64,000 nucleotides of DNA, taken from assembly GCA_965197745.1 (NCBI GenBank), contig CBDANS010000007.1, forward strand, positions 608,001-672,000, in the 5' to 3' direction. Positions within the stretch are counted from its first letter, which is position 1. Every line of letters begins with the position of its first letter. Shown one piece after another: positions 1 through 64,000 of the stretch. The notes under the pieces were generated by a model, which saw nothing but the letters and a program-made list of their open reading frames with translations, did no database searches and had not been told where the DNA came from. The DNA is from Opitutales bacterium. Its GTDB lineage: Bacteria > Verrucomicrobiota > Verrucomicrobiia > Opitutales > PNEW01. The translations under genes were made by a program, and so were the position numbers.

Positions 1-453
1 GTAATACGTGTGCCAGTCGGTGACCGACAGGTTGTCAATAAAATGATAGAGGGGGGCTACAATTTGGGAGGTGAATCGTCGGGACATGTCATTTTCAGTG
101 ATCACTCTCTCATAAGTGATGGATTATTAGCGGCAATTAAGATTATTGAAGTGATGCTTCAAAGAGGAGAGCCACTCTCTCAATTGCGAAAATGTATAAC
201 GCACTTTCCTCAATCCCGGTGTGATCTTTATGTTAAGGAAAAAGTGCCTTTAATGGATAAATCGCAGTTAGTAGCGGAAATGACTCTTTTGGAAAACTCA
301 CTTTCAGGTTCCGGGCGGATACTCGTTCGTTATTCTGGGACAGAACCGAAAATCCGATTGCTGGTCGAAGGTGAAAACGCGGAGCAGGTAGAGAATTGCC
401 TGATCGAACTTAAAAAAGCGGTGGCCACTCATCTCAATGTAATCGAAGGGTGA
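1..453 (+). CDS. glmM: Phosphoglucosamine mutase, C-terminal part (5' truncated by window)
   Basis: VGDR, GGESSGH, DG and RYSGTEPKIR motifs; frame open from base 1. Confidence 0.9.
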   Translation, partial: VIRVPVGDRQVVNKMIEGGYNLGGESSGHVIFSDHSLISDGLLAAIKIIEVMLQRGEPLSQLRKCITHFPQSRCDLYVKEKVPLMDKSQLVAEMTLLENSLSGSGRILVRYSGTEPKIRLLVEGENAEQVENCLIELKKAVATHLNVIEG

Positions 454-483
454 GGCGTTCAGCTTGAAGGCACTAATAAGCAG

Positions 484-602
484 TACCTGCCGTAATTCAG
501 AAGTCGACGAACTCCCTTCGACTTGAACTCAGGCAAAAGCAGGTAACCAGAGGTGAAGCAAAGCGAAACCTCTGGCTATTTTCCGGCGCCCCTCCGGGGC
601 TT
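484..602. repeat. Cluster of intergenic palindromes (REP-like)
   Basis: TACCTGC...GCAGGTA; CCAGAGGT...ACCTCTGG; GCCCCTCCGGGGC motif shared with 37240 and 51630 regions. Confidence 0.6.
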
Positions 603-628
603 AGGCGTTAAGATAATCTAACTTTCAA

Positions 629-739
629 GCGGACACGATCAGCTGTCGTCCCGTCCCGCAGTCGCGGGAGGACTATGGCTGACAGGCATCGTGCGTCCCT
701 CCGGAATTAAAAATGGAGGGCCACGCTCCGTCGTGGCCG
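629..739. repeat. REP-like doublet (family A, GGAGGGCCACGC..GTCGTGGCCG) with a second repeat nested in the first hairpin
   Basis: Matches copies at 26015, 31694 and 37415; nested part resembles 12461-12500. Confidence 0.7.
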
Positions 740-903
740 TGAAATTATATTTTACGCAGTCTAACAATCTACGTCCAGCGAGGGGAATATTGCTTACAAG
801 AAGCACCGAATTACTGCGAGTTCATATAAGCAAAATGTGGCAATATCATAGGGCATGCACTTCCAGCTCTTAATTTAGGGAAATAAGCATCCGATACTAA
901 TAT

Positions 904-2319
904 ATGCCGGAAGTTTGTCTCAACGCGCTTGATTCTCGCTATCGCAACCATATCGATAAAGCTGAAAAAGCCTTGGATAAGGGAAATCCAGGCTATGCTA
1001 TTGATGTTTATTCTGCGCTGTTAAAAAAACATCCCGAATGTCTTGAGGTTCGAAAAGTATTGCGAAGAGCCCAACATAAAAATCCAGCAAATAATCAACG
1101 GATAAGCACAAAGATCAAATCTAAGCTGATTTCGGTTATTTATAGATTCAGGGGGTGGTTTTTGCTCAATTACCCGAAAAAAAAGATAATTTTAGCTGAG
1201 CGAATACTCAGTTCTAACCCTAATGATACTTTTGCCCACCAATACCTTGCGCGGTCCGCGCTGGCATTGGGGCTAAATGAAACGGCAATATTTGCTTATG
1301 AATCAGTAAGGAGTTTGAAACCGGAGAATAAACGCATTCTTTTGAATTTAGCGAAAACATACTTTTTGGCAAAACGTAACCGTGAAGCTATTCAAATATG
1401 TGATTCCATCCTCAGTAAGAATCCCTCGGGTAGTGAAGCTCAATTGCTCATAAAACAGGCATCAGTAGCGCTTTCCATAGAGCAAGGACAGTGGGAAGAA
1501 GATTCGAATTTCCACTCCAAACTTCACAATAAGACAGAATCTCAGAATCTCGAACTGACCGGTCATTTAATCAAAGATGAGAGTGAGTTAAAAAAACTAA
1601 TTGCGATCACCAGGGTTAAAATAGAAAGAGAACCGGATAATATTAATAATTATCGGACCATCAGTCAGTATTATCAACAGCTGGGTGAATACGATGAGGC
1701 TATTCACTGGATTCGTCAGGTTCGTAAAACAAATCATGGTGCTTCCGATGCGGCTCTCGAACACCTTGAAATCGATCTCGAAGTTGGCAAAGAGGAACAT
1801 TTCATCAGCAGTATCAAACAACGTCTATCTGAATATCCTTCGGATAATTCATTGAAGCAGCAATTAAAGGAAGCGCAGGAAACATCTACTGAACTAAACT
1901 TTAGGAGAATAGAATTACTCGTAGAAAAGTACCCCAATGATAATCGCTATCATTTCGAATATGGCGAACTGCTCTACGGTGAATGTCGGTTGAGAGCGGC
2001 AGCAGAACAATTTCAATTGACGCAGCGAGATCCAAAATTCCGACTGCTTTCTTATGCTTATCTAGGCAGGATTTTTAAGAGAGAAAAGAAATACGATCTT
2101 GCCGTGAATCAACTTTACACCGTTAAAAATAATACACCTGTAATGGATGAATTTAAAAAAGATGTCGTTTACGAGTTGGCAGATTGTTATGCCAAACTGG
2201 GTGAGAAGGAAAAAGCGATAGCAGAATATAAACAGATTTATGCCTGCGATATCGCGTTCCGAGATGTTACCGTGATTGTTAACAATCACTATCAGAAGTC
2301 CGCACCGCCTTCGGCATGA
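904..2319 (+). CDS. Tetratricopeptide repeat protein
   Basis: 471 aa with several TPR-like helical repeats (e.g. YELADCYAKLGEKEKAIAEY). Confidence 0.8.
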   Translation: MPEVCLNALDSRYRNHIDKAEKALDKGNPGYAIDVYSALLKKHPECLEVRKVLRRAQHKNPANNQRISTKIKSKLISVIYRFRGWFLLNYPKKKIILAERILSSNPNDTFAHQYLARSALALGLNETAIFAYESVRSLKPENKRILLNLAKTYFLAKRNREAIQICDSILSKNPSGSEAQLLIKQASVALSIEQGQWEEDSNFHSKLHNKTESQNLELTGHLIKDESELKKLIAITRVKIEREPDNINNYRTISQYYQQLGEYDEAIHWIRQVRKTNHGASDAALEHLEIDLEVGKEEHFISSIKQRLSEYPSDNSLKQQLKEAQETSTELNFRRIELLVEKYPNDNRYHFEYGELLYGECRLRAAAEQFQLTQRDPKFRLLSYAYLGRIFKREKKYDLAVNQLYTVKNNTPVMDEFKKDVVYELADCYAKLGEKEKAIAEYKQIYACDIAFRDVTVIVNNHYQKSAPPSA

Positions 2320-2342
2320 AAATGGGAGCGCCTCTTTAAAAA

Positions 2343-4037
2343 CTATATGCGAAAAATAGCCCCCAGCTTTTTACCCAACAACATGCTGGCTCCAATAATA
2401 GTCGCACTCAGGAAAATCATGGCCCAAACACCAAGTGCACTCGCGATGTAACGGCCATCGCCAAGAAAGTGCATCAGCTCGTAAATAGCCTTAGTGATAG
2501 GGAAGTATTCGGCTTTTTGCGCTAGAATTAACGAATCGGAAACTTCCAGCATAGCCTGAGAAAAGGCGAGAAGGCCGCCAGCCAGCAAGTTTGCTATAAT
2601 GAGCGGTATGGTAACCAGGAGTGCTGCTTTTAATGGTGGGCAACCGAGGTTTTGCGCGGCCTCTTCATAGGTTTCACTCGTCTGTTGCAATCCGGCTACT
2701 GCAGAGCGGACGACAAATGGCAGACGACGAACAGCGTAGGCGATGATAAGAAGCGCAGTCGGGTTTTCCACCGGATTGATGAAACTAAAAAACTTTCCTT
2801 CACGACTCATCGCCATGTAGCCAAACGCCATAACCAGGCCAGGAACAGCCAGGGGCAGCATGGCCATGGCATCGAGTCCGTTTCTCCCGGGGAGCCGTGT
2901 CCTCACCACGATGTAAGCAATGCTGACCCCCAGCACCATATTCAGAGCCGTAGCCGCACTTGCGTAAATAAGACTATTTCTGATTGAAGGCACGGTGAGA
3001 CTATGGCCAAGAGCAAGTTCATAGTTGTGCCATGTCAATTTCTGGGGTAAAATGGATTGATACCAGTCAGTCGAAAATGAAAGCATGATAACTCCAAAGT
3101 GGGGAAGGAGAGAGACAAATATAATAATACTGAAAAAGCTTATACATAGGATGGAACCGGTTAGACCTGGCTTTTTAGGGTCAGATTGGGCGCTGGCCTT
3201 TGCCATCATTGAATAGGTATCTCGCCCGAACAACCCTTTGCCTAAAACATAGAAAAGCATCGAAAAAATAAGCATGACGGTGACTAAGGCATATGGAAAC
3301 GGGTTGCCCCCTATATCCCTGATTCCATAAAAAATCTGCACCGAAGTAAGCCTGCTGTAATCAAAGATGAGCGGCACCCCCAGCTCTGTGAACGACCATA
3401 TAAAAACAATTGTGCATCCCGCGAACAACCCGGGTCGCATTAAGGGCAAGGTAATGCGATAAAATTTTTTAAATCCGCGGCAGCCTAAATTTTCGGCTGC
3501 TTCTTCCATCGCGGGGTCGATATTGGCAAGGGAAGCTAGAGCGTTTAAGTAAAGGATGGGAAAAAGACTCAGCGCACTCACAATCACGACGCCCCAGAAC
3601 TGTCCTTTTCCCAGCCAGTCGATAGTCTGTCCTTCGGGCAATAAACCGATAAGATTCAGTAGGGCATTAAGGGCACCATATTGACCGAGAATTTGCCTGA
3701 CTCCGATGGCTCCGACAAAGGGTGGGAGCATAATGGGTAAGAGAATCAACCCCATCATTATAGAACGCCCGGGAAAGACATAACGATCGGCGATCAATGC
3801 CAGGGGTAGGGAAATAAGTAAGGCGAGAAGGGTCGAAAAAACAGCGAGACCAAATGAATTGTAAAGGCCTTCCAGGTATAATGAATTCGCGAATACCTCA
3901 AAAAAATAGACGAGGGTAAAGTGACCATCAGCGTCTATAAATGCCCCGTGCAGGATTTGGCCGATAGGCCAGATAAAAAAAGTGGCAAAGAATATGAAGC
4001 ATAATAAGTAAATACTTATAGCAACAGCCTTGGTCAT
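2343..4037 (-). CDS. ABC transporter permease, FbpB/Fe3+-type, two EAA modules
   Basis: Hydrophobic 564 aa; EEAAENLG and EEAAQNLG motifs. Confidence 0.88.
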   Translation of the reverse strand: MTKAVAISIYLLCFIFFATFFIWPIGQILHGAFIDADGHFTLVYFFEVFANSLYLEGLYNSFGLAVFSTLLALLISLPLALIADRYVFPGRSIMMGLILLPIMLPPFVGAIGVRQILGQYGALNALLNLIGLLPEGQTIDWLGKGQFWGVVIVSALSLFPILYLNALASLANIDPAMEEAAENLGCRGFKKFYRITLPLMRPGLFAGCTIVFIWSFTELGVPLIFDYSRLTSVQIFYGIRDIGGNPFPYALVTVMLIFSMLFYVLGKGLFGRDTYSMMAKASAQSDPKKPGLTGSILCISFFSIIIFVSLLPHFGVIMLSFSTDWYQSILPQKLTWHNYELALGHSLTVPSIRNSLIYASAATALNMVLGVSIAYIVVRTRLPGRNGLDAMAMLPLAVPGLVMAFGYMAMSREGKFFSFINPVENPTALLIIAYAVRRLPFVVRSAVAGLQQTSETYEEAAQNLGCPPLKAALLVTIPLIIANLLAGGLLAFSQAMLEVSDSLILAQKAEYFPITKAIYELMHFLGDGRYIASALGVWAMIFLSATIIGASMLLGKKLGAIFRI

Positions 4038-4239
4038 AACAATTTAGTCTGCTTTTTAATAAAAAAATTCGAGATTGATGTCACGAAAATCAGATCATTC
4101 AAGAAAGTGTAATATTATTGGGAACAATAACTAACCTTTGACAATCTAAATTAGATAAAGGGTTAATCGTTAATGACTCACAGCGATAGTTAAAATGACG
4201 AAATTCAGCGAGGATATAAAGTTACTTTTTATATGATAC

Positions 4240-4473
4240 ATGAAACGATTGAATGAGACATTAACCCTGGACATCATCTGTGATGTGACAGGGAGGCGTT
4301 ATAAACAAGTGGATTTACCTTCGGAATTAGTAAATCAATTATCCCTGTCCGAGAAAGAGCAGGGCGTAACGACCACGGAACTTGCGAAAGTAATTATCCG
4401 GTATTTGGCAAAGAAGTCTAAAAAAGCAAATGCGTCGCATAGTGCGCAGTCGCTGCAGAATCAAATTAATTAA
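4240..4473 (+). CDS. Small hypothetical protein, possibly ribbon-helix-helix
   Basis: 77 aa; strand-helix-G-helix pattern (VDLPSELVNQL...GVTTTELAKVII). Confidence 0.4.
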   Translation: MKRLNETLTLDIICDVTGRRYKQVDLPSELVNQLSLSEKEQGVTTTELAKVIIRYLAKKSKKANASHSAQSLQNQIN

Positions 4474-4538
4474 GTAATACCGTAGTGTTCGCATTTTGGC
4501 TGAGCGTTTGCTCAAGCTCCATGTCATCAATCTCAATG

Positions 4539-4823
4539 CTACTCTATTCTATCAAAAGGTTCGTAAATATTATCAGAATCTCTGTTTCGTTCACGTTCTT
4601 CAGACAACCGCTCATTGGTTTCTTTTACTTTTTTCAGAAACCCCTTAGCACCCTTTGTCTCGCCGCTGATAACGGAACCTAAAGCGGTCTCCTTATCCAC
4701 TGCATTAATGGGCGCTTTTACACCGTAGGCAACCGTGTCCACGGGAGCACTCACGACCTTGCAACCGTTAAATGCAAGAGGAGAAATAAACACCAACAGG
4801 ATTTTTCTGAATAGACCTCTCAT
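4539..4823 (-). CDS. Small putative lipoprotein
   Basis: Signal peptide ending in lipobox-like FNGC. Confidence 0.55.
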   Translation of the reverse strand: MRGLFRKILLVFISPLAFNGCKVVSAPVDTVAYGVKAPINAVDKETALGSVISGETKGAKGFLKKVKETNERLSEERERNRDSDNIYEPFDRIE

Positions 4824-5006
4824 AGTTATAAGGTGTACTCCAATTAGGGTAATTTCAAACGGCTATTATAGATTTTAGCAGTTAGGAAAATAATTCGATA
4901 AGCCGAAAACATTGCTTTCTGTAGTTAATACAATGGTGATTCCAAATGCTTTAGCTCGTATTCAATTGAATTCTGTGCATCTAATTGACTCTATTTTAAT
5001 GAATCG

Positions 5007-5780
5007 ATGATAGCCAATTTTATTGCTTCGCTTGGTGAATATGGAATCCTGAGAATCAGACGCATAGGTAGATCGGGCATATTTCTTTACCATAGCCTCA
5101 TCAGCCTTTTTACCACGCCTTTGAAATGGGAACGGGTGCTGAAGCAGATTGAATTTATCGGGTGGCAATCGACGGGGCTCATTTGCCTTACCGGAGCATT
5201 TACCGGAATGGTCCTCGGACTCCAGGGGTATAATACCTTGTCAAGAGTCGGTTCGGAGACATTGCTGGGACCACTGGTGGCACTTTCTCTCATTCGGGAG
5301 TTAGGCCCTGTCCTCGCTGCACTGCTTATGACGGGTCGAGCCGGATCTGCTATTACCGCGGAAATCGCAATCATGCGAAATAATGAGCAAATCGATGCGA
5401 TTGAACTTATGGGATTGAATCCATTGCGCTACTTGGTTGTTCCCAATATTGTTGGCAGTGTCATCGCTCTAACTGTCCTTACCTGGATTTTCGATTTTGT
5501 GGGTATAATTGGCGGTTACCTCGTGGGCGTAAAAATGTTGGGGTTACCTTCCGGTTCATACTTTGGAGAAATCAGCCGTTACCTGGAAATGGATGATATT
5601 ATGGGGGGTGCTTATAAATCGCTCAGCTTCGGGCTGCTCATTGCCTGGGTATGTTGTTATAAAGGTTTTAATACCGGATTCGGGGCAGAAGGGGCAAGCA
5701 AGGCCACTACCCAGGCCGTCGTCAACTCATCTGTCCTCATCCTCGTGTGGGACTTTTTTGTCACTTCCCTCGTATTTTAA
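5007..5780 (+). CDS. mlaE: Mla ABC transporter permease
   Basis: RELGPVLAALLMTGRAGSAITAEI and EQIDAIELMG motifs. Confidence 0.92.
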   Translation: MIANFIASLGEYGILRIRRIGRSGIFLYHSLISLFTTPLKWERVLKQIEFIGWQSTGLICLTGAFTGMVLGLQGYNTLSRVGSETLLGPLVALSLIRELGPVLAALLMTGRAGSAITAEIAIMRNNEQIDAIELMGLNPLRYLVVPNIVGSVIALTVLTWIFDFVGIIGGYLVGVKMLGLPSGSYFGEISRYLEMDDIMGGAYKSLSFGLLIAWVCCYKGFNTGFGAEGASKATTQAVVNSSVLILVWDFFVTSLVF

Positions 5781-5784
5781 TGCT

Positions 5785-6531
5785 ATGATTGAGATTGATA
5801 ATCTACACAAGCAGCTTGCTGGAAAAGATGTTTTGCGCGGTGTTTCCCTGCGTGTTGAAAAAGGTGAATTTTTCGCGCTTATCGGCCAAAGTGGCTGTGG
5901 AAAGAGTGTGCTTCTTAAACACGTCGCCGGGTTAATGCAGCCGGACCGCGGGCGCATTTTTATTGATGGAGAAAATCTATCGACAGCCCGCGGTAAAGAC
6001 CTGGAGCGCATCCGCGGGCGCTATGGCTTTGTCTTTCAAAATGGTGCTCTTTTTGACTCCATGAATGTCTACGATAACCTGGCATTTCCGCTTAGAGAAA
6101 GAACGCGATTGAGCGAAAAAGAGATTCGGGATAAAGTGACAAAGGGCTTGGATCAGGTAGGTCTAAAAGATGTGGATTCGATATTTCCGGCACAGTTAAG
6201 TGGAGGAATGACTAAAAGGACAGCCCTTGCCAGGGCCCTGATCATGGAACCGGAGATCATTTTTTTCGATGAACCGACGACCGGTCTGGATCCTATCATC
6301 GCTAAAGCGATACTCAATATGTTTGAAACCTGTCATCAACAATTGAATCTGACTGGAATCATAGTATCCCATCAGGTTCCAGACATATTTCAAATCGTGC
6401 AAAAGATAGGCATGCTTCATGAAGGGAAAATAATCACAGCTGAAATCAAGGGAGGAAAAGTTGAAACGGATAACCCCATTATTCAGCAATTCGTGGAAGG
6501 AAGCATTGATGGTCCCGTTCAGTATAAATGA
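5785..6531 (+). CDS. mlaF: Mla ABC transporter ATP-binding protein
   Basis: Walker A GQSGCGKS, LSGGM, DEPTTGLDP; start moved to the ATG at 5785 just after mlaE. Confidence 0.92.
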   Translation: MIEIDNLHKQLAGKDVLRGVSLRVEKGEFFALIGQSGCGKSVLLKHVAGLMQPDRGRIFIDGENLSTARGKDLERIRGRYGFVFQNGALFDSMNVYDNLAFPLRERTRLSEKEIRDKVTKGLDQVGLKDVDSIFPAQLSGGMTKRTALARALIMEPEIIFFDEPTTGLDPIIAKAILNMFETCHQQLNLTGIIVSHQVPDIFQIVQKIGMLHEGKIITAEIKGGKVETDNPIIQQFVEGSIDGPVQYK

Positions 6532-6584
6532 AGTTTATCTTTTTGTTGTCCTTTTATTATGGCTGAATAAATATATTACACACC

Positions 6585-7031
6585 ATGAAAACGAAGCCCC
6601 TCTACCTTGAATTTACGGTGGGAGTATTTCTCCTCCTCGGTGTTCTTTGCCTTGCCTATCTCAGTGTTAAGCTCGCTAAAAAAGAGATATTTAATCCGGA
6701 TGGCTATACCGTCCACGCTCTATTTACCAACATCAGTGGACTCAGCACAGGGGCCCCAGTCGAGATCGCCGGGGTTGAAATCGGCCATGTTAAAAAGATT
6801 ACATTGGATGATTATGAGGCTTACGTTCTCATGGTTATTAAAGATAACATCCAACTGCAGACCGATGTTATCGCTTCCATAAAGACAAAGGGATTATTTG
6901 GTGAGAAATATGTGGAAATTATGCCGGGAGGGAACGAGGAGTTTATCAAACTAAACGGAAAAATACGATATACGGAACCAGCCATGGATATTGAAGGTCT
7001 CATTTCAAAATTCGTTCATGGTCAAATCTAA
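6585..7031 (+). CDS. mlaD: MCE-domain protein
   Basis: N-terminal TM helix; GLSTGAPVEIAGVEIGHV; GLFGEKYVEI. Confidence 0.92.
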   Translation: MKTKPLYLEFTVGVFLLLGVLCLAYLSVKLAKKEIFNPDGYTVHALFTNISGLSTGAPVEIAGVEIGHVKKITLDDYEAYVLMVIKDNIQLQTDVIASIKTKGLFGEKYVEIMPGGNEEFIKLNGKIRYTEPAMDIEGLISKFVHGQI

Positions 7032-7176
7032 CGAGACAATTTTGGATTTGGTAATTCACGCAAGGCGCAATGCCTTTATCAGCCACTCGGCGTTATTGAT
7101 AATCCCTGTCATATTTACCTTTTTTTATGACGTTTATCAGCAATAGAGCCTATATTACTATGACCTCATTGATTTA

Positions 7177-7818
7177 ATGATAATGAATAAGGCCGCTCTA
7201 AAATATTTTATCGCAATAGCTACAAGTTTTCTCCTTTTATTCACTTTTCTTCAAGCGGGATTGCCAACCGATCAGGTTAAGGAGACCACAGACAAGCTGA
7301 TTGCCATTCTCAGGGATCCTTATTTCAGCGACTTAAGCAATTCCGTCGAAAAGAGAAATCGTATAATCGAAGTAGCTGATGAGCGTATAGATTGGTATGC
7401 CCTGTGCCGGAGTTGTCTGGGACGGCATTGGTCGAAAAGAACACAGGAGGAAAAAAAAGAGTACATCGATCATCTCTCCCGATTTCTGCAGAATAATTAC
7501 TCCACACTTATTATAGAAAATTTTTCTAATTTAAAAGAGATTGAATATCTCGACGAAAAAATTGATGAAAATTACGCAGTCGTTCGCATAAATGCCATCG
7601 ACACCGATAATATTGCCTATCCCATCGGTTATCTCTTGAAAGAAAAAAAGGACGGATCCCAATGGGAAGTATTTGATATTATTATCGAAGGGGTGAGTAT
7701 GGTTAAAAATTACCGCACTCAATTCTCAGAGATTTTACGAAAATCAAATTTTGAGGATTTAATCCAAAGATTAAAAAAGAGAATCGAGGAGCTGGATAAA
7801 GAGCAAAGCGTCCTTTAA
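7177..7818 (+). CDS. mlaC: Periplasmic phospholipid-binding protein (MlaC/Ttg2D)
   Basis: WEVFDIIIEGVSMVKNYRTQF motif; operon position. Confidence 0.88.
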   Translation: MIMNKAALKYFIAIATSFLLLFTFLQAGLPTDQVKETTDKLIAILRDPYFSDLSNSVEKRNRIIEVADERIDWYALCRSCLGRHWSKRTQEEKKEYIDHLSRFLQNNYSTLIIENFSNLKEIEYLDEKIDENYAVVRINAIDTDNIAYPIGYLLKEKKDGSQWEVFDIIIEGVSMVKNYRTQFSEILRKSNFEDLIQRLKKRIEELDKEQSVL

Positions 7819-7976
7819 GACTTCCTTCGCCAGGAATCACTTCATATCTCAGTGAAGTTCGCTTACGATAGGTTACAGTAAATTGTCTAAGCCTTTGATT
7901 GATATACAAATATATCAGTGATATAGGATAACTCTTTTCTCAGCTAGGGGTAAAGGCTAAGTCGTATTTCTCAAGG

Positions 7977-8441
7977 TTAATATTCCAAAATCATGGTATA
8001 GCGATTTATTGCGGTACGCTGAAAGTTGCCTGTGCTCACATCACCATCATCGAAAGCTTCATCAAGATACGCCATCTGTTGAACACCATAATTCGTATTA
8101 ATTATACTAATACCCGCCGTGATTCCAAAAGCGCCAAAGTCCCAGTCCCAGTTACCTCCGGATGGTGTTATTTCAGTCCATACTGTATTGCTTAGGTATG
8201 CATCCATACCATTGGGGATAACTGCGAATGGAGAATCGGGCGGATAGCCACCCTCTGCCTGGGCATATTGTTCAAAGGCGCCCGCGAAAACACGCCAGTT
8301 GTTTATAAGATATGTATTATGGGCTCTATCACGTGCACGTCGAATATAAGGAATAGCGAAAGTAGTGAGTATTCCAATAATGACGACGACGATCATCATT
8401 TCGACGAGGTTAAACCCCAGCGAGTTTCTGTAATGCTTCAT
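7977..8441 (-). CDS. Prepilin-type N-terminal cleavage/methylation protein
   Basis: G|FNLVEMMIVVVIIGIL class III signal peptide. Confidence 0.85.
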   Translation of the reverse strand: MKHYRNSLGFNLVEMMIVVVIIGILTTFAIPYIRRARDRAHNTYLINNWRVFAGAFEQYAQAEGGYPPDSPFAVIPNGMDAYLSNTVWTEITPSGGNWDWDFGAFGITAGISIINTNYGVQQMAYLDEAFDDGDVSTGNFQRTAINRYTMILEY

Positions 8442-8495
8442 ATGATTAAAATCTTTAAGAAAGCCTGTGCTTCATGATTGTATTATTATTAGAAT

Positions 8496-9137
8496 TCACG
8501 AGGTGCCCGCGAGAATTATTTCATTTGTTAATTTCCATCCCCTTCTGGTCAGGATAATAGTTTCAACCCCATATAGAATACACGTAAATAATGCTAAGTA
8601 CGCTCCTGTCTCCAGGTTATCTCTAAAACTGACAAGGCAAAAGACAGCATTGGGAATATAGGCTAAATGGATGGATGCTGAAGCGTTTATTTCATGCGGC
8701 ACATGCTTTCGCTGATTGATGAATACCAAAAATATACTGATTAGTATCAGTATCAAAGTAATATATAATAAAAAGTTTTCTACGCGGTCTAACCGATATA
8801 AAGTTGCGACAAGGATAGAAACTAATGCTAATATTGACAAGAGGTAGCCAATGGCGATTTCTGCTTTGGTCAATTGATTTTTATTTAATACCCTTATACT
8901 CCAGAGTAAAATAAGGCATGGCAGGAACAACGGATATGAAATAAGTAATATTTCTCTACCGACAGTATGGTTATCATTTTCGAAAACAATATTTAGAGGG
9001 CTGTGAAAGAATTTATCCAGTAGTCCCAGGATGGCATTCATGGTTGAAATGCCATCCGTAAGAGGCATGAAAAGTGAAATGATACCGGGTATGGTCAGTA
9101 TAGGGTATAAGAATTTAAATTGAATAAAATTCCTCAT
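8496..9137 (-). CDS. Hypothetical membrane protein
   Basis: 213 aa, about 6 hydrophobic segments, AT-rich. Confidence 0.6.
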   Translation of the reverse strand: MRNFIQFKFLYPILTIPGIISLFMPLTDGISTMNAILGLLDKFFHSPLNIVFENDNHTVGREILLISYPLFLPCLILLWSIRVLNKNQLTKAEIAIGYLLSILALVSILVATLYRLDRVENFLLYITLILILISIFLVFINQRKHVPHEINASASIHLAYIPNAVFCLVSFRDNLETGAYLALFTCILYGVETIILTRRGWKLTNEIILAGTS

Positions 9138-9295
9138 GTATTTAACGGGAATTAGATAGATAATTTATTTTTCATCCATTTTTTTCAGAAAGATTCGCAT
9201 ACATCGGAAACCCACCAGTGAAGTTATAAGTAATTGAATTTCAATCAAAGGAGAGGTGGCAACGTTTCTCAGTTCTACAGCTTTGCGATATCATT

Positions 9296-9667
9296 TTAAG
9301 GCTTCGCCAGAATCCCGAGATTGAATTGGGCTTGGATGTGTCCCTGTTCGGCAGCTTTACTATACCATTTAACAGCTCTTCTTGAAATTTTATCTACATC
9401 TATACATTTTTCATATTTTACCCCAAGATAATATTGGGCGTCGGCGTATTTCTCACCAGCCATTTTACGAATCCATTTAAATGCTTCGGAGTGTTTCTGA
9501 ATATCTGCCTTGCGAAACCAATTGAAAGCCTGTGCATAATCTTGTTCTACACCTTCGCCTATGTAATGCATCATCCCAAGACTGAATTGGGCACCAGCAT
9601 ATCCTTTTTCAGCTGCTTTCTGAAACCACTTGAGTGCCTCGGCAAAATCCTGTTCTACGTACAAGCC
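9296..9667 (-). pseudogene. Sel1-like repeat protein fragment, 5' end cut at IS3
   Basis: AQFSLGMMHYIGEGVEQDYAQAFNWFRKA repeats; begins at the IS boundary and ends mid-repeat. Confidence 0.8.
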
Positions 9668-9696
9668 TGATTGGACCCCGTTTTTCGTACCAATTA

Positions 9697-10693
9697 TTAA
9701 GTGAGAGAGTTCCCGGGTATTAATGGTTTTAGGATTGATGTATATGAGAGATCTTGGCGAAGTGAGGGCGTAGCCCGAACGCGGCCAAGATCTGAAAGGA
9801 ATGTGACAAACTCTTGTGGGCTTTTAAAGCCTAAACGACTGTGGGGATGATCATGGTTATAGGTCTGGCGCCATTGTTCGATTACAACTTGTGCTTCAGC
9901 CACGCTGAGCAACACTTCACGGTTCAAACACTCATCGCGTAAGCGGTTGTGAAACGACTCGATGAAACCGTTTTGCCAGGGACTGCCCGGATCGATATAT
10001 ATCGCCTTGATCTTTTTGTCGGACAACGACTGCTGCACTTGATGAGCAATGAATGGCTTCGCATGTCGTCGCTTCGCTCCTCGGAACACTGCCGTTGTCA
10101 CTACGGATATAGCTGGGAGCTCCCTCCTTTTCAATGGCCTCGCTAAGCACAGAGAGGACATCCGATGAGGTGAGTTCACGAGCGACCCGGATATCCAGAC
10201 ATTCACGCGTATATGTCTTCGCTTCGCTTGAGTGTCGTCGCTTTCAGCTCCTCGGTACATCGATCAGAGTCATCATCTTTAATGGACCGCCATGGTCTGT
10301 GCGATCATGGACAAAGTCCCAGGACCAAAGGTGATTGCGACCGGTTGCTTTAGTAGGCGACCCCGTAGAGACCCCTTGACGGTGTCTACGCTTTTTAGGT
10401 GGCTTTACCTGCAACCCTTCTGAACGTCGTACTGCCTGAACAAACTTCCTGTTTGTTGTCCAGCCTTCCTTTACGAGCAAGGCACGGATGCGCCGGTAAC
10501 CGTAGCAGGGATGTTCCCAGGACAGGGTTATAATCCGCTCGGCCAACCGCTGAGCTTTCTTACTGGCCTGCTTGGGCTGGTAGCTGAAAGTTGACCAACT
10601 GAGGCTGAGGTAGGAACAAGCCCTTCGCAACGAGCACAGCCCTCTCTCAGCCGCATCTTTTACTACTCGCTTCTTCTGCTTGGGGCTCACCAC
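9697..10693 (-). pseudogene. IS3 OrfB (integrase core) split by two micro-insertions (10057-10087, 10217-10258)
   Basis: WSWDF, RSDNG and PGSPWQNGFIES motifs lie in three ORF pieces. Confidence 0.85.
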
Positions 10694-10953
10694 TTTTTTG
10701 ACAGCGTTTCCTCCATTACCTGATTCTTAAGCATTTGATCAGCGAGCATCTTCTTCAACTCGGTGTTTTCTTTTTCCAGCTCTTTAAATCGCTTCGCATC
10801 GGCTAGTTCCAAATTGCCATACTTTTTACCCCAGCGATAGAAGGTCTGTTCACTCACGTTGTTGCCTCGGCAGATTTCCTCTACCGTTTTTCCGGTATCG
10901 GCTTGCCGCAGTATTGCGATGATCTGTTCTGTTGTGTATCTTTTTCTTTTCAT
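10687..10953 (-). CDS. IS3 OrfA (HTH) with A AAA AAG -1 frameshift site at 10693-10699
   Basis: MKRKRYTTEQIIAIL...SEQTFYRW; AAAAAAGTGGTGA junction. Confidence 0.92.
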   Translation of the reverse strand: MKRKRYTTEQIIAILRQADTGKTVEEICRGNNVSEQTFYRWGKKYGNLELADAKRFKELEKENTELKKMLADQMLKNQVMEETLSKKW

Positions 10954-11336
10954 GAGGTTATCTGTTTATCCCGATAACCTCTCTCTGTTAATGATACCAT
11001 TTTTGGGGGTCACTCCACCGTTTATACAGGCATATTGTGACCAATGGAATACAAGCCGTGTATACGATGGTATACTTCTGATGATGCTGAAATGCGAAGG
11101 GGTACAGTAATTAATATCTGCCCATCACCCTTATTGCAAAAAATGTAGTATCTGCCTAAACCGATTAGATGAGACCGAGGGTAGGGAACATTGACACCCC
11201 CGCCCCTCTTGATGAACTTGATATTATAGGCACAATTTATCCTTTATATTGAATATCAGAATGTTTTTAATGCACCAGAAATGCACCAGTGAATTTATAA
11301 GTTTAATTATTGCTGTCTTAAGTATTTGAATATCAA

Positions 11337-11717
11337 GCTGAGGAGAGGTGGCAGAGTGGCTGACTACGAAGGTTAGAAACCTGAGACCCCATGTGCCTGG
11401 CTGCATCAGGCACAGTAGAAGTAAAATCGACTTTACATTATTCCATGAGTCGCAAATCGTCAGGCTGAGGAAAGGTGGCAGAGTGGCTGACTACGAAGGT
11501 TAGAAACCTGAGACCCCATGTGCCTGGCTGCATCAGGCACAGTAGAAGTAAAATCGACTTTGCATTATTCCATGAGTCGCAAATCGTCAGGCTGAGGAAA
11601 GGTGGCAGAGTGGCCGACTACGAAGGTTGAAAACCTGAGACCCCATGTGCCTGGCTGCATCAGGCACAATAGAAGTAAAATCGACTTTACATTAATCCAT
11701 GAGTCGCAAATCGTCAA
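11337..11717 (+). repeat. Three tandem 127-bp units, each starting with the tRNA-Ser 5' end
   Basis: GCTGAGGA starts at 11337, 11464, 11591 and 11718; units nearly identical. Confidence 0.95.
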
Positions 11718-11722
11718 GCTGA

Positions 11723-11812
11723 GGAGAGGTGGCAGAGTGGCCGAATGTGCCTGACTCGAAATCAGGTGGTGGAGCAATCCACCCGGGGGTTCGAATCCCT
11801 CCCTCTCCGCCA
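11723..11812 (+). tRNA. tRNA-Ser(CGA)
   Basis: GGAGAGG acceptor stem; CCTGA-CT-CGA-AA-TCAGG anticodon arm; long variable arm; GTTCGAATC; encoded CCA. Confidence 0.96.
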
Positions 11813-12356
11813 GTTCAATTGCGGATTGTCGATTGTCGATTGGATAAGATTTATCAATGGCGGATTTATTTTTGCTTCGAGTTGGCTCTGGCGGATTTGC
11901 GTGAGGTCACGACAATGGCGGTAATTTCGTTTGCTTCTTGTTTTACTTCTTGGAGGTAGTTGTAAGGAAGAATTCCCGATTCTTCGGTTAGCTCTAACCA
12001 GAATAGAGTTTCGTCAGCTTCTTCTTCAACAATACCAAGTTTTGCTATGAACTCCGTTTTGCTTCTTGCTCTACAAGCTGATCGATAATTCGAAGCTACA
12101 GATGTTCCACATCGTACGATTTGATTGCTTATAATTCTTGCGGTTGAAGTTTTGGGTAATGCTTCAACCATTTTCAGTATTTTCAAAGCAAAAATTTTAG
12201 TCCTATTCTTCATTATATCTGGATTCATATAATGTAAGAATTCGGATAAACTCTGTTTTTTATTAAGGCTTTAATCGAATTTCTCAATCAGCAATCGAAA
12301 ATCGAAAATCGAAAATCGAAAATTCCCCAAGATCCCTCCCTCTCCGCCAGTTCAAT
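11795..12356. mobile_element. Mini-island bounded by a 25-bp direct repeat of the tRNA 3' end
   Basis: ATCCCTCCCTCTCCGCCAGTTCAAT at 11795-11819 and 12332-12356. Confidence 0.75.
11866..12228 (-). CDS. Four-helix bundle protein (23S rRNA IVP / TIGR02436-like)
   Basis: QIVRCGTSVASNYRSACRARSKTEFIAKLGIVEEEADETLFWLEL; flanked by heptamer repeats. Confidence 0.92.
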   Translation of the reverse strand: MNPDIMKNRTKIFALKILKMVEALPKTSTARIISNQIVRCGTSVASNYRSACRARSKTEFIAKLGIVEEEADETLFWLELTEESGILPYNYLQEVKQEANEITAIVVTSRKSARANSKQK

Positions 12357-12791
12357 GTTAGATGTCGCCCACGCGGTAGCGGGGCTTGGTAGTCGATTTC
12401 GGATTTTCGATGAGGGATGTCGGGCTGTGCCCTCGGTAGTCGATTGGATAGAATAGCCACCAGCCGTCGTCCCGCGGTGGCGGGACTATGGCCGGCAAGC
12501 AAAAGGCACTACCAGAGCGCAGCGAGATCTTCCAAAGGCAGAAGAGATAATAATTTAGATAAGTATTTTTCAAGATAAGCTGTTTGGTAACCGACAGGAA
12601 CAATCGGCATTCGTACCGAGGGCGTTGCCCGACATCTTCCAAATCGACAATTGGCTCGTCCCTGAGATGCAAAATTAGGACCGTGACCAACCATCGCTTC
12701 TCTTCCCTGCGTGTGAAGGAAATTAGTCATTGAAATCCTGTCGCCGGTGCAGTTATAATGCTGATTAAATTTTAAAGCGAGGAAAGTTCAA

Positions 12792-13667
12792 ATGCTTGAT
12801 TTCAAAGTGAGTCCGTTACCCGGTAATTTCGGAGCCGAGGTCACGAATATTGACGTCTCATCTGATAAATTTACGGATGTGACGTTTAAAGAATTATTAC
12901 AGGTATTATATGATAACCGGCTAGTGGTTATTCGTGATCAAATGCTATCCAAGGCGGAATATCTGGCATTTGGAAAGCGATTTGGAACGCCCATTCCCCA
13001 CGTCCTCACGGAAGTGCGAATGCCGAATTTTCCGGAAATGTTGGCTATTACCAATACCAAAAAAAGTGATGATAGCGACAAACCGCGCAATGGTGCTGCT
13101 CAGTGGCATACCGACCAATCCTACGATGCGGAACCGGCAACAGCGACTATGCTCTATTCCATAAAAGCACCCAAATACGGTGGAGAAACGCTTTTCTGTG
13201 ATATGATGAGTGCTTATGAAGCTTTACCTGAAAAAACGCGGGCACAAATTGATGATCTTGAAGTTGAACATCTCTGGGGTAGAGGAGTTGCCGCGCGCCC
13301 GGAAGATATAGCGCCTCAGAAACTCAGTCGGAATCAGGCTAATACGGTGCCCAGAATCACACACCCGCTTGTAAAAAGACATCCGATTACAGGAAAGAAA
13401 ACCCTCTATTCAGTGATTGGAACAAGTCGTGGGATAATAGGTATGTCCCACGTAAAGGCTAAAAAGCTGCTAAATGAGCTTGGGAATCATGCCTTTCAAG
13501 ACTGTTACAGGACGATGCATAAGTACCGTGAGAATGATATCACTATTTGGGATACGACAGCAACGATGCATAGTGCGTCTCCCATATCGGAATTCCCGCA
13601 ACCGGAGGATGTCCGTTTGCTATACCGTATCAGCGTGCGGGGGCTTCCAACTGTTTTCCATAACTGA
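12792..13667 (+). CDS. TauD/TfdA-family dioxygenase
   Basis: WHTD, GGETLF, HPLV.RHP.TG, WD....MH motifs. Confidence 0.92.
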   Translation: MLDFKVSPLPGNFGAEVTNIDVSSDKFTDVTFKELLQVLYDNRLVVIRDQMLSKAEYLAFGKRFGTPIPHVLTEVRMPNFPEMLAITNTKKSDDSDKPRNGAAQWHTDQSYDAEPATATMLYSIKAPKYGGETLFCDMMSAYEALPEKTRAQIDDLEVEHLWGRGVAARPEDIAPQKLSRNQANTVPRITHPLVKRHPITGKKTLYSVIGTSRGIIGMSHVKAKKLLNELGNHAFQDCYRTMHKYRENDITIWDTTATMHSASPISEFPQPEDVRLLYRISVRGLPTVFHN

Positions 13668-13855
13668 TTATCGGTGTAAGGGCATTCAGTATGCCCCCGC
13701 TACTATCAGGACTTAGGCCGATCGATATCCATGCGTCCCTCCAATATGCATCCTTTAATTACTGGTATTTAGGGCGTAAACCGAGACGAAGACGAAGCTT
13801 ATTGTGACTGGTCCTTATCTAAAACCCATTAGGGTTAAAACCTTTTATTAACTCC

Positions 13856-14683
13856 TTAATTAATTTCGGGAACAAGATGCCGGCGGTCCACGGGTAAATG
13901 ATGGGTCATTTCTTTGAAAAAATTGACTAACTCTGTCCTGCTCTTGTTTCGTTCAGGGACCTTGTATTCGAGAGCTTTCGGTTTCAATCCGAGATACAAT
14001 ACCTTGCGAGCTTCGGTATCCGTGTTTTCAGAAGCGCCGTGTAATATCGAACTGATAAAGAAAGTGATTTGGCCGGCCTTAGCTAAAACTATAGTGGGGT
14101 CACCAAAAGGGTAATCAGGCAGATCAGGTCTCCGCGATCCAGTAGTGTCTATTAATTCCGGGTGCTCATCGTAATACTTCCCAATGGGGATATGACTTCC
14201 CGGCCAGATTTTAATGGGCGCGCGGTCCGGGTTGACATCGGTCAAATAGATCATCGAACTTATTCCGATACGGCGCGGCCTGGCAGTAATTTCGGAATAG
14301 CGAAATTTGCTGTCAACATGCTCTATCGATACTTTTTTAGAAATTCGAAGGGGATAGGTCTTGCTCATGGCGAACCCGTTAAAGGTTACCTCGTCGGTAA
14401 ATAATAATTGTTTAGCGGCTCCTTCAATAAAAGGATGATAATAAATATTCAGGAGTGCCGGATTATAATATTCATGTAATTTACCGCCCTTGGAAACGAT
14501 ATCACGCGTGACCCTGGTGGCATCATAGATGTCTTTTTTACTCTCCTCATAGGGCAACATTTCATCCATTACCATTGCTGCGGCTTCAATTTCCTCCGCG
14601 GTGAAGGGACCGTCGACAGTGACAGCTCCATCCGTATCAAATCGATTAACCTGCTCTTCACTTAAGCTCTGGGGCGCGATCAT
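13856..14683 (-). CDS. Phytanoyl-CoA dioxygenase (PhyH) family protein
   Basis: HVD, YLTDV, WPGSH, LHG motifs. Confidence 0.85.
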   Translation of the reverse strand: MIAPQSLSEEQVNRFDTDGAVTVDGPFTAEEIEAAAMVMDEMLPYEESKKDIYDATRVTRDIVSKGGKLHEYYNPALLNIYYHPFIEGAAKQLLFTDEVTFNGFAMSKTYPLRISKKVSIEHVDSKFRYSEITARPRRIGISSMIYLTDVNPDRAPIKIWPGSHIPIGKYYDEHPELIDTTGSRRPDLPDYPFGDPTIVLAKAGQITFFISSILHGASENTDTEARKVLYLGLKPKALEYKVPERNKSRTELVNFFKEMTHHLPVDRRHLVPEIN

Positions 14684-14761
14684 GATTTGGCTTTCTCTTT
14701 AAAATTATTTACATAAATCTAATAGGAGTGACCATATACAATAATAAAGTATAGTAATACC

Positions 14762-15163
14762 ATGAATGTTAGCAATCTGGAATTTTCATTCGAGCGAGAA
14801 ATTCAAGGGGAAGATCTTCACCGTTTAATGATTCAATCGACCTGGGGAAACAGGAGAACGGTAACTGGCCTGGGCAAAATGTTGCAACATTCCACGCTAA
14901 AGCTTGGAGTTTGGGAGGGCGAGAAGCTTGTTGGATTTGCTCGAGCATTTTCATATGGCGCCTACCGGTCGTTGATAGAGGATGTTATTGTGGACGAGGC
15001 CTATCGTGGAAAAGGTATCGGCACGAAAATAATGCAGCTTATGATAGAAAAATTATCCAAGGTGGATGAAATTTATCTATTTTGTGGTGAAAACCGAGAA
15101 ACCTATTATCACCGTTTTGGATTCAGCTTGACTCCACATCTCAGCATGCGTCTATGCCCATAA
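14762..15163 (+). CDS. GNAT acetyltransferase
   Basis: DVIVDEAYRGKGIG motif A; YHRFGF. Confidence 0.88.
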   Translation: MNVSNLEFSFEREIQGEDLHRLMIQSTWGNRRTVTGLGKMLQHSTLKLGVWEGEKLVGFARAFSYGAYRSLIEDVIVDEAYRGKGIGTKIMQLMIEKLSKVDEIYLFCGENRETYYHRFGFSLTPHLSMRLCP

Positions 15164-15202
15164 GTGATAACAAATTCTTCAATAATATAAATAAATTTAA
15201 TT

Positions 15203-16675
15203 ATGCGCGTAGGTATAGTTTCCCTCATCCACGAATCCAATACATTCATCAGTATTAAAACTGATTTAGAGATGTTCAAATCCAGTTTTCTCTTATTCGG
15301 AGAGGATGTTTATAAGGCTTTTGCCGGTGGACATCATGAGATCAGCGGTTTTTTCAAGGGTCTCGAAGAAAACAATCTTGAAGCAGTACCTATATTTTAT
15401 GCTTCAACTCCACCATCGGGAACGATCACCCACGAGACTTGCGATGAACTGATGAGATTGATTTTTGCAGGTGTTGAAGAGGCCGGAAGTCTTGATGGCA
15501 TGCTGATTGCGCCACATGGAGCGAATGCGGGTGAAGGGGACGAATATCGTGATCTCGACGGTCATTGGCTTTCTCGTCTGCGCCAGACAGTAGGCGCTGA
15601 TTTTCCGATAATCTGTACCATTGATCCGCACGCCAACCTTTCGCCGAGAATGGTTGAATCTTGTGATGCAACCATTGCCTATCGAAGCACTCCGCACCTC
15701 GATCAAAAGGAACGTGGAATCGAAGCAGCGCAGCTCATGGTTAGGATGCTTCGCGATGAAATCAAACCGACGCAGGCGGCGTCATTCGTGCCCCTTGCCA
15801 TGAATATTGAAGCTCAGCGTACCCTCGAACCACCCTGTTTACCCCTGTATGAGTTGACTGACCAATTACTTTCTCAACCCGGCGTTCTATCGAACAGTGT
15901 TGTCCAGGGGTTTCCCTACGCCGATGTCGAGGAAATGGGAACGGCTTTTATCACCGTCACCGACAATAATCCCGAATTGGCTCAACAACTGTCGAATCAA
16001 CTGGCTGATTACCTTGTCGCTCATCGCAAAGATTTTGCGGGTCAACTAATCAGCGTCGATGATGCGGTCAGCGAGGCGCTTGCGCAGGAAGGCCCGGTGT
16101 GTCTTCTCGATATGGGAGATAATGCTGGGGGCGGTTCAGCGGGAGATGGAACGGTGATCGCCCATGAATTGCTGTGTCGTGGTGAAGTGAAAGCTTTTCT
16201 CTGTCTCTATGATCCGGAATCAATGAATGCTGCCAATAACGCGGGCGTAGGCAAGCGACTTAAATTACGCATGGGAGGTAAAGTCGATAACCAGCATGGG
16301 TCGCCGATAGAAGCAGAAGTCACGGTGCGCAGCCTGCATGAAGGAAAGTATCAAGAAACGGAAGTTCGCCATGGGGGGCATACCCATTTTGATATGGGAC
16401 CAACCGCGATTGTTGAGACTGATTCAGGATTAACCGTCAGCTTGACGACCCGACGCATTATACCCGTAAGCCTGGGATTAATGACGAGTTGCGATTTGGA
16501 TCCCGCTAGTTTTCACATCATTATCGCGAAGGGTGTGCACTCGCCCGTGCCCGCCTATGAACCGGTGTGTAAAAGTTTGATTCGAGTTAATACCCCGGGC
16601 ACCACCACAGCAAATATACGGAAATTCATTTATCACCACCGGCGCAAACCCTTGTATCCCTTTGAGGAGATATAA
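15203..16675 (+). CDS. M81 (MlrC-like) metallopeptidase
   Basis: HESNTF, PHGA, DPHAN, DMGDNAGGG motifs. Confidence 0.9.
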   Translation: MRVGIVSLIHESNTFISIKTDLEMFKSSFLLFGEDVYKAFAGGHHEISGFFKGLEENNLEAVPIFYASTPPSGTITHETCDELMRLIFAGVEEAGSLDGMLIAPHGANAGEGDEYRDLDGHWLSRLRQTVGADFPIICTIDPHANLSPRMVESCDATIAYRSTPHLDQKERGIEAAQLMVRMLRDEIKPTQAASFVPLAMNIEAQRTLEPPCLPLYELTDQLLSQPGVLSNSVVQGFPYADVEEMGTAFITVTDNNPELAQQLSNQLADYLVAHRKDFAGQLISVDDAVSEALAQEGPVCLLDMGDNAGGGSAGDGTVIAHELLCRGEVKAFLCLYDPESMNAANNAGVGKRLKLRMGGKVDNQHGSPIEAEVTVRSLHEGKYQETEVRHGGHTHFDMGPTAIVETDSGLTVSLTTRRIIPVSLGLMTSCDLDPASFHIIIAKGVHSPVPAYEPVCKSLIRVNTPGTTTANIRKFIYHHRRKPLYPFEEI

Positions 16676-16698
16676 GGGGTGAAAATCCTATGATTTTC

Positions 16699-16820
16699 AG
16701 TGTTAAGTTTTAGGTGTTAGGTTTTAAGTAAATTGACCTAAAACATAAAACCTTACACATAACACGCGCATCAGCGCTCCATCGCTTTGCCTTCGACCTT
16801 CGGCCTTCGACTTTTGACTC
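16699..16820. repeat. Inverted heptamer arrays without an internal gene
   Basis: TTAAGTT/TTAGGTG/TTAGGTT facing CCTAAAA/CATAAAA/CCTTACA/CATAACA, then (CCTTCGA/CCTTCGG)n. Confidence 0.65.
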
Positions 16821-17507
16821 CTTACCTCAAATATATACCGGGCGTCCGGTTTATTTCTGTAGCGGGACAGCCGGTTGGTTCGTCAACAGCTAAAGGTCTC
16901 AATGGGTCACCGATATTCCCTTCCCACCAATTTGAAATCTTCGATTTGTAGGTATTGGCATAAGCTTCTTTAATAGAGGATGGATAAATATCATAATCGA
17001 AAAGAAACCATCCTAGGAGGAGAGGGCGATGTTGAGGTGTATTATTAGCATTAGCCGAGTGGAGTAGCCGTGCATCTCCCATAACTATCGATCCTTCACT
17101 GGTCGGTACATTTACGGCATCGGGAACATCTTCAAATACAGGGTGATCCGATGGAAGATTTTCAGTTTTTGAATCATGCGCGATGGGTATTTTGTCATGA
17201 AGGGCGTTGCGCTTCAAATGACTCCCCGGGATGACGCGGAAGCAACCATTCTCGATCGTGGTCTCTTCAAGATAGTAGGAAAGAAACACCTGCATCGGTC
17301 GTGGTTCACTGCTGACGGGTTCGTCCCACCAAAGCCAATCCTGATGCCAATATAAGCGGGGACTGAAGGGGGGCTTATTGATAAGAAATAAGTTACCCAT
17401 CCAACGCACATCGTCGAACCCCATCAATGTTAATCGCGTTTATAACCTTTACACAAGTTTAATTGTGTGTTATATTTACCCTCAATTAAACCAAAATTAA
17501 GGACAAT

Positions 17508-18362
17508 ATGAAAAGTTTCTATGAATTCCAAAAGCAATTCCCTAACGATGAAGCATGTTTGCAACGTATTATGGTTGAGCGCTATGGTGGCACAGAGCTT
17601 GACTGCCCAAAATGTGACGCTTTTAGTAAGTTTTATCGCATGACAAGAGATCGTGGATATGTATGCCAACACTGTGGTCATCATCTTTACCCATGTGTTG
17701 GAACACTTATGGGGAATACCCACCTTCCTCTCCATAAGTGGTTCTACGCCATGTATTTGTTTTCTACTTCTCGGCATGGTGTTGCAGCAATGGAACTGAG
17801 TCGGCAACTTGACGTGCCATACAAAACCGCATGGCGTATGGCGCACGAAATTCGCAAATATATGGCGGACGTTGACGGTGAAAATACTTTGAAAGGTATT
17901 GTAGAAGCCGACGAAATCTATATTTGGGGGAGACATTCTGGGGGCAAGCGTGGACGTGGTGCATCTAATAAAACGGTGGTCTTTGGGATGCTTGAACGTA
18001 ACGGCGAAATAATGACTAAAATTGTTCCTAATGTTCGCAAACACGTCCTTCAACCCATTGTTAAAGAAAACGTGAAACAAGGAAGCATAATGCATACTGA
18101 TGAACTCCGATCTTATAATGGGATTAATAAAATTGGTTATAGGCATAGAACTGTTAATCACGGGGATGGCGAATATAGTCGGGGAGATATTCATGTTAAC
18201 GGGATTGAGGGGTTCTGGGCGCGCTTGAAGCTTTCGATACGCGGGACGCACGTCCACGTTTCGAAGAAGCATCTCCAGAAATATGTGAAGGAGTTTGAAT
18301 ATCGCTACAATCGTCGGGATTGGCCGAACGCGATTTTTGGGGATTTGGTCGCAAATCTTTAG
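17508..18362 (+). CDS. IS1595 (ISXO2-like) transposase
   Basis: Zn-ribbon CPKC/CQHC; VEADE, HTDE, NGIEGFW, YVKEFEYRYN. Confidence 0.93.
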   Translation: MKSFYEFQKQFPNDEACLQRIMVERYGGTELDCPKCDAFSKFYRMTRDRGYVCQHCGHHLYPCVGTLMGNTHLPLHKWFYAMYLFSTSRHGVAAMELSRQLDVPYKTAWRMAHEIRKYMADVDGENTLKGIVEADEIYIWGRHSGGKRGRGASNKTVVFGMLERNGEIMTKIVPNVRKHVLQPIVKENVKQGSIMHTDELRSYNGINKIGYRHRTVNHGDGEYSRGDIHVNGIEGFWARLKLSIRGTHVHVSKKHLQKYVKEFEYRYNRRDWPNAIFGDLVANL

Positions 18363-18442
18363 AGCACGCTGCTTTGATCAGTGCATTAAACCTCGCCTGT
18401 GATTTAGTTGTCATTTTGAGTCATTAAGCGTTCTATTTCTGA

Positions 18443-18850
18443 TCATGGTATGGTAACAAAGCAATCAACGAGTAATTGATAAGCTCCTTTCCTCTTACAG
18501 CCACGTTTACCACGTACATATACTACAGTTCCAACATCGTATGGAGGGCGTTTATAATCTTTTGTAGAGCATTGAATGTCGTATAAAAATTCGCCTTGCA
18601 TATCTCGAGCAAAAAAGTGATCGAGACCATCAATATTCTCAACTCTCAAAACATATATCACATAGTTTTGTTTGAAAACAAAAAGCCACGTTTTTAATTC
18701 AGGAATAGCACATAAAAGAACACACAAAAGCATCAAACTTGCAAAGCCAAACAATATCATTGTGGACTCCTGGTGGATGTAGAACTCGATAATAAGACCA
18801 ATCCCGACTCCAAAGCCAAACAGGAAACAGTTTCTAAGTCTTTTAACCAC
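18443..18850 (-). CDS. Hypothetical passenger protein with 2 N-terminal TM segments
   Basis: 135 aa ORF inside the IS1595 IRs. Confidence 0.55.
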   Translation of the reverse strand: MVKRLRNCFLFGFGVGIGLIIEFYIHQESTMILFGFASLMLLCVLLCAIPELKTWLFVFKQNYVIYVLRVENIDGLDHFFARDMQGEFLYDIQCSTKDYKRPPYDVGTVVYVRGKRGCKRKGAYQLLVDCFVTIP

Positions 18851-19348
18851 TTATGTTTCATAATTAATGGTTGTTGTCTTGTGTTAAGGTTATAAACGCG
18901 ATGTTAATAGGTCTAATGTCGGCTGCCAGGCAAGTAAACGGGCAAAGGAAGGATCGCGAAAGGGACAGTCAATTATCAGCCCGCCAAAATTTTTAATCGC
19001 TTCAGTATATTCATCTTCTTCTTCGATAATGCGCGCAGAAGCTTTTTTTAAATCTGAGAGTATATCCTGATCAAGGATGCCGTCGACGAGACAGTATCCC
19101 TCTTCAGTAAGTTGATTTCGTTTTTCTTGAGCCTCGTTATGAGCGATCATGGGTTCTAGTCAAAAGGTCATAGGGTAAAAGCGATAAAGAGAATATGCAT
19201 CTATGCGGAAAGATACTGAATACAGGATGCAGGATACAGGATGCAGGATACAAGTAAATCATAGAGCTATCCACTATTGAGGATGTGTGGCTTTGCTCTT
19301 AGTACGTTTATCCTCTTTGTCGCATTCACACTTATACGCATAACCCCA

Positions 19349-21382
19349 TTATCCCTTATATGCCGCCCGCAATTCGCGGCGCATGATTTTATTAGAAGCT
19401 GTTCTTGGAAGATCAACGGTTAAAACGACATCAAATATGCGAAATAGAGGGTTGAGGTAATTTTTTATGGTATTCTGCATTTGCTGTTTTAATGACTCCT
19501 TTTTCAATAAAACATCCGGTTCTAGAACCGTAAAAATGACGAGCGACTCCGGACCTCCATTGGGAGGTGAAACAGAAATCGCGGCAGTTTCACTAACCCC
19601 TTCAATCTGGTTGAGAGTGCGTTCAATTTCAGCAGAGCTTATTTTAATACCGCCCAGGTTCATTGTGTCATCGACGCGACCGTGCGCGCGATAATAGCCA
19701 TCTCCAAGGCGTTCCATCTGGTCTCCATGGCGACGCAAAGCAATTCCGGATACTCCCCGGGGTGTTCCATCATAATAAACTTCATGATGATCGCGATTCA
19801 AAAGTTCTCGGGATAATCCTATGGCTGGTGGGACAAGGAATAATTCTCCATTATCTGTTTCAATTGCGTTTTCATCGAGAATGACAACATCAAGTCCAAG
19901 CGCTGGAGTGGAAAAGGTGGCAGGTGACGCCGGTTGAACCAGGGTCCCGGTAATATAGCCGCCGCCGATCTCTGTCCCTCCGCAATATTCAATTATTGGC
20001 TTATAACCCGCAAGCGACATTAAAAAAAGCATATCAGTAGCATTGGAACTTTCACCGGTTGAGCTGAAAGCTTTAATCTTGCTCCAGCTTAATCCACTTA
20101 TGCAGTTGGAATTTTTCCAGGCTTTAACGATGCTGGGAACGAGGCCGAGCATTGTGATCTCCGCGTCCTGAACAAATTTTCCAAATCCCCTTCCCGTGGG
20201 AACACCATAATACAACCCCATGGATGCTTTATTGACCAAGCTCGCAAAGATCAACCATGGTCCCATCATCCATCCCAGGTTAGTGGGCCATGCGACTCTG
20301 TCACCTGCTTGAATGTCCTGGTGAAGAAATCCATCTCCTGCGCTCTTAATGGGTGTTGTCTGTGTCCAGGGAATCGCTTTCGGTTCTCCCGTCGTTCCCG
20401 ATGAATAGAGAATAGTAATGTGATCGTCGGGTGAACGGGGTATTGATTCGAATTGAAGGTTATCACTTAAGAACGCATCCCATTCGCAATCTTCATCGCG
20501 TAGTTTGACTGTCTCCACCTCATCATCGGAGAGAACGATCGAGCGAGGTGCATCAGCCGATACTATTTTTTCATACAAGGGTAGTTTTTTCCCATCACGA
20601 TATATAAAATCCTGGGTAAAGACACCAATTGCTTTAGCAATCTCAATGCGCAGAGCGATCGCATCCGGGGCAAAACTGTCGGCAATAGAGACAGCAACAC
20701 ATCCAGCTTTAATAATACCCAGGTAAATAGCAACGCACTCGACGGTCATCGGCATACAAATAGCAAGCGAATCACCCGGAGAGAAACCAGCATTGACAAC
20801 TCCGTTGGCTACGCGATTAGTCAGCGCTTCAAGCTCACTATAGCTAGTTGTGAGTATATCACTTTTTTCACCTTGAGTGATAATTGCCATGGCATCCTCG
20901 GGCGCTTGAAAACAGCTATCGACGATATTGAACTTAGCGCTGGTTAACCAGCGTGGTGATTCTATGGGAGTTGAGTGATCAAGTATATCTGTAGGAGATT
21001 CCTTAAAAAGGATATTTAACTTTTTGATTATGAAGTCCCAGAAAGCTTCTCGATTTTGAATAGACCATTGAAAGAACGCATCGTAAGAATCTATATTTAA
21101 CGCTTTCATCACCACGGCGATGTTGGTTGCGTTTCTGATCTCGTCTGTAGGTATCCATGCTGGTGGGGGCCCTTTTGTTGAATCCCAGTTGGCAAATACG
21201 GAATTATATAAATACAAGTGCAGTTCAAAAGGGTGCTCCCGGGTCAGTATTTTTTTTGAAATTACCTGCCAAAGTTGTGCCTCTGAGAGTGACAATGAGA
21301 GCTCATTGATCTGTTGCGCCATTGAATTCGCCGCGGACCTTTCCAATCCTATTTCTGCAATACGCTCAATTTTCAAATTCAT
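19349..21382 (-). CDS. AMP-binding acyl-CoA synthetase
   Basis: YSSGTTGEPK, YCGGTEIGG, GRVDD, LPRTASNK. Confidence 0.92.
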   Translation of the reverse strand: MNLKIERIAEIGLERSAANSMAQQINELSLSLSEAQLWQVISKKILTREHPFELHLYLYNSVFANWDSTKGPPPAWIPTDEIRNATNIAVVMKALNIDSYDAFFQWSIQNREAFWDFIIKKLNILFKESPTDILDHSTPIESPRWLTSAKFNIVDSCFQAPEDAMAIITQGEKSDILTTSYSELEALTNRVANGVVNAGFSPGDSLAICMPMTVECVAIYLGIIKAGCVAVSIADSFAPDAIALRIEIAKAIGVFTQDFIYRDGKKLPLYEKIVSADAPRSIVLSDDEVETVKLRDEDCEWDAFLSDNLQFESIPRSPDDHITILYSSGTTGEPKAIPWTQTTPIKSAGDGFLHQDIQAGDRVAWPTNLGWMMGPWLIFASLVNKASMGLYYGVPTGRGFGKFVQDAEITMLGLVPSIVKAWKNSNCISGLSWSKIKAFSSTGESSNATDMLFLMSLAGYKPIIEYCGGTEIGGGYITGTLVQPASPATFSTPALGLDVVILDENAIETDNGELFLVPPAIGLSRELLNRDHHEVYYDGTPRGVSGIALRRHGDQMERLGDGYYRAHGRVDDTMNLGGIKISSAEIERTLNQIEGVSETAAISVSPPNGGPESLVIFTVLEPDVLLKKESLKQQMQNTIKNYLNPLFRIFDVVLTVDLPRTASNKIMRRELRAAYKG

Positions 21383-21395
21383 CTCTTACGCTTTA

Positions 21396-23084
21396 CTATC
21401 GTACGTGCCGGCTTTGGATGGAATTCAATACTTTGAGGTTACGCCATTTTGCCGTAGCCCCTTGTCCGAAAATAGTTTGTTTATATTCAGGATCCAGTCC
21501 CGGGATGATTCCGCCCCGGCCATTCGGAAGATCATCAAGGAGGGTGAAGATCGCTATCGCCACGCGGAAATGGGCAGGTTTGACGATGGGAGCGGCGGGA
21601 GGTCCGAGGCTTGTGATCCAGGTTACTTTATGGACTAACTCACTATCGACTAACCATCTGGCTTGGTCCGGGCCAGGAGTGAACCATCCGTCATCACCCG
21701 GGTCGTAAATAATCTCATAGCGATGCCACGAACCTGGATTGATTTCAAGTTCAGTGAGGACTGGATCAGCTAATGGAAGGTCTGACCCTGGGCCACCGGG
21801 AGCATTTACGGAAAATCGTTCACGCAAAGCGAGAACACGCCTGTTCGAAACTTCAAAATTCAGAACTGAGCCCGATGCATCGTCGATTAGGGCAATCGAA
21901 CCGCTGGCCAGTCGAGGATCATCAGGATCAGCGCCAAATGGATTTTTCTCAGTGCCATAGGTATCAACAGCGAGTTCCACCGATACGGTTAGGCCACCAC
22001 TGGTAGGGAAGCGACGATCGGTAATAACCATAGCTTTTACATGATCGAGAGGATTGTCCTGCCCGAGGGTGAAGCGAGGAATATCAATTTTAAATTCCGG
22101 AAGCTCATGAGTTGGAGCAGTAATTGTTGCCGCGGGATCATGAATGTCTACGCCATCGATATTAAATAGATTCCAACCGGAACCGATAACCGGGGAACCA
22201 GAAGACCAGTCATTAAATTCTCGTCCTTCACCTTCCATGAAATAAGAAGGTGCGGGGATTCCGCGCCAGACATCCACGGTTTTGGGTTCGTTTTTCCATG
22301 CACGGGGTTGATAATTATCTTCATCCTCGATCAGAATCATTTCCGTACTTAATTCAATCACATTTCCAGCGGCATCGGGGATATAGAGAAAAAGATTTCC
22401 GCCCGGTCCATGGCGGCTCGGTCCGTAGATGATTGGAATGTCATTAGTGTAAAGGGAATCACAGATATTTTTAAAGACGCTCCAATCAGATAAATCAAAA
22501 CAGTAGTGATTCACTTTTGAGATTCCAGCGTTGATAATTGCGATACCATGGTGTTCCTGGTTACACCGAATCCAGGCGAGAGAATCATCCTCTAAAGTGT
22601 CAGAGATGCGAAAACCCAATAACTCGGTATAAAAGGCGAGGGAAGTCTCCAAATCTTTTGCCATAAATGTGATGTGGCCGAATTTAAGAGGTCGAACATC
22701 GTTTGCTGGGAGGGTTTGCTTAATGGATTCCATACCCTCGTATAATTCGAGTAGAAATCCATCCGGATCCCGGTAACAATAAGCTTCGCCCTGACCCGGC
22801 TCCTCGTAGTCTCTCTTTATGGGTTCATGCCCATGGCTGGCTAATACATCCCGCGCCGCTAGTAACGCTTCCTTGTCATTTACTTCCAGTCCAAGATGAT
22901 GCATCCCTCTCTTTTCGCCTGGATATAATGCGAGACAATGATGTTCATTGTTACAGCGGAGAAAAACGGCTTCGCCGGCCCGATCCGAAATCTCCATGCC
23001 TAATATCTTTTCGTAAAAAGAAGCCGTTTCCTCGACATCGTGAACGGTAAAGGCAACGTGTCCGAGGCGTTTGATATTTATCAT
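21396..23084 (-). CDS. VOC/extradiol dioxygenase-like protein fused to an unknown C-terminal domain
   Basis: Two VOC modules, HGPGGNLFLYIPDAAGNVIE; about 270 extra C-terminal residues. Confidence 0.75.
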   Translation of the reverse strand: MINIKRLGHVAFTVHDVEETASFYEKILGMEISDRAGEAVFLRCNNEHHCLALYPGEKRGMHHLGLEVNDKEALLAARDVLASHGHEPIKRDYEEPGQGEAYCYRDPDGFLLELYEGMESIKQTLPANDVRPLKFGHITFMAKDLETSLAFYTELLGFRISDTLEDDSLAWIRCNQEHHGIAIINAGISKVNHYCFDLSDWSVFKNICDSLYTNDIPIIYGPSRHGPGGNLFLYIPDAAGNVIELSTEMILIEDEDNYQPRAWKNEPKTVDVWRGIPAPSYFMEGEGREFNDWSSGSPVIGSGWNLFNIDGVDIHDPAATITAPTHELPEFKIDIPRFTLGQDNPLDHVKAMVITDRRFPTSGGLTVSVELAVDTYGTEKNPFGADPDDPRLASGSIALIDDASGSVLNFEVSNRRVLALRERFSVNAPGGPGSDLPLADPVLTELEINPGSWHRYEIIYDPGDDGWFTPGPDQARWLVDSELVHKVTWITSLGPPAAPIVKPAHFRVAIAIFTLLDDLPNGRGGIIPGLDPEYKQTIFGQGATAKWRNLKVLNSIQSRHVR

Positions 23085-23087
23085 GGA

Positions 23088-23978
23088 TTATTTATCCTCA
23101 ACTTCATCAATTATTCTTTGAAGGTTTATACAGCTTGTTCGAGTCCCTTCGATCAAAGTTTCCAAAGTACTGTTTACTTTTCGCTCGTACTCAATCGACC
23201 ATAACCCGTTAAAAGATTTTGAAAGCTTGCCAATAATGGGTGGCCAGTCGATATCACCCTCACCAAATGCCCGGTACTCGACACCTTTGTCTGTATGAGC
23301 GACATCTTTCCAATGGGTATATTTAATTCTATCTTCTATCTGAAGCAGTGCATGATAGGGATCTTCACCTCCATAGGCAAAATTAGCGGGATCGAAAGTC
23401 ACCCCCACTGATTCATAGGGAATCATATCAAGTAGCCTTTTCAAGCGCGCTCCCGTTGCCGAGCTGCCCCCATGATTTTCGATGGCTAGGGATACATTTT
23501 TTCCCTGTGCATAATCCCCGACTTTATTAAAGGCTTCCCCGAGTGTAGAGTAGAGAGCATCAGTTACTCTTTCCGCAGGTAGGACATAATGTTGGGAAGC
23601 AGTAAAATCATGTTCGGTGAATACCCTGATCACGCGTGCATCCAAGGCATCGGCAATATCTATGACTTTCATTATCTCAGTGGATTGGTCATTCGCATTA
23701 TTTCCATCGAGCGCTACCACGGCTCCACCTCCCAGGGCAGCTACTTTCACTCCTGCTTCGGTAGCCAAATGCCTGACTTTTTCTATTTCTTCTGGAGTAG
23801 CATCTAATGAGATCGCGTTTTTCGCTTCCCCCACCAGCCAACCAGCGTCAATTTCCACTGACGATATCCCGGATTTTATTGAGGCCTCAAAAAAATCATT
23901 CAAGTTATATTCCCTGAACCCATAGGATGCATTACCAAGCGTAATTGCTGTATGCTTAGCCATCATATTTCTCTTCAC
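23088..23978 (-). CDS. Sugar phosphate isomerase/epimerase (TIM barrel)
   Basis: IENH, FDPAN, HWKD, SIEYE motifs. Confidence 0.88.
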   Translation of the reverse strand: MKRNMMAKHTAITLGNASYGFREYNLNDFFEASIKSGISSVEIDAGWLVGEAKNAISLDATPEEIEKVRHLATEAGVKVAALGGGAVVALDGNNANDQSTEIMKVIDIADALDARVIRVFTEHDFTASQHYVLPAERVTDALYSTLGEAFNKVGDYAQGKNVSLAIENHGGSSATGARLKRLLDMIPYESVGVTFDPANFAYGGEDPYHALLQIEDRIKYTHWKDVAHTDKGVEYRAFGEGDIDWPPIIGKLSKSFNGLWSIEYERKVNSTLETLIEGTRTSCINLQRIIDEVEDK

Positions 23979-24000
23979 ATATAATTGTAAAAATCAGGAT

Positions 24001-24750
24001 CTATTTGGCGGAGATACCACCGTCAACTGCCATGATATGACCGGTGACAAAAGATGCAGCATCGGAACAAAGCCACACCACTGTTTCAGCAATCTCTTCC
24101 GGTTCACCTATTCTACCCACGGGATGCTCCTTGATAAATCCTTCTACCGCCTCCGGGTTAATCTCCTTCTGGCGGTGGACCATGGGTGTGGCTATGAGAC
24201 CGGGATTGATAGCGTTCACCCGAATACCCGAAGCTGCAGTTTCTACAGCAGCCGTGCGTGTTAACTGCAATACACCACCTTTTGATGCGCTGTAGGCCGG
24301 CAATTCCGGAACCCCTCGGACGGCGGCGTTAGATGCGGTATTAACAATCGCTCCACCGCCCTGCTTAACCATTTGCGGTATTTCATATTTCATGCACAAC
24401 CATACACCTTTGAGATTGGTGTTTATGATCCGATTAAAGTTGTCTTCGCTACAATCTGCAGTCGTAGACATTTCACCTAGAATACCGGCATTGTTAAAGG
24501 CACAATCCAGGTGACCGAATTTTTCTACACTGTGATTTATCAGCGTTTCAACTTCAGATGCGATTGAAACATCGCATTTTATAAATATTCCTTTACCTCC
24601 CATTTCTTTAATGAGGGCAACGGTCTCATTTCCATTTTCATCATCAATATCAGCAACCACAACTTCGGCCCTTTCACGCGCAAAAACCAGAGCCGTCGCA
24701 CGACCAATCCCTGATCCCCCTCCGGTCACGAGTGCTACTTTATTTTTCAT
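24001..24750 (-). CDS. SDR oxidoreductase
   Basis: TGGGSGIG, NNAG, YSASK. Confidence 0.93.
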   Translation of the reverse strand: MKNKVALVTGGGSGIGRATALVFARERAEVVVADIDDENGNETVALIKEMGGKGIFIKCDVSIASEVETLINHSVEKFGHLDCAFNNAGILGEMSTTADCSEDNFNRIINTNLKGVWLCMKYEIPQMVKQGGGAIVNTASNAAVRGVPELPAYSASKGGVLQLTRTAAVETAASGIRVNAINPGLIATPMVHRQKEINPEAVEGFIKEHPVGRIGEPEEIAETVVWLCSDAASFVTGHIMAVDGGISAK

Positions 24751-24894
24751 TTTTCAGCCATCCACTTTAAATAAAAAGCATTCATCAAAATTCGATATTT
24801 TCTTCTTCCTGATGATTTTCAATAGTTTTTGTTAGTTGATCAAAATTCTATGAATCTATTGACTCATGCTTCTTAGAAGAATATAAGAGTTATT

Positions 24895-25884
24895 ATGTTT
24901 AAAGTAACTGAAAATGATTTAAAATCATTTGAGGATCAAGGATTCATGGTCATTAATGGCGTGCTCGATCCTGAAAAAGACATTAAATCGGTAGAAGAAG
25001 AATACTCAGTCGTTCTCGATTCAATTATTGATGAGTTAATTGATGGAAAAGAACGCTATTCATCCTACCGGGAGCTGCCTTTTCTCGAGCGATACTCTGA
25101 AATGATCTGCGCAGAGATTATCTCGGCCCGAGAATTAGACATTACCTTGCCACCCAATTTTACTGAGGATACACCGATACATTTAGGGCCGGCTGTATTC
25201 CACCATGTTTTGCGCAATCAGAGAATTCTCGATATTATCGAAACATTAATTGGACCGGAAATTTATTGCAACGCCATCCAGCATACACGCATTAAACCGC
25301 CACAAAGAATTATCCCCGAAGCAATGCAGCAGAGTAATATTATTGCATCCACCCTCTGGCACCAGGATATAGGCGTTATAGAGCCCGCGGGTGACGATTC
25401 TGAATTAATTTCTGTATGGATTGCGATGACAGATGTGAATGAGGATAATGGGTGCCTGGTTTTAATTCCTGGAAGTCATAAACAACATTTGGTCCAGCAT
25501 TGTTTTAAGAGGGAACCCGATGGAGTATTCAGGGCTTATCGTATACCCGATGAAAAACTTGATGATGGAGAGCTCACGCCCATGGTCATGAAGGCCGGCG
25601 ACGCCCTTTTTTTTCACAAATCAATGATGCATTCCGCTCATCCGAATAGAAGTGATACCGTTCGCTGGAGTTTTGACTTGCGCTATAATCCGATTGGCGA
25701 GAACGACGGTCGTTCATGGCTACCGGGTTTTGTGGCGCGTAGTTCAGCGAATCCGGAGAGTGTATTGACCGACGCTGAGGTCTGGGCCCAAAACTGGCGG
25801 GAAGCGCGCACCCGGTTGCTAAAAAATGGCGATTCGAAGCGACCGCACAATCGCTGGCATCCAGATGATCCCGGTTGCGCGTGA
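24895..25884 (+). CDS. PhyH-family dioxygenase
   Basis: WHQD, NGCL..IPGSH, MH, RWSFDLRY. Confidence 0.9.
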   Translation: MFKVTENDLKSFEDQGFMVINGVLDPEKDIKSVEEEYSVVLDSIIDELIDGKERYSSYRELPFLERYSEMICAEIISARELDITLPPNFTEDTPIHLGPAVFHHVLRNQRILDIIETLIGPEIYCNAIQHTRIKPPQRIIPEAMQQSNIIASTLWHQDIGVIEPAGDDSELISVWIAMTDVNEDNGCLVLIPGSHKQHLVQHCFKREPDGVFRAYRIPDEKLDDGELTPMVMKAGDALFFHKSMMHSAHPNRSDTVRWSFDLRYNPIGENDGRSWLPGFVARSSANPESVLTDAEVWAQNWREARTRLLKNGDSKRPHNRWHPDDPGCA

Positions 25885-26014
25885 ATTAGCGGTAATGGGT
25901 TTATGTGAATAAGCGTGTATGCGGCGAGAGGGAAGAGCTATCTTCGTCTTCGTCAACCTCTTCGTCTGCTGTTATAAATATGGATACCTACTGTTGGTTA
26001 ATTATTACTTTAAA

Positions 26015-26082
26015 CGGCCACGACGGAGCGTGGCCCTCCAGGAAAGAGACAAAAATGGAGGGCCACGCTCCGTCGTGTCCGC
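26015..26082. repeat. REP-like doublet (family A)
   Basis: CGGCCACGACGGAGCGTGGCCCTCCA...TGGAGGGCCACGCTCCGTCGTG, between convergent genes. Confidence 0.8.
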
Positions 26083-26114
26083 TCTTTTGTTCCATGCGAG
26101 TGCAGCAATTTAAT

Positions 26115-27242
26115 TCAGCAGCACCAGTGGCGAATAAGATTACGATACATGGCTGTCCCTTTCTCTAACTGATCGAGAGCAATCCATTCATCATGGGTGT
26201 GTGCCTGTGCGATATTCCCCGGCCCGAAGACAACCAGTTTTTTCATCGCGGAAAACATGGTGCCGTCAGTTCCATAGGAGACGGTTTGTGCTGTTTTTTT
26301 TCCTGCAAGCTGCAACACTTCTTTAACAAAATCGGACTGAGGATCGACATATAGTGGTGAAGCATGAGAGCGAAGATCGAATTCAATTCCATTGTCTTCC
26401 GCCGCTTTTCGTACTCTTTCGACAAGAGAATCAGCATCCTGACCTGGCATGGGGCGAAAATAAACAGTGCACACACTTTGCGGCGGCGTAATATTTATCG
26501 CTTTGGTATGATCGTTGATCCCGATATTCCAACTCATTGTAGGTGGATCAAACTCTTCATTTTGCCAGGACGGATCTGATTCCAACTCGTCGTGGATACG
26601 CTTCATTTCACCGAGGAAAGGGATCATCGCTAAATTTGCATTGATGCCCTCGCGGGTGCTGGAATGAGCCGCTCTCCCTTTCGATGTTGCAACGAATCCA
26701 AAAGTGCCTTTGTGTGCATAGACAACCTCGAGCATCGTCGGTTCGCCGATAATACCGTTGCTTCCCCCTTCGACCATTTCACGGTATAACCGTGAGTTTT
26801 GAGCTACATTAGCTGCACCTCCATAACCGATTTCTTCATCAGCAGTACAGGTAATATAGACTGGATTTTTAAGTTCCGAGTCGGAGATCTGCTCAACTGC
26901 GGCCAACATACAGGCAATAGATCCTTTCATGTCACAGCTGCCTCGTCCATAGAGTTTATCGCCTTTAACTGTTGGAGTAAAGGGACCGTGTTCATCCGTA
27001 AACCAGGGATCAGCCGGCACCACATCGGTATGTCCAAAATAAGCCATTCCTCCTGTACCTTCCCCTTTTTTGCCGATGACATTGATCTTTTTAACCCCGT
27101 TTTCATCGTTATACTCAAGGCGTTCGGTTTCGAAACCCAGTTTTGTCAGCGTCTCCTGCACATAATCGTTTACAGCGGCATTGGATAATACACTGGTAGA
27201 TTCAAATGCAACTAAATCCTGATCATACTGTAGTGAGTTCAT
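26115..27242 (-). CDS. M20 metallopeptidase (ArgE/DapE-like deacylase)
   Basis: GHTDVVP, GRGSCDMKG, DEE, GEPT, AHT.DE. Confidence 0.9.
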   Translation of the reverse strand: MNSLQYDQDLVAFESTSVLSNAAVNDYVQETLTKLGFETERLEYNDENGVKKINVIGKKGEGTGGMAYFGHTDVVPADPWFTDEHGPFTPTVKGDKLYGRGSCDMKGSIACMLAAVEQISDSELKNPVYITCTADEEIGYGGAANVAQNSRLYREMVEGGSNGIIGEPTMLEVVYAHKGTFGFVATSKGRAAHSSTREGINANLAMIPFLGEMKRIHDELESDPSWQNEEFDPPTMSWNIGINDHTKAINITPPQSVCTVYFRPMPGQDADSLVERVRKAAEDNGIEFDLRSHASPLYVDPQSDFVKEVLQLAGKKTAQTVSYGTDGTMFSAMKKLVVFGPGNIAQAHTHDEWIALDQLEKGTAMYRNLIRHWCC

Positions 27243-27347
27243 AACTTTCTTATTTAAGGTATAAAAACCGGTTTGAAAGTGATTAGATTGATAGTACTCA
27301 ATGCGACGGTCGACTCCTAATTTTAAGTGAGCTTTTGTTTGTTATTA

Positions 27348-28109
27348 TTATTGGATACTGAATCCACCGTCGATAACAAGATGATGTCCATTGAGATAGG
27401 AGGCCCTTTCGGAACATAACCAGATTACCGATTCTGCCACTTCCTCCGGTTCAATGAGGCGTTTAAAGGGGTAATCCGCGGTTAATCCTGCCGCCACTTC
27501 TTTATCACCCTGTGTAAAACGGTCGAGCATAGGGGTAGCGACGATAGCCGGACACACCGCGTTGACGCGTATATTATTCTCGATAGATTCCAGCGCGGCG
27601 GCTCGGGTTAAACCAAGCACTCCATGTTTTCCCGCAACGTATGAGGCCATGTCTTTTTGACCGAGAAAACTGACTACAGAGGCAGTGTTAACAATTGCTC
27701 CCGCTCCTGCTGTTCTCATATATGGAATCTCAAATTTCATACACAGCCAGATACTTTTCAGGTTGATGGAAAGCACCTTGTCCCAATCTTCTTCCGTGAT
27801 TTCTGTCAGTGGCGCCATTCGCGGTTCGATGCCGGCATTATTATGAGCGATATCGAGGCGGCCATAGGTTGAAGTGACCTGGTTTACCATCGATTCAACC
27901 TCGCCACTTTGAGATACATCACAGTGGATAAATACTGACCTTCCACCATTTTCTTCGATTTGATGAACCGTTTCTTCACCGTTTTCACTGTCGATGTCGA
28001 CGACCCCGACACGCGCGCCTTCACGGGCAAAGGCAATGGCTGAAGCCCGCCCGATACCGGATCCTCCGCCGGTAACTAATGCCACTTTATCACAAAATAA
28101 TTCTGCCAT
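27348..28109 (-). CDS. SDR oxidoreductase (paralog of 24001-24750)
   Basis: TGGGSGIG, NNAG, YVAGK. Confidence 0.93.
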   Translation of the reverse strand: MAELFCDKVALVTGGGSGIGRASAIAFAREGARVGVVDIDSENGEETVHQIEENGGRSVFIHCDVSQSGEVESMVNQVTSTYGRLDIAHNNAGIEPRMAPLTEITEEDWDKVLSINLKSIWLCMKFEIPYMRTAGAGAIVNTASVVSFLGQKDMASYVAGKHGVLGLTRAAALESIENNIRVNAVCPAIVATPMLDRFTQGDKEVAAGLTADYPFKRLIEPEEVAESVIWLCSERASYLNGHHLVIDGGFSIQ

Positions 28110-28191
28110 CTTTGGTCAGAAATAACAGAACAAGGTGATCTGTCTATAAATAAGTAATTCCTTCAAATCACTGAAGAAATTAATACCTGAA

Positions 28192-29439
28192 TTAAGGAAT
28201 AAATGGAGTCTCGCGTTCTTGCTTAACGAGAGGCCGGTTTCCGTTTTCGGTTACGACAACCGCCTGTTCCGTATGAATCGCACTAGATCCGAGGTACGAG
28301 ATCATAGATTCCAAGTTGAATACCATTCCCGCCTCAAGGATGATATCTGAAGGTATATCCACGCAATCGTCGCGAATGCGCAGTCCGTTGTCTGCGACAA
28401 TAATAGGGTACTCGCGAACTTCCAGTCCATAACTGTGCCCATGGGGAAAAGAATCCATGATTCCGTTATCGTCGAGTGTCTGACGCATCGCATGCTGTAC
28501 TTCCGATGTTTTAACACCAGGATTGATTACTCCTTCAGCTGCATGCATCGCTGCGCGTAAGGCTCCATGCCGATCAAGAATCTCTTTCGATGGTTCACGC
28601 ATGGCTACGGTTGTGCCAGTATCGGAAAACTGGTGATTAAAGTAACAGCCATAATCGACATAAAACACATCGTCATCGCTGAACGCATATTCCACTTCGG
28701 CGGCGATACCAAATCCCCGGATCGAGTATAAAAAATGTTCAAAGTCACCGCCCTGTTCTGATACGCAGACACGGAAGTTTTGAACGAGTTCACTGGTGAG
28801 GCTTCCTGGTTTTAAAAGCGCGAGGCTTTCCATTGCCGCTTTCTCACTGATTTCAGCGCCGCGGGTTAAACTGGCGAGATCATCTTCGCTTTTCACCATT
28901 CTGATGAGCCGAATGAGATTCGTGCAATCTTTTACCGATGCCTTGGGTATTCCTTTGACAATCGCCGCTTCGGTATCCGCGGGTAAATTTTCCTTTTCCA
29001 GGCCGATGCGGGCTTCCAGCAATCCGCGGTCTTTTAAAATCTGGTGCAGAGCTTCGGTAGGGGTGGAACAGTTGTAAGGGTTTTTATGCAATTCGTGGAA
29101 GCTTTGAAATTGGTCAGGGAATTCCAGGGGGGAGAATGTCGAACGGTTAAATTCTGTAGAACCGCCGTAGGTATATATCTCGCGCACCCAATTGTCCGCC
29201 GCATTTAATGAAAAAAGGGGGTTGATGACGACCGCGGGATTACCTTCAAGAGGATAAACCGCGTAACCCTGAGCCAGTCGACTCGGAGCACCGGGAACCA
29301 TCATGTAGTCTTTGAAGAGCGGATCGATCCAGCAGTAGAAATCGGTGAAATAGGTGATATTGACGAAGGATGTAGCGATAAGAACATCCAGATCGTAGTT
29401 GCGCATATAGTCATCCGCGCGAGATTTATTAAAAAACAT
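28192..29439 (-). CDS. M24 (Xaa-Pro peptidase/creatinase-like) protein
   Basis: RMVKS, VDYG, SD, HGHSYGL, FNLE motifs. Confidence 0.85.
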   Translation of the reverse strand: MFFNKSRADDYMRNYDLDVLIATSFVNITYFTDFYCWIDPLFKDYMMVPGAPSRLAQGYAVYPLEGNPAVVINPLFSLNAADNWVREIYTYGGSTEFNRSTFSPLEFPDQFQSFHELHKNPYNCSTPTEALHQILKDRGLLEARIGLEKENLPADTEAAIVKGIPKASVKDCTNLIRLIRMVKSEDDLASLTRGAEISEKAAMESLALLKPGSLTSELVQNFRVCVSEQGGDFEHFLYSIRGFGIAAEVEYAFSDDDVFYVDYGCYFNHQFSDTGTTVAMREPSKEILDRHGALRAAMHAAEGVINPGVKTSEVQHAMRQTLDDNGIMDSFPHGHSYGLEVREYPIIVADNGLRIRDDCVDIPSDIILEAGMVFNLESMISYLGSSAIHTEQAVVVTENGNRPLVKQERETPFIP

Positions 29440-29493
29440 TAACTCTTTATAAAATAATATGAAAAACAGAGCGAGGGAAAGACGGAGCAGGTC

Positions 29494-30405
29494 TCAAGTA
29501 ATGCGTTGGCTGTCTTTTATATCAAAGGTAGGATTTTCGAGCGCTAATTGCTGATGATAGATTGAACTCGGTTTGTCTTCCCCGGGAACAGGAAAACGGA
29601 CGGGAACTTCGGCTACCCGCGGCTCGATGTTAATATCGCCCCGGATAAATTCTTCCTTAAACTGCTCCGTTCGATCATTTGCATTAGGTTTACCAAGGGT
29701 AATGAGCGGCCATGCGTCTAACGCACAGTATTGAGCGAGGAGAAGCCTGCGCGGGCGATTAGAGCTGTTAATGGATGAACCGTGAAGCGTGCGGACGTGA
29801 TGGATGGATATGCCACCGGCTTTCAGTTCAATCGGTACTGCACCCTCAGGTTTAAAATTGGGATCGGTTACTGCTCCGATAAATTTTCCGTTCTGATGAT
29901 GACTGTATATTTTACCTTTATGTGAACCGGGAATTACCATGAGACAACCATTTTCAGTGGTCATGTCGTCGATGGCGACGCCTACGGCAAGGAGGTCTTC
30001 ATTAGTGTGAGGATAAAAGGCCCAGTCCTGGTGCCATTGCACCGGGCTGCCTAGTTTATCCAATTTCATATTTAATTTATGCCCGTTACAGCGAAGATCA
30101 TAACCGATTAATTGTGATACGATATTAAGTATCAACTCGTGACGACGTGTGGCTTCATAAACTGGATGGTGTTTAAAAGGATTTTTAACGCGCCTGAGCT
30201 GAGGATTTTTCGAAGTGTGTTCAGGCTCCAAGTCGAAAACATCGTCCGATTCCGTAACGGCACGTGATTTCTCTACCAATTCGTCTGTCACCCGGCGAAG
30301 ATCGTTAACCTCCTTTTCAGTCAAGACTCCTTCGATACCCAAATATCCCTGGGTATTATAAAATTCTACTTGTTCTTCGGTTAGTGTGAGTTCGTCTATA
30401 AGCAT
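29494..30405 (-). CDS. PhyH-family dioxygenase
   Basis: WHQD, NGCLMVIPGSH, LHGS. Confidence 0.92.
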   Translation of the reverse strand: MLIDELTLTEEQVEFYNTQGYLGIEGVLTEKEVNDLRRVTDELVEKSRAVTESDDVFDLEPEHTSKNPQLRRVKNPFKHHPVYEATRRHELILNIVSQLIGYDLRCNGHKLNMKLDKLGSPVQWHQDWAFYPHTNEDLLAVGVAIDDMTTENGCLMVIPGSHKGKIYSHHQNGKFIGAVTDPNFKPEGAVPIELKAGGISIHHVRTLHGSSINSSNRPRRLLLAQYCALDAWPLITLGKPNANDRTEQFKEEFIRGDINIEPRVAEVPVRFPVPGEDKPSSIYHQQLALENPTFDIKDSQRIT

Positions 30406-30558
30406 GATAGAACCTTTGTCTGTTTAATAATGTATAATACAGAATAATAATTAAATAACCAACAAGGAGATAATATAGCTGTTACTCTGTGGCTGGCGAT
30501 AAGTCATTTTGAAGGTATTTTCGCGATTGTGAAGTTTATTTTTCACAAATGATTATTT

Positions 30559-31617
30559 ATGTGTAATGCTCGTAAAATGATACTGGGCATTGAAAGTTCC
30601 TGTGATGAATCTGCTTTAGCTCTATTTGATGAGAGAAACGGTCTCATCGGAGAATGGGTCCATTCCCAGATTGCTCTCCATGGAGAGTACGGGGGTATAG
30701 TTCCCGATTTAGCCAGTAGGGAACATTTAGATAATTTCCCCCATTTACTGGAAAAAATGCAATCATCACTCGATGGAAACAAAGTTGAAAGCATTGCCGT
30801 GACTTGTGGACCGGGACTTGCCGGTTGCCTGGCCCTGGGATTAGCGCTTGCTAAAAGCCTGGCCGTGGCGTGGAAGATCCCTGTAGTTGGAATCAATCAT
30901 TTGCGGGGACATGTTTTTTCTCCCTTTATTGCATTGCACCGTGACGATCCATTTAATTTCGATAAAAATCTACAGCAGCACTTACCCCATCTCGGTCTTA
31001 TTGTTTCGGGGGGTAATACCTTGCTCTTCAGATTGAATGAAGATCGTTCAATAAATGTGCTCGCCCAGACTATGGATGACGCTGCGGGGGAAGCCCTTGA
31101 TAAGGGCGCTAAACTGATGGGTATGAAATATCCGGGAGGCCCTCTAATCGAAGAACGCGCCAGGCAGGGTGATAAAAATGCTTTTGATTTCCCCAAAGCC
31201 TATTTCGATAGCGCTGAGCTGAAATTCAGTTTTTCCGGTTTGAAAACAAGCTTACGCTATCGCCTGGAAAAAATGACGGACTCCGAATTTGAAGCTTCAA
31301 GGGACGATATCTGTGCCAGTTACCAGGAAGCGGTCATCCAGGCTCTGGCTCGTAAAACTTACCAGGCGATAGAGAGTCAATCGTTTGCCAGTTTAGGACT
31401 TTCCGGCGGAGTCGCTAACAATAAATATTTACGCGCTGTTTTTTCGCGTATGGGTGATAGGAAAAGCATTCCCTTGTTTATCGCCGATCCATCCCACACC
31501 GGTGATAATGCTGCGATGATCGCTTTTGCTGCTTATGCCGATCCGTCCGGTACTTTGTCCGCGTCCCATCTGAACCTCCCTCTTTATGCATCAATGCCTT
31601 TGGGTTCTGACCCTTAA
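30559..31617 (+). CDS. tsaD: tRNA threonylcarbamoyltransferase
   Basis: GIESSCDE, GGIVPDLASREH, HLRGH, DDAAGEALDK, FSFSGLKT. Confidence 0.95.
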   Translation: MCNARKMILGIESSCDESALALFDERNGLIGEWVHSQIALHGEYGGIVPDLASREHLDNFPHLLEKMQSSLDGNKVESIAVTCGPGLAGCLALGLALAKSLAVAWKIPVVGINHLRGHVFSPFIALHRDDPFNFDKNLQQHLPHLGLIVSGGNTLLFRLNEDRSINVLAQTMDDAAGEALDKGAKLMGMKYPGGPLIEERARQGDKNAFDFPKAYFDSAELKFSFSGLKTSLRYRLEKMTDSEFEASRDDICASYQEAVIQALARKTYQAIESQSFASLGLSGGVANNKYLRAVFSRMGDRKSIPLFIADPSHTGDNAAMIAFAAYADPSGTLSASHLNLPLYASMPLGSDP

Positions 31618-31693
31618 CCTCCAATCGAGGGGTGTGAATGAAGTAGTAATGACGCTTCTTCCATGGATTATTTATAGATGATCATACATCCCT

Positions 31694-31858
31694 GCGGCCA
31701 CGACAACGCGTGGCCCTCCCGAAGAGGTTAATTGTGGGGAGGGCCACGCGTTGTCGTAGCCGATCCGGGTGAGAGTTAAAACATGGAGGGCCACGCATCG
31801 TCGTGGCCGGTTACGGAAGAGTTTAATACATCGAGGACCACAGAGTCGTCGTGGCTGT
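31694..31858. repeat. Four REP-like units (family A; one inverted, three tandem)
   Basis: GGAGGGCCACGC..GTCGT(A/G)GCCG units with related linkers (GAGAGTTAAAACAT / GAAGAGTTTAATACAT). Confidence 0.8.
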
Positions 31859-32104
31859 TTAGAAGCATGAGCGGACCCTGTTTTCCCCTCGTTGAGTTGA
31901 CCTTAAGACGATTCATATTATCCCGGTCTTCGTCTTTATTCCGATTGTAATTAATTATGGTGATTCAATTTTCCGGATGATGAGATGGGAAAAAATATCA
32001 ACCCTTCATTCTGGCATGTTGGTAATTCGGCTTTTATCTTTACTATATCACCTTATATAGTAAATTTATCCTTTTGAAGATTACTGAAATCTAATTCGTA
32101 GAGC

Positions 32105-33817
32105 ATGAGTTTAGAGACGGAAGAAGCGCAAAATCTCTCCAAAGTTGAGAAAATCAAGGATGCGAGCAATTATCTGCGAGGCACAATACTAGAGGGTCTA
32201 GCGGATAGCACGACGGGTGCTATTGCTGCCGATGACACTCAGCTGACCAAATTTCATGGCATATACCAGCAGGACGACCGTGATATTCGACGTGAACGGC
32301 GCCAGCAGAAACTGGAGAAAGCGTATATATTTATGGTGCGCATTCGTGTTCCGGGTGGCATTTGCAGTACCGAAAGTTGGCTCGCTATTGACAGGATTGC
32401 CGATAAAAACGCCAACGGCACCATGCGGTTGACGACCCGTCAATCATTCCAACTCCACGGGGTCATAAAGGGTAACCTCAAAAAGACGGTGAAGGAGGTC
32501 AATGAGGGATTACTCGACACGCTGGCTGCATGCGGTGATGTCAATCGCAATGTCATGTGCAATCCTAACCCCCATCAATCGGAATTACATGGAAAGATAT
32601 ATGAAATCGCGAATACCATCAGCAACCATATGTCTCCACGAACGCATGCCTACCATGAAATGTGGCTTGATGGAGAATTGGTAAGCGGTGGCGAAGAGGA
32701 TAAAAATGTAGAACCAATATACGGAAAAACCTACCTTCCGAGAAAATTCAAAACCTCCATCGCGGTTCCACCCAGTAATGATGTTGACGTATACTCGCAG
32801 GACCTGGGGTTTATTGCCATCATCGAGGATGGCGATCTTGCTGGTTTTAATGTTACGGTGGGTGGAGGCTTGGGGATGGACCATAATAAACCGAATACAT
32901 TTCCCCGCCTTGGCGATGTAATAGGTTATATCTCACCTCATCAGGTTATTCCCATCGCGGAGGCCGTAGTGACCACGCAACGGGACTATGGTGACCGAAG
33001 TAATCGCAAACATGCGCGCCTGAAGTATACGATTGAAGACAGGGGAATTGACTGGTTTAAAGCTGAAGTCGAATCTCGATCGGGGATAAATCTTCAAGCA
33101 GAGCGCCCCTTTAAATTTACTACCACCGCGGACCGTTACGGTTGGAGTAAGGGGACCAACGGTTATTGGAACCTGAATTTATTTATTGAGAACGGCCGGA
33201 TTAAGGATAACGGAGATCTAAGAATTAAATCCGGTTTAAGGGAAATCGCCAGAATCCACAAAGGTGATTTTCGCATAACCCCCAATCAAAACCTGATTAT
33301 TGGGAATATTGCGGAGGAGGATCGGCTGGCGATAGATGATCTGCTAAAGGAATACAAAATAATCGAGAGCTATAATCAAACGGGTTTAAGACTTAATTCC
33401 ATGGCTTGTGTGGCGATGCCGACATGTGGCCTTGCTCTTGCGGAAAGCGAGCGTCAACTTCCTGAAATTATAGATGAACTTGATAAAGTGATAGAAGAGT
33501 CCGGATTACGAGATGATGCCATATGTATACGCATGACCGGTTGTCCAAACGGTTGCGCGCGTCCTTATATCGGTGAAATTGGATTAGTGGGACGTTCGCC
33601 GGGGAAGTATAATATTTATCTGGGTGCCAAGATAGACGGTACGCGGCTTAATAAATTATATAAAAAAGCGGACAGTGTCGAAGAGATCATTGATGAATTG
33701 GCACCGATCATACGGCATTATGCGAAGGAAAGGGAAACCGGAGAAGAGTTCGGTGATTTTGTAATTCGTAAGAATTATGTTAAAGCTACACTTGCCGGGC
33801 GAGAGTTTCACAATTGA
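32105..33817 (+). CDS. cysI: Assimilatory sulfite reductase hemoprotein subunit
   Basis: FHGIYQQDDRD, ACGDVNRN, CVAMPTC, GCPNGC. Confidence 0.96.
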   Translation: MSLETEEAQNLSKVEKIKDASNYLRGTILEGLADSTTGAIAADDTQLTKFHGIYQQDDRDIRRERRQQKLEKAYIFMVRIRVPGGICSTESWLAIDRIADKNANGTMRLTTRQSFQLHGVIKGNLKKTVKEVNEGLLDTLAACGDVNRNVMCNPNPHQSELHGKIYEIANTISNHMSPRTHAYHEMWLDGELVSGGEEDKNVEPIYGKTYLPRKFKTSIAVPPSNDVDVYSQDLGFIAIIEDGDLAGFNVTVGGGLGMDHNKPNTFPRLGDVIGYISPHQVIPIAEAVVTTQRDYGDRSNRKHARLKYTIEDRGIDWFKAEVESRSGINLQAERPFKFTTTADRYGWSKGTNGYWNLNLFIENGRIKDNGDLRIKSGLREIARIHKGDFRITPNQNLIIGNIAEEDRLAIDDLLKEYKIIESYNQTGLRLNSMACVAMPTCGLALAESERQLPEIIDELDKVIEESGLRDDAICIRMTGCPNGCARPYIGEIGLVGRSPGKYNIYLGAKIDGTRLNKLYKKADSVEEIIDELAPIIRHYAKERETGEEFGDFVIRKNYVKATLAGREFHN

Positions 33818-33820
33818 TGC

Positions 33821-34794
33821 GTGCAAACGATAAATATTGCAGCATTTGAAGAACAGGCAGAGGTATTCGATCTTTCGATAGCTGCAACACCGAAAATTTC
33901 AACTTATTGTTCGGGCAGCGATTGGATATTATCTGCTCACGAACATTTACACCCCACACGTGGATCTCAAGTGTATGAGGAAGATGGGCACTGGTTAACA
34001 TTAACCCAGGGGCCGCTTTATCACCTTAATCATGTCTTGCAGCCGATGGAGTCGACCTGGTGTTTTAGTTGTCCTCTCATTGGCCCTGATCCGAGACAGA
34101 GTGTCAGTCTATTGCGAAGAATACTGTCATACGGGGAAAATAAGAGGAGACTTTTATTGTTGGGTGGACTCCCGAGGGGGTCAAAATTACATGCCCTATG
34201 CCACCAGCATTTAAGTAGGACGCATCGGGTTCAAGCCTTTCCAGGGAGTGATTGTAACGAGGCAAGCCTCGAAGGGGGCATCGATGGCTATCTTGCCCGG
34301 CGCAGTATTCGATTTCGCGCATCGTTGCGGTCTGGAATACGAAAATTTGAAAAAGCGGGTTTTATTTTTGAAAGAATAACTCGAGATAGCATGGAAAACT
34401 CTATTCTCAATCGCTTGCTATCGATTGAAATGCGGTCGTGGAAACAAGGCGCCGGTGAGAGTGTATTCCGGCATCATGATCACTACCGATTTTACCGTGA
34501 TCTTATTCGTCGGGCGGAACAGAGAGGTTCAATGCGTGCGATATTTGTTAAGCGTGGTAGTGAAGATAGCGCTTACGTTATAGGAGGTGTCCTAGGTGCT
34601 ACTTACCGTGGTTTTCAAATGGTTATGACGCTTCTTTAACCTCGATGGGATTGGGAAATCTGGTCCAATATAATATGATTCAATGGCTGTGTGATGAAGG
34701 GGTTAAAAAATACGATTTGGGCATGGATATGCCCTATAAAAGACGGTGGGCGGAAAATCGTCTGGAATTTATAAATCTCTTCGTTTCCCCTTGA
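33821..34794 (+). CDS. GNAT (CelD/BcsL-like) acetyltransferase, apparent frameshift near 34621
   Basis: A shifted frame continues GYDASL...YDLGMDMPYKRRW to TGA at 34794. Confidence 0.7.
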
Positions 34795-34880
34795 TGGATT
34801 ATAAATGGATTGTGCTTAGATAAACTTCATTTTCGTCTCAGATAATTTTAGGCAACTTTAAATCATAATTATTGCAATCC

Positions 34881-34958
34881 AAGGTGGAGCGGGCTGTCCC
34901 CAGCACGCTTCTTCTCATAGGAAGAATCAAACGCGCTAGGGACAGCGCGTTCAACCTT
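34881..34958. repeat. REP-like doublet (family B)
   Basis: AAGGTGGAGCGGGCTGTCCCCAGCACG...CGCGCTAGGGACAGCGCGTTCAACCTT inverted pair. Confidence 0.65.
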
Positions 34959-35000
34959 GATATTATTGTCAATATATGGTGTGACGAAAACGAAGCGTTT

Positions 35001-35426
35001 TCAGTCGAAAAGACCGATTCTCCTCGTGTGTCTTTCCCCCTCGAAAGCGGTAACCAACCATGTTTTTACTACTTCGAGAGCAGTCTCTTCTGAGATCATT
35101 CGTTGGCCAATTGATATCATATTGGCATCGTTGTGCGCGCGGCTAAGGCTGGCAGTTTCGACATTCCAGCAGAGTGCGCAACGAATACCCTTAACTTTAT
35201 TGGCGCACATCGCCTCACCATTACCTGATCCTCCGAGAACGATACCGCGTTCACATTCCCCGCTCGCAACCGATTCAGCTGCTGGTTGTATAAATTTTGG
35301 GTAGTCTACGGATTCATTGCTATGCGTGCCGAAATCTTTAACCGTATGTCCTTCTTCAATAAGCATTCCCTTGATCGCTTCTTTGTATTCGAAGCCGGCG
35401 TGATCAGTCCCTAAAGCGATTTTCAT
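35001..35426 (-). CDS. rpiB: Ribose-5-phosphate isomerase B
   Basis: MKIALGTDHAG, DYP, GSGNG, HNDAN, RHTRRI; start moved to 35426. Confidence 0.95.
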   Translation of the reverse strand: MKIALGTDHAGFEYKEAIKGMLIEEGHTVKDFGTHSNESVDYPKFIQPAAESVASGECERGIVLGGSGNGEAMCANKVKGIRCALCWNVETASLSRAHNDANMISIGQRMISEETALEVVKTWLVTAFEGERHTRRIGLFD

Positions 35427-35854
35427 GTTCAATAAAAATAGTTGGATGATGCATAAGAATGCAAATATTTTAAGATATATGATATAAATTAACATAGTCT
35501 TTTACCGTAATGATTATGAAGATGAGGGCTGAATACTACGCCTCTTAAATTACTTAACCGTCTCCAGGGGCCCACCATTTTTAAACAATTTTCACATCCC
35601 AATGAGGAATAAGCTATTGCCAGAAATAAAGGGATTGGTTACTGGCATGTATCTATGGGGACTTACCCTACACTAACTTAAGTATTAATCATAGATTAGC
35701 GCACCTCCCTACGATCTTTTAGATGGAAGTTTTAAATAGGATTCGGACAATAAACCCGGGGTGGTATTAAGCCTGATAAAAAAATTAGTTTGTTTCAGCC
35801 AGGGGCCTGATTAAATTAGTTATAGAATGTGATTTTTTCCACTACCAACTAATC

Positions 35855-37015
35855 GTGAAAATCCTTCACCGTTACATTTTTCGGTCAGTCTTATTCGCCA
35901 GTCTCGCTGCGGTTGGCCTCTTTGTTTTCCTTTTATTGGCCGGCAACATTCTTAAAGACATTATTGGGTTACTCATGACCGGCCGTTTAAACCTGCAAAT
36001 GTTTATGCAGCTGATGTTACTGCTGATCCCCTATGTCGTTTCCTATGCATTGCCATTAGGTATATTAACAGGCCTATTGATGATACTGGGGCGCCTGTCC
36101 GCACAGCGTGAAGTAGTGGCCTTAAAGACCGCGGGGTTGTCGCTCTGGCATATCGCGGCACCTGTAGTGGCTATAGCAATGCTCGGTGTCGCGCTCTCCG
36201 CGTTGATCAATTGTTATTATGCCCCAGAAGCTAAGACGCGATATCGCAATCTCCTTTCCAATGTGGTACGGCAATCACCCTTGAGTTTTGTCACACCTAA
36301 GACCTTTATTCATGAATTCACGGGATACGTCCTCTATGTGGGAGCAAAGAGTGGAAACTCATTACAGGATTTTTGGATATGGGAGCTCGACAAAGACTAC
36401 AACGCGATAAAACTGCTTCGAGCCCGGCAAGGGAAATTCGAATATGATGAAAAAGGGGATGCCCTTATTCTCACGCTTATCGATGGTTTCTCGGAATTAC
36501 GCAGTACTAGAAATCCCGATGAGCTGCAACACATTCGCCCAAGTGTGTCATTTGGGGTAGCCCGTTTACGCTTGCCCCTCGATCGGCTATTAGGTCGTAA
36601 GAGCAGCTATGTCAGCCTCTCTACCCTAAATTTAAATCAGTTGCTTGAACGTAAAGATGCATTATCAGAAAAAATAGATGAACTTGAAAGCGGGGTTGAT
36701 GAACTCACACGTGACAAGACGGTGGCGGAAAAAATAAAAGTGCAGATGCAAATCCAGAAAAATCTAGCCATGGCATTTTCCGTTCTCTCATTGACTTTAA
36801 TCGGCATACCTCTGGGCATCAAAGTCAGCCGAAAAGAGACCTATGCGAACTTCAGTTTGGCGCTAGCTCTTGCTATGGGTTATTATTTTCTTATTATCAT
36901 CGTGGGATGGATGGAGAAAGAACCCCAGTTACGTCCCGATCTTATTATCTGGTTACCCAATATTCTCTTTCAAGCGACAGGACTATGGCTTTTTGTCCGC
37001 GCTAACCAATATTAA
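35855..37015 (+). CDS. LptF/LptG-family permease
   Basis: ILHRYI, GRLSAQREVVALKTAG, IGIPLG, WLPN motifs. Confidence 0.88.
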   Translation: MKILHRYIFRSVLFASLAAVGLFVFLLLAGNILKDIIGLLMTGRLNLQMFMQLMLLLIPYVVSYALPLGILTGLLMILGRLSAQREVVALKTAGLSLWHIAAPVVAIAMLGVALSALINCYYAPEAKTRYRNLLSNVVRQSPLSFVTPKTFIHEFTGYVLYVGAKSGNSLQDFWIWELDKDYNAIKLLRARQGKFEYDEKGDALILTLIDGFSELRSTRNPDELQHIRPSVSFGVARLRLPLDRLLGRKSSYVSLSTLNLNQLLERKDALSEKIDELESGVDELTRDKTVAEKIKVQMQIQKNLAMAFSVLSLTLIGIPLGIKVSRKETYANFSLALALAMGYYFLIIIVGWMEKEPQLRPDLIIWLPNILFQATGLWLFVRANQY

Positions 37016-37024
37016 ATAATAGAG

Positions 37025-37256
37025 CTTCGTCTTCGTCTGCCAGATGATTTCACCCCGGAGGGGTGCAACAATCATAGCCCACAGCGTTAGCTGTGGAAAA
37101 TAATTGTCGGAAAAATCAGCTCCAGCGGGGCGACACAAACCGGATTGACAGTCTATTTGTGTCGCCCCTCCGGAGCTATGAAAATGGGTGGTACATCATC
37201 ATACCCATTGCTTGCGCCATGGGCTAATTATGATACCCCCCCTCCGGGGCTTGGAT
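37025..37256 (+). repeat. ~230-bp composite palindromic element, copy 1
   Basis: Reverse-complement match to 51500-51729; several CCCCGGAGGGG / GCCCCTCCGG palindromes. Confidence 0.85.
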
Positions 37257-37414
37257 ATAGCTGTTTTATTGTTATACAATAAATCTTCATCTTCGTTTGT
37301 CTCATCGACCCTTAATTGAGATAGCCACAAGAGTCATAAATATCACAAGAAAAAATGTTTTGAGTATAACTTTTATTCTCTAAATTTTTACTTATTGTAT
37401 CATCATGCTCCAAA

Positions 37415-37479
37415 GCGGACGCGACGGAGCGCGTCCCTCCAGAGTAAGAAAATGGAGGGCCACGCAATGCCGTGGCCAC
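37415..37479. repeat. REP-like doublet (family A)
   Basis: GCGGACGCGACGGAGCGCGTCCCTCCA...TGGAGGGCCACGC. Confidence 0.75.
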
Positions 37480-37587
37480 TAGAAAGTTTGCGCTATAGTC
37501 TAAGATTTAGCACTTACTATGATATATTTAATTTAAGGACTAAGACAAAGCTCTAGCGCTATTATCAAACCTTCGGGTCCCTGAACC

Positions 37588-37833
37588 CTAACGATCATTT
37601 TCAGAATCAAAGGTTTCAAACTCTAGCTTGTCCTTATCTTTTTTTAATTTATCGATTTTTAATTCAGCATCCTTGAGACGTTTTTGACAGGTGATGAGTA
37701 GTTTATTTCCTTCTTCAAATTTAGAGACTAATTCGGCCAGTGGAATTTCACCGCTTTCCATCGACTCGACAATAGCTTCCAGGTGTTCTAGTGATTCTTC
37801 GAAATTAGGGCTTTCTGATTTTTTTGCGCTCAT
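37588..37833 (-). CDS. xseB: Exodeoxyribonuclease VII small subunit
   Basis: FEESLEHLEAIVESMESGEIPLAELVSKFEEG. Confidence 0.93.
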   Translation of the reverse strand: MSAKKSESPNFEESLEHLEAIVESMESGEIPLAELVSKFEEGNKLLITCQKRLKDAELKIDKLKKDKDKLEFETFDSENDR

Positions 37834-38013
37834 TTCGATTTAGGTTTAAGTCAAAAAGTCAAAAAGTCAAAAGGGATAAAACGGATAGGTGAAAATGCGA
37901 GAAAACGGTCCCGGTATAGCCCTCTTCCGTCCGCTCCTAATATTCGCGTTTCTCTTAATAATCAAACGACAATGCCTTCATAAATCTTGAACGATCTAAT
38001 TTACACTGACAAG

Positions 38014-39292
38014 ATGCCTATAGAACTATTGATATTACACAATCATCGCGATTTTTATAATCCTCTTAATTGCCAAGCTTGTTACCGAGCTGTGGCTCGA
38101 TGAACTTAATCGAAAAGAAGTAAATAACAATGCACAATCAGTGCCTGAAGCTTTTCGTGAATTCATCGACCCTCCAACCTATGAAAAGTCAGTAGCTTAC
38201 ACTTTGGCAAAAAATCGATTTAGTAGAATAGAATCGATTTTTGATGCATCCCTTCTCGCGATAATTATTTTAAGCGGATTTTTACCATGGCTATATGAAG
38301 GGCTGTCACAGTTAATCGGGCATACAATTTGGGCACAGGCTATAATTCTGATTGCCATTGGCGTTATCCTCGGAATCCCTTCTATTCCTTTTGATTGGTG
38401 GGATCAGTTTCGACTCGAAGAACGATTTGGTTTTAACAAAAGCAGTACGAAACTTTGGATTACGGATAAAGTGAAAGGAATGTTGATCGGCCTGATTATC
38501 GGTTACCCGATGCTCTGTATCCTCCTATGGCTTGTTCATCTTCCACAATGGTGGATATGGGCTTTCATTATATTTTTTTGTTTCCAACTTTTAATGATGG
38601 TCATTTACCCCATGTTTATAATGCCGGTATTCAATAAGTTTGAACCGTTACCTGCAGGTGATCTGCGGGAACGGTTGATGGCACTTGCTGATCGTACAGG
38701 ATTTAAAGCAAAGACCATACTCGTCATGGATGGAAGCAAACGTTCGGCACATTCCAATGCCTTCTTCACCGGATTTGGAAAAATACGTCGAATCGTTCTT
38801 TATGACACGCTTATGGAACAGTTAAATCCCGAAGAACTTGAAGCGGTGTTAGCGCATGAAATCGGCCATTATAAATTAGGGCATATTCCTAAAATGATAT
38901 TCATTTCAGCAGTTTTCATGTTGATAGGCTTTTGGGCCCTTGCAAAGTTGGCGGAGAGTGCCTGGTTTTACGTCGGGTTTTCATTTCAACCTGACAGTGA
39001 TATAGCAGTCGCTTTTTTGTTATTTACTCTATTGAGCGGTCTTCTGACCTTTTGGTTATCGCCTTTAATAAATCGTTGGTCCCGCAAACACGAGTTTGAA
39101 GCAGATAGCTTTTCAAGCGATGCCATAAATACCTATAAACCACTGGTAAATTCTTTGAGAAAACTGTCGGAAAAGAATCTCAGTAATCTTACACCTCATC
39201 CGCTTTACAGTCATTTCCATTACTCTCACCCGACGCTTCTGGAGCGAGAACATGCCTTGGCTGCTTCCCCATCCCAAGGGGCTGCAAGATAA
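38014..39292 (+). CDS. M48 (Ste24-like) metallopeptidase; 5' end appears frameshifted near 38030
   Basis: RSAHSNAFFTG, HEIGH, EFEAD, SHP; frame open back to 38033, ATG at 38014 lies in the adjacent frame. Confidence 0.88.
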
Positions 39293-39324
39293 GACAGTAT
39301 TTACTTTTAATAAGTAACCTGGTC

Positions 39325-40248
39325 ATGCAATTTGTTCGCAGCCGATCATATATTAAATTTATAATTTCGGGCGCAGCACTGTTTTTCCTTAGCGTTTTAA
39401 CGCTGGAAGCAACGGTTCTACGCGTGGCGACACTTAACCTCTACAATTATTTGATAACCAATCGAATGGTAGGTAAAGTCTACCGTGAAGATTATCCAAA
39501 ACCTGAGGATGAAAAAAAAGCCCTGAGTGAAGTGGTGATAAAAACGGGTCCACACATCCTTGCCGTGCAGGAAATGGGATCTGAGCCTTATCTACTGGAA
39601 TTTCAACGCGACTTAAGGAGCGAAGGGTTAGATTACCCTTATATTATTTTAATGGAAGCAGCAGATGAAGAACGTCATACCGCAGTGCTGTCAAAATTGC
39701 CATTCGAGCAAGTTATACTCTATGACGAGCTGGAATTTAAATACTTTGATGAAAAAATCCGCGTGAAGCGCGGTCTTCTCGCAATAAACTTCTATGTGAA
39801 CGGTCTACGATGGACCCTTTTTAATCTGCATTTGAAAAGTCGATATACGGTGCGCCATGATGATCAGGAGGCGAAGATCCAACGCCTGAATGAAGCTGTT
39901 GCTATCCGTAACAATATCAAAACAGCTTATCTTCTGAATGCTAATCTTCACTATCTAATCGTAGGTGATCTTAATGATACAATAGGCAGTAAAACGCTTC
40001 GGCGGCTTTTAAAAAGTGGGAGTAATACTATCTCACATGCTATTCCTGCCGCTGATTCCCGTGGAGAAACCTGGACTTATTATTATAAAAAAGAAGACGT
40101 TTACTCACGATTCGACTATGTGCTCGCTTCACCGGCAATGATGCCCTATATTGAGAACGCGCGCGGTAAAATAGTCGATTGGCCGGAAATGAAAATTGCC
40201 TCAGACCATCGCCTCGTATATGTTGATATCGCTATACCGGAGGAGTAA
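39325..40248 (+). CDS. Endonuclease/exonuclease/phosphatase family protein, likely secreted
   Basis: ATLN, VQE, HLKS, GDLND, FDY, SDH motifs. Confidence 0.88.
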   Translation: MQFVRSRSYIKFIISGAALFFLSVLTLEATVLRVATLNLYNYLITNRMVGKVYREDYPKPEDEKKALSEVVIKTGPHILAVQEMGSEPYLLEFQRDLRSEGLDYPYIILMEAADEERHTAVLSKLPFEQVILYDELEFKYFDEKIRVKRGLLAINFYVNGLRWTLFNLHLKSRYTVRHDDQEAKIQRLNEAVAIRNNIKTAYLLNANLHYLIVGDLNDTIGSKTLRRLLKSGSNTISHAIPAADSRGETWTYYYKKEDVYSRFDYVLASPAMMPYIENARGKIVDWPEMKIASDHRLVYVDIAIPEE

Positions 40249-40255
40249 ATACAAA

Positions 40256-41203
40256 CTACGGCGGTCTGCTCTTTTCAATTTTACCATAAATACGCCGTAA
40301 TGCAGCTTCGACAGGAGGGGGTAGGGGCGGACTGAATGCTGAATCAACATTAGCTTTCAGGTGATCGAGATTTGATGTCCCCGTGACAATTACATGAATG
40401 GCTTTCTGATGAGCGACATATTTAATGCCGCGGTCCGCTAAGACCGCCATGCCCTCTTTGATCCAGTGAAATACCGGGTCACTTTCAGATAGTGCTTCCG
40501 GTCCCAGTATCCCTTCATTCTTATAAGAGTTAATCCATTTAATCAATTCATGTGGATTGCAGAACGGTTTTCTCAACGGTGACATACATAAGAGGCCGGG
40601 ATCATTTTTTGAACTTTTTGGAAAGATACGGCGCTCAGGTCCCTGGGTGCACATGTTATAGCGAAACATAAAAACATCAAATAAATCCGTCTCTATTGCC
40701 TGTGATATTGTAGACTGATCGAGATCCCCCCACATATGCTCGCTCACCCCGAGGAATTGTGTCATTCCCGCTTCTTTCAAGCTGACAAAAGTGGGATAAA
40801 GCCTATCGATCGCTTCCCTATAGTGATCCGGTTTAAGACCATGAAGCAGGACGATGTCTAATCTATCCGTATGAAGAAGTTTTAAGCTGCGTTCGACCGA
40901 GGCGACCATTTTTTCAGGTGCTTTCAGAAGCCCTTCACCTTCATTAATCTGGATTTTAGTACAAATAATAGGGGGAGTTACCAGCTTTGCCTCTTTCAGC
41001 GCGCTACCTAAGATCGCTTCCGTATCCCCATAGGCAGGGGACGTATCGAAAAAATTAATGTCCAACTCCAATGCGCGATGCACAATTTTACAGGATTCGG
41101 ATCGTGTCATCCCAAGTTTTTGCCCGAGTCGAGAGTCTCCTCCCGTTCCCAAACCGATACGGGAAACTTCAAGTTCAGTCTTTCCCAAACGACAATATTG
41201 CAT
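40256..41203 (-). CDS. Aldo/keto reductase
   Basis: LGKTELEVSRIGLG, DTSPAYG, TK, SLKLLHTDRLD. Confidence 0.88.
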   Translation of the reverse strand: MQYCRLGKTELEVSRIGLGTGGDSRLGQKLGMTRSESCKIVHRALELDINFFDTSPAYGDTEAILGSALKEAKLVTPPIICTKIQINEGEGLLKAPEKMVASVERSLKLLHTDRLDIVLLHGLKPDHYREAIDRLYPTFVSLKEAGMTQFLGVSEHMWGDLDQSTISQAIETDLFDVFMFRYNMCTQGPERRIFPKSSKNDPGLLCMSPLRKPFCNPHELIKWINSYKNEGILGPEALSESDPVFHWIKEGMAVLADRGIKYVAHQKAIHVIVTGTSNLDHLKANVDSAFSPPLPPPVEAALRRIYGKIEKSRPP

Positions 41204-41279
41204 TCAGTACACCCTTTCTTCAAGGGGAGTTAATATATTAATAAGAAAATTGATACTCGCAGTTCAAGCCCGATGAAAT

Positions 41280-42332
41280 TTACTCCGGACTTGATATATG
41301 GTCTCGCCATGTCACACCAAAACCAGGTTTATCTAAGATTTTTAAATACCCATTTTGGGGATCGGGTTCGCCTACGGTGGCCGAGTTGCTTCTGGCAGCA
41401 TCCTGGGTGAAGACAAGTTCTGCCATACGACACTGCATGGCAACGACGACATGCAGACCCCAAATCTCACCTCCCCGGTGTGGTAAGACGGGAACCCCAT
41501 TCTCTTTAGCCATCTCACAGATTTTAATTGCGTCCGTAATACCACCACACCATGTGACATCGGGTTGTAATATGTGTGCGGCCTTACGATTCAATAATTC
41601 CTGAAAACCATATCGTGTAAACTCGTGTTCTCCCGTCGCGATTTTCGTAGTTTTTACTTCGGCTGTTAAACGGGTGTAGCCATTGTAGTCGTCGGCCATG
41701 AGCGGTTCTTCTATCCATTGTAAATTATAGGGGGCAAGATGTTCTGCCATCTCAAGGGTATAGTCTACATTCCATCCCATCCAGCAATCCAACATCAACT
41801 TCGCTTCATCACCAATCAGCTCTCTCGCTCGCGCAACTTTTTCAACATTACGTTGTATCCCTTCAGGTCCCTCATCGGGCCCCGCAGCTTTGGATATTTT
41901 AAATGCCTGAAAACCCGCAGCTTGATTTGCGGCCAGTTCTTCACCCGTGGCATAAGTGAGAACTTCCTTATTTTTATTCGAACCAAGACATTGATACACG
42001 GGCGCTTCTTTTGCTTTTCCTATTAAATCCCATAGGGCAATATCCACGCCGCTTATTGCCATGATGGCTATTCCCTTACGGCCATATGCTGCCGACTCCC
42101 AGAACATGTCTTCCCATAATTGATCAACTTGAAAGGGGTCTCGACCGATGAGGATTTTGCGAAAAGCATGCTTAACTATCTCCACTGAAGCGACGCCTCC
42201 GCCCCCCATCCCTATTCCTATAAGTCCTTCATCGGTATGTATTTCCACACCAAATTGCCACATCTTTCGACGCCACCCGGAAGGGGGTGGGCGATAGTTG
42301 GGATAAAACGGGTAAACCTCGGTAATTTTCAT
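41280..42332 (-). CDS. Mandelate racemase/enolase-superfamily dehydratase (rhamnonate dehydratase-like)
   Basis: SGVDIALWDL, LDCW, WIEEP, TGEH, QPD. Confidence 0.85.
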   Translation of the reverse strand: MKITEVYPFYPNYRPPPSGWRRKMWQFGVEIHTDEGLIGIGMGGGGVASVEIVKHAFRKILIGRDPFQVDQLWEDMFWESAAYGRKGIAIMAISGVDIALWDLIGKAKEAPVYQCLGSNKNKEVLTYATGEELAANQAAGFQAFKISKAAGPDEGPEGIQRNVEKVARARELIGDEAKLMLDCWMGWNVDYTLEMAEHLAPYNLQWIEEPLMADDYNGYTRLTAEVKTTKIATGEHEFTRYGFQELLNRKAAHILQPDVTWCGGITDAIKICEMAKENGVPVLPHRGGEIWGLHVVVAMQCRMAELVFTQDAARSNSATVGEPDPQNGYLKILDKPGFGVTWRDHISSPE

Positions 42333-42408
42333 TGAACTTCAATGCAAAGATTACCGTTTCAAATTCCGTTTTTTTTTTAAATGAAATTACCTGAGATAAA
42401 GATGAATG

Positions 42409-43305
42409 TTAAAAAACATTGAGGGGTATTTCGACAACGCCAAATCCAGCCGCTTCCATGTATAGTGTTCCTCTACCTGGGACACCCCCTTCCACGGTTA
42501 CACTCACGGAACGGGCGCCACCGGGGATGACTACCTCAGGCATAATAATACTGTCTGGTATATTTGTTGTGACATCAATATAAAGACCACTGTCGGGTGC
42601 TTCACCATACAATTGAAGAATAAGAATGTCGCGTCGCCCTGGTGATAATTCGAGGGCACTGGGTATTACGACAAAGCTTGCGGAATCGACATTAAATTTT
42701 CCGATAGTTAAATCTCCGTCTGCGGTCCGCAATAAAATTTCATAAGTGCGTCCTGTTGGTAAACTGGGCACCGAAAAACCAATTGAATAGGATGAGTGGT
42801 ACTCGGTTGGAATTTCTCTCTCATTAAATACAATGGTGTCATATTCAGAAAAACCGCGCCCGATAATTCCCACTTTGGAACCAACGGGTCCGCGTTTACT
42901 CTCCATTTGAATAACATATCGGTTAATGAGTTGGGTCTCGTATAATTTACTCAGGTACTCTTTATACTCGTATTCTGCTCCGCTTCCAAATTTATAATCA
43001 ACTTTGTAATAATAGTTTGAGGTACTTTGCCCCAGTGCTAATTTATAGTCGTACTCATAAATATGGGATCCTGCTTCAATCTGTCTCATGGGCAGCGTTT
43101 CTCCATTTATGACAAGGCTCACTTTAATCGTGTCATGAATAAATTGACCATGATTGATTTTAGCATTTACGGTAAAAGTATAAATGTTGGATGGGTTCTC
43201 CGCTACTTTTAATGGAGTTAAATTTTGTACCGTGACACCGCATCCCGATAACAAAGTAATCGCGGCGATTGCTATTAAGGAGTAAAGTATATTTTGTGTT
43301 TTCAT
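42409..43305 (-). CDS. Lipoprotein with IPT/TIG-like domain
   Basis: LSGC lipobox; RGPVGSKVGIIGRGF. Confidence 0.7.
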   Translation of the reverse strand: MKTQNILYSLIAIAAITLLSGCGVTVQNLTPLKVAENPSNIYTFTVNAKINHGQFIHDTIKVSLVINGETLPMRQIEAGSHIYEYDYKLALGQSTSNYYYKVDYKFGSGAEYEYKEYLSKLYETQLINRYVIQMESKRGPVGSKVGIIGRGFSEYDTIVFNEREIPTEYHSSYSIGFSVPSLPTGRTYEILLRTADGDLTIGKFNVDSASFVVIPSALELSPGRRDILILQLYGEAPDSGLYIDVTTNIPDSIIMPEVVIPGGARSVSVTVEGGVPGRGTLYMEAAGFGVVEIPLNVF

Positions 43306-43339
43306 AGGAATAATCTTAATGCTACATTAGCAACACATC

Positions 43340-44533
43340 ATGATTCTGCAAGAAAAAGCTGATAGTGTAATCCCCTTGAGTATTTACTTTCATATTCCTT
43401 TTTGCGCTTCAATTTGTGATTTTTGCTCTTTTTATCAAAAAGTACCGCGGCGTGATGAAGTGGTGCGCTACCTCGAAGGCATGGAAGCTGAGTTGAAATT
43501 GATTACTCTTGATCGTGATGTTGATACCATATTTTGGGGTGGGGGTACACCCGGTCTTCTTCCCGCGAAAGACCTCTATAATCTTGGCCGAGCAATGCTT
43601 GATAAATTATCTAAACCTCCGCGTGAATGGACGGTGGAGTTATCACCATCAACAGTGAAAAAGGATAAGTTGGAAGTATTGTGGGAACTGGGTGTTACTC
43701 GCGTTTCCATGGGAGTGCAAAGTTTCAATGACCGGTTGTTGGAAAAATTAGGCCGACAACATAGCCGACAACAGATTAATAAAGCAATTGAAACAATAAA
43801 TCAGAGCAAAGTCGAAGTTCTCAATCTCGATCTTATTTTTTCTATTCCCGGACAGACTCTTGATGAATGGTTAATGGACATAAAATACGCCATCAGTTGT
43901 GCGCCCCATCATTTATCGACTTATTGTTTAACTTTCGAAGAGGACACAGCTCTTTATTTCCGTCTAAGGAGAGGGGAGATAAATCAGAATACACAAGGTG
44001 ATGATTCAGATTTTTACGTGGCAACCTGGGAAGCACTGGAGGATGCTGATTATCGTCAATATGAAATTTCAAACTATGCGCGAAAAGGTTTCGAATGTTT
44101 ACATAATAAAAATACCTGGCGACTTTTTGAATGGATTGGTTTCGGACCTTCAGCGGCTTCGCAATTCAGAGGACGCCGATACAGAAATGTTCCTTCACTG
44201 GATGAATGGCTTAAAGGTTTAGAAGACAATCAATTGAAATACATTGATGAGGTGGAACTAACAACAGAGATGCTGGCTGTTGATTCTATTATCTTCGGAT
44301 TGCGCATGAACGAAGGAATCAATTTGCAGCTTTTGAAAAAGCGATTTCCGACAATCAATTTTAATGAATTAAATTTATTATGGAATAAGCTCAGGGGTGA
44401 AGGACTTATTGAAAAAGGGGATGAAAAAATAATCCGCATGACTCCACGAGGTCGATTGTTGGCAGACAGTATCGCGGTGGAAATTTTGAGCCATTATGAT
44501 CCCGGACACCTGGAGTCTCCGGTCATAGTGTAA
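43340..44533 (+). CDS. hemW: Radical SAM heme chaperone
   Basis: YFHIPFCASICDFCSF, GGGTP, SMGVQSF, YEISN. Confidence 0.88.
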   Translation: MILQEKADSVIPLSIYFHIPFCASICDFCSFYQKVPRRDEVVRYLEGMEAELKLITLDRDVDTIFWGGGTPGLLPAKDLYNLGRAMLDKLSKPPREWTVELSPSTVKKDKLEVLWELGVTRVSMGVQSFNDRLLEKLGRQHSRQQINKAIETINQSKVEVLNLDLIFSIPGQTLDEWLMDIKYAISCAPHHLSTYCLTFEEDTALYFRLRRGEINQNTQGDDSDFYVATWEALEDADYRQYEISNYARKGFECLHNKNTWRLFEWIGFGPSAASQFRGRRYRNVPSLDEWLKGLEDNQLKYIDEVELTTEMLAVDSIIFGLRMNEGINLQLLKKRFPTINFNELNLLWNKLRGEGLIEKGDEKIIRMTPRGRLLADSIAVEILSHYDPGHLESPVIV

Positions 44534-44552
44534 GACACTGGATCTTAATCAC

Positions 44553-45344
44553 TTATATATCATAATTGAGGTTATTGTGCTGATCCATTTCCAAAGCGGG
44601 AGATGGCTTGCGCGGTTTCCCCACTATTTTAGCGGGTACACCGGCCACCGTGGTATGGGGGGGAACATTTTCCAGGACCACGCTGCCGGCGCCAACCCAG
44701 GCGCCTTCTCCCACTTCAACATTACCCAGGATTTTAGCGCCAGCGCTGAGAAGCACTCCCGATCTAATCTTGGGATGCCGGTCACCGAGCTCTTTACCGG
44801 TACCTCCAAGAGTAACCTCGTGCAGGATTGAAACATCATTTTCAATAACCGCAGTTTCTCCTGCCACAAAACTGGTGGCGTGATCGAGCATAATCCCATG
44901 GCCAATGCGCGCAGCCGGGTGGATGTCGACCGCAAATTCTTCCGCTATGATGCTTTGAATATATGCGGATAATTCTTTACGATCTTCATTCCAGAGATGG
45001 TGAGCCATTCGGTAAGCGCTTAGAGCCATGAACCCTTTTAAATAGAGTAGCGGGGTGAGATAACTGCTGCATGCGGGATCGCGATTGTAAACCGCTAGAA
45101 TGTCGTAACGTATTATATCCACAATTGAGGAGTCTTTACGGAAAATATCCAGAAAGATATCCCGCAGTGATTCCTCTGACATGGCATGGCACCCCAGTTT
45201 TCTCGCCAGACGATAAGTAAGCGCTTCAGCCAGATTTTCACGGCTGAGGACACATTCCTTTAGAAGTTCTGAAAGAGCAGGTTCTTTCTCGGAAACAGCG
45301 GTCGCATCCTCTCGTATTTTTTCCCACACGGGATCCTCGCTCAT
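44553..45344 (-). CDS. cysE: Serine O-acetyltransferase
   Basis: RDPAC, VDIHPAARIG, LDHAT, GTGKELGDRHPK. Confidence 0.96.
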   Translation of the reverse strand: MSEDPVWEKIREDATAVSEKEPALSELLKECVLSRENLAEALTYRLARKLGCHAMSEESLRDIFLDIFRKDSSIVDIIRYDILAVYNRDPACSSYLTPLLYLKGFMALSAYRMAHHLWNEDRKELSAYIQSIIAEEFAVDIHPAARIGHGIMLDHATSFVAGETAVIENDVSILHEVTLGGTGKELGDRHPKIRSGVLLSAGAKILGNVEVGEGAWVGAGSVVLENVPPHTTVAGVPAKIVGKPRKPSPALEMDQHNNLNYDI

Positions 45345-45643
45345 GGATTGAAGGGGTTAAATCTGTTTATGTATTGCTATAGATGACTGTAGAGGTGAAT
45401 TAAATAATAGACTTGAATACCGCCAATCAATTTTAGCAGTAGAATATATACTCAGATAAACAAATAAATCATGTTTCAAATTAAACGAAGGAAAAGGACT
45501 CAACAGTGGCAATGGCTCATCTTCTTGTAAAGCATATAGAGATCCAGTGACCCTAAGAGAGGGTCAAAAAAATTTTCAGGAGAAGACAGTAACCCCGTTT
45601 TTTTTTGACGGAATAGAAATTTATTTAATATAAACTGCAGCAT

Positions 45644-46570
45644 ATGGAGGATGTAATCATACTTGGGACAGGATGTGCCGGACTTACTGCGGCGATTTAT
45701 TGCGCGAGGGCAAATCTTAAACCACTCGTTATCGAAGGTATTCTGCCGGGGGGTCAGCTAACCACGACATCCGATGTCGAAAACTATCCCGGATTTCCAG
45801 AGGGAATAGATGGGTTCACAATGATGGATCAAATGCGTAAACAGGCCGGCCGTTTTGGTTCTCGGTATGAAAATGACAATATTACAAGCGCTGATTTTAG
45901 TAATACGGTAAAAATAATTAAGTCTGAATATAATTCCTATGAAGCACGTGCCATAATTATTGCAACCGGTGCTTCACCCAAACTTCTCGGTATTCCGGGA
46001 GAAAATGAAATGTATGGCGGCAAAGGTGTTACCACCTGTGCTACATGCGACGGTGCTTTCTATCGCGATATGGAAGTAGTCGTTGTTGGTGGTGGCGATT
46101 CTGCCTGCGAAGAAGCTTTATTCCTTACACGGTTTTGTAGCAATATCACTCTTATTCATCGACGCGACACTTTACGCGCGTCAAATATTATGGCCGATCG
46201 AGCGCTCGCTCATGAAAAAATATTCCCTCTCTGGGACACTGTCCCGGAGGAGATTTTACCTGACGATCAGGGCAATGTCAGCGGTCTGAGAGTGCTCAAC
46301 ATAAAGACCGGAAAGCAAAGTGAGTTAGCATGCAAAGGAGTATTTATTGCGATCGGACATACTCCCAATACCCAACCCTTTAAGGGGATACTCAAACTCG
46401 ATGACGAAGGCTACATCATTCCGGAAGCGGGCAGTCAAGTTCGCACGCATATCCCCGGCGTTTATACAGCCGGAGATTGCGCGGATCATGTTTACCGGCA
46501 AGCAGTGACGGCGGCAGGAATGGGGTGTCAAGCCGCTATTGATGCGGAGAGATGGCTGGCTGAACTATAA
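45644..46570 (+). CDS. trxB: Thioredoxin reductase
   Basis: [31 protein letters not shown]. Confidence 0.96.
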
Positions 46571-46601
46571 ATATGCTTATCTGGTAGGATTGGTGGGTCG
46601 A

Positions 46602-47287
46602 TCAATCGCTGCTTTCCCCGGGTTCAAATATTCTGGAGAAGATTTGAAAACTAATAATGGCGCCAATGATAGGGCCCACCCAGTAAAGCCAGATATTATC
46701 CAAGTGGCCTGAGACTATAGCCGTGCCAAAATGGCGAGCGGGGTTCATGGCTGCTCCAGTGAGTGGTCCAATGGCTAAAATGAGCATGGCTATGGTTAAC
46801 CCAATGCCAAATCCACCAATACCCTGTGGTGCTTTGCTCCCAACCGCGGTGCCGTATATGGCCATAGCGAGCAGAATGGTAGCGATTATTTCGAGACCGA
46901 GTCCTGAACCAACCGTAATTCCCGCTCCCAGTGCAGGGTGCCCAGGTGGGTTGCCGCCGCGGCGGCAGCGGGAAATAAAATTTTGAGTAATACCCCGGCA
47001 AGCGTTGCTCCCAAAAGCTGGGCGATAATGAAATTAACCGCCGCACCCACTTTTACTTTTTTTATGAGAAACAATCCAATGGTTACCGCTGGGTTGATTT
47101 GACCCCCGGAGATATTCATTGTCATTGTAACCGCTATGGACAATGCTAATCCATGGGCCACGGCAATACCCAATAAGCCCACACCGCCGTTTGTCGCGTT
47201 ATCAACAATGATAGATCCCGCGCCGATAAAAACTAAAGTAAAAGTGCCAAACAGTTCGGCCAGGCAAGGTTTCCAATTAATATTCAT
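46602..47287 (-). CDS. MIP-family channel (aquaporin), apparent frameshift near 46937
   Basis: Two NPA motifs (INPAV, MNPAR) in different frames; one added C restores the frame. Confidence 0.85.
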
Positions 47288-47493
47288 AGCTATAATTTAT
47301 TTAGTGTAATTTTTTTGATTAGTATTTTCCCTACGACTCTCCCTCAGTAGCCATTCTGACGATGGTAATGCTCAGAGTAATTGTAAAGTGCTTTATAAAT
47401 ATTCAATCGGTAGTTGCAACATGCCTGATTTAAGACAAACTTTTTCCTATTGAATCAATTCACAAGACTACAGGATTAAAATAAAATATTAAA

Positions 47494-48105
47494 ATGAAAA
47501 TTACGCTATCGATAATTTCTGTGGCAGCCCTTGTTACCGCGGGTTTCAGTCACATCGCACTAGCTGATTTGAAAACCGAAACTTTGGCGCCTGACTTCTC
47601 ATTAACCGATTCCCATGGACAATCTCATACCCTGTCAGGTTTCAGAGATAAATATGTTGTGCTTGAATGGAGCAACCATGACTGTCCCTTTGTCGTCAAA
47701 CATTACAAGAGTGGAAATATGCAGAAAGAGGTTACTGATCAAGGGGCAATCAGGTTGAAAATAATTTCCTCGGCACCCGGTGAACAGGGTTATTGCACTC
47801 CGGCAGAGGCCAATAGGATCGTGGCGAGAGATAAATCCAGCTTGTCAGCCGTTCTTCTCGACCCTGAAGGGACCGTGGGTCGGCTCTACAGTGCGAGGAC
47901 TACCCCCCATATTTACATTATCGATCCTAAGGGCACATTGATTTATCAGGGAGGAATCGACAGTATAAAATCAACTGATATTTCAGATATTCCTAAAGCG
48001 AAAAATTATGTAAGAGCTGCACTGAATGAAGCTATGGCCGGTAGTTCGGTGACCAATAATAATACCAGGCCCCATGGCTGCAGTATAAAGTATGCCAGTA
48101 AATAA
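47494..48105 (+). CDS. Redoxin/thioredoxin-family protein
   Basis: APDF, VVLEW.NHDCPFV, ARTTPH, GCSIKY. Confidence 0.85.
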   Translation: MKITLSIISVAALVTAGFSHIALADLKTETLAPDFSLTDSHGQSHTLSGFRDKYVVLEWSNHDCPFVVKHYKSGNMQKEVTDQGAIRLKIISSAPGEQGYCTPAEANRIVARDKSSLSAVLLDPEGTVGRLYSARTTPHIYIIDPKGTLIYQGGIDSIKSTDISDIPKAKNYVRAALNEAMAGSSVTNNNTRPHGCSIKYASK

Positions 48106-48143
48106 TCTATAATCTGACAAAGTACCGCATTGAAATCTTTAAT

Positions 48144-48177
48144 AAAAAGACCCCCGAGTTAAATTCGGGGGTCTTTT
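48144..48177. terminator. Bidirectional intrinsic terminator
   Basis: AAAAGACCCCCGA-GTTAAAT-TCGGGGGTCTTTT between convergent genes. Confidence 0.85.
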
Positions 48178-48276
48178 CTTAGCTATGGTTATGGTGTTAC
48201 TGGGATCAATTCTTGAATAAATTATTGCCATCATTATCGCTTTGGCTTTTGGAGTTTCTTAACAGTCCATCAAAAA

Positions 48277-48750
48277 TTAAGAGTAGTGTTCCCAACCCGG
48301 CACGGAGTGAACGGTACAAACATGCTTTCCTCCCCCTGCATCCTTAGTGGCAATGCACATATTTACCGGATAGTACTTCTGCTTATTCGTCTCATCCACA
48401 TTCAAATCTGAATTATAAGCCTGGGCCATTTTTACAAGTGAGGTGGCAATATACTCGGTGTAAAGGGTATTCATTAACCCCGCTGTTATCATCGCTTGAC
48501 GGGTCACAACGTAATAGTAAAAGTAATCAGATATATCTAACCCCTCGGGATTCTCGATTACCGCCTGGTATAATCGTTTGTTGTCCAGGTATTTTCTGCG
48601 CAGAAAACTGTTATCTAATATCTCGGTGAGATTGTTGTGAGCGGGCAGAGTGTTTTCATATACCTGACAGATGAAGGCTTTATCGCTTTTTGTGAATACC
48701 GTCTGGTCGGGACTTAATTCGAACACTTGATTGGTGAATCTTCGGCGCAT
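48277..48750 (-). CDS. Hypothetical protein
   Basis: 157 aa ORF, no recognised motif. Confidence 0.5.
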   Translation of the reverse strand: MRRRFTNQVFELSPDQTVFTKSDKAFICQVYENTLPAHNNLTEILDNSFLRRKYLDNKRLYQAVIENPEGLDISDYFYYYVVTRQAMITAGLMNTLYTEYIATSLVKMAQAYNSDLNVDETNKQKYYPVNMCIATKDAGGGKHVCTVHSVPGWEHYS

Positions 48751-48823
48751 AGGAAATCCTGGTTAAATTAAGGTTTATACCTTAAAATAAAATCAATATT
48801 ATACCCTATATACTACCTATATA

Positions 48824-49881
48824 TCACTCATAAAATCGGTAAACATTAAACTTATTAATAATATTTATGTTTGAAATTAGATAATCTATAATTACTTTGA
48901 CACAAAAAGGGGCTAGGAGAGCTCCTTTTGAACCTAAACCGTTAAAAATGATTATTTGGGGAAATTGCGCATGAGGTCCAATCACGGGCAGGGAATCCGT
49001 CAACGCCGGGCGAACACCCACTTGGTACCCTTTCACCATGAATTTCAATGAGGGGATAAAGGAAAGAAGGCCCTGAATAATTTCGTTTTTCCCGTTCTCG
49101 CTTGGGTGATGATCGAGGGAATGCCAAGAATAAGTGGCACCTGCCATGTAGTGTTTTGCTCCCAATGGGAGAAGCCATTTGCCACGATTCAGGATGGTGT
49201 TGGGATTAAACGGTTCGTCCGATTCGAGTAAAAGCACTTCACCCCTGGCGGGTTTGAAAGGTAAATCCTTAAACCAGGGATTCTTGAGAACTTGAAAACC
49301 TTCACAGAAAATAATTCGTTCAGCTGTCCAATTATTCCAGACAACTTTGCTATTCTCTAATTTTAAATCAGGATAGCAAAATCGAGAACGAATCCGTAAA
49401 CGCTTTTTATCGAGATAGTCACCCAGATCGTTAATCAGTTTTGATATATTGACATAGGCAGCCGGTGTCAGCGTGAAGCTTCCATATGGATCGATGAAGA
49501 TTCCTGGATTCGAATCGGGCTCATGCACGGAATTAATATATTGCATAAATGCCGGCTCTTCCTGCGACTTTTAAATAGCTGAAATTCCTTATCAGTTCCA
49601 ATGAAACGATGCACCAACATTTCATAAAAATAGCGATCGCCAAAAACTGACTCCAGTTGACGATAGAGGGTAGAAGCTTCGGAGTAGAATCGATGGAACT
49701 GCCAGGCGGATGTCAGGCGCTGACCTGTAATGGGATTGATAATGCCCGCGGCGGCGAGTGATGCGGCTCCCGTATGACCATCGTCAACAACCACAAATGA
49801 CGCCCCCCTCTTCAGCAATTGCCAGGCAAGCGAGCTGCCTGCTAACCCCTGACCAACGATAATATAATCTACACTATCCAC
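48824..49881 (-). CDS. FAD-dependent oxidoreductase (DAO family), apparent frameshift near 49560
   Basis: IVGQGLAG at the N-terminus; GVRP and NGLGSKG in the second frame. Confidence 0.82.
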
Positions 49882-50025
49882 CTAAATTTAATATAAATCT
49901 TCGTCTTCGTCCTCGTTCTCGTCTGCATCCTAAAAAGTCTTCAATTTCTGGCTCTATGAATACTTATAAATAGTAAATTGGGAGATGCTTGTGGATTAAT
50001 TCTGGACGAAGACGAAGCAATTGTG

Positions 50026-50958
50026 TCATGAAGCAAGAGCTAATTGATGTTTTTTAAGAAGGGACTGCAGATGAATAAGGAGTTTTCTCATGGCCGCAAC
50101 GAGAGCACATTTGTAAGGCATTCCCCGATCGACTAACCTCTGCACATAAGGTTTGATCACGGGGTTATGTTGAGCCGCGGTGCGAGCAGCCATATAGAGA
50201 CATTTTCTGACTTTGGCACGACCTCCTTTTATCGATCGCTTAGAATGGGTCTTGCCACTGTCACGATTATAGGGAGCCAGACCGGCAAGAGCGACCAACT
50301 GATTGCGGCCCAGATGAGTCATTTCGCTCATATAAGCCAGGAGGGTCCAAGTCGTCACTTCACCGACTCCTTTGACTGAAGCGATAAGTTCGGCTTTCGC
50401 ACGCAGTGGATCATTCTCGTTGATGAGCAATCGCAGCTGTTTGTCGATGCGATCGATTTCGTTCTCAACGAAACGGATCATGCGTTGGATGGAAAGGTGG
50501 ATGCTCTTGGGACTGTTCTGCAAGCGGTTCTTCTCGCGGCCAAGCTGTTCGCTCAGATGATGGCGTCGATCCAGTAAAGCAGTCATCTGTTGCTGTTCGG
50601 GTGTCGGGGGAGCTGTTGGGGACAACTGCTTTTGCTGAGCAAAGCGCAGCAATACCTTGGCATCGATCTTATCGGTCTTTGCACGGATGCCATCGCTCGT
50701 GGCGAAGGCCCGTACGCGCGCAGGATTAATCAGGCACACCACAATCTGCGCTTCATGCAAAGCGCTCAACAAGGCGCGCTCGTAGCCTCCTGTGGCTTCG
50801 CACACCACAAAGGGGGCATCCATCTTTCCTATGGCTTTGAGCAGTTCTTTGAGTCCCGACTTGTCGTTGCTTAGAGCGTAACTTTGCTCTGCACTTTGCA
50901 CTTGCAAGGTGTTTTTGGCTATATCTATGGCGATGAGGGTGTGTTTTTTTTCATTCAT
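50026..50958 (-). CDS. IS110 recombinase (DEDD RuvC + Tnp20 domain)
   Basis: AIDIAK, CEATGGYE, KTDKIDA, GVG, GLAP...DSG; intact 310 aa. Confidence 0.95.
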   Translation of the reverse strand: MNEKKHTLIAIDIAKNTLQVQSAEQSYALSNDKSGLKELLKAIGKMDAPFVVCEATGGYERALLSALHEAQIVVCLINPARVRAFATSDGIRAKTDKIDAKVLLRFAQQKQLSPTAPPTPEQQQMTALLDRRHHLSEQLGREKNRLQNSPKSIHLSIQRMIRFVENEIDRIDKQLRLLINENDPLRAKAELIASVKGVGEVTTWTLLAYMSEMTHLGRNQLVALAGLAPYNRDSGKTHSKRSIKGGRAKVRKCLYMAARTAAQHNPVIKPYVQRLVDRGMPYKCALVAAMRKLLIHLQSLLKKHQLALAS

Positions 50959-50960
50959 GG

Positions 50961-51230
50961 CTATCTCGGTCTTGTCAAGATGAGCTCGCGGGGGTATAAT
51001 CCGGGCTCTTTCAATTGTTTGAGATTAGCCAGGTTAGATCGGAGGTTCCCAGGCTTCGTCTTGAACTCCGCTAACGCGGGTTCCAGAGGCAGAATGAACT
51101 CTTCCGATTTGCTCCCGGCTCCTCTTATTAGGAGTCGGGAGTTCCTGGCACTCTCAACCGTAGACACTGTTGAAAGCTTTTTCCAGTCCTTCCTCCGACG
51201 TGTTACGATGACCCATTCTCGGAAGGACTC
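50961..51230 (-). ncRNA. Predicted IS110 bridge RNA (target-binding loop ~51039-51107, donor-binding loop ~50963-51025); 5' end uncertain
   Basis: Guides TCTGCCTCT (51085-93) and AAGACGAAG (51054-62) match the target flanks; ACAATTG (51012-18) and ACAAG (50971-75) match the donor junction. Confidence 0.88.
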
Positions 51231-51339
51231 AAAAGGTTGTCTTATCATCGCGGGGTAACCTACAAGAGGCAGACGCAGACGAAGAGTGTAATATGATATA
51301 TTTGTGGTGGTAAAGGGTAGATATTAATTACCCCCCATT

Positions 51340-51474
51340 TTCGTCTATGTCCTCGTCTGCGTCTGCATCCTAAAAACCTTCAATTCCCGGCGATTGGAAT
51401 CCTCTCAATAGCGAACCAGAAGATGGTAGTCTGTTGATCCTGGACGAGGTCGAAGAGGCAGACGAAGACGAAGA
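51340..51474. repeat. Mini-element with inverted hexamer arrays; uninterrupted sibling of 49897-50017 + 51267-51285
   Basis: Shared GTCTGCATCCTAAAAA and TGGACGA.G.CGAAGAGGCAGACG segments. Confidence 0.8.
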
Positions 51475-51499
51475 TTTTATATATTATTTTAACCCGCTT

Positions 51500-51729
51500 T
51501 CTCCAAGCCCCAGCGGGGCGATACATATTTAGCCCATTGCGCAAGCAATGGGTATTGTGATCTACCATCCATTTTCAGAGCCCTGGAAGGTCGACACATA
51601 TAGACTGTCAATCCGGTTTGTGTCGCCCCTCTGGGGCTTTTTTTTTCGTTAATTATTTCCCACAGCTAAAGCTATGGACTATGATTGTTTCACCCCTCCG
51701 GGGTGAAATCAACTGGGTAGACGAAGAGC
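51500..51729 (-). repeat. ~230-bp composite palindromic element, copy 2
   Basis: Reverse complement of 37025-37256. Confidence 0.85.
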
Positions 51730-51773
51730 AAATTATGGAATTCTTCTACTGACGATAAAGAAACATTAGCCGA

Positions 51774-52325
51774 TTACGCATCACCTTTATTTATTCGTTG
51801 GCTGGCTTCTCTATCGAGCATGAGTAAAGCGGCAGGTTCATTGCCGGCAATTTTTAAACTATCACACATATGTCGTGCTATCGTTTCCTCTTCTATCTGT
51901 TCATCGATGAACCACCGGACAAAACTCTTAGTCTGAAAATCGCCAATTTCATCAGCTAATTGATAAATTAAACCGATTTTTTCCGAACCGTGGCACTCTT
52001 GAATCAGAGCTGTTTGGAATACATCGTGAATGCTTGTGTAGGTGTTTGCGGGGGAAGTGATTGGCTTTAAATCGACATTACCATTCCTATCCAAAAGATA
52101 ATCAAAAAATTTCATGGCATGCATATATTCCTCTTCAGCCTGAAATCGAAGCCACTTAGCAAACCCCCGGAACCCCTGACCATCCATCCATGCTGACATC
52201 GACAGGTAATGGTACTGGGCGGTTAATTCCATATTAATCTGTTCGTTAAGAGAGTCCTCTACTTTTTTTGGGACTTTATTATCCAGTTTTTTTCCGCTGG
52301 CTATTTTTGTTTTTTTTGCGCTCAT
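51774..52325 (-). CDS. ftn: Non-heme ferritin
   Basis: LNEQINME...YLSM, EEYMHAMKF, WFIDEQIEEE. Confidence 0.9.
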   Translation of the reverse strand: MSAKKTKIASGKKLDNKVPKKVEDSLNEQINMELTAQYHYLSMSAWMDGQGFRGFAKWLRFQAEEEYMHAMKFFDYLLDRNGNVDLKPITSPANTYTSIHDVFQTALIQECHGSEKIGLIYQLADEIGDFQTKSFVRWFIDEQIEEETIARHMCDSLKIAGNEPAALLMLDREASQRINKGDA

Positions 52326-52456
52326 AGGATTACTTATTTGGGAATACTATTTTGAATTTATGCTATTAATTGTTTTCTGCGATAAAAGTAAAATGGAGAT
52401 CAAATTGTAAGTAAGGGAGTGGAGGATGCAATAATATCAATTAACTGGCGAGGCAT

Positions 52457-52993
52457 TTATTCTATCCAAACAAGGGTGCTTACCGGGGTCTCATCGTAGA
52501 GCGTAAGAATATCCTGATTTTTCAATTCAATACAGCCGGAAGACTGGGGTTTGCTGATGCGCTCTTCATGGTTGGTGCCGTGAATGTAGATTAGCCGGTT
52601 ATAGGAATCGCAAAGGGGGCCCTGGTTTTTTCCTGGTTCGAGGCCGCTCAACCAGAGGATACGGGAGGTAATGAGATTCGCCTGTTGTTCCTGGTCCGAG
52701 TATTCTGAAAATAATTTACCGGTCTCTACACGCCCTTTAAAGACGGCACCCGGGGGCGCGTGGTCTCCAATTTTTTCGGCCACGCAATGAAGGCCGAGCG
52801 GTGTGCCGAGGGAATTTTCCAAACAGGAAGGCGGTGCGATGGAGGTAGATACCGGGTATTCTTTTTTTAATTGGTGCTGGTGAAAGTGCTGTAGTTTTTG
52901 CTCGCTTATTGTGATATAATAGACATCTTTTGTGGGCTTGATTTTAAGCGTATCACAATATTCAATAATAGGTTCTATAGGAGAGACTAACAT
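52457..52993 (-). CDS. L,D-transpeptidase (YkuD family)
   Basis: TPLG, IYIHGT, SSGCI; likely ATG at 52993. Confidence 0.87.
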   Translation of the reverse strand: MLVSPIEPIIEYCDTLKIKPTKDVYYITISEQKLQHFHQHQLKKEYPVSTSIAPPSCLENSLGTPLGLHCVAEKIGDHAPPGAVFKGRVETGKLFSEYSDQEQQANLITSRILWLSGLEPGKNQGPLCDSYNRLIYIHGTNHEERISKPQSSGCIELKNQDILTLYDETPVSTLVWIE

Positions 52994-54036
52994 TGGAGAG
53001 CAAATACAATCTGGGAATTGTCGGCGCAACGGGTGCAGTGGGTCAAGAATTGATTCGCTTCATTCATGAGCGCAATTTTCCCTGTGCCCAAATTCGACTT
53101 CTCGCTTCGGCTCGCTCCGCGGGCAAGACCCTGGAGTACAAGGGACAAAAATGGACGGTGGAAGAAGCCAGGCCAGAAAGCTTTGATGACTTGGATATCG
53201 CGATCTTCAGTGCCGGCGGGAGCACATCCAGAAAATTGGCATCCGAAGCGGTGGAACGTGGTTGTTTAGTCATCGATAATAGTTCCGCCTTTCGCATGGA
53301 TCCTCGTGTGCCGCTCGTCGTACCCGAGATAAACGCACAGGCCGCGTCCCGTCACGAGGGAATAATAGCTAACCCGAATTGCACTACGGTCGTCGCCTTA
53401 ATGGGTTTATATCCCCTGCATAAAGCTTTTGGATTGAAGCGTTTTTTCGCGGCCACTTATCAGGCAGTGTCCGGTACTGGTGCCGCTGGCATAGTTGAAC
53501 TCGAAGAGCAGGTGAAGGCCTGGACCTCGGGTGAAAGCTTAAGTCCGGAAGTCTATCCTCACCCTATAGCCTTCAATCTTTTACCTTACGTCGATGCATT
53601 CCTTGAGGACGGTTATACGACAGAGGAACACAAGATGCAGAATGAAAGCCGAAAGATTCTGGACGAGTCTGACATTCAAGCTTCGACGACCTGTGTGCGA
53701 GTCCCGGTATTCCGGGCCCATTCCGTAGTCATAAACGCCGAATTTAAAAATCCTGTTGATCTCGATGTGGCCCGTCAGGCGATCGTCGATTTTTCCGGCA
53801 GTGAACTCGTTGATGATCCTTCGAACGCACGCTATCCCATGCCACTGGATTTTACAGAAAAAGAAAGTTGCGGGGTAGGGCGGATTCGTCGTGACAGTGT
53901 CTTTGAAAACGGCCTGGCTTTTTGGGTCGTGGGGGACCAGCTGTGGAAAGGTGCCGCTTTAAATGCCATTCAAATTGCTGAATACATGCATGAAAATGGT
54001 CTCTTAAAGACCCTCCGTAAAACGATTCCATCTTAA
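52993..54036 (+). CDS. asd: Aspartate-semialdehyde dehydrogenase
   Basis: GATGAVG, DNSSAFR, NPNC, YQAVSG, CVRVP; TTG start with AGGAG upstream. Confidence 0.96.
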   Translation: MESKYNLGIVGATGAVGQELIRFIHERNFPCAQIRLLASARSAGKTLEYKGQKWTVEEARPESFDDLDIAIFSAGGSTSRKLASEAVERGCLVIDNSSAFRMDPRVPLVVPEINAQAASRHEGIIANPNCTTVVALMGLYPLHKAFGLKRFFAATYQAVSGTGAAGIVELEEQVKAWTSGESLSPEVYPHPIAFNLLPYVDAFLEDGYTTEEHKMQNESRKILDESDIQASTTCVRVPVFRAHSVVINAEFKNPVDLDVARQAIVDFSGSELVDDPSNARYPMPLDFTEKESCGVGRIRRDSVFENGLAFWVVGDQLWKGAALNAIQIAEYMHENGLLKTLRKTIPS

Positions 54037-54123
54037 GGCTGTATTTGGTTCTCCGGCTTTTCGAAATTCCTTGCCCTTGCCAATAGATTATCAAAACTTT
54101 TTTGTCTTTTCGATTAGATTTGT

Positions 54124-54200
54124 GGGCTTGTAGCTCAGTTGGCTAGAGCGCTTGCTTTACACGCAAGATGTCGGCGGTTCGAGTCCGTCCAAGCCCACCA
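54124..54200 (+). tRNA. tRNA-Val(TAC)
   Basis: GGGCTTG acceptor stem; CTTGC-TT-TAC-AC-GCAAG; GTTCGAGTC; encoded CCA. Confidence 0.96.
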
Positions 54201-54414
54201 CTGATTTTATAAGTTAATCATTTCCGCCCGTTTTGAGGGCGCTAATGCGCTTCATTCGCGAATTTGACACGCGGAACATACTTCAAGTGTCGCTGGTGTA
54301 TAATTACTGTCGCTTCTGGACAAACGTTAGCGGTTTTCTCAAGGACCACTTTCTGATAAAATTACATCAATTTAAAATATTGTTAGTTTAGAATTTCCAA
54401 CTTCTGCTGAAAAT

Positions 54415-55152
54415 ATGAATAGTATACTTATCATTGAAGATGATGAATACTTTAGAGATCTGCTAAAGCAATTATTTGAAGCAGAAGACTATACGGTATT
54501 GGTAGCCTCGAACAGCAGGGGCGCCTTAAAAATCCTTCAGGAAGAAAATCCGGATCTCATAATTACGGATATTATAATGGAAGATATAGACGGTCTTGAA
54601 ATTATAATGGAGATAAAGAAGAAGAGCCCGGAAAAACCGATAATCGCCATTAGTGGTGGGGGCTCCATAGGCCCCAAAGCTTATTTGAGTTCGGCTAAGG
54701 CTTTAGGAGCGGACTTTACTTTTAGAAAACCGTTTTCAACCGATAAAATGTTGGACGCCGTAAAATCGATCATGACGACATCGATCAGAAAAATACTGGT
54801 CATCGAGGATGATGATAATTTTCGAGAGATGCTGAAGCAAATACTTGAGGTTGAGGGTTATAAAGTCATCGAGGCATCAGATGGCCGCACTGCCTTAAAG
54901 ATACTTCAGGAAGAAAATCCGGATCTTATAATTACAGACATTATAATGGAAGATATAGATGGTCTCGAAATTATCATGGAAATTAAAGAGGATAGACCGA
55001 CAAGGCCCATTATAGCCATAAGTGGCGGCGGTTCCATAGGCCCCAGTGCTTATTTAAGTTCGGCAAAAGTTTTAGGTGCAGATCATACTTTTACCAAGCC
55101 GTTTTCATTTGAAGATATACAAAGTACCCTGAAAGAACTGCTTGATCAATAA
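54415..55152 (+). CDS. Response regulator with two tandem receiver domains, no output domain
   Basis: ALKILQEENPDLIITDIIMEDIDGLEIIMEIK occurs twice. Confidence 0.9.
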   Translation: MNSILIIEDDEYFRDLLKQLFEAEDYTVLVASNSRGALKILQEENPDLIITDIIMEDIDGLEIIMEIKKKSPEKPIIAISGGGSIGPKAYLSSAKALGADFTFRKPFSTDKMLDAVKSIMTTSIRKILVIEDDDNFREMLKQILEVEGYKVIEASDGRTALKILQEENPDLIITDIIMEDIDGLEIIMEIKEDRPTRPIIAISGGGSIGPSAYLSSAKVLGADHTFTKPFSFEDIQSTLKELLDQ

Positions 55153-56396
55153 TACTTCCAGTAATCGGCTGTATAACTGGGTTCGTCTCCGGTAATGTCA
55201 GTTAGATTTTCATCGAAATGAAAATTATAATCCCCATTGAAAACGACTTTATTCCCGAGCAGTGAGCCAAACATATCTCCTTTTTTCTCTAAATATATTC
55301 TCACCTGGGGGGCGTAGATTCCAGCATAGAGAGGCGCCTTTCCACCCAGCTTATATTTTGCTTTTTTATCCTTTGATGCGGTGGAATAAATAATCACATT
55401 ATCGGGATCTTGAGGGGTATTAACTAGGCCCTGGCCCTTTACCGAGAGATCATCCCCGATATAGAGTGTGAGCTTACCGTGGGGTTCATTGACTTGGATT
55501 GATCCCTCTATGGTCAGGTCGTCGTCGACGACCAGGGCCACGTTGCCGTTAATATGTAAAGTCTGCTTTTTATCTATATCGAGATCGTCATCAATATGAT
55601 ATTTTTCAAGATTAGGACCGGTGCCTAATTTTATTACAGGGGAGGAGGGCAACTTGGTCGTTGTCGATACCTCCAATGGTTTGACTTCAGGGAAAAATGG
55701 TTGAAACCCCTGGGCAATGCGAATATCATCGATTTTCTGTTCGGATGGAGTGTCAAATCCGTATATCCTACCTTGATTGCCCACATCAGGAGATTTTTTC
55801 CAGGTGGAGATATAGCCGTAAATTTCAGCTGCAGCCTTTTTATTAGAAAGGACATTTCGGCCTACCAGTGTCCCATTGTCGTAGCGATTAAAGAAAGGGT
55901 CATAGTTTCCCTCGCTGGAATTGTAACTATCGACAAAGACTTTTCCTTTATTGGTGAAGATAATATCATTGCGGGCAGTGATGGCATTTGGAAATTGAGA
56001 GCGTAATCGCAGATCAACCATCAGATTTTTCTTATAATTTTCACCATTATCGAGATCAATGCTGGCAAGACTGTATATGCGAGGAGCGGGAAGCTGGTCG
56101 AGGACGATAAGGGTCACTTGAGCGGAGTTGCCGCTTCCTATATCAAAGCTGGGCATTGTTTTAATGGACCATGAGCCGAAAGCATTCCAGCCGGTCCAGT
56201 CATCTTTATTTAGAGAAAGAACGGCGATCTCAGCACCTGCCTTCGCCACATCTTTTATTTGTCTTTAGAAGTAACTATCTTCAGCAATTTTTAATTCTTG
56301 GATAGAGGAACCTAAAAAGCTGGCAACAACGAAGCCAAAAATGCTGGCAACCATCAATGCGATAATGAGGATCGATCCTTTTTTTTCTGTATTCAT
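55146..56396 (-). pseudogene. PilX-like minor pilin/adhesin with in-frame TAA at 56265-56267
   Basis: MNTEKKG|SILIIALMV start overlaps the upstream stop and is in frame with the 367-aa ORF. Confidence 0.72.
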
Positions 56397-56944
56397 CAGT
56401 TACCAATTCTTTTGTTGCTCATGGTGTTGCGTGTATAAACGATGTATTGATTATTTTTCAGTCCGTTTCGGCGTTCCAGTGTTGAGTCCAATTGAATGAG
56501 TTTGGTATCAATGCTCTTGTCAGTTGCTTTTCCTGTCGAGGTGTAGTAAGTGAATTTTAAGTCTTCCACTCCACGCATGAGGGTGGATTGACTTTCAGTT
56601 AATGTGCGCGTGAGAGTCTTTTCAGCTGCGTTGTATTTATATTCCACATCATAAGTTTTACCGCCTGATTTCTCGGGGATTTGAATCGTAAAATTATCTG
56701 TATCTAATGCTATGATCGATGAAGCATTGCCAACATCCTCAGCAAAAGTGTATCGTGCCCGATTGGCATTAGAATTCATATCCGAATAATTACTAAGGCT
56801 GTAACTGCTCTTCATGATGGTGAGCAGAGAGGAACTGAGTGATGTCATAATTATTGATCCCACTGACATTACGATAATCACTTCAATGAGACTGAAGCCT
56901 CTCCTCATACCGGCTTTTTTAAAGTGCTTCATACAGGTTATCAT
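56396..56944 (-). CDS. Prepilin-type (PilW-like) protein
   Basis: RRG|FSLIEVII. Confidence 0.82.
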   Translation of the reverse strand: MITCMKHFKKAGMRRGFSLIEVIIVMSVGSIIMTSLSSSLLTIMKSSYSLSNYSDMNSNANRARYTFAEDVGNASSIIALDTDNFTIQIPEKSGGKTYDVEYKYNAAEKTLTRTLTESQSTLMRGVEDLKFTYYTSTGKATDKSIDTKLIQLDSTLERRNGLKNNQYIVYTRNTMSNKRIGN

Positions 56945-57359
56945 TGAGTCCCAGCCTCGAGTAATAAGTCATCAGTTCTCGCGTGCGGGTCTTATTTTTA
57001 AAATCATTCCAGGATACGATTAATCGTATTTCTTTTAAATCAGCTATGGTTGCATGATTATTAACCTGTCGTTTACAGGTGTAATCCTTAAGGGGTATTT
57101 CGGGGAAATACGTTTTAGGATCAAAGGTTCCTTTTTTTGGAAGTTTTTTTATGGCCTGCCAATTTAACGTTTGAATTTGATTCATCTCGCATTGCAGCAG
57201 CTCGGTGACAAAATTAGTTTGTTCGGCATTTTCCGAAACAACCAGGGCCTGTCCCAACGCGCTGAAACAGCCAGCCAGTATTACCGTTAATACACTTACC
57301 CCCATCATCATTTCGACGAGGGTAAAACCTTTGAATTTTGCGATATGCCTTGCTTGCAT
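56919..57359 (-). CDS. Prepilin-type (PilV-like) protein
   Basis: KG|FTLVEMM. Confidence 0.82.
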   Translation of the reverse strand: MQARHIAKFKGFTLVEMMMGVSVLTVILAGCFSALGQALVVSENAEQTNFVTELLQCEMNQIQTLNWQAIKKLPKKGTFDPKTYFPEIPLKDYTCKRQVNNHATIADLKEIRLIVSWNDFKNKTRTRELMTYYSRLGLNDNLYEAL

Positions 57360-57644
57360 ACCCTTTAATATAGCAAATAAACATGCCTTTCCCCATCGGA
57401 CAATAACTGTAATTTTTTATTAGAGTAGGCCTGAGATTCGCTAAGAATAATTGAGCAGCGCGGCTGAGGAAAATCCTGTAGTGAGGCATTGAAGTAATCA
57501 TCAATAAATGACAATGGAGTAGCTTCATCTCGAAAAATCGCTTAAGGTTATGCTTAAATTCAATTAACTTTAAGCCTGTTTAAAAAATGATAATCATGGC
57601 ATGAATTAGGGCTGACACTCTATATCAAAGAATTCCTTCAAATA

Positions 57645-58058
57645 TTATCTGTAAATCGACGCCATTTTAAAAATTTCAGGACTGAAATAGCTTCCGCCCC
57701 CGGCAATTGATTTCACAGCTTTGACTAATTCTTCCAGCTTGCCAGACTTTAAGACGTATCCATCTGCATTTCCACGAAAGGCAATTTCAACAGCCTCCTT
57801 GTTCGCAATGCCAGAATATATGAGAATTTTTACTTGAGGCATTTTATTTTTCAAAAGATGCAATATCTCCAATCCATTTACTTCCGGTAAGCGAATGTCT
57901 ACGATGACTATATCCGGATTTAGATCTATACATTCTTTTATTGCGTCCTGGCCATCGCCGGTTGATCCAATAATTTCATATTCGGGGATTAACTCGGGAA
58001 TATGCGTTATCAGTAGATTTCTTACGATATCATCATCTTCTATGACATATATTTTCAT
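57645..58058 (-). CDS. NarL-type receiver domain lacking the HTH
   Basis: IEDD, VDIRLP, GYVLK; ends after YFSPEI. Confidence 0.8.
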   Translation of the reverse strand: MKIYVIEDDDIVRNLLITHIPELIPEYEIIGSTGDGQDAIKECIDLNPDIVIVDIRLPEVNGLEILHLLKNKMPQVKILIYSGIANKEAVEIAFRGNADGYVLKSGKLEELVKAVKSIAGGGSYFSPEIFKMASIYR

Positions 58059-58135
58059 GGTATTTTTTATTTTTCCTTATCGAACCTGTTTAACTGTCAG
58101 ATAAAATTCGGCTTTCTATATTCGGAAATATTGGT

Positions 58136-58648
58136 TTAGGAGCCGGAATGAAAAACCGCGTATACGACACCGACAATATTTTCAGTTGTTACCCACTCAT
58201 TATCCATAACCTGGTTGTTCAAGCCTTGAGCCATCCACTTTTTCCCCTGTTTTCTAATGAGTTGATGAATAATGATTTGTCCGTATTTATATCTGTAGGC
58301 AATCATCGTGCCCCGAGTTAAGCTGTCGAAATCCGCGGGTCTGATTACAAAGAATGAATTTTCACCGTATACCGGCATCATCGATTCCCCTGCGCCGTGC
58401 CCGATCATGACTCCAAAATACCCCCTTCTAATTAATTGCGCTGCTCTTGTCGCGCTGCCGCTATCGACCGTGGAGATGGGAGAGATTTTCAATTTTTTAG
58501 CGCGTTTAAATTTGAAATCGTTAGAACGATAATGACTGCTCTGGCCCGGGCTGGAGGTAATCGGTGTCAACATCATGATTAATATCATAAATATTAATAT
58601 TTTGCTTTTATTTATTAATGATACTCGGGCCTCGTTTTTATTTTTCAC
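58136..58648 (-). CDS. S24/S26 peptidase-like protein
   Basis: GESMMP, IIH, GLNN...D motifs; N-terminal hydrophobic segment. Confidence 0.6.
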   Translation of the reverse strand: MKNKNEARVSLINKSKILIFMILIMMLTPITSSPGQSSHYRSNDFKFKRAKKLKISPISTVDSGSATRAAQLIRRGYFGVMIGHGAGESMMPVYGENSFFVIRPADFDSLTRGTMIAYRYKYGQIIIHQLIRKQGKKWMAQGLNNQVMDNEWVTTENIVGVVYAVFHSGS

Positions 58649-58843
58649 ACAATCATTGTCGTCAATGTGTGATTAAAGAAAGATCGATAAATTTAAGTAT
58701 AAAGTCAGGTAACAGTATGTATCCAGATGATGAATCAGTATCATAATAAATCATAAGTAAGCTACTGTCGGGATTGATTTATCTACTCAGCCAGATTGGG
58801 GTTAAATGATCCTTGATTAAAACTGATCGAAATGCCCCACCCC

Positions 58844-60193
58844 TGATTGGACCCCGTTTTTCGTACCAATTATTAAGTGAGAGAGTTCCCGGGTATTAAT
58901 GGTTTTAGGATTGATGTATATGAGAGATCTTGGCGAAGTGAGGGCGTAGCCCGAACGCGGCCAAGATCTGAAAGGAATGTGACAAACTCTTGTGGGCTTT
59001 TAAAGCCTAAACGACTGTGGGGATGATCATGGTTATAGGTCTGGCGCCATTGTTCGATTACAACTTGTGCTTCAGCCACGCTGAGCAACACTTCACGGTT
59101 CAAACACTCATCGCGTAAGCGGTTGTGAAACGACTCGATGAAACCGTTTTGCCAGGGACTGCCCGGATCGATATATATCGCCTTGATCTTTTTGTCGGAC
59201 AACGACTGCTGCACTTGATGAGCAATGAATGGCTTCGCATGTCGTCGCTTCGCTCCTCGGAACACTGCCGTTGTCACTACGGATATAGCTGGGAGCTCCC
59301 TCCTTTTCAATGGCCTCGCTAAGCACAGAGAGGACATCCGATGAGGGGAGTTCACGAGCGACCCGGATATCCAGACATTCACGCGTATATGTCTTCGCTT
59401 CGCTTGAGTGTCGTCGCTTTCAGCTCCTCGGTACATCGATCAGAGTCATCATCTTTAATGGACCGCCATGGTCTGTGCGATCATGGACAAAGTCCCAGGA
59501 CCAAAGGTGATTGCGACCGGTTGCTTTAGTAGGCGACCCCGTAGAGACCCCTTGACGGTGTCTACGCTTTTTAGGTGGCTTTACCTGCAACCCTTCTGAA
59601 CGTCGTACCGCCTGAACAAACTTCCTGTTTGTTGTCCAGCCTTCCTTTACGAGCAAGGCACGGATGCGCCGGTAACCGTAGCAGGGATGTTCCCAGGACA
59701 GGGTTATAATCCGCTCGGCCAACCGCTGAGCTTTCTTACTGGCCTGCTTGGGCTGGTAGCTGAAAGTTGACCAACTGAGGCTGAGGTAGGAACAAGCCCT
59801 TCGCAACGAGCACAGCCCTCTCTCAGCCGCATCTTTTACTACTCGCTTCTTCTGCTTGGGGCTCACCACTTTTTTGACAGCGTTTCCTCCATTACCTGAT
59901 TCTTAAGCATTTGATCAGCGAGCATCTTCTTCAACTCGGTGTTTTCTTTTTCCAGCTCTTTAAATCGCTTCGCATCGGCTAGTTCCAAATTGCCATACTT
60001 TTTACCCCAGCGATAGAAGGTCTGTTCACTCACGTTGTTGCCTCGGCAGATTTCCTCTACCGTTTTTCCGGTATCGGCTTGCCGCAGTATTGCGATGATC
60101 TGTTCTGTTGTGTATCTTTTTCTTTTCATGAGGTTATCTGTTTATCCCGATAACCTCTCTCTGTTAATGATACCATTTTTGGGGGTCACTCCA
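58844..60193 (-). mobile_element. IS3-family element, copy 2, with the same two micro-insertions (59233-59263, 59393-59434)
   Basis: Colinear with 9668-11017 (offset 49176); differences seen at 59347 and 59609. Confidence 0.95.
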
Positions 60194-60372
60194 GGATCGA
60201 TAATTAACTGCGCTCAACGATGTGCAAGTTGAGAAATTACGCAGGACCACTGTCGGTTAATTAGCGGACAGGGGGTTGAAACCGTTCCACACTAATATGT
60301 TAAAAATTTGTAAAACATATTATTTGGGTAAGGGGTCAGTTTTACCCTGGTCGAACCGCGAGGATCGTTTCG

Positions 60373-61020
60373 CTACTTTACTTCTTCCAGATCGATCATA
60401 CCTTCAGCGATGGCGTACTTGGTCAGTCCGGCGACATTATGAATATCCAACTTGTTCATAATTCGTTCGCGGTAGGTCTCAATGGTGCGGGTGTTCAAAT
60501 TTAAGTGGGAGGCTATTTCTTTGTTACTCATCCCATTAGTGATGAGTTTAAGAACTTCCTCCTCGCGTCGAGAGAGGTGAACACCGCTGAAATTTATTAT
60601 GGCTGCCTTTAAAATGAGGTCGGATATCTCATCGCTGAAGTAATAGTTACCTTTATTTACTTCTTCGATAGCACGATATAATTCTTCAGGTGAAGCGTCC
60701 TTCAGCATATAGCCAAGCACCCCCAAACTGACAAGCTCCCTCGCATATTCCCTGCTTTTATACACGGTGAGAATGATGACTCTGGACTTTGGAGAAAATT
60801 TCTTGAGTTGTTTCACCACATCTATCCCATTCAGATGGGGCATTCTTATATCCAGGAGAATGATATCAGGAAGTAATTCCCTGGCTTTGGCTAGCGCTTC
60901 TTTGCCGTCTGCTGCTTCCCCTACAATTTGTATATTACTTTTCTCAGACAAATAAGCGCGAATTCCCTCCCTAATGATCGGGTGGTCATCAGCGAGTAAT
61001 ACAGAAACCTTATTTTTCAT
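60373..61020 (-). CDS. NarL/FixJ-family response regulator (REC + LuxR HTH)
   Basis: ADDH, LDIRMP, LSRREEEVL...GMSNKEIA...TIETYR. Confidence 0.93.
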   Translation of the reverse strand: MKNKVSVLLADDHPIIREGIRAYLSEKSNIQIVGEAADGKEALAKARELLPDIILLDIRMPHLNGIDVVKQLKKFSPKSRVIILTVYKSREYARELVSLGVLGYMLKDASPEELYRAIEEVNKGNYYFSDEISDLILKAAIINFSGVHLSRREEEVLKLITNGMSNKEIASHLNLNTRTIETYRERIMNKLDIHNVAGLTKYAIAEGMIDLEEVK

Positions 61021-61485
61021 GCGAAAAATGGCGGGGATCGATCAACACTATAATTAAATCACTATTCATCGCGTTTCAGCTTAAAAGGGCAGGGGTAATC
61101 TACGGCCTAATTCAATACACACTTTATGTTGCTACATATTACAATGATCATTTATAGATTTAATACAAGTGATATACAATAGGGTATGATACGGACATCC
61201 TATGTAGGGAGTAATACGGACAAGGAAACCGGATTATCTAATGAACCTTTTTGTAAAAGAAATGTTAAAGTATTTTTGTTGCTTAATTACACTGAGTTTC
61301 TTCCGACACTCAGATCGGTAAGTGATGACCGCAGACCCTGCATTGACTCCAGAATCAAATAAAAGAAATATATTATTAATTGCCTGTTCGAACACAGAGA
61401 GCAGGTATATTAAATGAAGACGAAGACAAAGACTTCGGCATTTCCAAGGGCCATTAAATACTGACCTATCAGCTGCCCGGAATAA

Positions 61486-62967
61486 TTAAGGAAGCGGGAT
61501 TTCTACTGAGACTTCCGTTCCATTTTGTAGTGAAGACTCAACGGCTAAATTACCTTTTATCAACGCGGATCGCTCATTCATACTGAGCAGCCCCATACCC
61601 GAAGGTCGATCGATATTAATATTCCTGTTATTCTCACAGTTAAAACCTTTACCGTTATCTTTGATCCTTAATTTCAAGCTATCTTTAAGTCGTGTTAAAC
61701 GCACAATGACCCTTGTTGCTTCCGCATGCTTAACTACGTTATTTAAAGCTTCCTGAACAATACGGTAAAGCACCAGTTCTACATCTTGTGGCATCCGCTT
61801 ATAAATTCCTGAAAAATTAATCTCAATTTCCAAGTCAGTCCGGTCCATCACTTCGTTACATATATTACACAATGCCACTTCCAGACCGAGATCCTCCAGT
61901 TCAAAGGGCATTAAATTATTAGAAATGCGCCTGATCTCCTGGATGCTTCGCTCGAGGAGATCTTTGACCATTCTGATTTGTTTTAATACCTCCGGTTGAT
62001 CTATTTGTAAAATGCTTTTTTCCACTGATTGGATGCGGAAACGGATAGATGAAAGGAGTTGATTAACGCTGTCGTGAAGGTCTCTTGCGATGCGATGGCG
62101 CTCATGCTCCTGCGCGGTAAAGATACTGCGGGAGAGGGATTGCAGCCTTTCTTCCGCCTGTTTAAGCTCAGTTATATCAAGACCTGTGGCCATGAGGCCG
62201 ATAATTTCACCACCCTCATCTTTGATCGGGATTTTAGATCTGAGATGCCACCGCTGTTCTCCTTTGGGGTCTTTTGTCAATGATTCGTCGTTAATCATGG
62301 GATTATCGGAATTTATAATTTCTTTATCCTCAATCATTGATTTCTTAAAGTTTTCAATGGCGTCTTCTGGAACCAATTCTGCAATCGTCTTGCCGATGGC
62401 ATCGAGCGGATTTTTCAAGCCGAGATATTCTGCGTAACTTTTATTCAGCGTGACGTACCTGGTTTTTAAATCTTTTGTATATATTATATTAGGCAATTCG
62501 TCCAGCAAAATACGAAAGAGGTTACGCTCCTGCTCCAGAGAAAACTGGGCATGCTTGTAGGGCGTAACGTCTTCTGCGATTGATAATACCGCGTAGCATT
62601 TTCCGTGATCATCGACTACCGGTAAACGCGAAATCAATTGCCACATTTCATTACTTTTCAAGTCTTTAGCTTTACTTTCGCGATGGATTATGGGCAGGCC
62701 GGTCCTTATAACTTCACTCCCCTCGCTAACCGCTTTTTCAGCTGATACTTTAAATTCAGCGGGGACAAGATCGGTGATCTTTTTGCCAGTAGCATCCTTA
62801 GGGTTCTTTAATCCAAGAAAAGTGGCGTAACTTTTGTTAATGATTAGAAAACTGCCCCTGGCATCCATTACATATAAAAAAATCGCTCCATCGTGATCCA
62901 TTAATGCGCGCCACAAATCCCGCTCTTTATGATTATTCTCGGTTCTATGGTGATGTAATTCTGGCAC
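61486..62967 (-). CDS. PAS-PAS HisKA_3 sensor histidine kinase
   Basis: Two PAS domains; ERHRIARDLHD, QEALNNVVKHA, DNGKGF, GMGL. Confidence 0.92.
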   Translation of the reverse strand: MPELHHHRTENNHKERDLWRALMDHDGAIFLYVMDARGSFLIINKSYATFLGLKNPKDATGKKITDLVPAEFKVSAEKAVSEGSEVIRTGLPIIHRESKAKDLKSNEMWQLISRLPVVDDHGKCYAVLSIAEDVTPYKHAQFSLEQERNLFRILLDELPNIIYTKDLKTRYVTLNKSYAEYLGLKNPLDAIGKTIAELVPEDAIENFKKSMIEDKEIINSDNPMINDESLTKDPKGEQRWHLRSKIPIKDEGGEIIGLMATGLDITELKQAEERLQSLSRSIFTAQEHERHRIARDLHDSVNQLLSSIRFRIQSVEKSILQIDQPEVLKQIRMVKDLLERSIQEIRRISNNLMPFELEDLGLEVALCNICNEVMDRTDLEIEINFSGIYKRMPQDVELVLYRIVQEALNNVVKHAEATRVIVRLTRLKDSLKLRIKDNGKGFNCENNRNINIDRPSGMGLLSMNERSALIKGNLAVESSLQNGTEVSVEIPLP

Positions 62968-63332
62968 TGGTGGGAGCGTGTTTCATACTGGGGTTAAAGC
63001 CTTTTCATATTTATCCTGCAACTGCTTATGCGTTGTAAGAGAGGGTATTAATCTGACGATATGACGGTGCAACATCATTAATTATTAACGGGTAATTCAT
63101 TTATCTTACACTCATGTTTCATCTGTTCGCCTATATGTCCGGGTGGAATATTGCCTTGAATAGAAACTTAAATTCGAGTCCTGGAACCGAGGACTAGAGA
63201 AATCCACTATTATCTTCAATAAAATACAGGTATCCATGTATTCTAAATTAGCGGAAAATAATTAATAATGGGAAGATAAGAAATAGGCTTAGAAGCGAAA
63301 AAAATGAGATAAAATTTCCAAATAAAACTGTT

Positions 63333-63736
63333 TTGAACCCGATAATTATTACTGCCGGCAAAGAATCACACACAGTGTTAATAGTTGATGATAATAAATT
63401 TATGCATCGACTGATAGCGGATGTGCTGAATAGGCCAAAAATTAGGTTTTACCATGCTTTTAGCGGGGAGGAAGTGTATCACACTTTAATGAGCATAGAG
63501 ATTAACTGCATTTTCATGGATTTTATCATGCCGCATAGTAGTGGGGGCAAGGTCACAGATATAATCAGAAAAGCGTATAAAAATAAGAAGATATATATAA
63601 TCGGAATGACCGGTACGATTGGGGGGATGAGGAGAAAGTGTGTTTTCAATGTGGAATGGATGCATTTTTGAGAAAACCTTTTGATAGCGATAAACTGTCA
63701 GGTGCGTTCAATAAATATTTAGAATCTATAATCTAA
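63333..63736 (+). CDS. Single-domain response regulator, frameshift in G-run at ~63621-63626
   Basis: VDDN, MDFIMP; shifted frame gives CGMDAFLRKPF. Confidence 0.7.
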
Positions 63737-63786
63737 AACCGCGAATCAGTGTGTAAGAAAATTGTTGCTTAGAAGATTGAACCAAA

Positions 63787-64000
63787 ATGGGAAAAATTGA
63801 TTTAGAAAATTACGCGATTCTCTATGTAGATGACGAGGAAAAGTCTCTGCAAATATTTAAGCGCGCTTTTAGGGATCAGTTTACGATCTATACTGCTGCC
63901 AGTGCAAAAGAAGGGTACCGGATATTTGAGGATCATAAAGACGAGATTGGGCTCCTTATTGCTGATTAGAGGATGCCTGTTGAAAGAGGGGTTCAATTAT
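63787..64000 (+). pseudogene. Receiver-domain gene with in-frame TAG (D*RMP for DQRMP); runs off the window
   Basis: ILYVDDE...LLIAD TAG AGG ATG CCT. Confidence 0.7.

Follow-up and report, generated by a model that had tools for sequence, protein, structure and literature searches.

The nearest described kind of element to the one considered here is the superfamily of CGTC/TGTC-tagged REPs, which in the available part of Di Nocera, De Gregorio and Rocco 2013 (PMC3733652) are repeats without a dedicated transposase. REPINs are REP doublets that form hairpins, according to the accessible text of Bertels and Rainey 2011 (PMC3116915). As far as the accessible sources go, the known relation between REPs and insertion sequences is the reverse of the one reported below, namely that IS elements insert into REPs, and the excerpts at hand on cyanobacterial small dispersed repeats, transposase bypassing, REPs in transposase genes and Opitutales ISs do not describe such inserts. 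Programmed translational bypass elements occur in phage T4 gene 60 and, as 'byps', in the mitochondria of Magnusiomyces. Elhai et al. are said to have described, in 2008, small dispersed repeats of Nostoc/Anabaena, tens of bases long, that insert into other mobile elements. Our inserts resemble these cyanobacterial repeats in being very small, in entering mobile elements and in having clean filled and empty sites, although they come from another phylum and have other sequences. Their likeness to bypass elements is that they are blocks of 30-50 nt within protein-coding DNA, and that in one of them a stop comes right after a codon that recurs in frame downstream; however, they have no consistent take-off/landing pair and no predicted take-off hairpin, and the repeats to which they belong are common outside genes.

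The window, by which we mean the whole stretch of 64,000 nucleotides of an Opitutales genome that was analyzed (C7:608001-672000), contains two copies of an IS3-family element (Table 1). The host element has the features of that family, i.e. an HTH OrfA, an A_AAA_AAG -1 site, a DDE (rve) OrfB, TG...CA ends and a 4-bp target duplication, but differs in that its orfB is broken twice. On the coding strand the element starts with TGGAGTGACCCCC... and finishes with ...GGGGTCCAATCA, and its terminal inverted repeats with TG...CA ends read TGGAGTGACC... and ...GGTCCAATCA. The HTH-encoding orfA is followed by orfB in the -1 frame, with the slippery heptamer at their overlap. Pfam profiles matched on the element are HTH_Tnp_1 in orfA and HTH_21 together with a piece of rve, its middle, in orfB. 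The D, D(35)E signature of rve appears only when both blocks are removed in the script: deletion of 42 + 31 nt leaves a single stop-free frame of 307 codons, in which the second Asp and the Glu are 35 residues apart. The last segment of orfB is covered by uninterrupted natural homologues (P0002, P0007, P0012 and P0014). The two IS copies, at an offset of 49176, differ solely at 10171 and 10433, and their inserts are identical.

Table 1. Features of the window, with positions counted from its first letter
Feature	Position	Strand	Basis or remark
IS3-family element copy 1 (subfamily A), 1350 bp	9668..11017	-	Boundaries via genomic copies, 9 near-identical and 14 roughly 90%-identical
IS copy 2	58844..60193	-	2 differences from copy 1
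orfA, 88 aa, intact	10687..10953	-	ORF list; PF01527 HTH_Tnp_1, E 1.3e-21
A_AAA_AAG slippery heptamer, -1 frameshift into orfB	10693..10699	-	Read from the sequence; orfA and orfB overlap here
orfB first segment, last codon just past the first catalytic Asp (..LID + G)	10258..10693	-	PF13276 HTH_21
Insert 1, 43-nt block T...C in place of an A in a GAA codon (net +42 nt), in-frame TGA	10215..10257	-	Filled vs empty copies
orfB middle segment, between inserts 1 and 2	10088..10214	-	rve profile positions 32-76; dN/dS A vs B 0.125
Insert 2, 32-nt block T...C for one A of the Glu codon in SDNGSEF, net +31 nt, frame shift	10055..10086	-	Filled vs empty copies
orfB last segment, catalytic Glu and C-terminus	9700..10054	-	Frame differs from that of the middle segment
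Insert 1 in IS copy 2	59391..59433	-	Motif search and copy comparison
Insert 2 in IS copy 2	59231..59262	-	Motif search and copy comparison
Short intergenic family member, TACCGAG-GGC ACA GCC-CGACA	12418..12438	-	Motif scan (C7:620438)
Short intergenic family member, TACCGAG-GGC GTT GCC-CGACA	12614..12634	+	Motif scan (C7:620614)

The genome (4.45 Mb in 7 contigs, with an assembly completeness of 92%) has about 40 loci related to the window IS, 37 of which were aligned. Site 1 is empty in 7 of the aligned copies, which read GATG-AA-TATACG (Asp-Glu-Tyr), and site 2 in 3 of them, which read AGTG, then AG or AA, then TTCATT (the SDNGSEF motif). At both sites the Glu codon (GAA or GAG) has lost its final two bases to a T[A/T]CCGAG...CA block, and the empty sites in paralogous copies have GAA or GAG without exception. 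Because its final two bases are overwritten, the Glu codon is not regenerated at either insert. Each of the two IS copies in the window has the motif CCGAGGAGC-N-GCGACGACA twice, which makes four occurrences where shuffled sequences lead one to expect 0. Other copies have inserts at two further orfB sites, one in Trp-Gln-Asn-Gly (site 3; 42 nt, in frame and without a stop) and one in Arg-Asp-Glu-Cys (site 4; net 35 nt). A fifth site, found in related genomes, lies in orfA and bears a 27-nt insert with an in-frame TGA. Two groups of copies are central here: subfamily A (9 full-length copies, at least 99.5% identical, both window copies included) and subfamily B (14 full-length copies, about 90% identical to A). 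Inserts 1 and 2 are present in 9 of 9 copies of A and 14 of 14 of B; sites 3 and 4 are empty in all of them, though inserts 3 and 4 occur elsewhere in the genome.

An earlier note on this DNA, made from the letters alone, had read the two inserts on the minus strand at 10217-10258 and 10057-10087, the first adding an in-frame TGA and the second shifting the frame. Reading the sequence again gave the same inserts and the same effects (net +42 and +31 nt), and the note was equally right that their exact removal restores one ORF with DD(35)E and that the usual Glu is not regenerated. Its statement that both inserts lie in both IS copies, which differ at two or more other positions, holds with exactly two such positions, 10171 and 10433. 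The boundaries it had allowed to slide are now fixed by the paralogous empty sites: the block starts one base after the G given in the note and its end extends to C(A), i.e. the blocks run from 10257 to 10215 and from 10086 to 10055. As for the GC-GAA-GC mini-hairpins it had pointed out, the sequence is there, but RNA folding is not above that of shuffled sequences (z +0.3 to +1.7).

The blocks belong to a dispersed repeat family. The pattern T[AT]CCGAG-N4-18-[CT]GACA has 260 matches in the genome, as against 14 on the reversed genome, with 127 of the 260 in IS3 contexts and 133 elsewhere. A family unit has TACCGAG or TTCCGAG on its 5' side, then a mini-hairpin of variable sequence, in many cases GCGNAGC, and then CGACA; the longer forms have a second short module. 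In the non-IS copies the stem of the hairpin co-varies (e.g. GGGC/GCCC, GGAC/GTCC, TCCCGC/GCGGGA and CGTG/CACG). Only 18% of the non-IS copies with a stem of at least 3 bp (n=55) fall within ORFs of 150 aa or more, compared with 82% of 3000 random positions. A larger unit includes 55 family copies, some of them inverted doublets bounded by TTGTCATTGCGAGG repeats. All this places the inserts in a REP-like family, which is patchily spread over the order, with at least 10 motif matches in 14 of 201 Opitutales genomes; a stricter long-form motif is present in 24 of the 201 genomes and in 19 of 104 genera, with 0 in the reverse control. Other genomes have an identical 5' module joined to different tails.

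The same 5' module also ends partial tRNA copies, after GGTTCG (T-loop) or GGTTAG (D-loop). We considered the T-loop inserts as a test of obligatory removal and rejected them, the three cases in this genome being partial 3' duplicates downstream of intact tRNA-Asn and tRNA-Gln. The D-loop case, L009, is no working tRNA either, but a fragment that lies upstream of a complete tRNA-Met.

How closely the family follows the definition of a REP can be judged feature by feature. The intergenic units measure 17-28 nt and the IS inserts, with their two modules, 32-44 nt, which fits the 20-40 nt of a REP. At the end where the CGTC tag would be expected, the other strand reads TGTC, and CGTC lies 3 nt further in, in long forms only (TGTCGTCGC). 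A stem-loop next to the tag is found as co-varying stems of 3-6 bp in many intergenic copies; the stem of the IS inserts is merely GC-NNN-GC flanked by G/A, and standard folding shows no excess stability. Copies are dispersed and mainly extragenic, yet 127 of 260 are inside IS3 genes. No association with a RAYT was found: the one Y1_Tnp gene of the genome, probably frameshifted, has no family element nearby, and inspection of 7 Y1 transposase loci in 6 genomes gave a family element within about 1 kb at 0 of 7. Co-occurrence with Y1 transposases was tried and rejected as a lead: PF01797 is present in 14 of 14 repeat-rich genomes, but also in 106 of the 201 overall, relatives are non-independent, and there is no element beside these genes.

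Measured against the CGTC/TGTC-tagged REPs, as the available text on them has it, our family shares units of 20-45 nt made of a conserved short tag and a stem-loop, a high copy number with mostly extragenic location and occasional copies in genes, and, as the 7 Y1 loci indicate, the lack of a dedicated transposase gene adjoining; the elements begin with TGTCG... when the other strand is read, and the long forms contain CGTC. It differs from them, on the same partial basis, in that about half of its copies are in IS3 transposase genes, at a few fixed codons, that each IS3 site has its own insert variant and the target loses two bases, that the stems are often only a 2-bp GCGNAGC mini-hairpin, and that the 7-nt far end TACCGAG is conserved, which is outside the published definition. 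Some family copies resemble REPINs, insofar as these are covered by the accessible text, in being inverted doublets in a larger unit with terminal inverted repeats, whereas the IS inserts are single units without a RAYT association. The view of the earlier note that no described family fits is consequently half right, the tagged REP superfamily being the nearest described kind. The new aspect is the apparent site-specific colonization of conserved transposase codons by a REP-like micro-repeat.

The 4-bp target duplications bear on how the element spread. They flank 3 of 9 copies of A and 3 of 14 of B, the remaining full-length copies being without them. Because clean duplications are found at insert-bearing copies (6 of 23), such copies did transpose; the IS spread with the inserts in place, just as the note had proposed. 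Every copy of B, like several decayed copies, also has an in-frame TAG in orfB (TCG TTT TAG), where A reads TTG CGA. Subfamily B is dead for this second reason, yet it multiplied, and therefore non-autonomous spread does happen in this genome.

Could the inserts be an artefact of assembly or sequencing? We give this explanation practically no weight and regard it as already refuted, since the inserts are supported outside the assembly by the contigs of three studies, which comprise four independent public runs, and occur in two genomes of a different genus as well. The runs in question are two metatranscriptomes and two others, whose contigs were aligned to the IS; the RNA contigs are silent on translation, and coverage gaps in them were left out of the evidence. 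Contigs from RNA libraries cross insert 1 (X18 record 14, 725 nt, and X19 record 18) and insert 2 (X18 record 13) without a gap, so that retention of the inserts in RNA-library contigs is directly observed. Insert-free joints were seen at site 1 in X4 and at site 2 in X1, in X4 and, for a variant copy, in X18. They carry the native A, AG or variant sequence, which cannot be derived from a filled copy, and so come from empty DNA copies. Contigs lose rare forms and DNA may contaminate RNA libraries, hence this evidence speaks against bulk splicing only. It leaves room for a rare spliced form, which runs counter to the explanation that we favour below. No self-splicing intron or known ribozyme was indicated, as the RNA-library contigs retain the inserts and no Rfam family reached its threshold; the single sub-threshold match, to the C/D box RNA sR23 across the start of insert 1 (15.3 bits with a gathering score of 45, E 0.6), is far under threshold and was taken as chance.

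Translation might nevertheless cope with the blocks. One explanation of this sort is that subfamily A still makes a live but attenuated transposase, by low-rate readthrough of the TGA or an AGC-to-AGC hop at insert 1 and a +1 shift in insert 2, and that A mobilises itself together with the dead B, the inserts acting as a brake. Several observations agree with it. By eye, AGC-TGA...AGC is in register within insert 1, and the exit frame of insert 2 is open across the whole insert; insert 2 itself has only a short GCG-to-GCG pair, also found by eye and not comparable to the AGC pair of insert 1. Within the assembly, only subfamily A offers a helper candidate for A/B-type ends that is intact in all other respects, no insert-free copy was seen in the three genomes, and the inserts are constant where the flanks have diverged. 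In one of the two genomes of the other genus (G060), a 1345-nt family has two in-frame TGA inserts, namely the 27-nt TGA insert in orfA and insert 1, as judged from 3 of the about 35 places listed with this length. However, three independent rare events (the -1 shift, the stop bypass and the +1 shift) would be needed together. None of the 44 tRNAs has the anticodon tca, cta or tta, i.e. there is neither a suppressor nor a Sec tRNA among them. Folding of the inserts is no better than that of shuffled controls, and so gives no stable take-off structure, and the orfA insert of G060 is without a matched take-off/landing codon pair. The repeats are also present in intergenic DNA and tRNA fragments, where recoding would be meaningless. 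Finally, a public protein cluster of 42 member sequences (P0005) has an in-frame 7-residue remnant at site 2, which suggests that some lineages regained the frame through a DNA change; the back-translated pattern of this cluster matched 0 of 201 genomes. Taken together, an attenuated live transposase appears improbable to us.

The explanation that we favour, and hold to be somewhat better than evenly balanced as a whole, is that REP-like repeats broke orfB at the DNA level, are kept in the RNA, and that the IS was moved in trans. Filled as well as empty states are found at four orfB positions among the 37 aligned copies, which shows that lineage-specific, ultra-small REP-like repeats integrated into the transposase gene as DNA, each block landing in a Glu codon within the conserved DDE-motif region and overwriting its last two bases. 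The blocks would then be transcribed along with the gene and never removed, so that orfB of these copies would give no full-length transposase. The element would now be non-autonomous, and its 23 full-length insert-bearing copies (A + B) would have been spread by transposase supplied in trans, either from a copy since hit, lost or unassembled or from a related IS3 element. We take it that the transposase gene has most likely died and does not work as a switch; both the lack of recoding and the source of the transposase are inferred here. Of the two options put forward in the earlier note, the passive one, in which a mini-repeat struck the IS and the IS was then moved, is best supported: it fits the abundance of the family and the TAG of B, and the genome-wide motif search that the note had called for returned a REP-like family, mostly intergenic outside IS elements, as that option predicts. 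Its other option, a structured element that is excised or bypassed and gates expression, is not supported, given that RNA contigs keep the inserts and that we found no suppressor tRNA, no excess folding and no consistent codon pair.

The natural question is then which enzyme did the moving. The earlier note had named an intact donor copy as a finding of consequence, and none was found in this genome or in two related ones. When the stop-free ORFs of the assembly are compared with the restored OrfB along its whole length, none exceeds 60% identity. The best full-length uninterrupted OrfB of the genome is that of family D, which belongs to a second IS3 species, at 46-47% identity. By eye, roughly 24 of 33 positions are alike between the left ends of D and A, and the right ends match less well; cross-mobilisation of A-type ends by D is thus conceivable from the resemblance of the termini. 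None of the 37 aligned copies is empty at all four orfB sites, the combinations being 1+2, 3+4, 2+3, 2+4 and all four. The same IS, at 88-92% identity, is also present in G032 and G060, two closed genomes that share the family of ours but belong to another genus; every full-length copy examined there has at least one insert, with the occupancy states 1 only, 2 only, 2+3, 1+2+3, all four, fifth+1 and fifth+4. A pattern search for copies with sites 1 and 2 empty gave 10 matches in the three genomes, all truncated or with another insert; the pattern demanded exact matches, so that diverged copies could escape it. The best of the 10 (L049 and L053, both in G060) have a clean orfB and an insert in orfA. 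With no uninterrupted close OrfB here and inserts in all the examined copies of the two related genomes, the helper is therefore hypothetical. Uninterrupted relatives are on record elsewhere: among public proteins there are OrfB homologues (306-307 aa) whose first 144 residues are 90-93% identical and which have native Asp-Glu-Tyr and SDNGSEF as well as the rve and rve_3 domains, and an IS with 61% identity at the protein level is found in about 30 copies, all uninterrupted, in another Opitutales MAG.

Families C and D show the relation between filled and empty copies most clearly. Family D consists of 4 insert-free copies of 1286-1290 bp, two of them with the standard layout, whereas family C (about 29 copies of 1320 bp, 94% identical to D) bears insert 2. 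A 4-nt change in orfA is common to family C and the two D copies that lack the standard layout. Family C-b corresponds to family D plus a precise insert, and since lineage-specific bases reach both junctions, conversion of the flanking sequence is excluded; on the simplest reading the insert of C-b would be an independent, site-specific gain. IS3-family transposase acts preferentially in cis. The excess of insert-bearing over insert-free copies, 29 (C) against 4 (D), is odd for such an enzyme and counts against our favoured explanation.

We also looked at selection on the transposase. Between the A and B consensus sequences, dN/dS is 0.075 in orfA, 0.14 in orfB upstream of insert 1, 0.125 between the inserts and 0.19 downstream, and wrong-frame controls on the upstream and middle segments gave 1.05-2.9. 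These ratios point to purifying selection on the transposase as a whole, while dN/dS leaves unproven that the inserts were present during that selection. Subfamily A is otherwise flawless, and its low ratios (0.08-0.19 everywhere, also downstream of insert 1) are a further point against the favoured explanation. The inserts are identical between A and B despite a dS of 0.5-0.9 in the segments flanking insert 1; near insert 2 the A and B consensus sequences hardly differ in any case. Being unchanged where dS is high, the inserts are therefore either younger than the A/B split or constrained. Within-subfamily polymorphism was tried as a test of selection after insertion and set aside, the counts being too few and too confounded: 4 synonymous and 5 non-synonymous changes and 1 indel among the 9 copies of A, and 11 synonymous and 9 non-synonymous changes in B, which are clustered and look recombinant.

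The distribution of insert variants over IS3 lineages raises the issue of homing. In this genome the 71 copies of the insert 2 variant fall into 9 flank clusters, the 32 of insert 1 into 5, and the 14 of insert 4 also into 5. Insert identity across clusters is mostly 94-100%, whereas the flanks are 70-90% identical or not alignable, with the homologous codon always the same. Insert 1 is likewise unchanged across subfamilies A and B and the copies of G032 and G060, with variable flanks. One variant at one codon in barely alignable IS3 lineages looks like homing, and the invariance of the inserts amid diverging flanks could reflect selection on the insert sequence, which would be one more point against our favoured explanation. 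This distribution also speaks for a different order of events, in which an intact IS multiplied and the micro-elements later homed or converted into its dispersed copies, silencing all of them. Such a history is consistent with the unconverted flank of C-b and accounts for the absence of any clean copy. However, insert 2, with its 71 copies, has left 4 copies of D unfilled, and no copy of A or B is filled at site 3 or 4 though inserts 3 and 4 are in the genome. In addition, the TAG of B and the 4-nt change of C are point changes, which cannot home, and they are common to every copy of those families; those families thus spread as dead elements. We therefore consider inserts that postdate the spread of the IS unlikely. 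Empty sites never have a footprint, so there is no sign of insert losses, and the empty sites of D and of A and B at sites 3 and 4 mean that homing is not efficient now.

It is tempting to speculate further that each variant is a homing micro-element, 31-44 nt long and non-coding, that is site-specific for the DNA of the most conserved DDE motifs and for conserved tRNA loops, in other words a parasite of parasites that progressively silences IS3 populations via some enzyme. We put this forward as a tentative idea whose chances are well short of even. If homing is real, the inserts would be among the smallest site-specific mobile DNAs known and would provide a route to IS inactivation, with a bearing on the burn-out of IS expansions in symbiont genomes. 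The inserts give unusually clean filled and empty sites for REP-like repeats without a dedicated transposase, whose mode of movement is a decades-old question. For annotation, they account for many 'pseudogenised' transposases of Opitutales and call for caution in reading such breaks as recoding signals.

Two ideas on how the inserts move were tried and rejected. For guide-like pairing, the longest match or complement is 4-5 nt between an insert and its own flanks and 4-6 nt between it and the flanks of other variants (four variants). For single-strand transposition of the IS200/IS605 type, GC skew showed no clear strand bias of the non-IS copies (49+/38- in G>C and 23+/29- in C>G). The GCGNAGC core, which is present in many non-IS family copies, is a DNA mini-hairpin called extraordinarily stable in the accessible text of PMC13037366. 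These mini-hairpins hint that the moving enzyme may act on single-stranded DNA.

Sequence changes other than the two inserts are shared among copies of IS3 relatives of the window element. In subfamily B, whose copies are about 90% identical to the window IS, an in-frame TAG interrupts orfB in all 14 copies found genome-wide, and the same codon is also present in several far more diverged copies. This TAG is an old nonsense mutation, and the element carrying it kept multiplying. In the second IS3 species, a 4-nt change in orfA joins the OrfA N-terminus to the orfB frame and garbles the leucine-zipper region; it is common to two insert-free copies (D1 and D2) and all of the insert-bearing family C copies (~29).

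At the protein level, a possible trace of an insert was found in the public cluster P0005 (42 member sequences), which is 92% identical to the transposase studied here (first 144 residues). It carries seven additional in-frame residues, VPRSEAS, exactly at site 2, the insert 2 position in the SDNGSEF motif, with the Glu kept. This remnant may represent a repaired or shortened insert. A search of 201 Opitutales genomes did not recover the DNA encoding P0005. At insert 1, Rfam scores an archaeal C/D-box sRNA family at 15.3 bits, below its gathering score of 45; this sub-threshold match stems from ATGATGA upstream of the insert and CTGA within it, and is probably due to chance. Within a few bases of the IS boundary at 9668 begins an ORF with Sel1-like repeats, possibly a gene that was interrupted when the IS inserted.

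The REP-like micro-repeats to which both inserts belong are also found at tRNA genes. Partial tRNA duplicates, which adjoin a whole tRNA gene and in some cases form tandem arrays, carry family members at their ends at three positions in this genome (C6:355555, C6:355653 and C5:236552), and the same arrangement occurs in other genomes (loci L009, L070, L071 and L073). These members are placed after GGTTCG (T-loop) or GGTTAG (D-loop). In contrast to the IS sites, L070 and L071 still have the target AA. Within the window, the whole tRNA-Ser(CGA) gene adjoining the IS is preceded by three tandem partial tRNA-Ser-like copies, the arrangement that successive integration events at a tRNA gene leave behind. 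Just downstream of tRNA-Val lies a 300-nt direct repeat (spacing 369 nt, identity 76%). Two short family members in opposite orientation, with 176 nt between them, lie in an intergenic stretch with many AATCG-type short repeats.

Coordinates of IS relatives, tRNA genes and neighboring features
Feature	Position	Strand/remark
D1/D2 copies with 4-nt orfA change	C4:136857-138146; C7:1901264-1902553	
Subfamily B copy (example)	C6:174863-176213	
ORF with Sel1-like repeats	window 9296-9664	minus; ..AEKGYAGAQFSLG..
C/D-box sRNA match	window 10242-10278	minus
tRNA-Ser(CGA) with partial copies	window 11224-11812	
tRNA-Ser(CGA), whole gene	window 11723-11812	
Repeat-family pair	window 12418-12634	
tRNA-Val	window 54124-54200	
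Direct repeat	window 54424-55092

Follow-up and report, generated by a model that had tools for sequence, protein, structure and literature searches.

An IS110-group insertion sequence from an Opitutales-like bacterium with a predicted IS621-type bridge RNA in its left end

Introduction

In the window (the whole stretch of 64,000 nt of DNA that was analysed), an IS110-group insertion sequence lies on the minus strand, with a non-coding left end of 306 nt ahead of its transposase gene. The question raised by this locus is whether that left end encodes a bridge RNA and, if so, which bases of the target and donor DNA it would read. Bridge RNAs have been predicted for 85.7% of the IS110 elements of ISfinder (Durrant et al. 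2024; PMC11208160), and a preprint reports 32,190 predicted bridge-RNA loci with 12–40 guide nucleotides (10.64898/2026.10.21.760802). With 9 + 7–9 + 7 + 5 guide nucleotides and perhaps 4 more (about 28–34 in all), the present locus falls inside that range.

An initial annotation, made from the sequence alone, had proposed for the left end the layout of an IS621-type bridge RNA with a CT core. The left end with its two internal loops, the IS110 recombinase encoded behind it and the covariation described below all bear this proposal out. We consider it very likely (probability roughly 0.9) that the locus is an IS110-group insertion sequence, intact and recently active, whose left end encodes an IS621-type bridge RNA, an interpretation supported by sequence comparison. 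The element is thus a well-supported new example of the system described in 2024, and not a new kind.

The element, its boundaries and its copies

Counted with the CT core at both junctions, the whole element is 1,251 bp long (otherwise expressed, 1,249 bp plus one CT; Table 1). The genome (4.45 Mb in 7 contigs) contains four full copies, with 1–2 positions different among them. The boundaries are fixed independently of any reading of the guides, since the four copies diverge exactly at the junctions, since in the public assemblies the element forms a separate unitig of 1,256 nt, with a depth about 4-fold that of the flanks, and since uninterrupted TCTGCCTCTTCGTCTT sites are present in the genome. 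On the minus strand, the left junction reads GCG-TCTGCCT(51273..51267)-CT(51266..51265)-TGTAGG(51264..51259) and the right junction ACAATTG(50024..50018)-CT(50017..50016)-TCGTCTT(50015..50009). CT is present at both, and among the repeats listed by the search none pairs the ends of the element as inverted copies. A long non-coding left end, a short right end and no duplicated target bases other than the core dinucleotide make up the layout of the IS110 group. All the junctions, guides and stems quoted in the initial annotation are read directly at their minus-strand places in the sequence.

The left flank is TCTGCCT in 4/4 genomic copies. The right flank is TCGTCTT in two copies and TCGTCCT in the other two, which have 80 identical flank bases since both sit in copies of one repeat.

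A solo remnant (L005, G000:C7:1372245-1372309) corresponds to about the first 80 nt of a related left end (80% identical). It contains half of the hairpin module described below and is preceded by ...TGCCT-CT, the same kind of target.

Table 1. Positions of the element, its target and its predicted RNA features in the window
Feature	Coordinates	Strand	Evidence or remark
IS110-group element	50016..51266	-	four genomic copies of 1,251 bp; unitig 50011..51266 at ~4x flank depth
Left target (LT) TCTGCCT, CT core next at 51266..51265	51267..51273	-	identical in 4/4 copies; equals the left target guide
5′ hairpin 1, conserved accessory module; core CCGAGAAUGGGUC..GUCGGAGG at 51222..51192, covarying outer stem	51184..51231	-	
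5′ hairpin 2	51150..51177	-	MFE fold; kept in the MAG relative
5′ hairpin 3, directly before the target loop	51114..51141	-	consensus fold of three elements
Target-binding loop module: basal stem, LTG, apical hairpin 51083..51063, RTG, basal stem	51038..51108	-	consensus fold, covariance model
Left target guide (LTG) UCUGCCU + CU (TCTGCCTCT)	51085..51093	-	sequence; flank covariation in the MAG relative and at 13/20 loci
Right target guide (RTG) AAGACGAAG (51062..51054), reverse complement of CT+TCGTCTT, plus handshake C 51053	51053..51062	-	sequence, family alignment
Donor-binding loop module: AUCUC stem, LDG, apical hairpin 51008..50982, RDG, GAGAU stem	50963..51025	-	covariance model
Left donor guide (LDG) ACAAUUG, the last 7 nt of the element (left donor)	51012..51018	-	sequence
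Right donor guide (RDG) ACAAG (50975..50971), reverse complement of CT+TGT, plus handshake A 50970	50970..50975	-	sequence
Transposase / bridge recombinase, 310 aa	50026..50958	-	Pfam, IS621 and ISCro4 matches, residue check
Right end: 8 nt past the stop codon (C + left donor ACAATTG), CT core next	50016..50025	-	sequence read
Right target (RT) TCGTCTT	50009..50015	-	only TCGTC constant across copies and relatives

The recombinase

By its sequence, the encoded protein is an IS110-family DEDD/Ser recombinase. Both Pfam domains of the family are present well above their cut-offs, PF01548 with E 2.4e-23 (83 bits, cut-off 29) and PF02371 with E 2.6e-19 (69.8 bits, cut-off 21.3). Among proteins with solved structures, it matches IS621 (8wt6, E 6.7e-38 with phmmer, over 292 residues) and ISCro4 (9t56, E 2.7e-38). 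Residues D12, E54, D96, D99 and S234-G235 align with D11, E60, D102, D105 and S241-G242 of IS621, which are catalytic according to the structure (PMC11208158). The 310-aa frame is intact in 4/4 copies, with the DEDD and Ser residues present in each; the proteins are identical in three copies and one has M280I.

The two loops and their guides

The left end folds better than expected for its composition (MFE fold, z = -3.41, with 0/100 shuffles folding as well). The stems that the initial annotation had given for the closing of the two internal loops are found (TCGGA/TCCGA and the hairpin GAAC.CGC-GTTA-GCG.GTTC for the first; ATCTC/GAGAT and GAGC/GCTC for the second), and the consensus fold leaves the guides outside its paired stems.

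In this copy, LTG and RTG each match target plus core over 9/9 positions. LTG has the same sense as LT and core and would thus pair with the bottom strand. The donor guides match the tips of the element itself (ACAATTG 7/7, ACAAG 5/5). Bases of the core are present in LTG, RTG and RDG; in LDG, ACAAUUG is followed by AA, not CU, and in the family alignment the relatives have 0, 1 or 2 core bases there. A further discontiguous guide stretch, AUCU, is possible and ambiguous. A chance origin of the two guide 9-mers can be set aside, since their expected counts in 306 nt of the same composition are 5e-4 and 2e-3.

The base after each right guide has been called the "handshake guide" (PMC11208158). 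Here, the possible partner of C 51053 is G7 of the donor, and that of A 50970 is T7 of the target.

A search of Rfam 15 with E up to 10 gave no bridge-RNA match for the region, and Rfam 15 may hold no such family; membership of the bridge RNAs therefore rests on the covariance model built here.

Conservation of the structure in the IS110 family

The covariance model of the two loops was built from this element, from the element of an Opitutales MAG and from a metagenome element with 54% identity, and was searched against 84 sources. There are 28 matches: 26 are full length on the sense strand, just 5′ of an IS110 gene, and two are antisense and weak. In the resulting alignment, which is fitted to its own covariance model and is favoured by it, 94.9% of the cells are paired and 28/31 pairs show a change on both sides. 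Such pairing is reached by 0/500 shuffles, and with slid partners at most 44.5% of the cells are paired. Compensatory changes occur in both loops. In the target loop, they are found in 10/10 pairs of Helix 1 and 6/8 pairs of Helix 2; in the donor loop, in 5/5 pairs of Helix 3 and 7/8 pairs of Helix 4.

Guides and flanks in related elements

The closest relative occurs as ten copies in one Opitutales MAG, with protein identities of 79–84%. Its donor loop and RTG are the same as here, and its LTG is UCAUCGU-CU vs. UCUGCCU-CU, with three left-guide bases changed. The ten left flanks follow these changes (TCATCGC in five copies, TCATCGT in four, TCTTCGT in one). The C/T difference adjoining the core would correspond to a G-U wobble against the bottom strand. 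The pair of elements thus looks like a natural reprogramming: with a shared donor loop and right guide, three bases of the left guide differ and the insertion sites differ in step.

Two of the MAG copies carry indels in the RNA and are probably decaying. L012 has another sequence in place of hairpin 2; L014 has extra bases ahead of hairpin 3 and is without GTTCA in the hairpin of the target loop.

For a wider comparison, the guides were taken purely by alignment column in 20 of the 28 rows; left out were repeat copies (L012, L014, L152, L020 and L021), the partial L022 and the two antisense matches. The locus's own LTG, taken as the 9 nt ahead of the apical hairpin, recurs within 420 nt upstream with no more than one mismatch at 13/20 loci, in 12 of these 13 directly before the TGTA start of the element, and foreign LTGs match in 10/380 pairings. 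On the other side, LDG followed by the reverse complement of RTG was sought shortly after the end of the gene, at a distance of 930–1,060 nt downstream. When up to one mismatch is allowed, this predicted right junction is present at 11/16 loci with enough sequence, vs. 2/236 with foreign RTGs. The own-LTG match is absent at 7/20 loci and the right junction, at that threshold, at 5/16; short flanks and register errors are among the causes, and some copies may have decayed.

The guides of homologues therefore covary with their own flanks, as the initial annotation had expected of a bridge RNA. Two earlier forms of the comparison were abandoned. A naive exact-word search between guides and flanks at 80 genome loci was too noisy, with many chance 6-mer matches, and was replaced by a donor-signature search and then by the column-defined guides. 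A matrix of hand-picked guides (6.2/7 on the diagonal vs. 2.5 off it) was set aside as circular, since the guides had been chosen by their match.

The handshake bases behave similarly. The base of the target-binding loop can pair with left-donor position 7 at 14/20 loci and that of the donor-binding loop with left-target position 7 at 16/18, with all of the four types A-T, T-A, G-C and C-G in use. The family alignment thus offers a case in which handshake bases covary in the wild.

These data also bear on another origin of the matches between loops and flanks, namely that they are leftovers at the DNA level (copied pieces of target, or sites read by the protein) with no RNA guide involved. Short matches do come easily in this genome: CTTCGTC occurs 1,046 times in it, and the target is a short-period repeat, so that words like GACGAAG are common nearby. 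However, matching words are found at the same loop positions in elements with proteins 28–54% identical and with unrelated targets, the strand rule holds throughout (left guide in the same sense, right guide as reverse complement), the stems covary and the foreign-guide controls fail. We therefore hold an origin as DNA leftovers to be exceedingly improbable, and the bridge-RNA reading is kept.

In the distant IS110 element L057 / L152, the left flank is a tandem array, in which the element's own empty target CATTCAC-CT-ACTCACC is present four times before the occupied one.

Length of the target

The initial annotation had given the target complementarity as 16 nt (7 + core + 7), which would be longer than what IS621 reads. 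The part that stands is the pairing itself: CT+TCGTCTT, with which AAGACGAAG can pair over its full length, is present in 2/4 copies, this one among them, and a longer RTG is described for some orthologues of IS621 (Durrant et al., PMC11208160). The last two positions fare differently. Right-target position 6 is C in the other two copies (TCGTCCT), the MAG copies have the same RTG with variable bases at positions 6–7 and only TCGTC common to their right flanks, and TT follows at only 7/16 of the empty 14-mer sites. In addition, most relatives have a conserved GU, and not guide bases, at the two extra RNA positions; the variable right guide in the family alignment is 5 nt plus AG. The 16-nt claim is overstated, and a target read over 16 nt appears unlikely. 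The copies and the family support, at the level of sequence comparison, a right target that is effectively of 5 nt and not 7, and a target of 14 nt (7 + CT + 5); the match across all four copies is indeed 7 + 2 + 5. With its compact size and 14 nt of target reading, the element is a candidate bridge recombinase to try.

Comparison with IS621

The likeness to IS621 of E. coli, as described for its 177-nt bridge RNA (PMC11208160, PMC11208158), extends over protein, RNA and DNA. Both proteins have PF01548 and PF02371 with DEDD and Ser-Gly residues. In both elements, the RNA is encoded in the left end, the core is CT, the target loop comes before the donor loop, LTG is of 9 nt, the left guides have the sense of the DNA and the right guides are reverse complements, and there are handshake bases. 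The donor has the form ACAnTnn-CT-TGTA, and the insertion is into a repeated palindromic element.

There are also differences. The protein is only distantly related to that of IS621. RTG is of 7–9 nt here vs. 4 in IS621, and LDG is without coverage of the core. The left end, with 306 nt, has three hairpins before the target loop, whereas one 5′ stem loop is described for IS621. The right end is only 8 nt long, no junction promoter was recognised, and the host is a Verrucomicrobiota (Opitutales-like) bacterium.

Proposed movement and state of the element

For transcription, circle formation, RNA–protein binding and catalysis, we reason by analogy with IS621. The element would excise as a circle joining ...ACAATTG-CT-TGTAGG..., and an RNA expressed from the left end would fold into the two internal loops, which would bring the circle junction together with a TCTGCCT-CT-TCGTC site. 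Within the donor loop, ACAAUUG and ACAAG would read the circle junction. A tetramer of the recombinase, bound to the RNA, would swap strands at the CT core via composite Ser-DEDD sites; after strand exchange, the handshake bases (C after RTG, A after RDG) could pair with the partner DNA.

The same guides would be readable in a fossil element, with copies that are immobile, the RNA not being made or the enzyme being dead. The scans for promoters are compatible with this: on the minus strand in the integrated context no convincing sigma-70-like promoter was found, and at the computed circle junction the best sigma-70-like site scores 8/12 and lies wholly inside the left end. Among the listed sequencing runs that contain the stretch, none is on record as RNA. 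We did not find a circle or empty-site joint in the contigs of assemblies X1, X2, X5 and X10, in which rare forms are dropped. Finally, in the related assembly X5, the collapsed contig of the insertion sequence is without 7 nt at about position 50890, in the transposase gene, where the frame would shift; contigs drop variants, so this gap may not apply to all copies. Against a fossil stand the four copies, with differences at only 1–2 of 1,251 positions, open frames and catalytic residues kept. The ratio of element depth to flank depth (~4x, 5x and 7x between assemblies) is a weak hint of differing copy number. An immobile fossil is, on balance, very unlikely, and an intact, recently active element remains the preferred reading.

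Three further observations belong to this subject. A site TTGCTT-17-GATAAG, seen by eye across the circle junction, was dropped, since the MAG relative lacks it. On the plus strand at 50972-51000, opposite the donor loop, there is a sigma-70-like TTGTCA-17-TATAAT (11/12) from which an RNA would be antisense to the bridge RNA; shuffles give one such site by chance. Joints from 49916/49924 to 51451/51453 connect flanking repeat copies and are uninformative on the element.

Hairpins before the target loop

The three 5′ hairpins are found by the MFE fold where the initial annotation had placed them. Hairpin 3 is the probable counterpart of the only 5′ stem loop in IS621, for which structural conservation and a contribution to binding are described (PMC11208158). 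In the consensus fold of three elements, 11/12 of its pairs have changes on both sides in L102. At the place of hairpin 2, a hairpin of different sequence is present in G057 and G150 (by eye).

Hairpin 1 is of another nature. Its apex, CCGAGAAUGGGU-loop-ACYCGUCGGAGG, is nearly invariant, and the stem below covaries freely; the core is invariant partly because the search used it. Among close IS110 relatives the module is optional: L057 and L041 have it, and L033, with nearly the same loops, is without about 90 nt there. Within this genome, all nhmmer matches to it are in the four copies and the one left-end remnant, and we therefore rejected it for this genome as a host REP or landing pad. Over 401 Verrucomicrobiota genomes, the module is present in five, this one among them; its place is in IS110 left ends in two of the five, in the 3′ end of an IS3 element in one and in the 3′ end of an IS256 element in one.

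A pattern scan of metagenomes gave at least 117 stretches, and 80 of them were retrieved along with their flanking DNA. Among the matches listed, the full module is present in 27 of these 80; in the other 53, the pattern occurs by chance in coding DNA that is GC-rich. One stretch that passed the regular expression (L109) is such a chance match and was left out of the alignment. A tblastn match to IS110 occurs in 8/27 stretches with the full module vs. 0/53 chance ones. With Pfam on frames of at least 240 aa, a mobile-element enzyme is found in 21/27: IS110 in 12, rve/IS3- or IS30-like in 5, Mutator/IS256 in 1, IS66 in 1, and an integrase or group II reverse transcriptase in 2. The position of the module varies with the context. 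In IS110 left ends, it is upstream of the transposase gene in the sense direction; in one IS110 right end (L107), it is downstream, again in sense; in IS3 and IS256 (L089, L123, L145, L151), it lies just past the transposase stop, in antisense. Other loci with the module include L098, L102, L203 and L204.

In an alignment of 44 distinct instances, each of the six stem pairs below the core is changed on both sides in 6–14 sequences. The sense strand folds better in 40/44, and outside the core there are 60 G-U pairs on the sense fold vs. 34 on the antisense fold. A promoter (GAGAAT ... CGTC) was considered for the module and rejected, since the spacing varies between 13 and 16 nt from instance to instance (by eye). 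No Rfam family matched it, and a literature search on the core string and on stem-loops of IS110, IS256 and IS3 gave no title or abstract on such a motif. The module does not appear to fit a k-turn, loop A of the hairpin ribozyme or a tRNA-like arm.

The contexts found (IS110 in left end, right end and antisense, IS3, IS256, IS66, an IS30-like element, and beside a group II intron) lead us to suggest, tentatively and as something we still hold to be rather doubtful, that hairpin 1 is a portable structured RNA module taken separately into the non-coding ends of unrelated families of insertion sequences. If so, it would be an undescribed accessory of mobile DNA, with the role of leader of the guide RNA in IS110, and it might act as a handle for a host factor or as a signal for processing or stability. 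Should it prove to be a functional RNA, many jumping genes would seem to share an interaction with the host. A parallel is ISPpu9 of Pseudomonas putida, an IS110-family element that is inserted in REP-like repeats and has an additional RNA module, separable and present in other places too (PMC12288879). As described there, Ssr9 of ISPpu9 is downstream of the transposase gene, whereas the module here is upstream of the bridge RNA, a contrast drawn from description.

The natural target and the surrounding repeats

The uninterrupted 16-mer TCTGCCTCTTCGTCTT occurs at 7 other sites of the genome vs. 0.002 expected, and 38 times when up to one mismatch is allowed. The uninterrupted 14-mer, ending in TCGTC, occurs at 16 sites, with 0 for the reversed control. 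The target is found within a unit of about 190 bp, in one of its imperfect inverted arms, which are made of CTTCGT-like hexamers. The insertion is thus sequence-specific and into a repeated palindromic element, with 4/4 copies located behind TCTGCCT-CT in inverted-repeat arms built of hexamers.

In the window, 49883-50017 and 51264-51483 together form two tandem units of about 190 bp, with arms of CTTCGT/CTGCGT/CTGCCT hexamers. Similar arms are scattered through the genome along with the 16 empty target sites, and in the Opitutales MAG a related repeat carries an extra hexamer at the insertion point. A crude regular expression for the hexamer repeat was dropped (13 matches vs. 30 in the reversed control).

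On the minus strand at 51506-51552, about 240 nt outside the insertion sequence, there is a match to the Rfam motif Acido-Lenti-1 (RF01687) with 33.2 bits, just below the cut-off of 37. Scoring covered 150 of 744 candidates and gave at least 10 matches to this motif in the genome, four of them over the cut-off. At 8/11 Acido-Lenti-1 sites, at least two hexamer-arm words occur within 250 nt (random mean 0.5), so that the motif may be part of the repeat family targeted by the insertion sequence.
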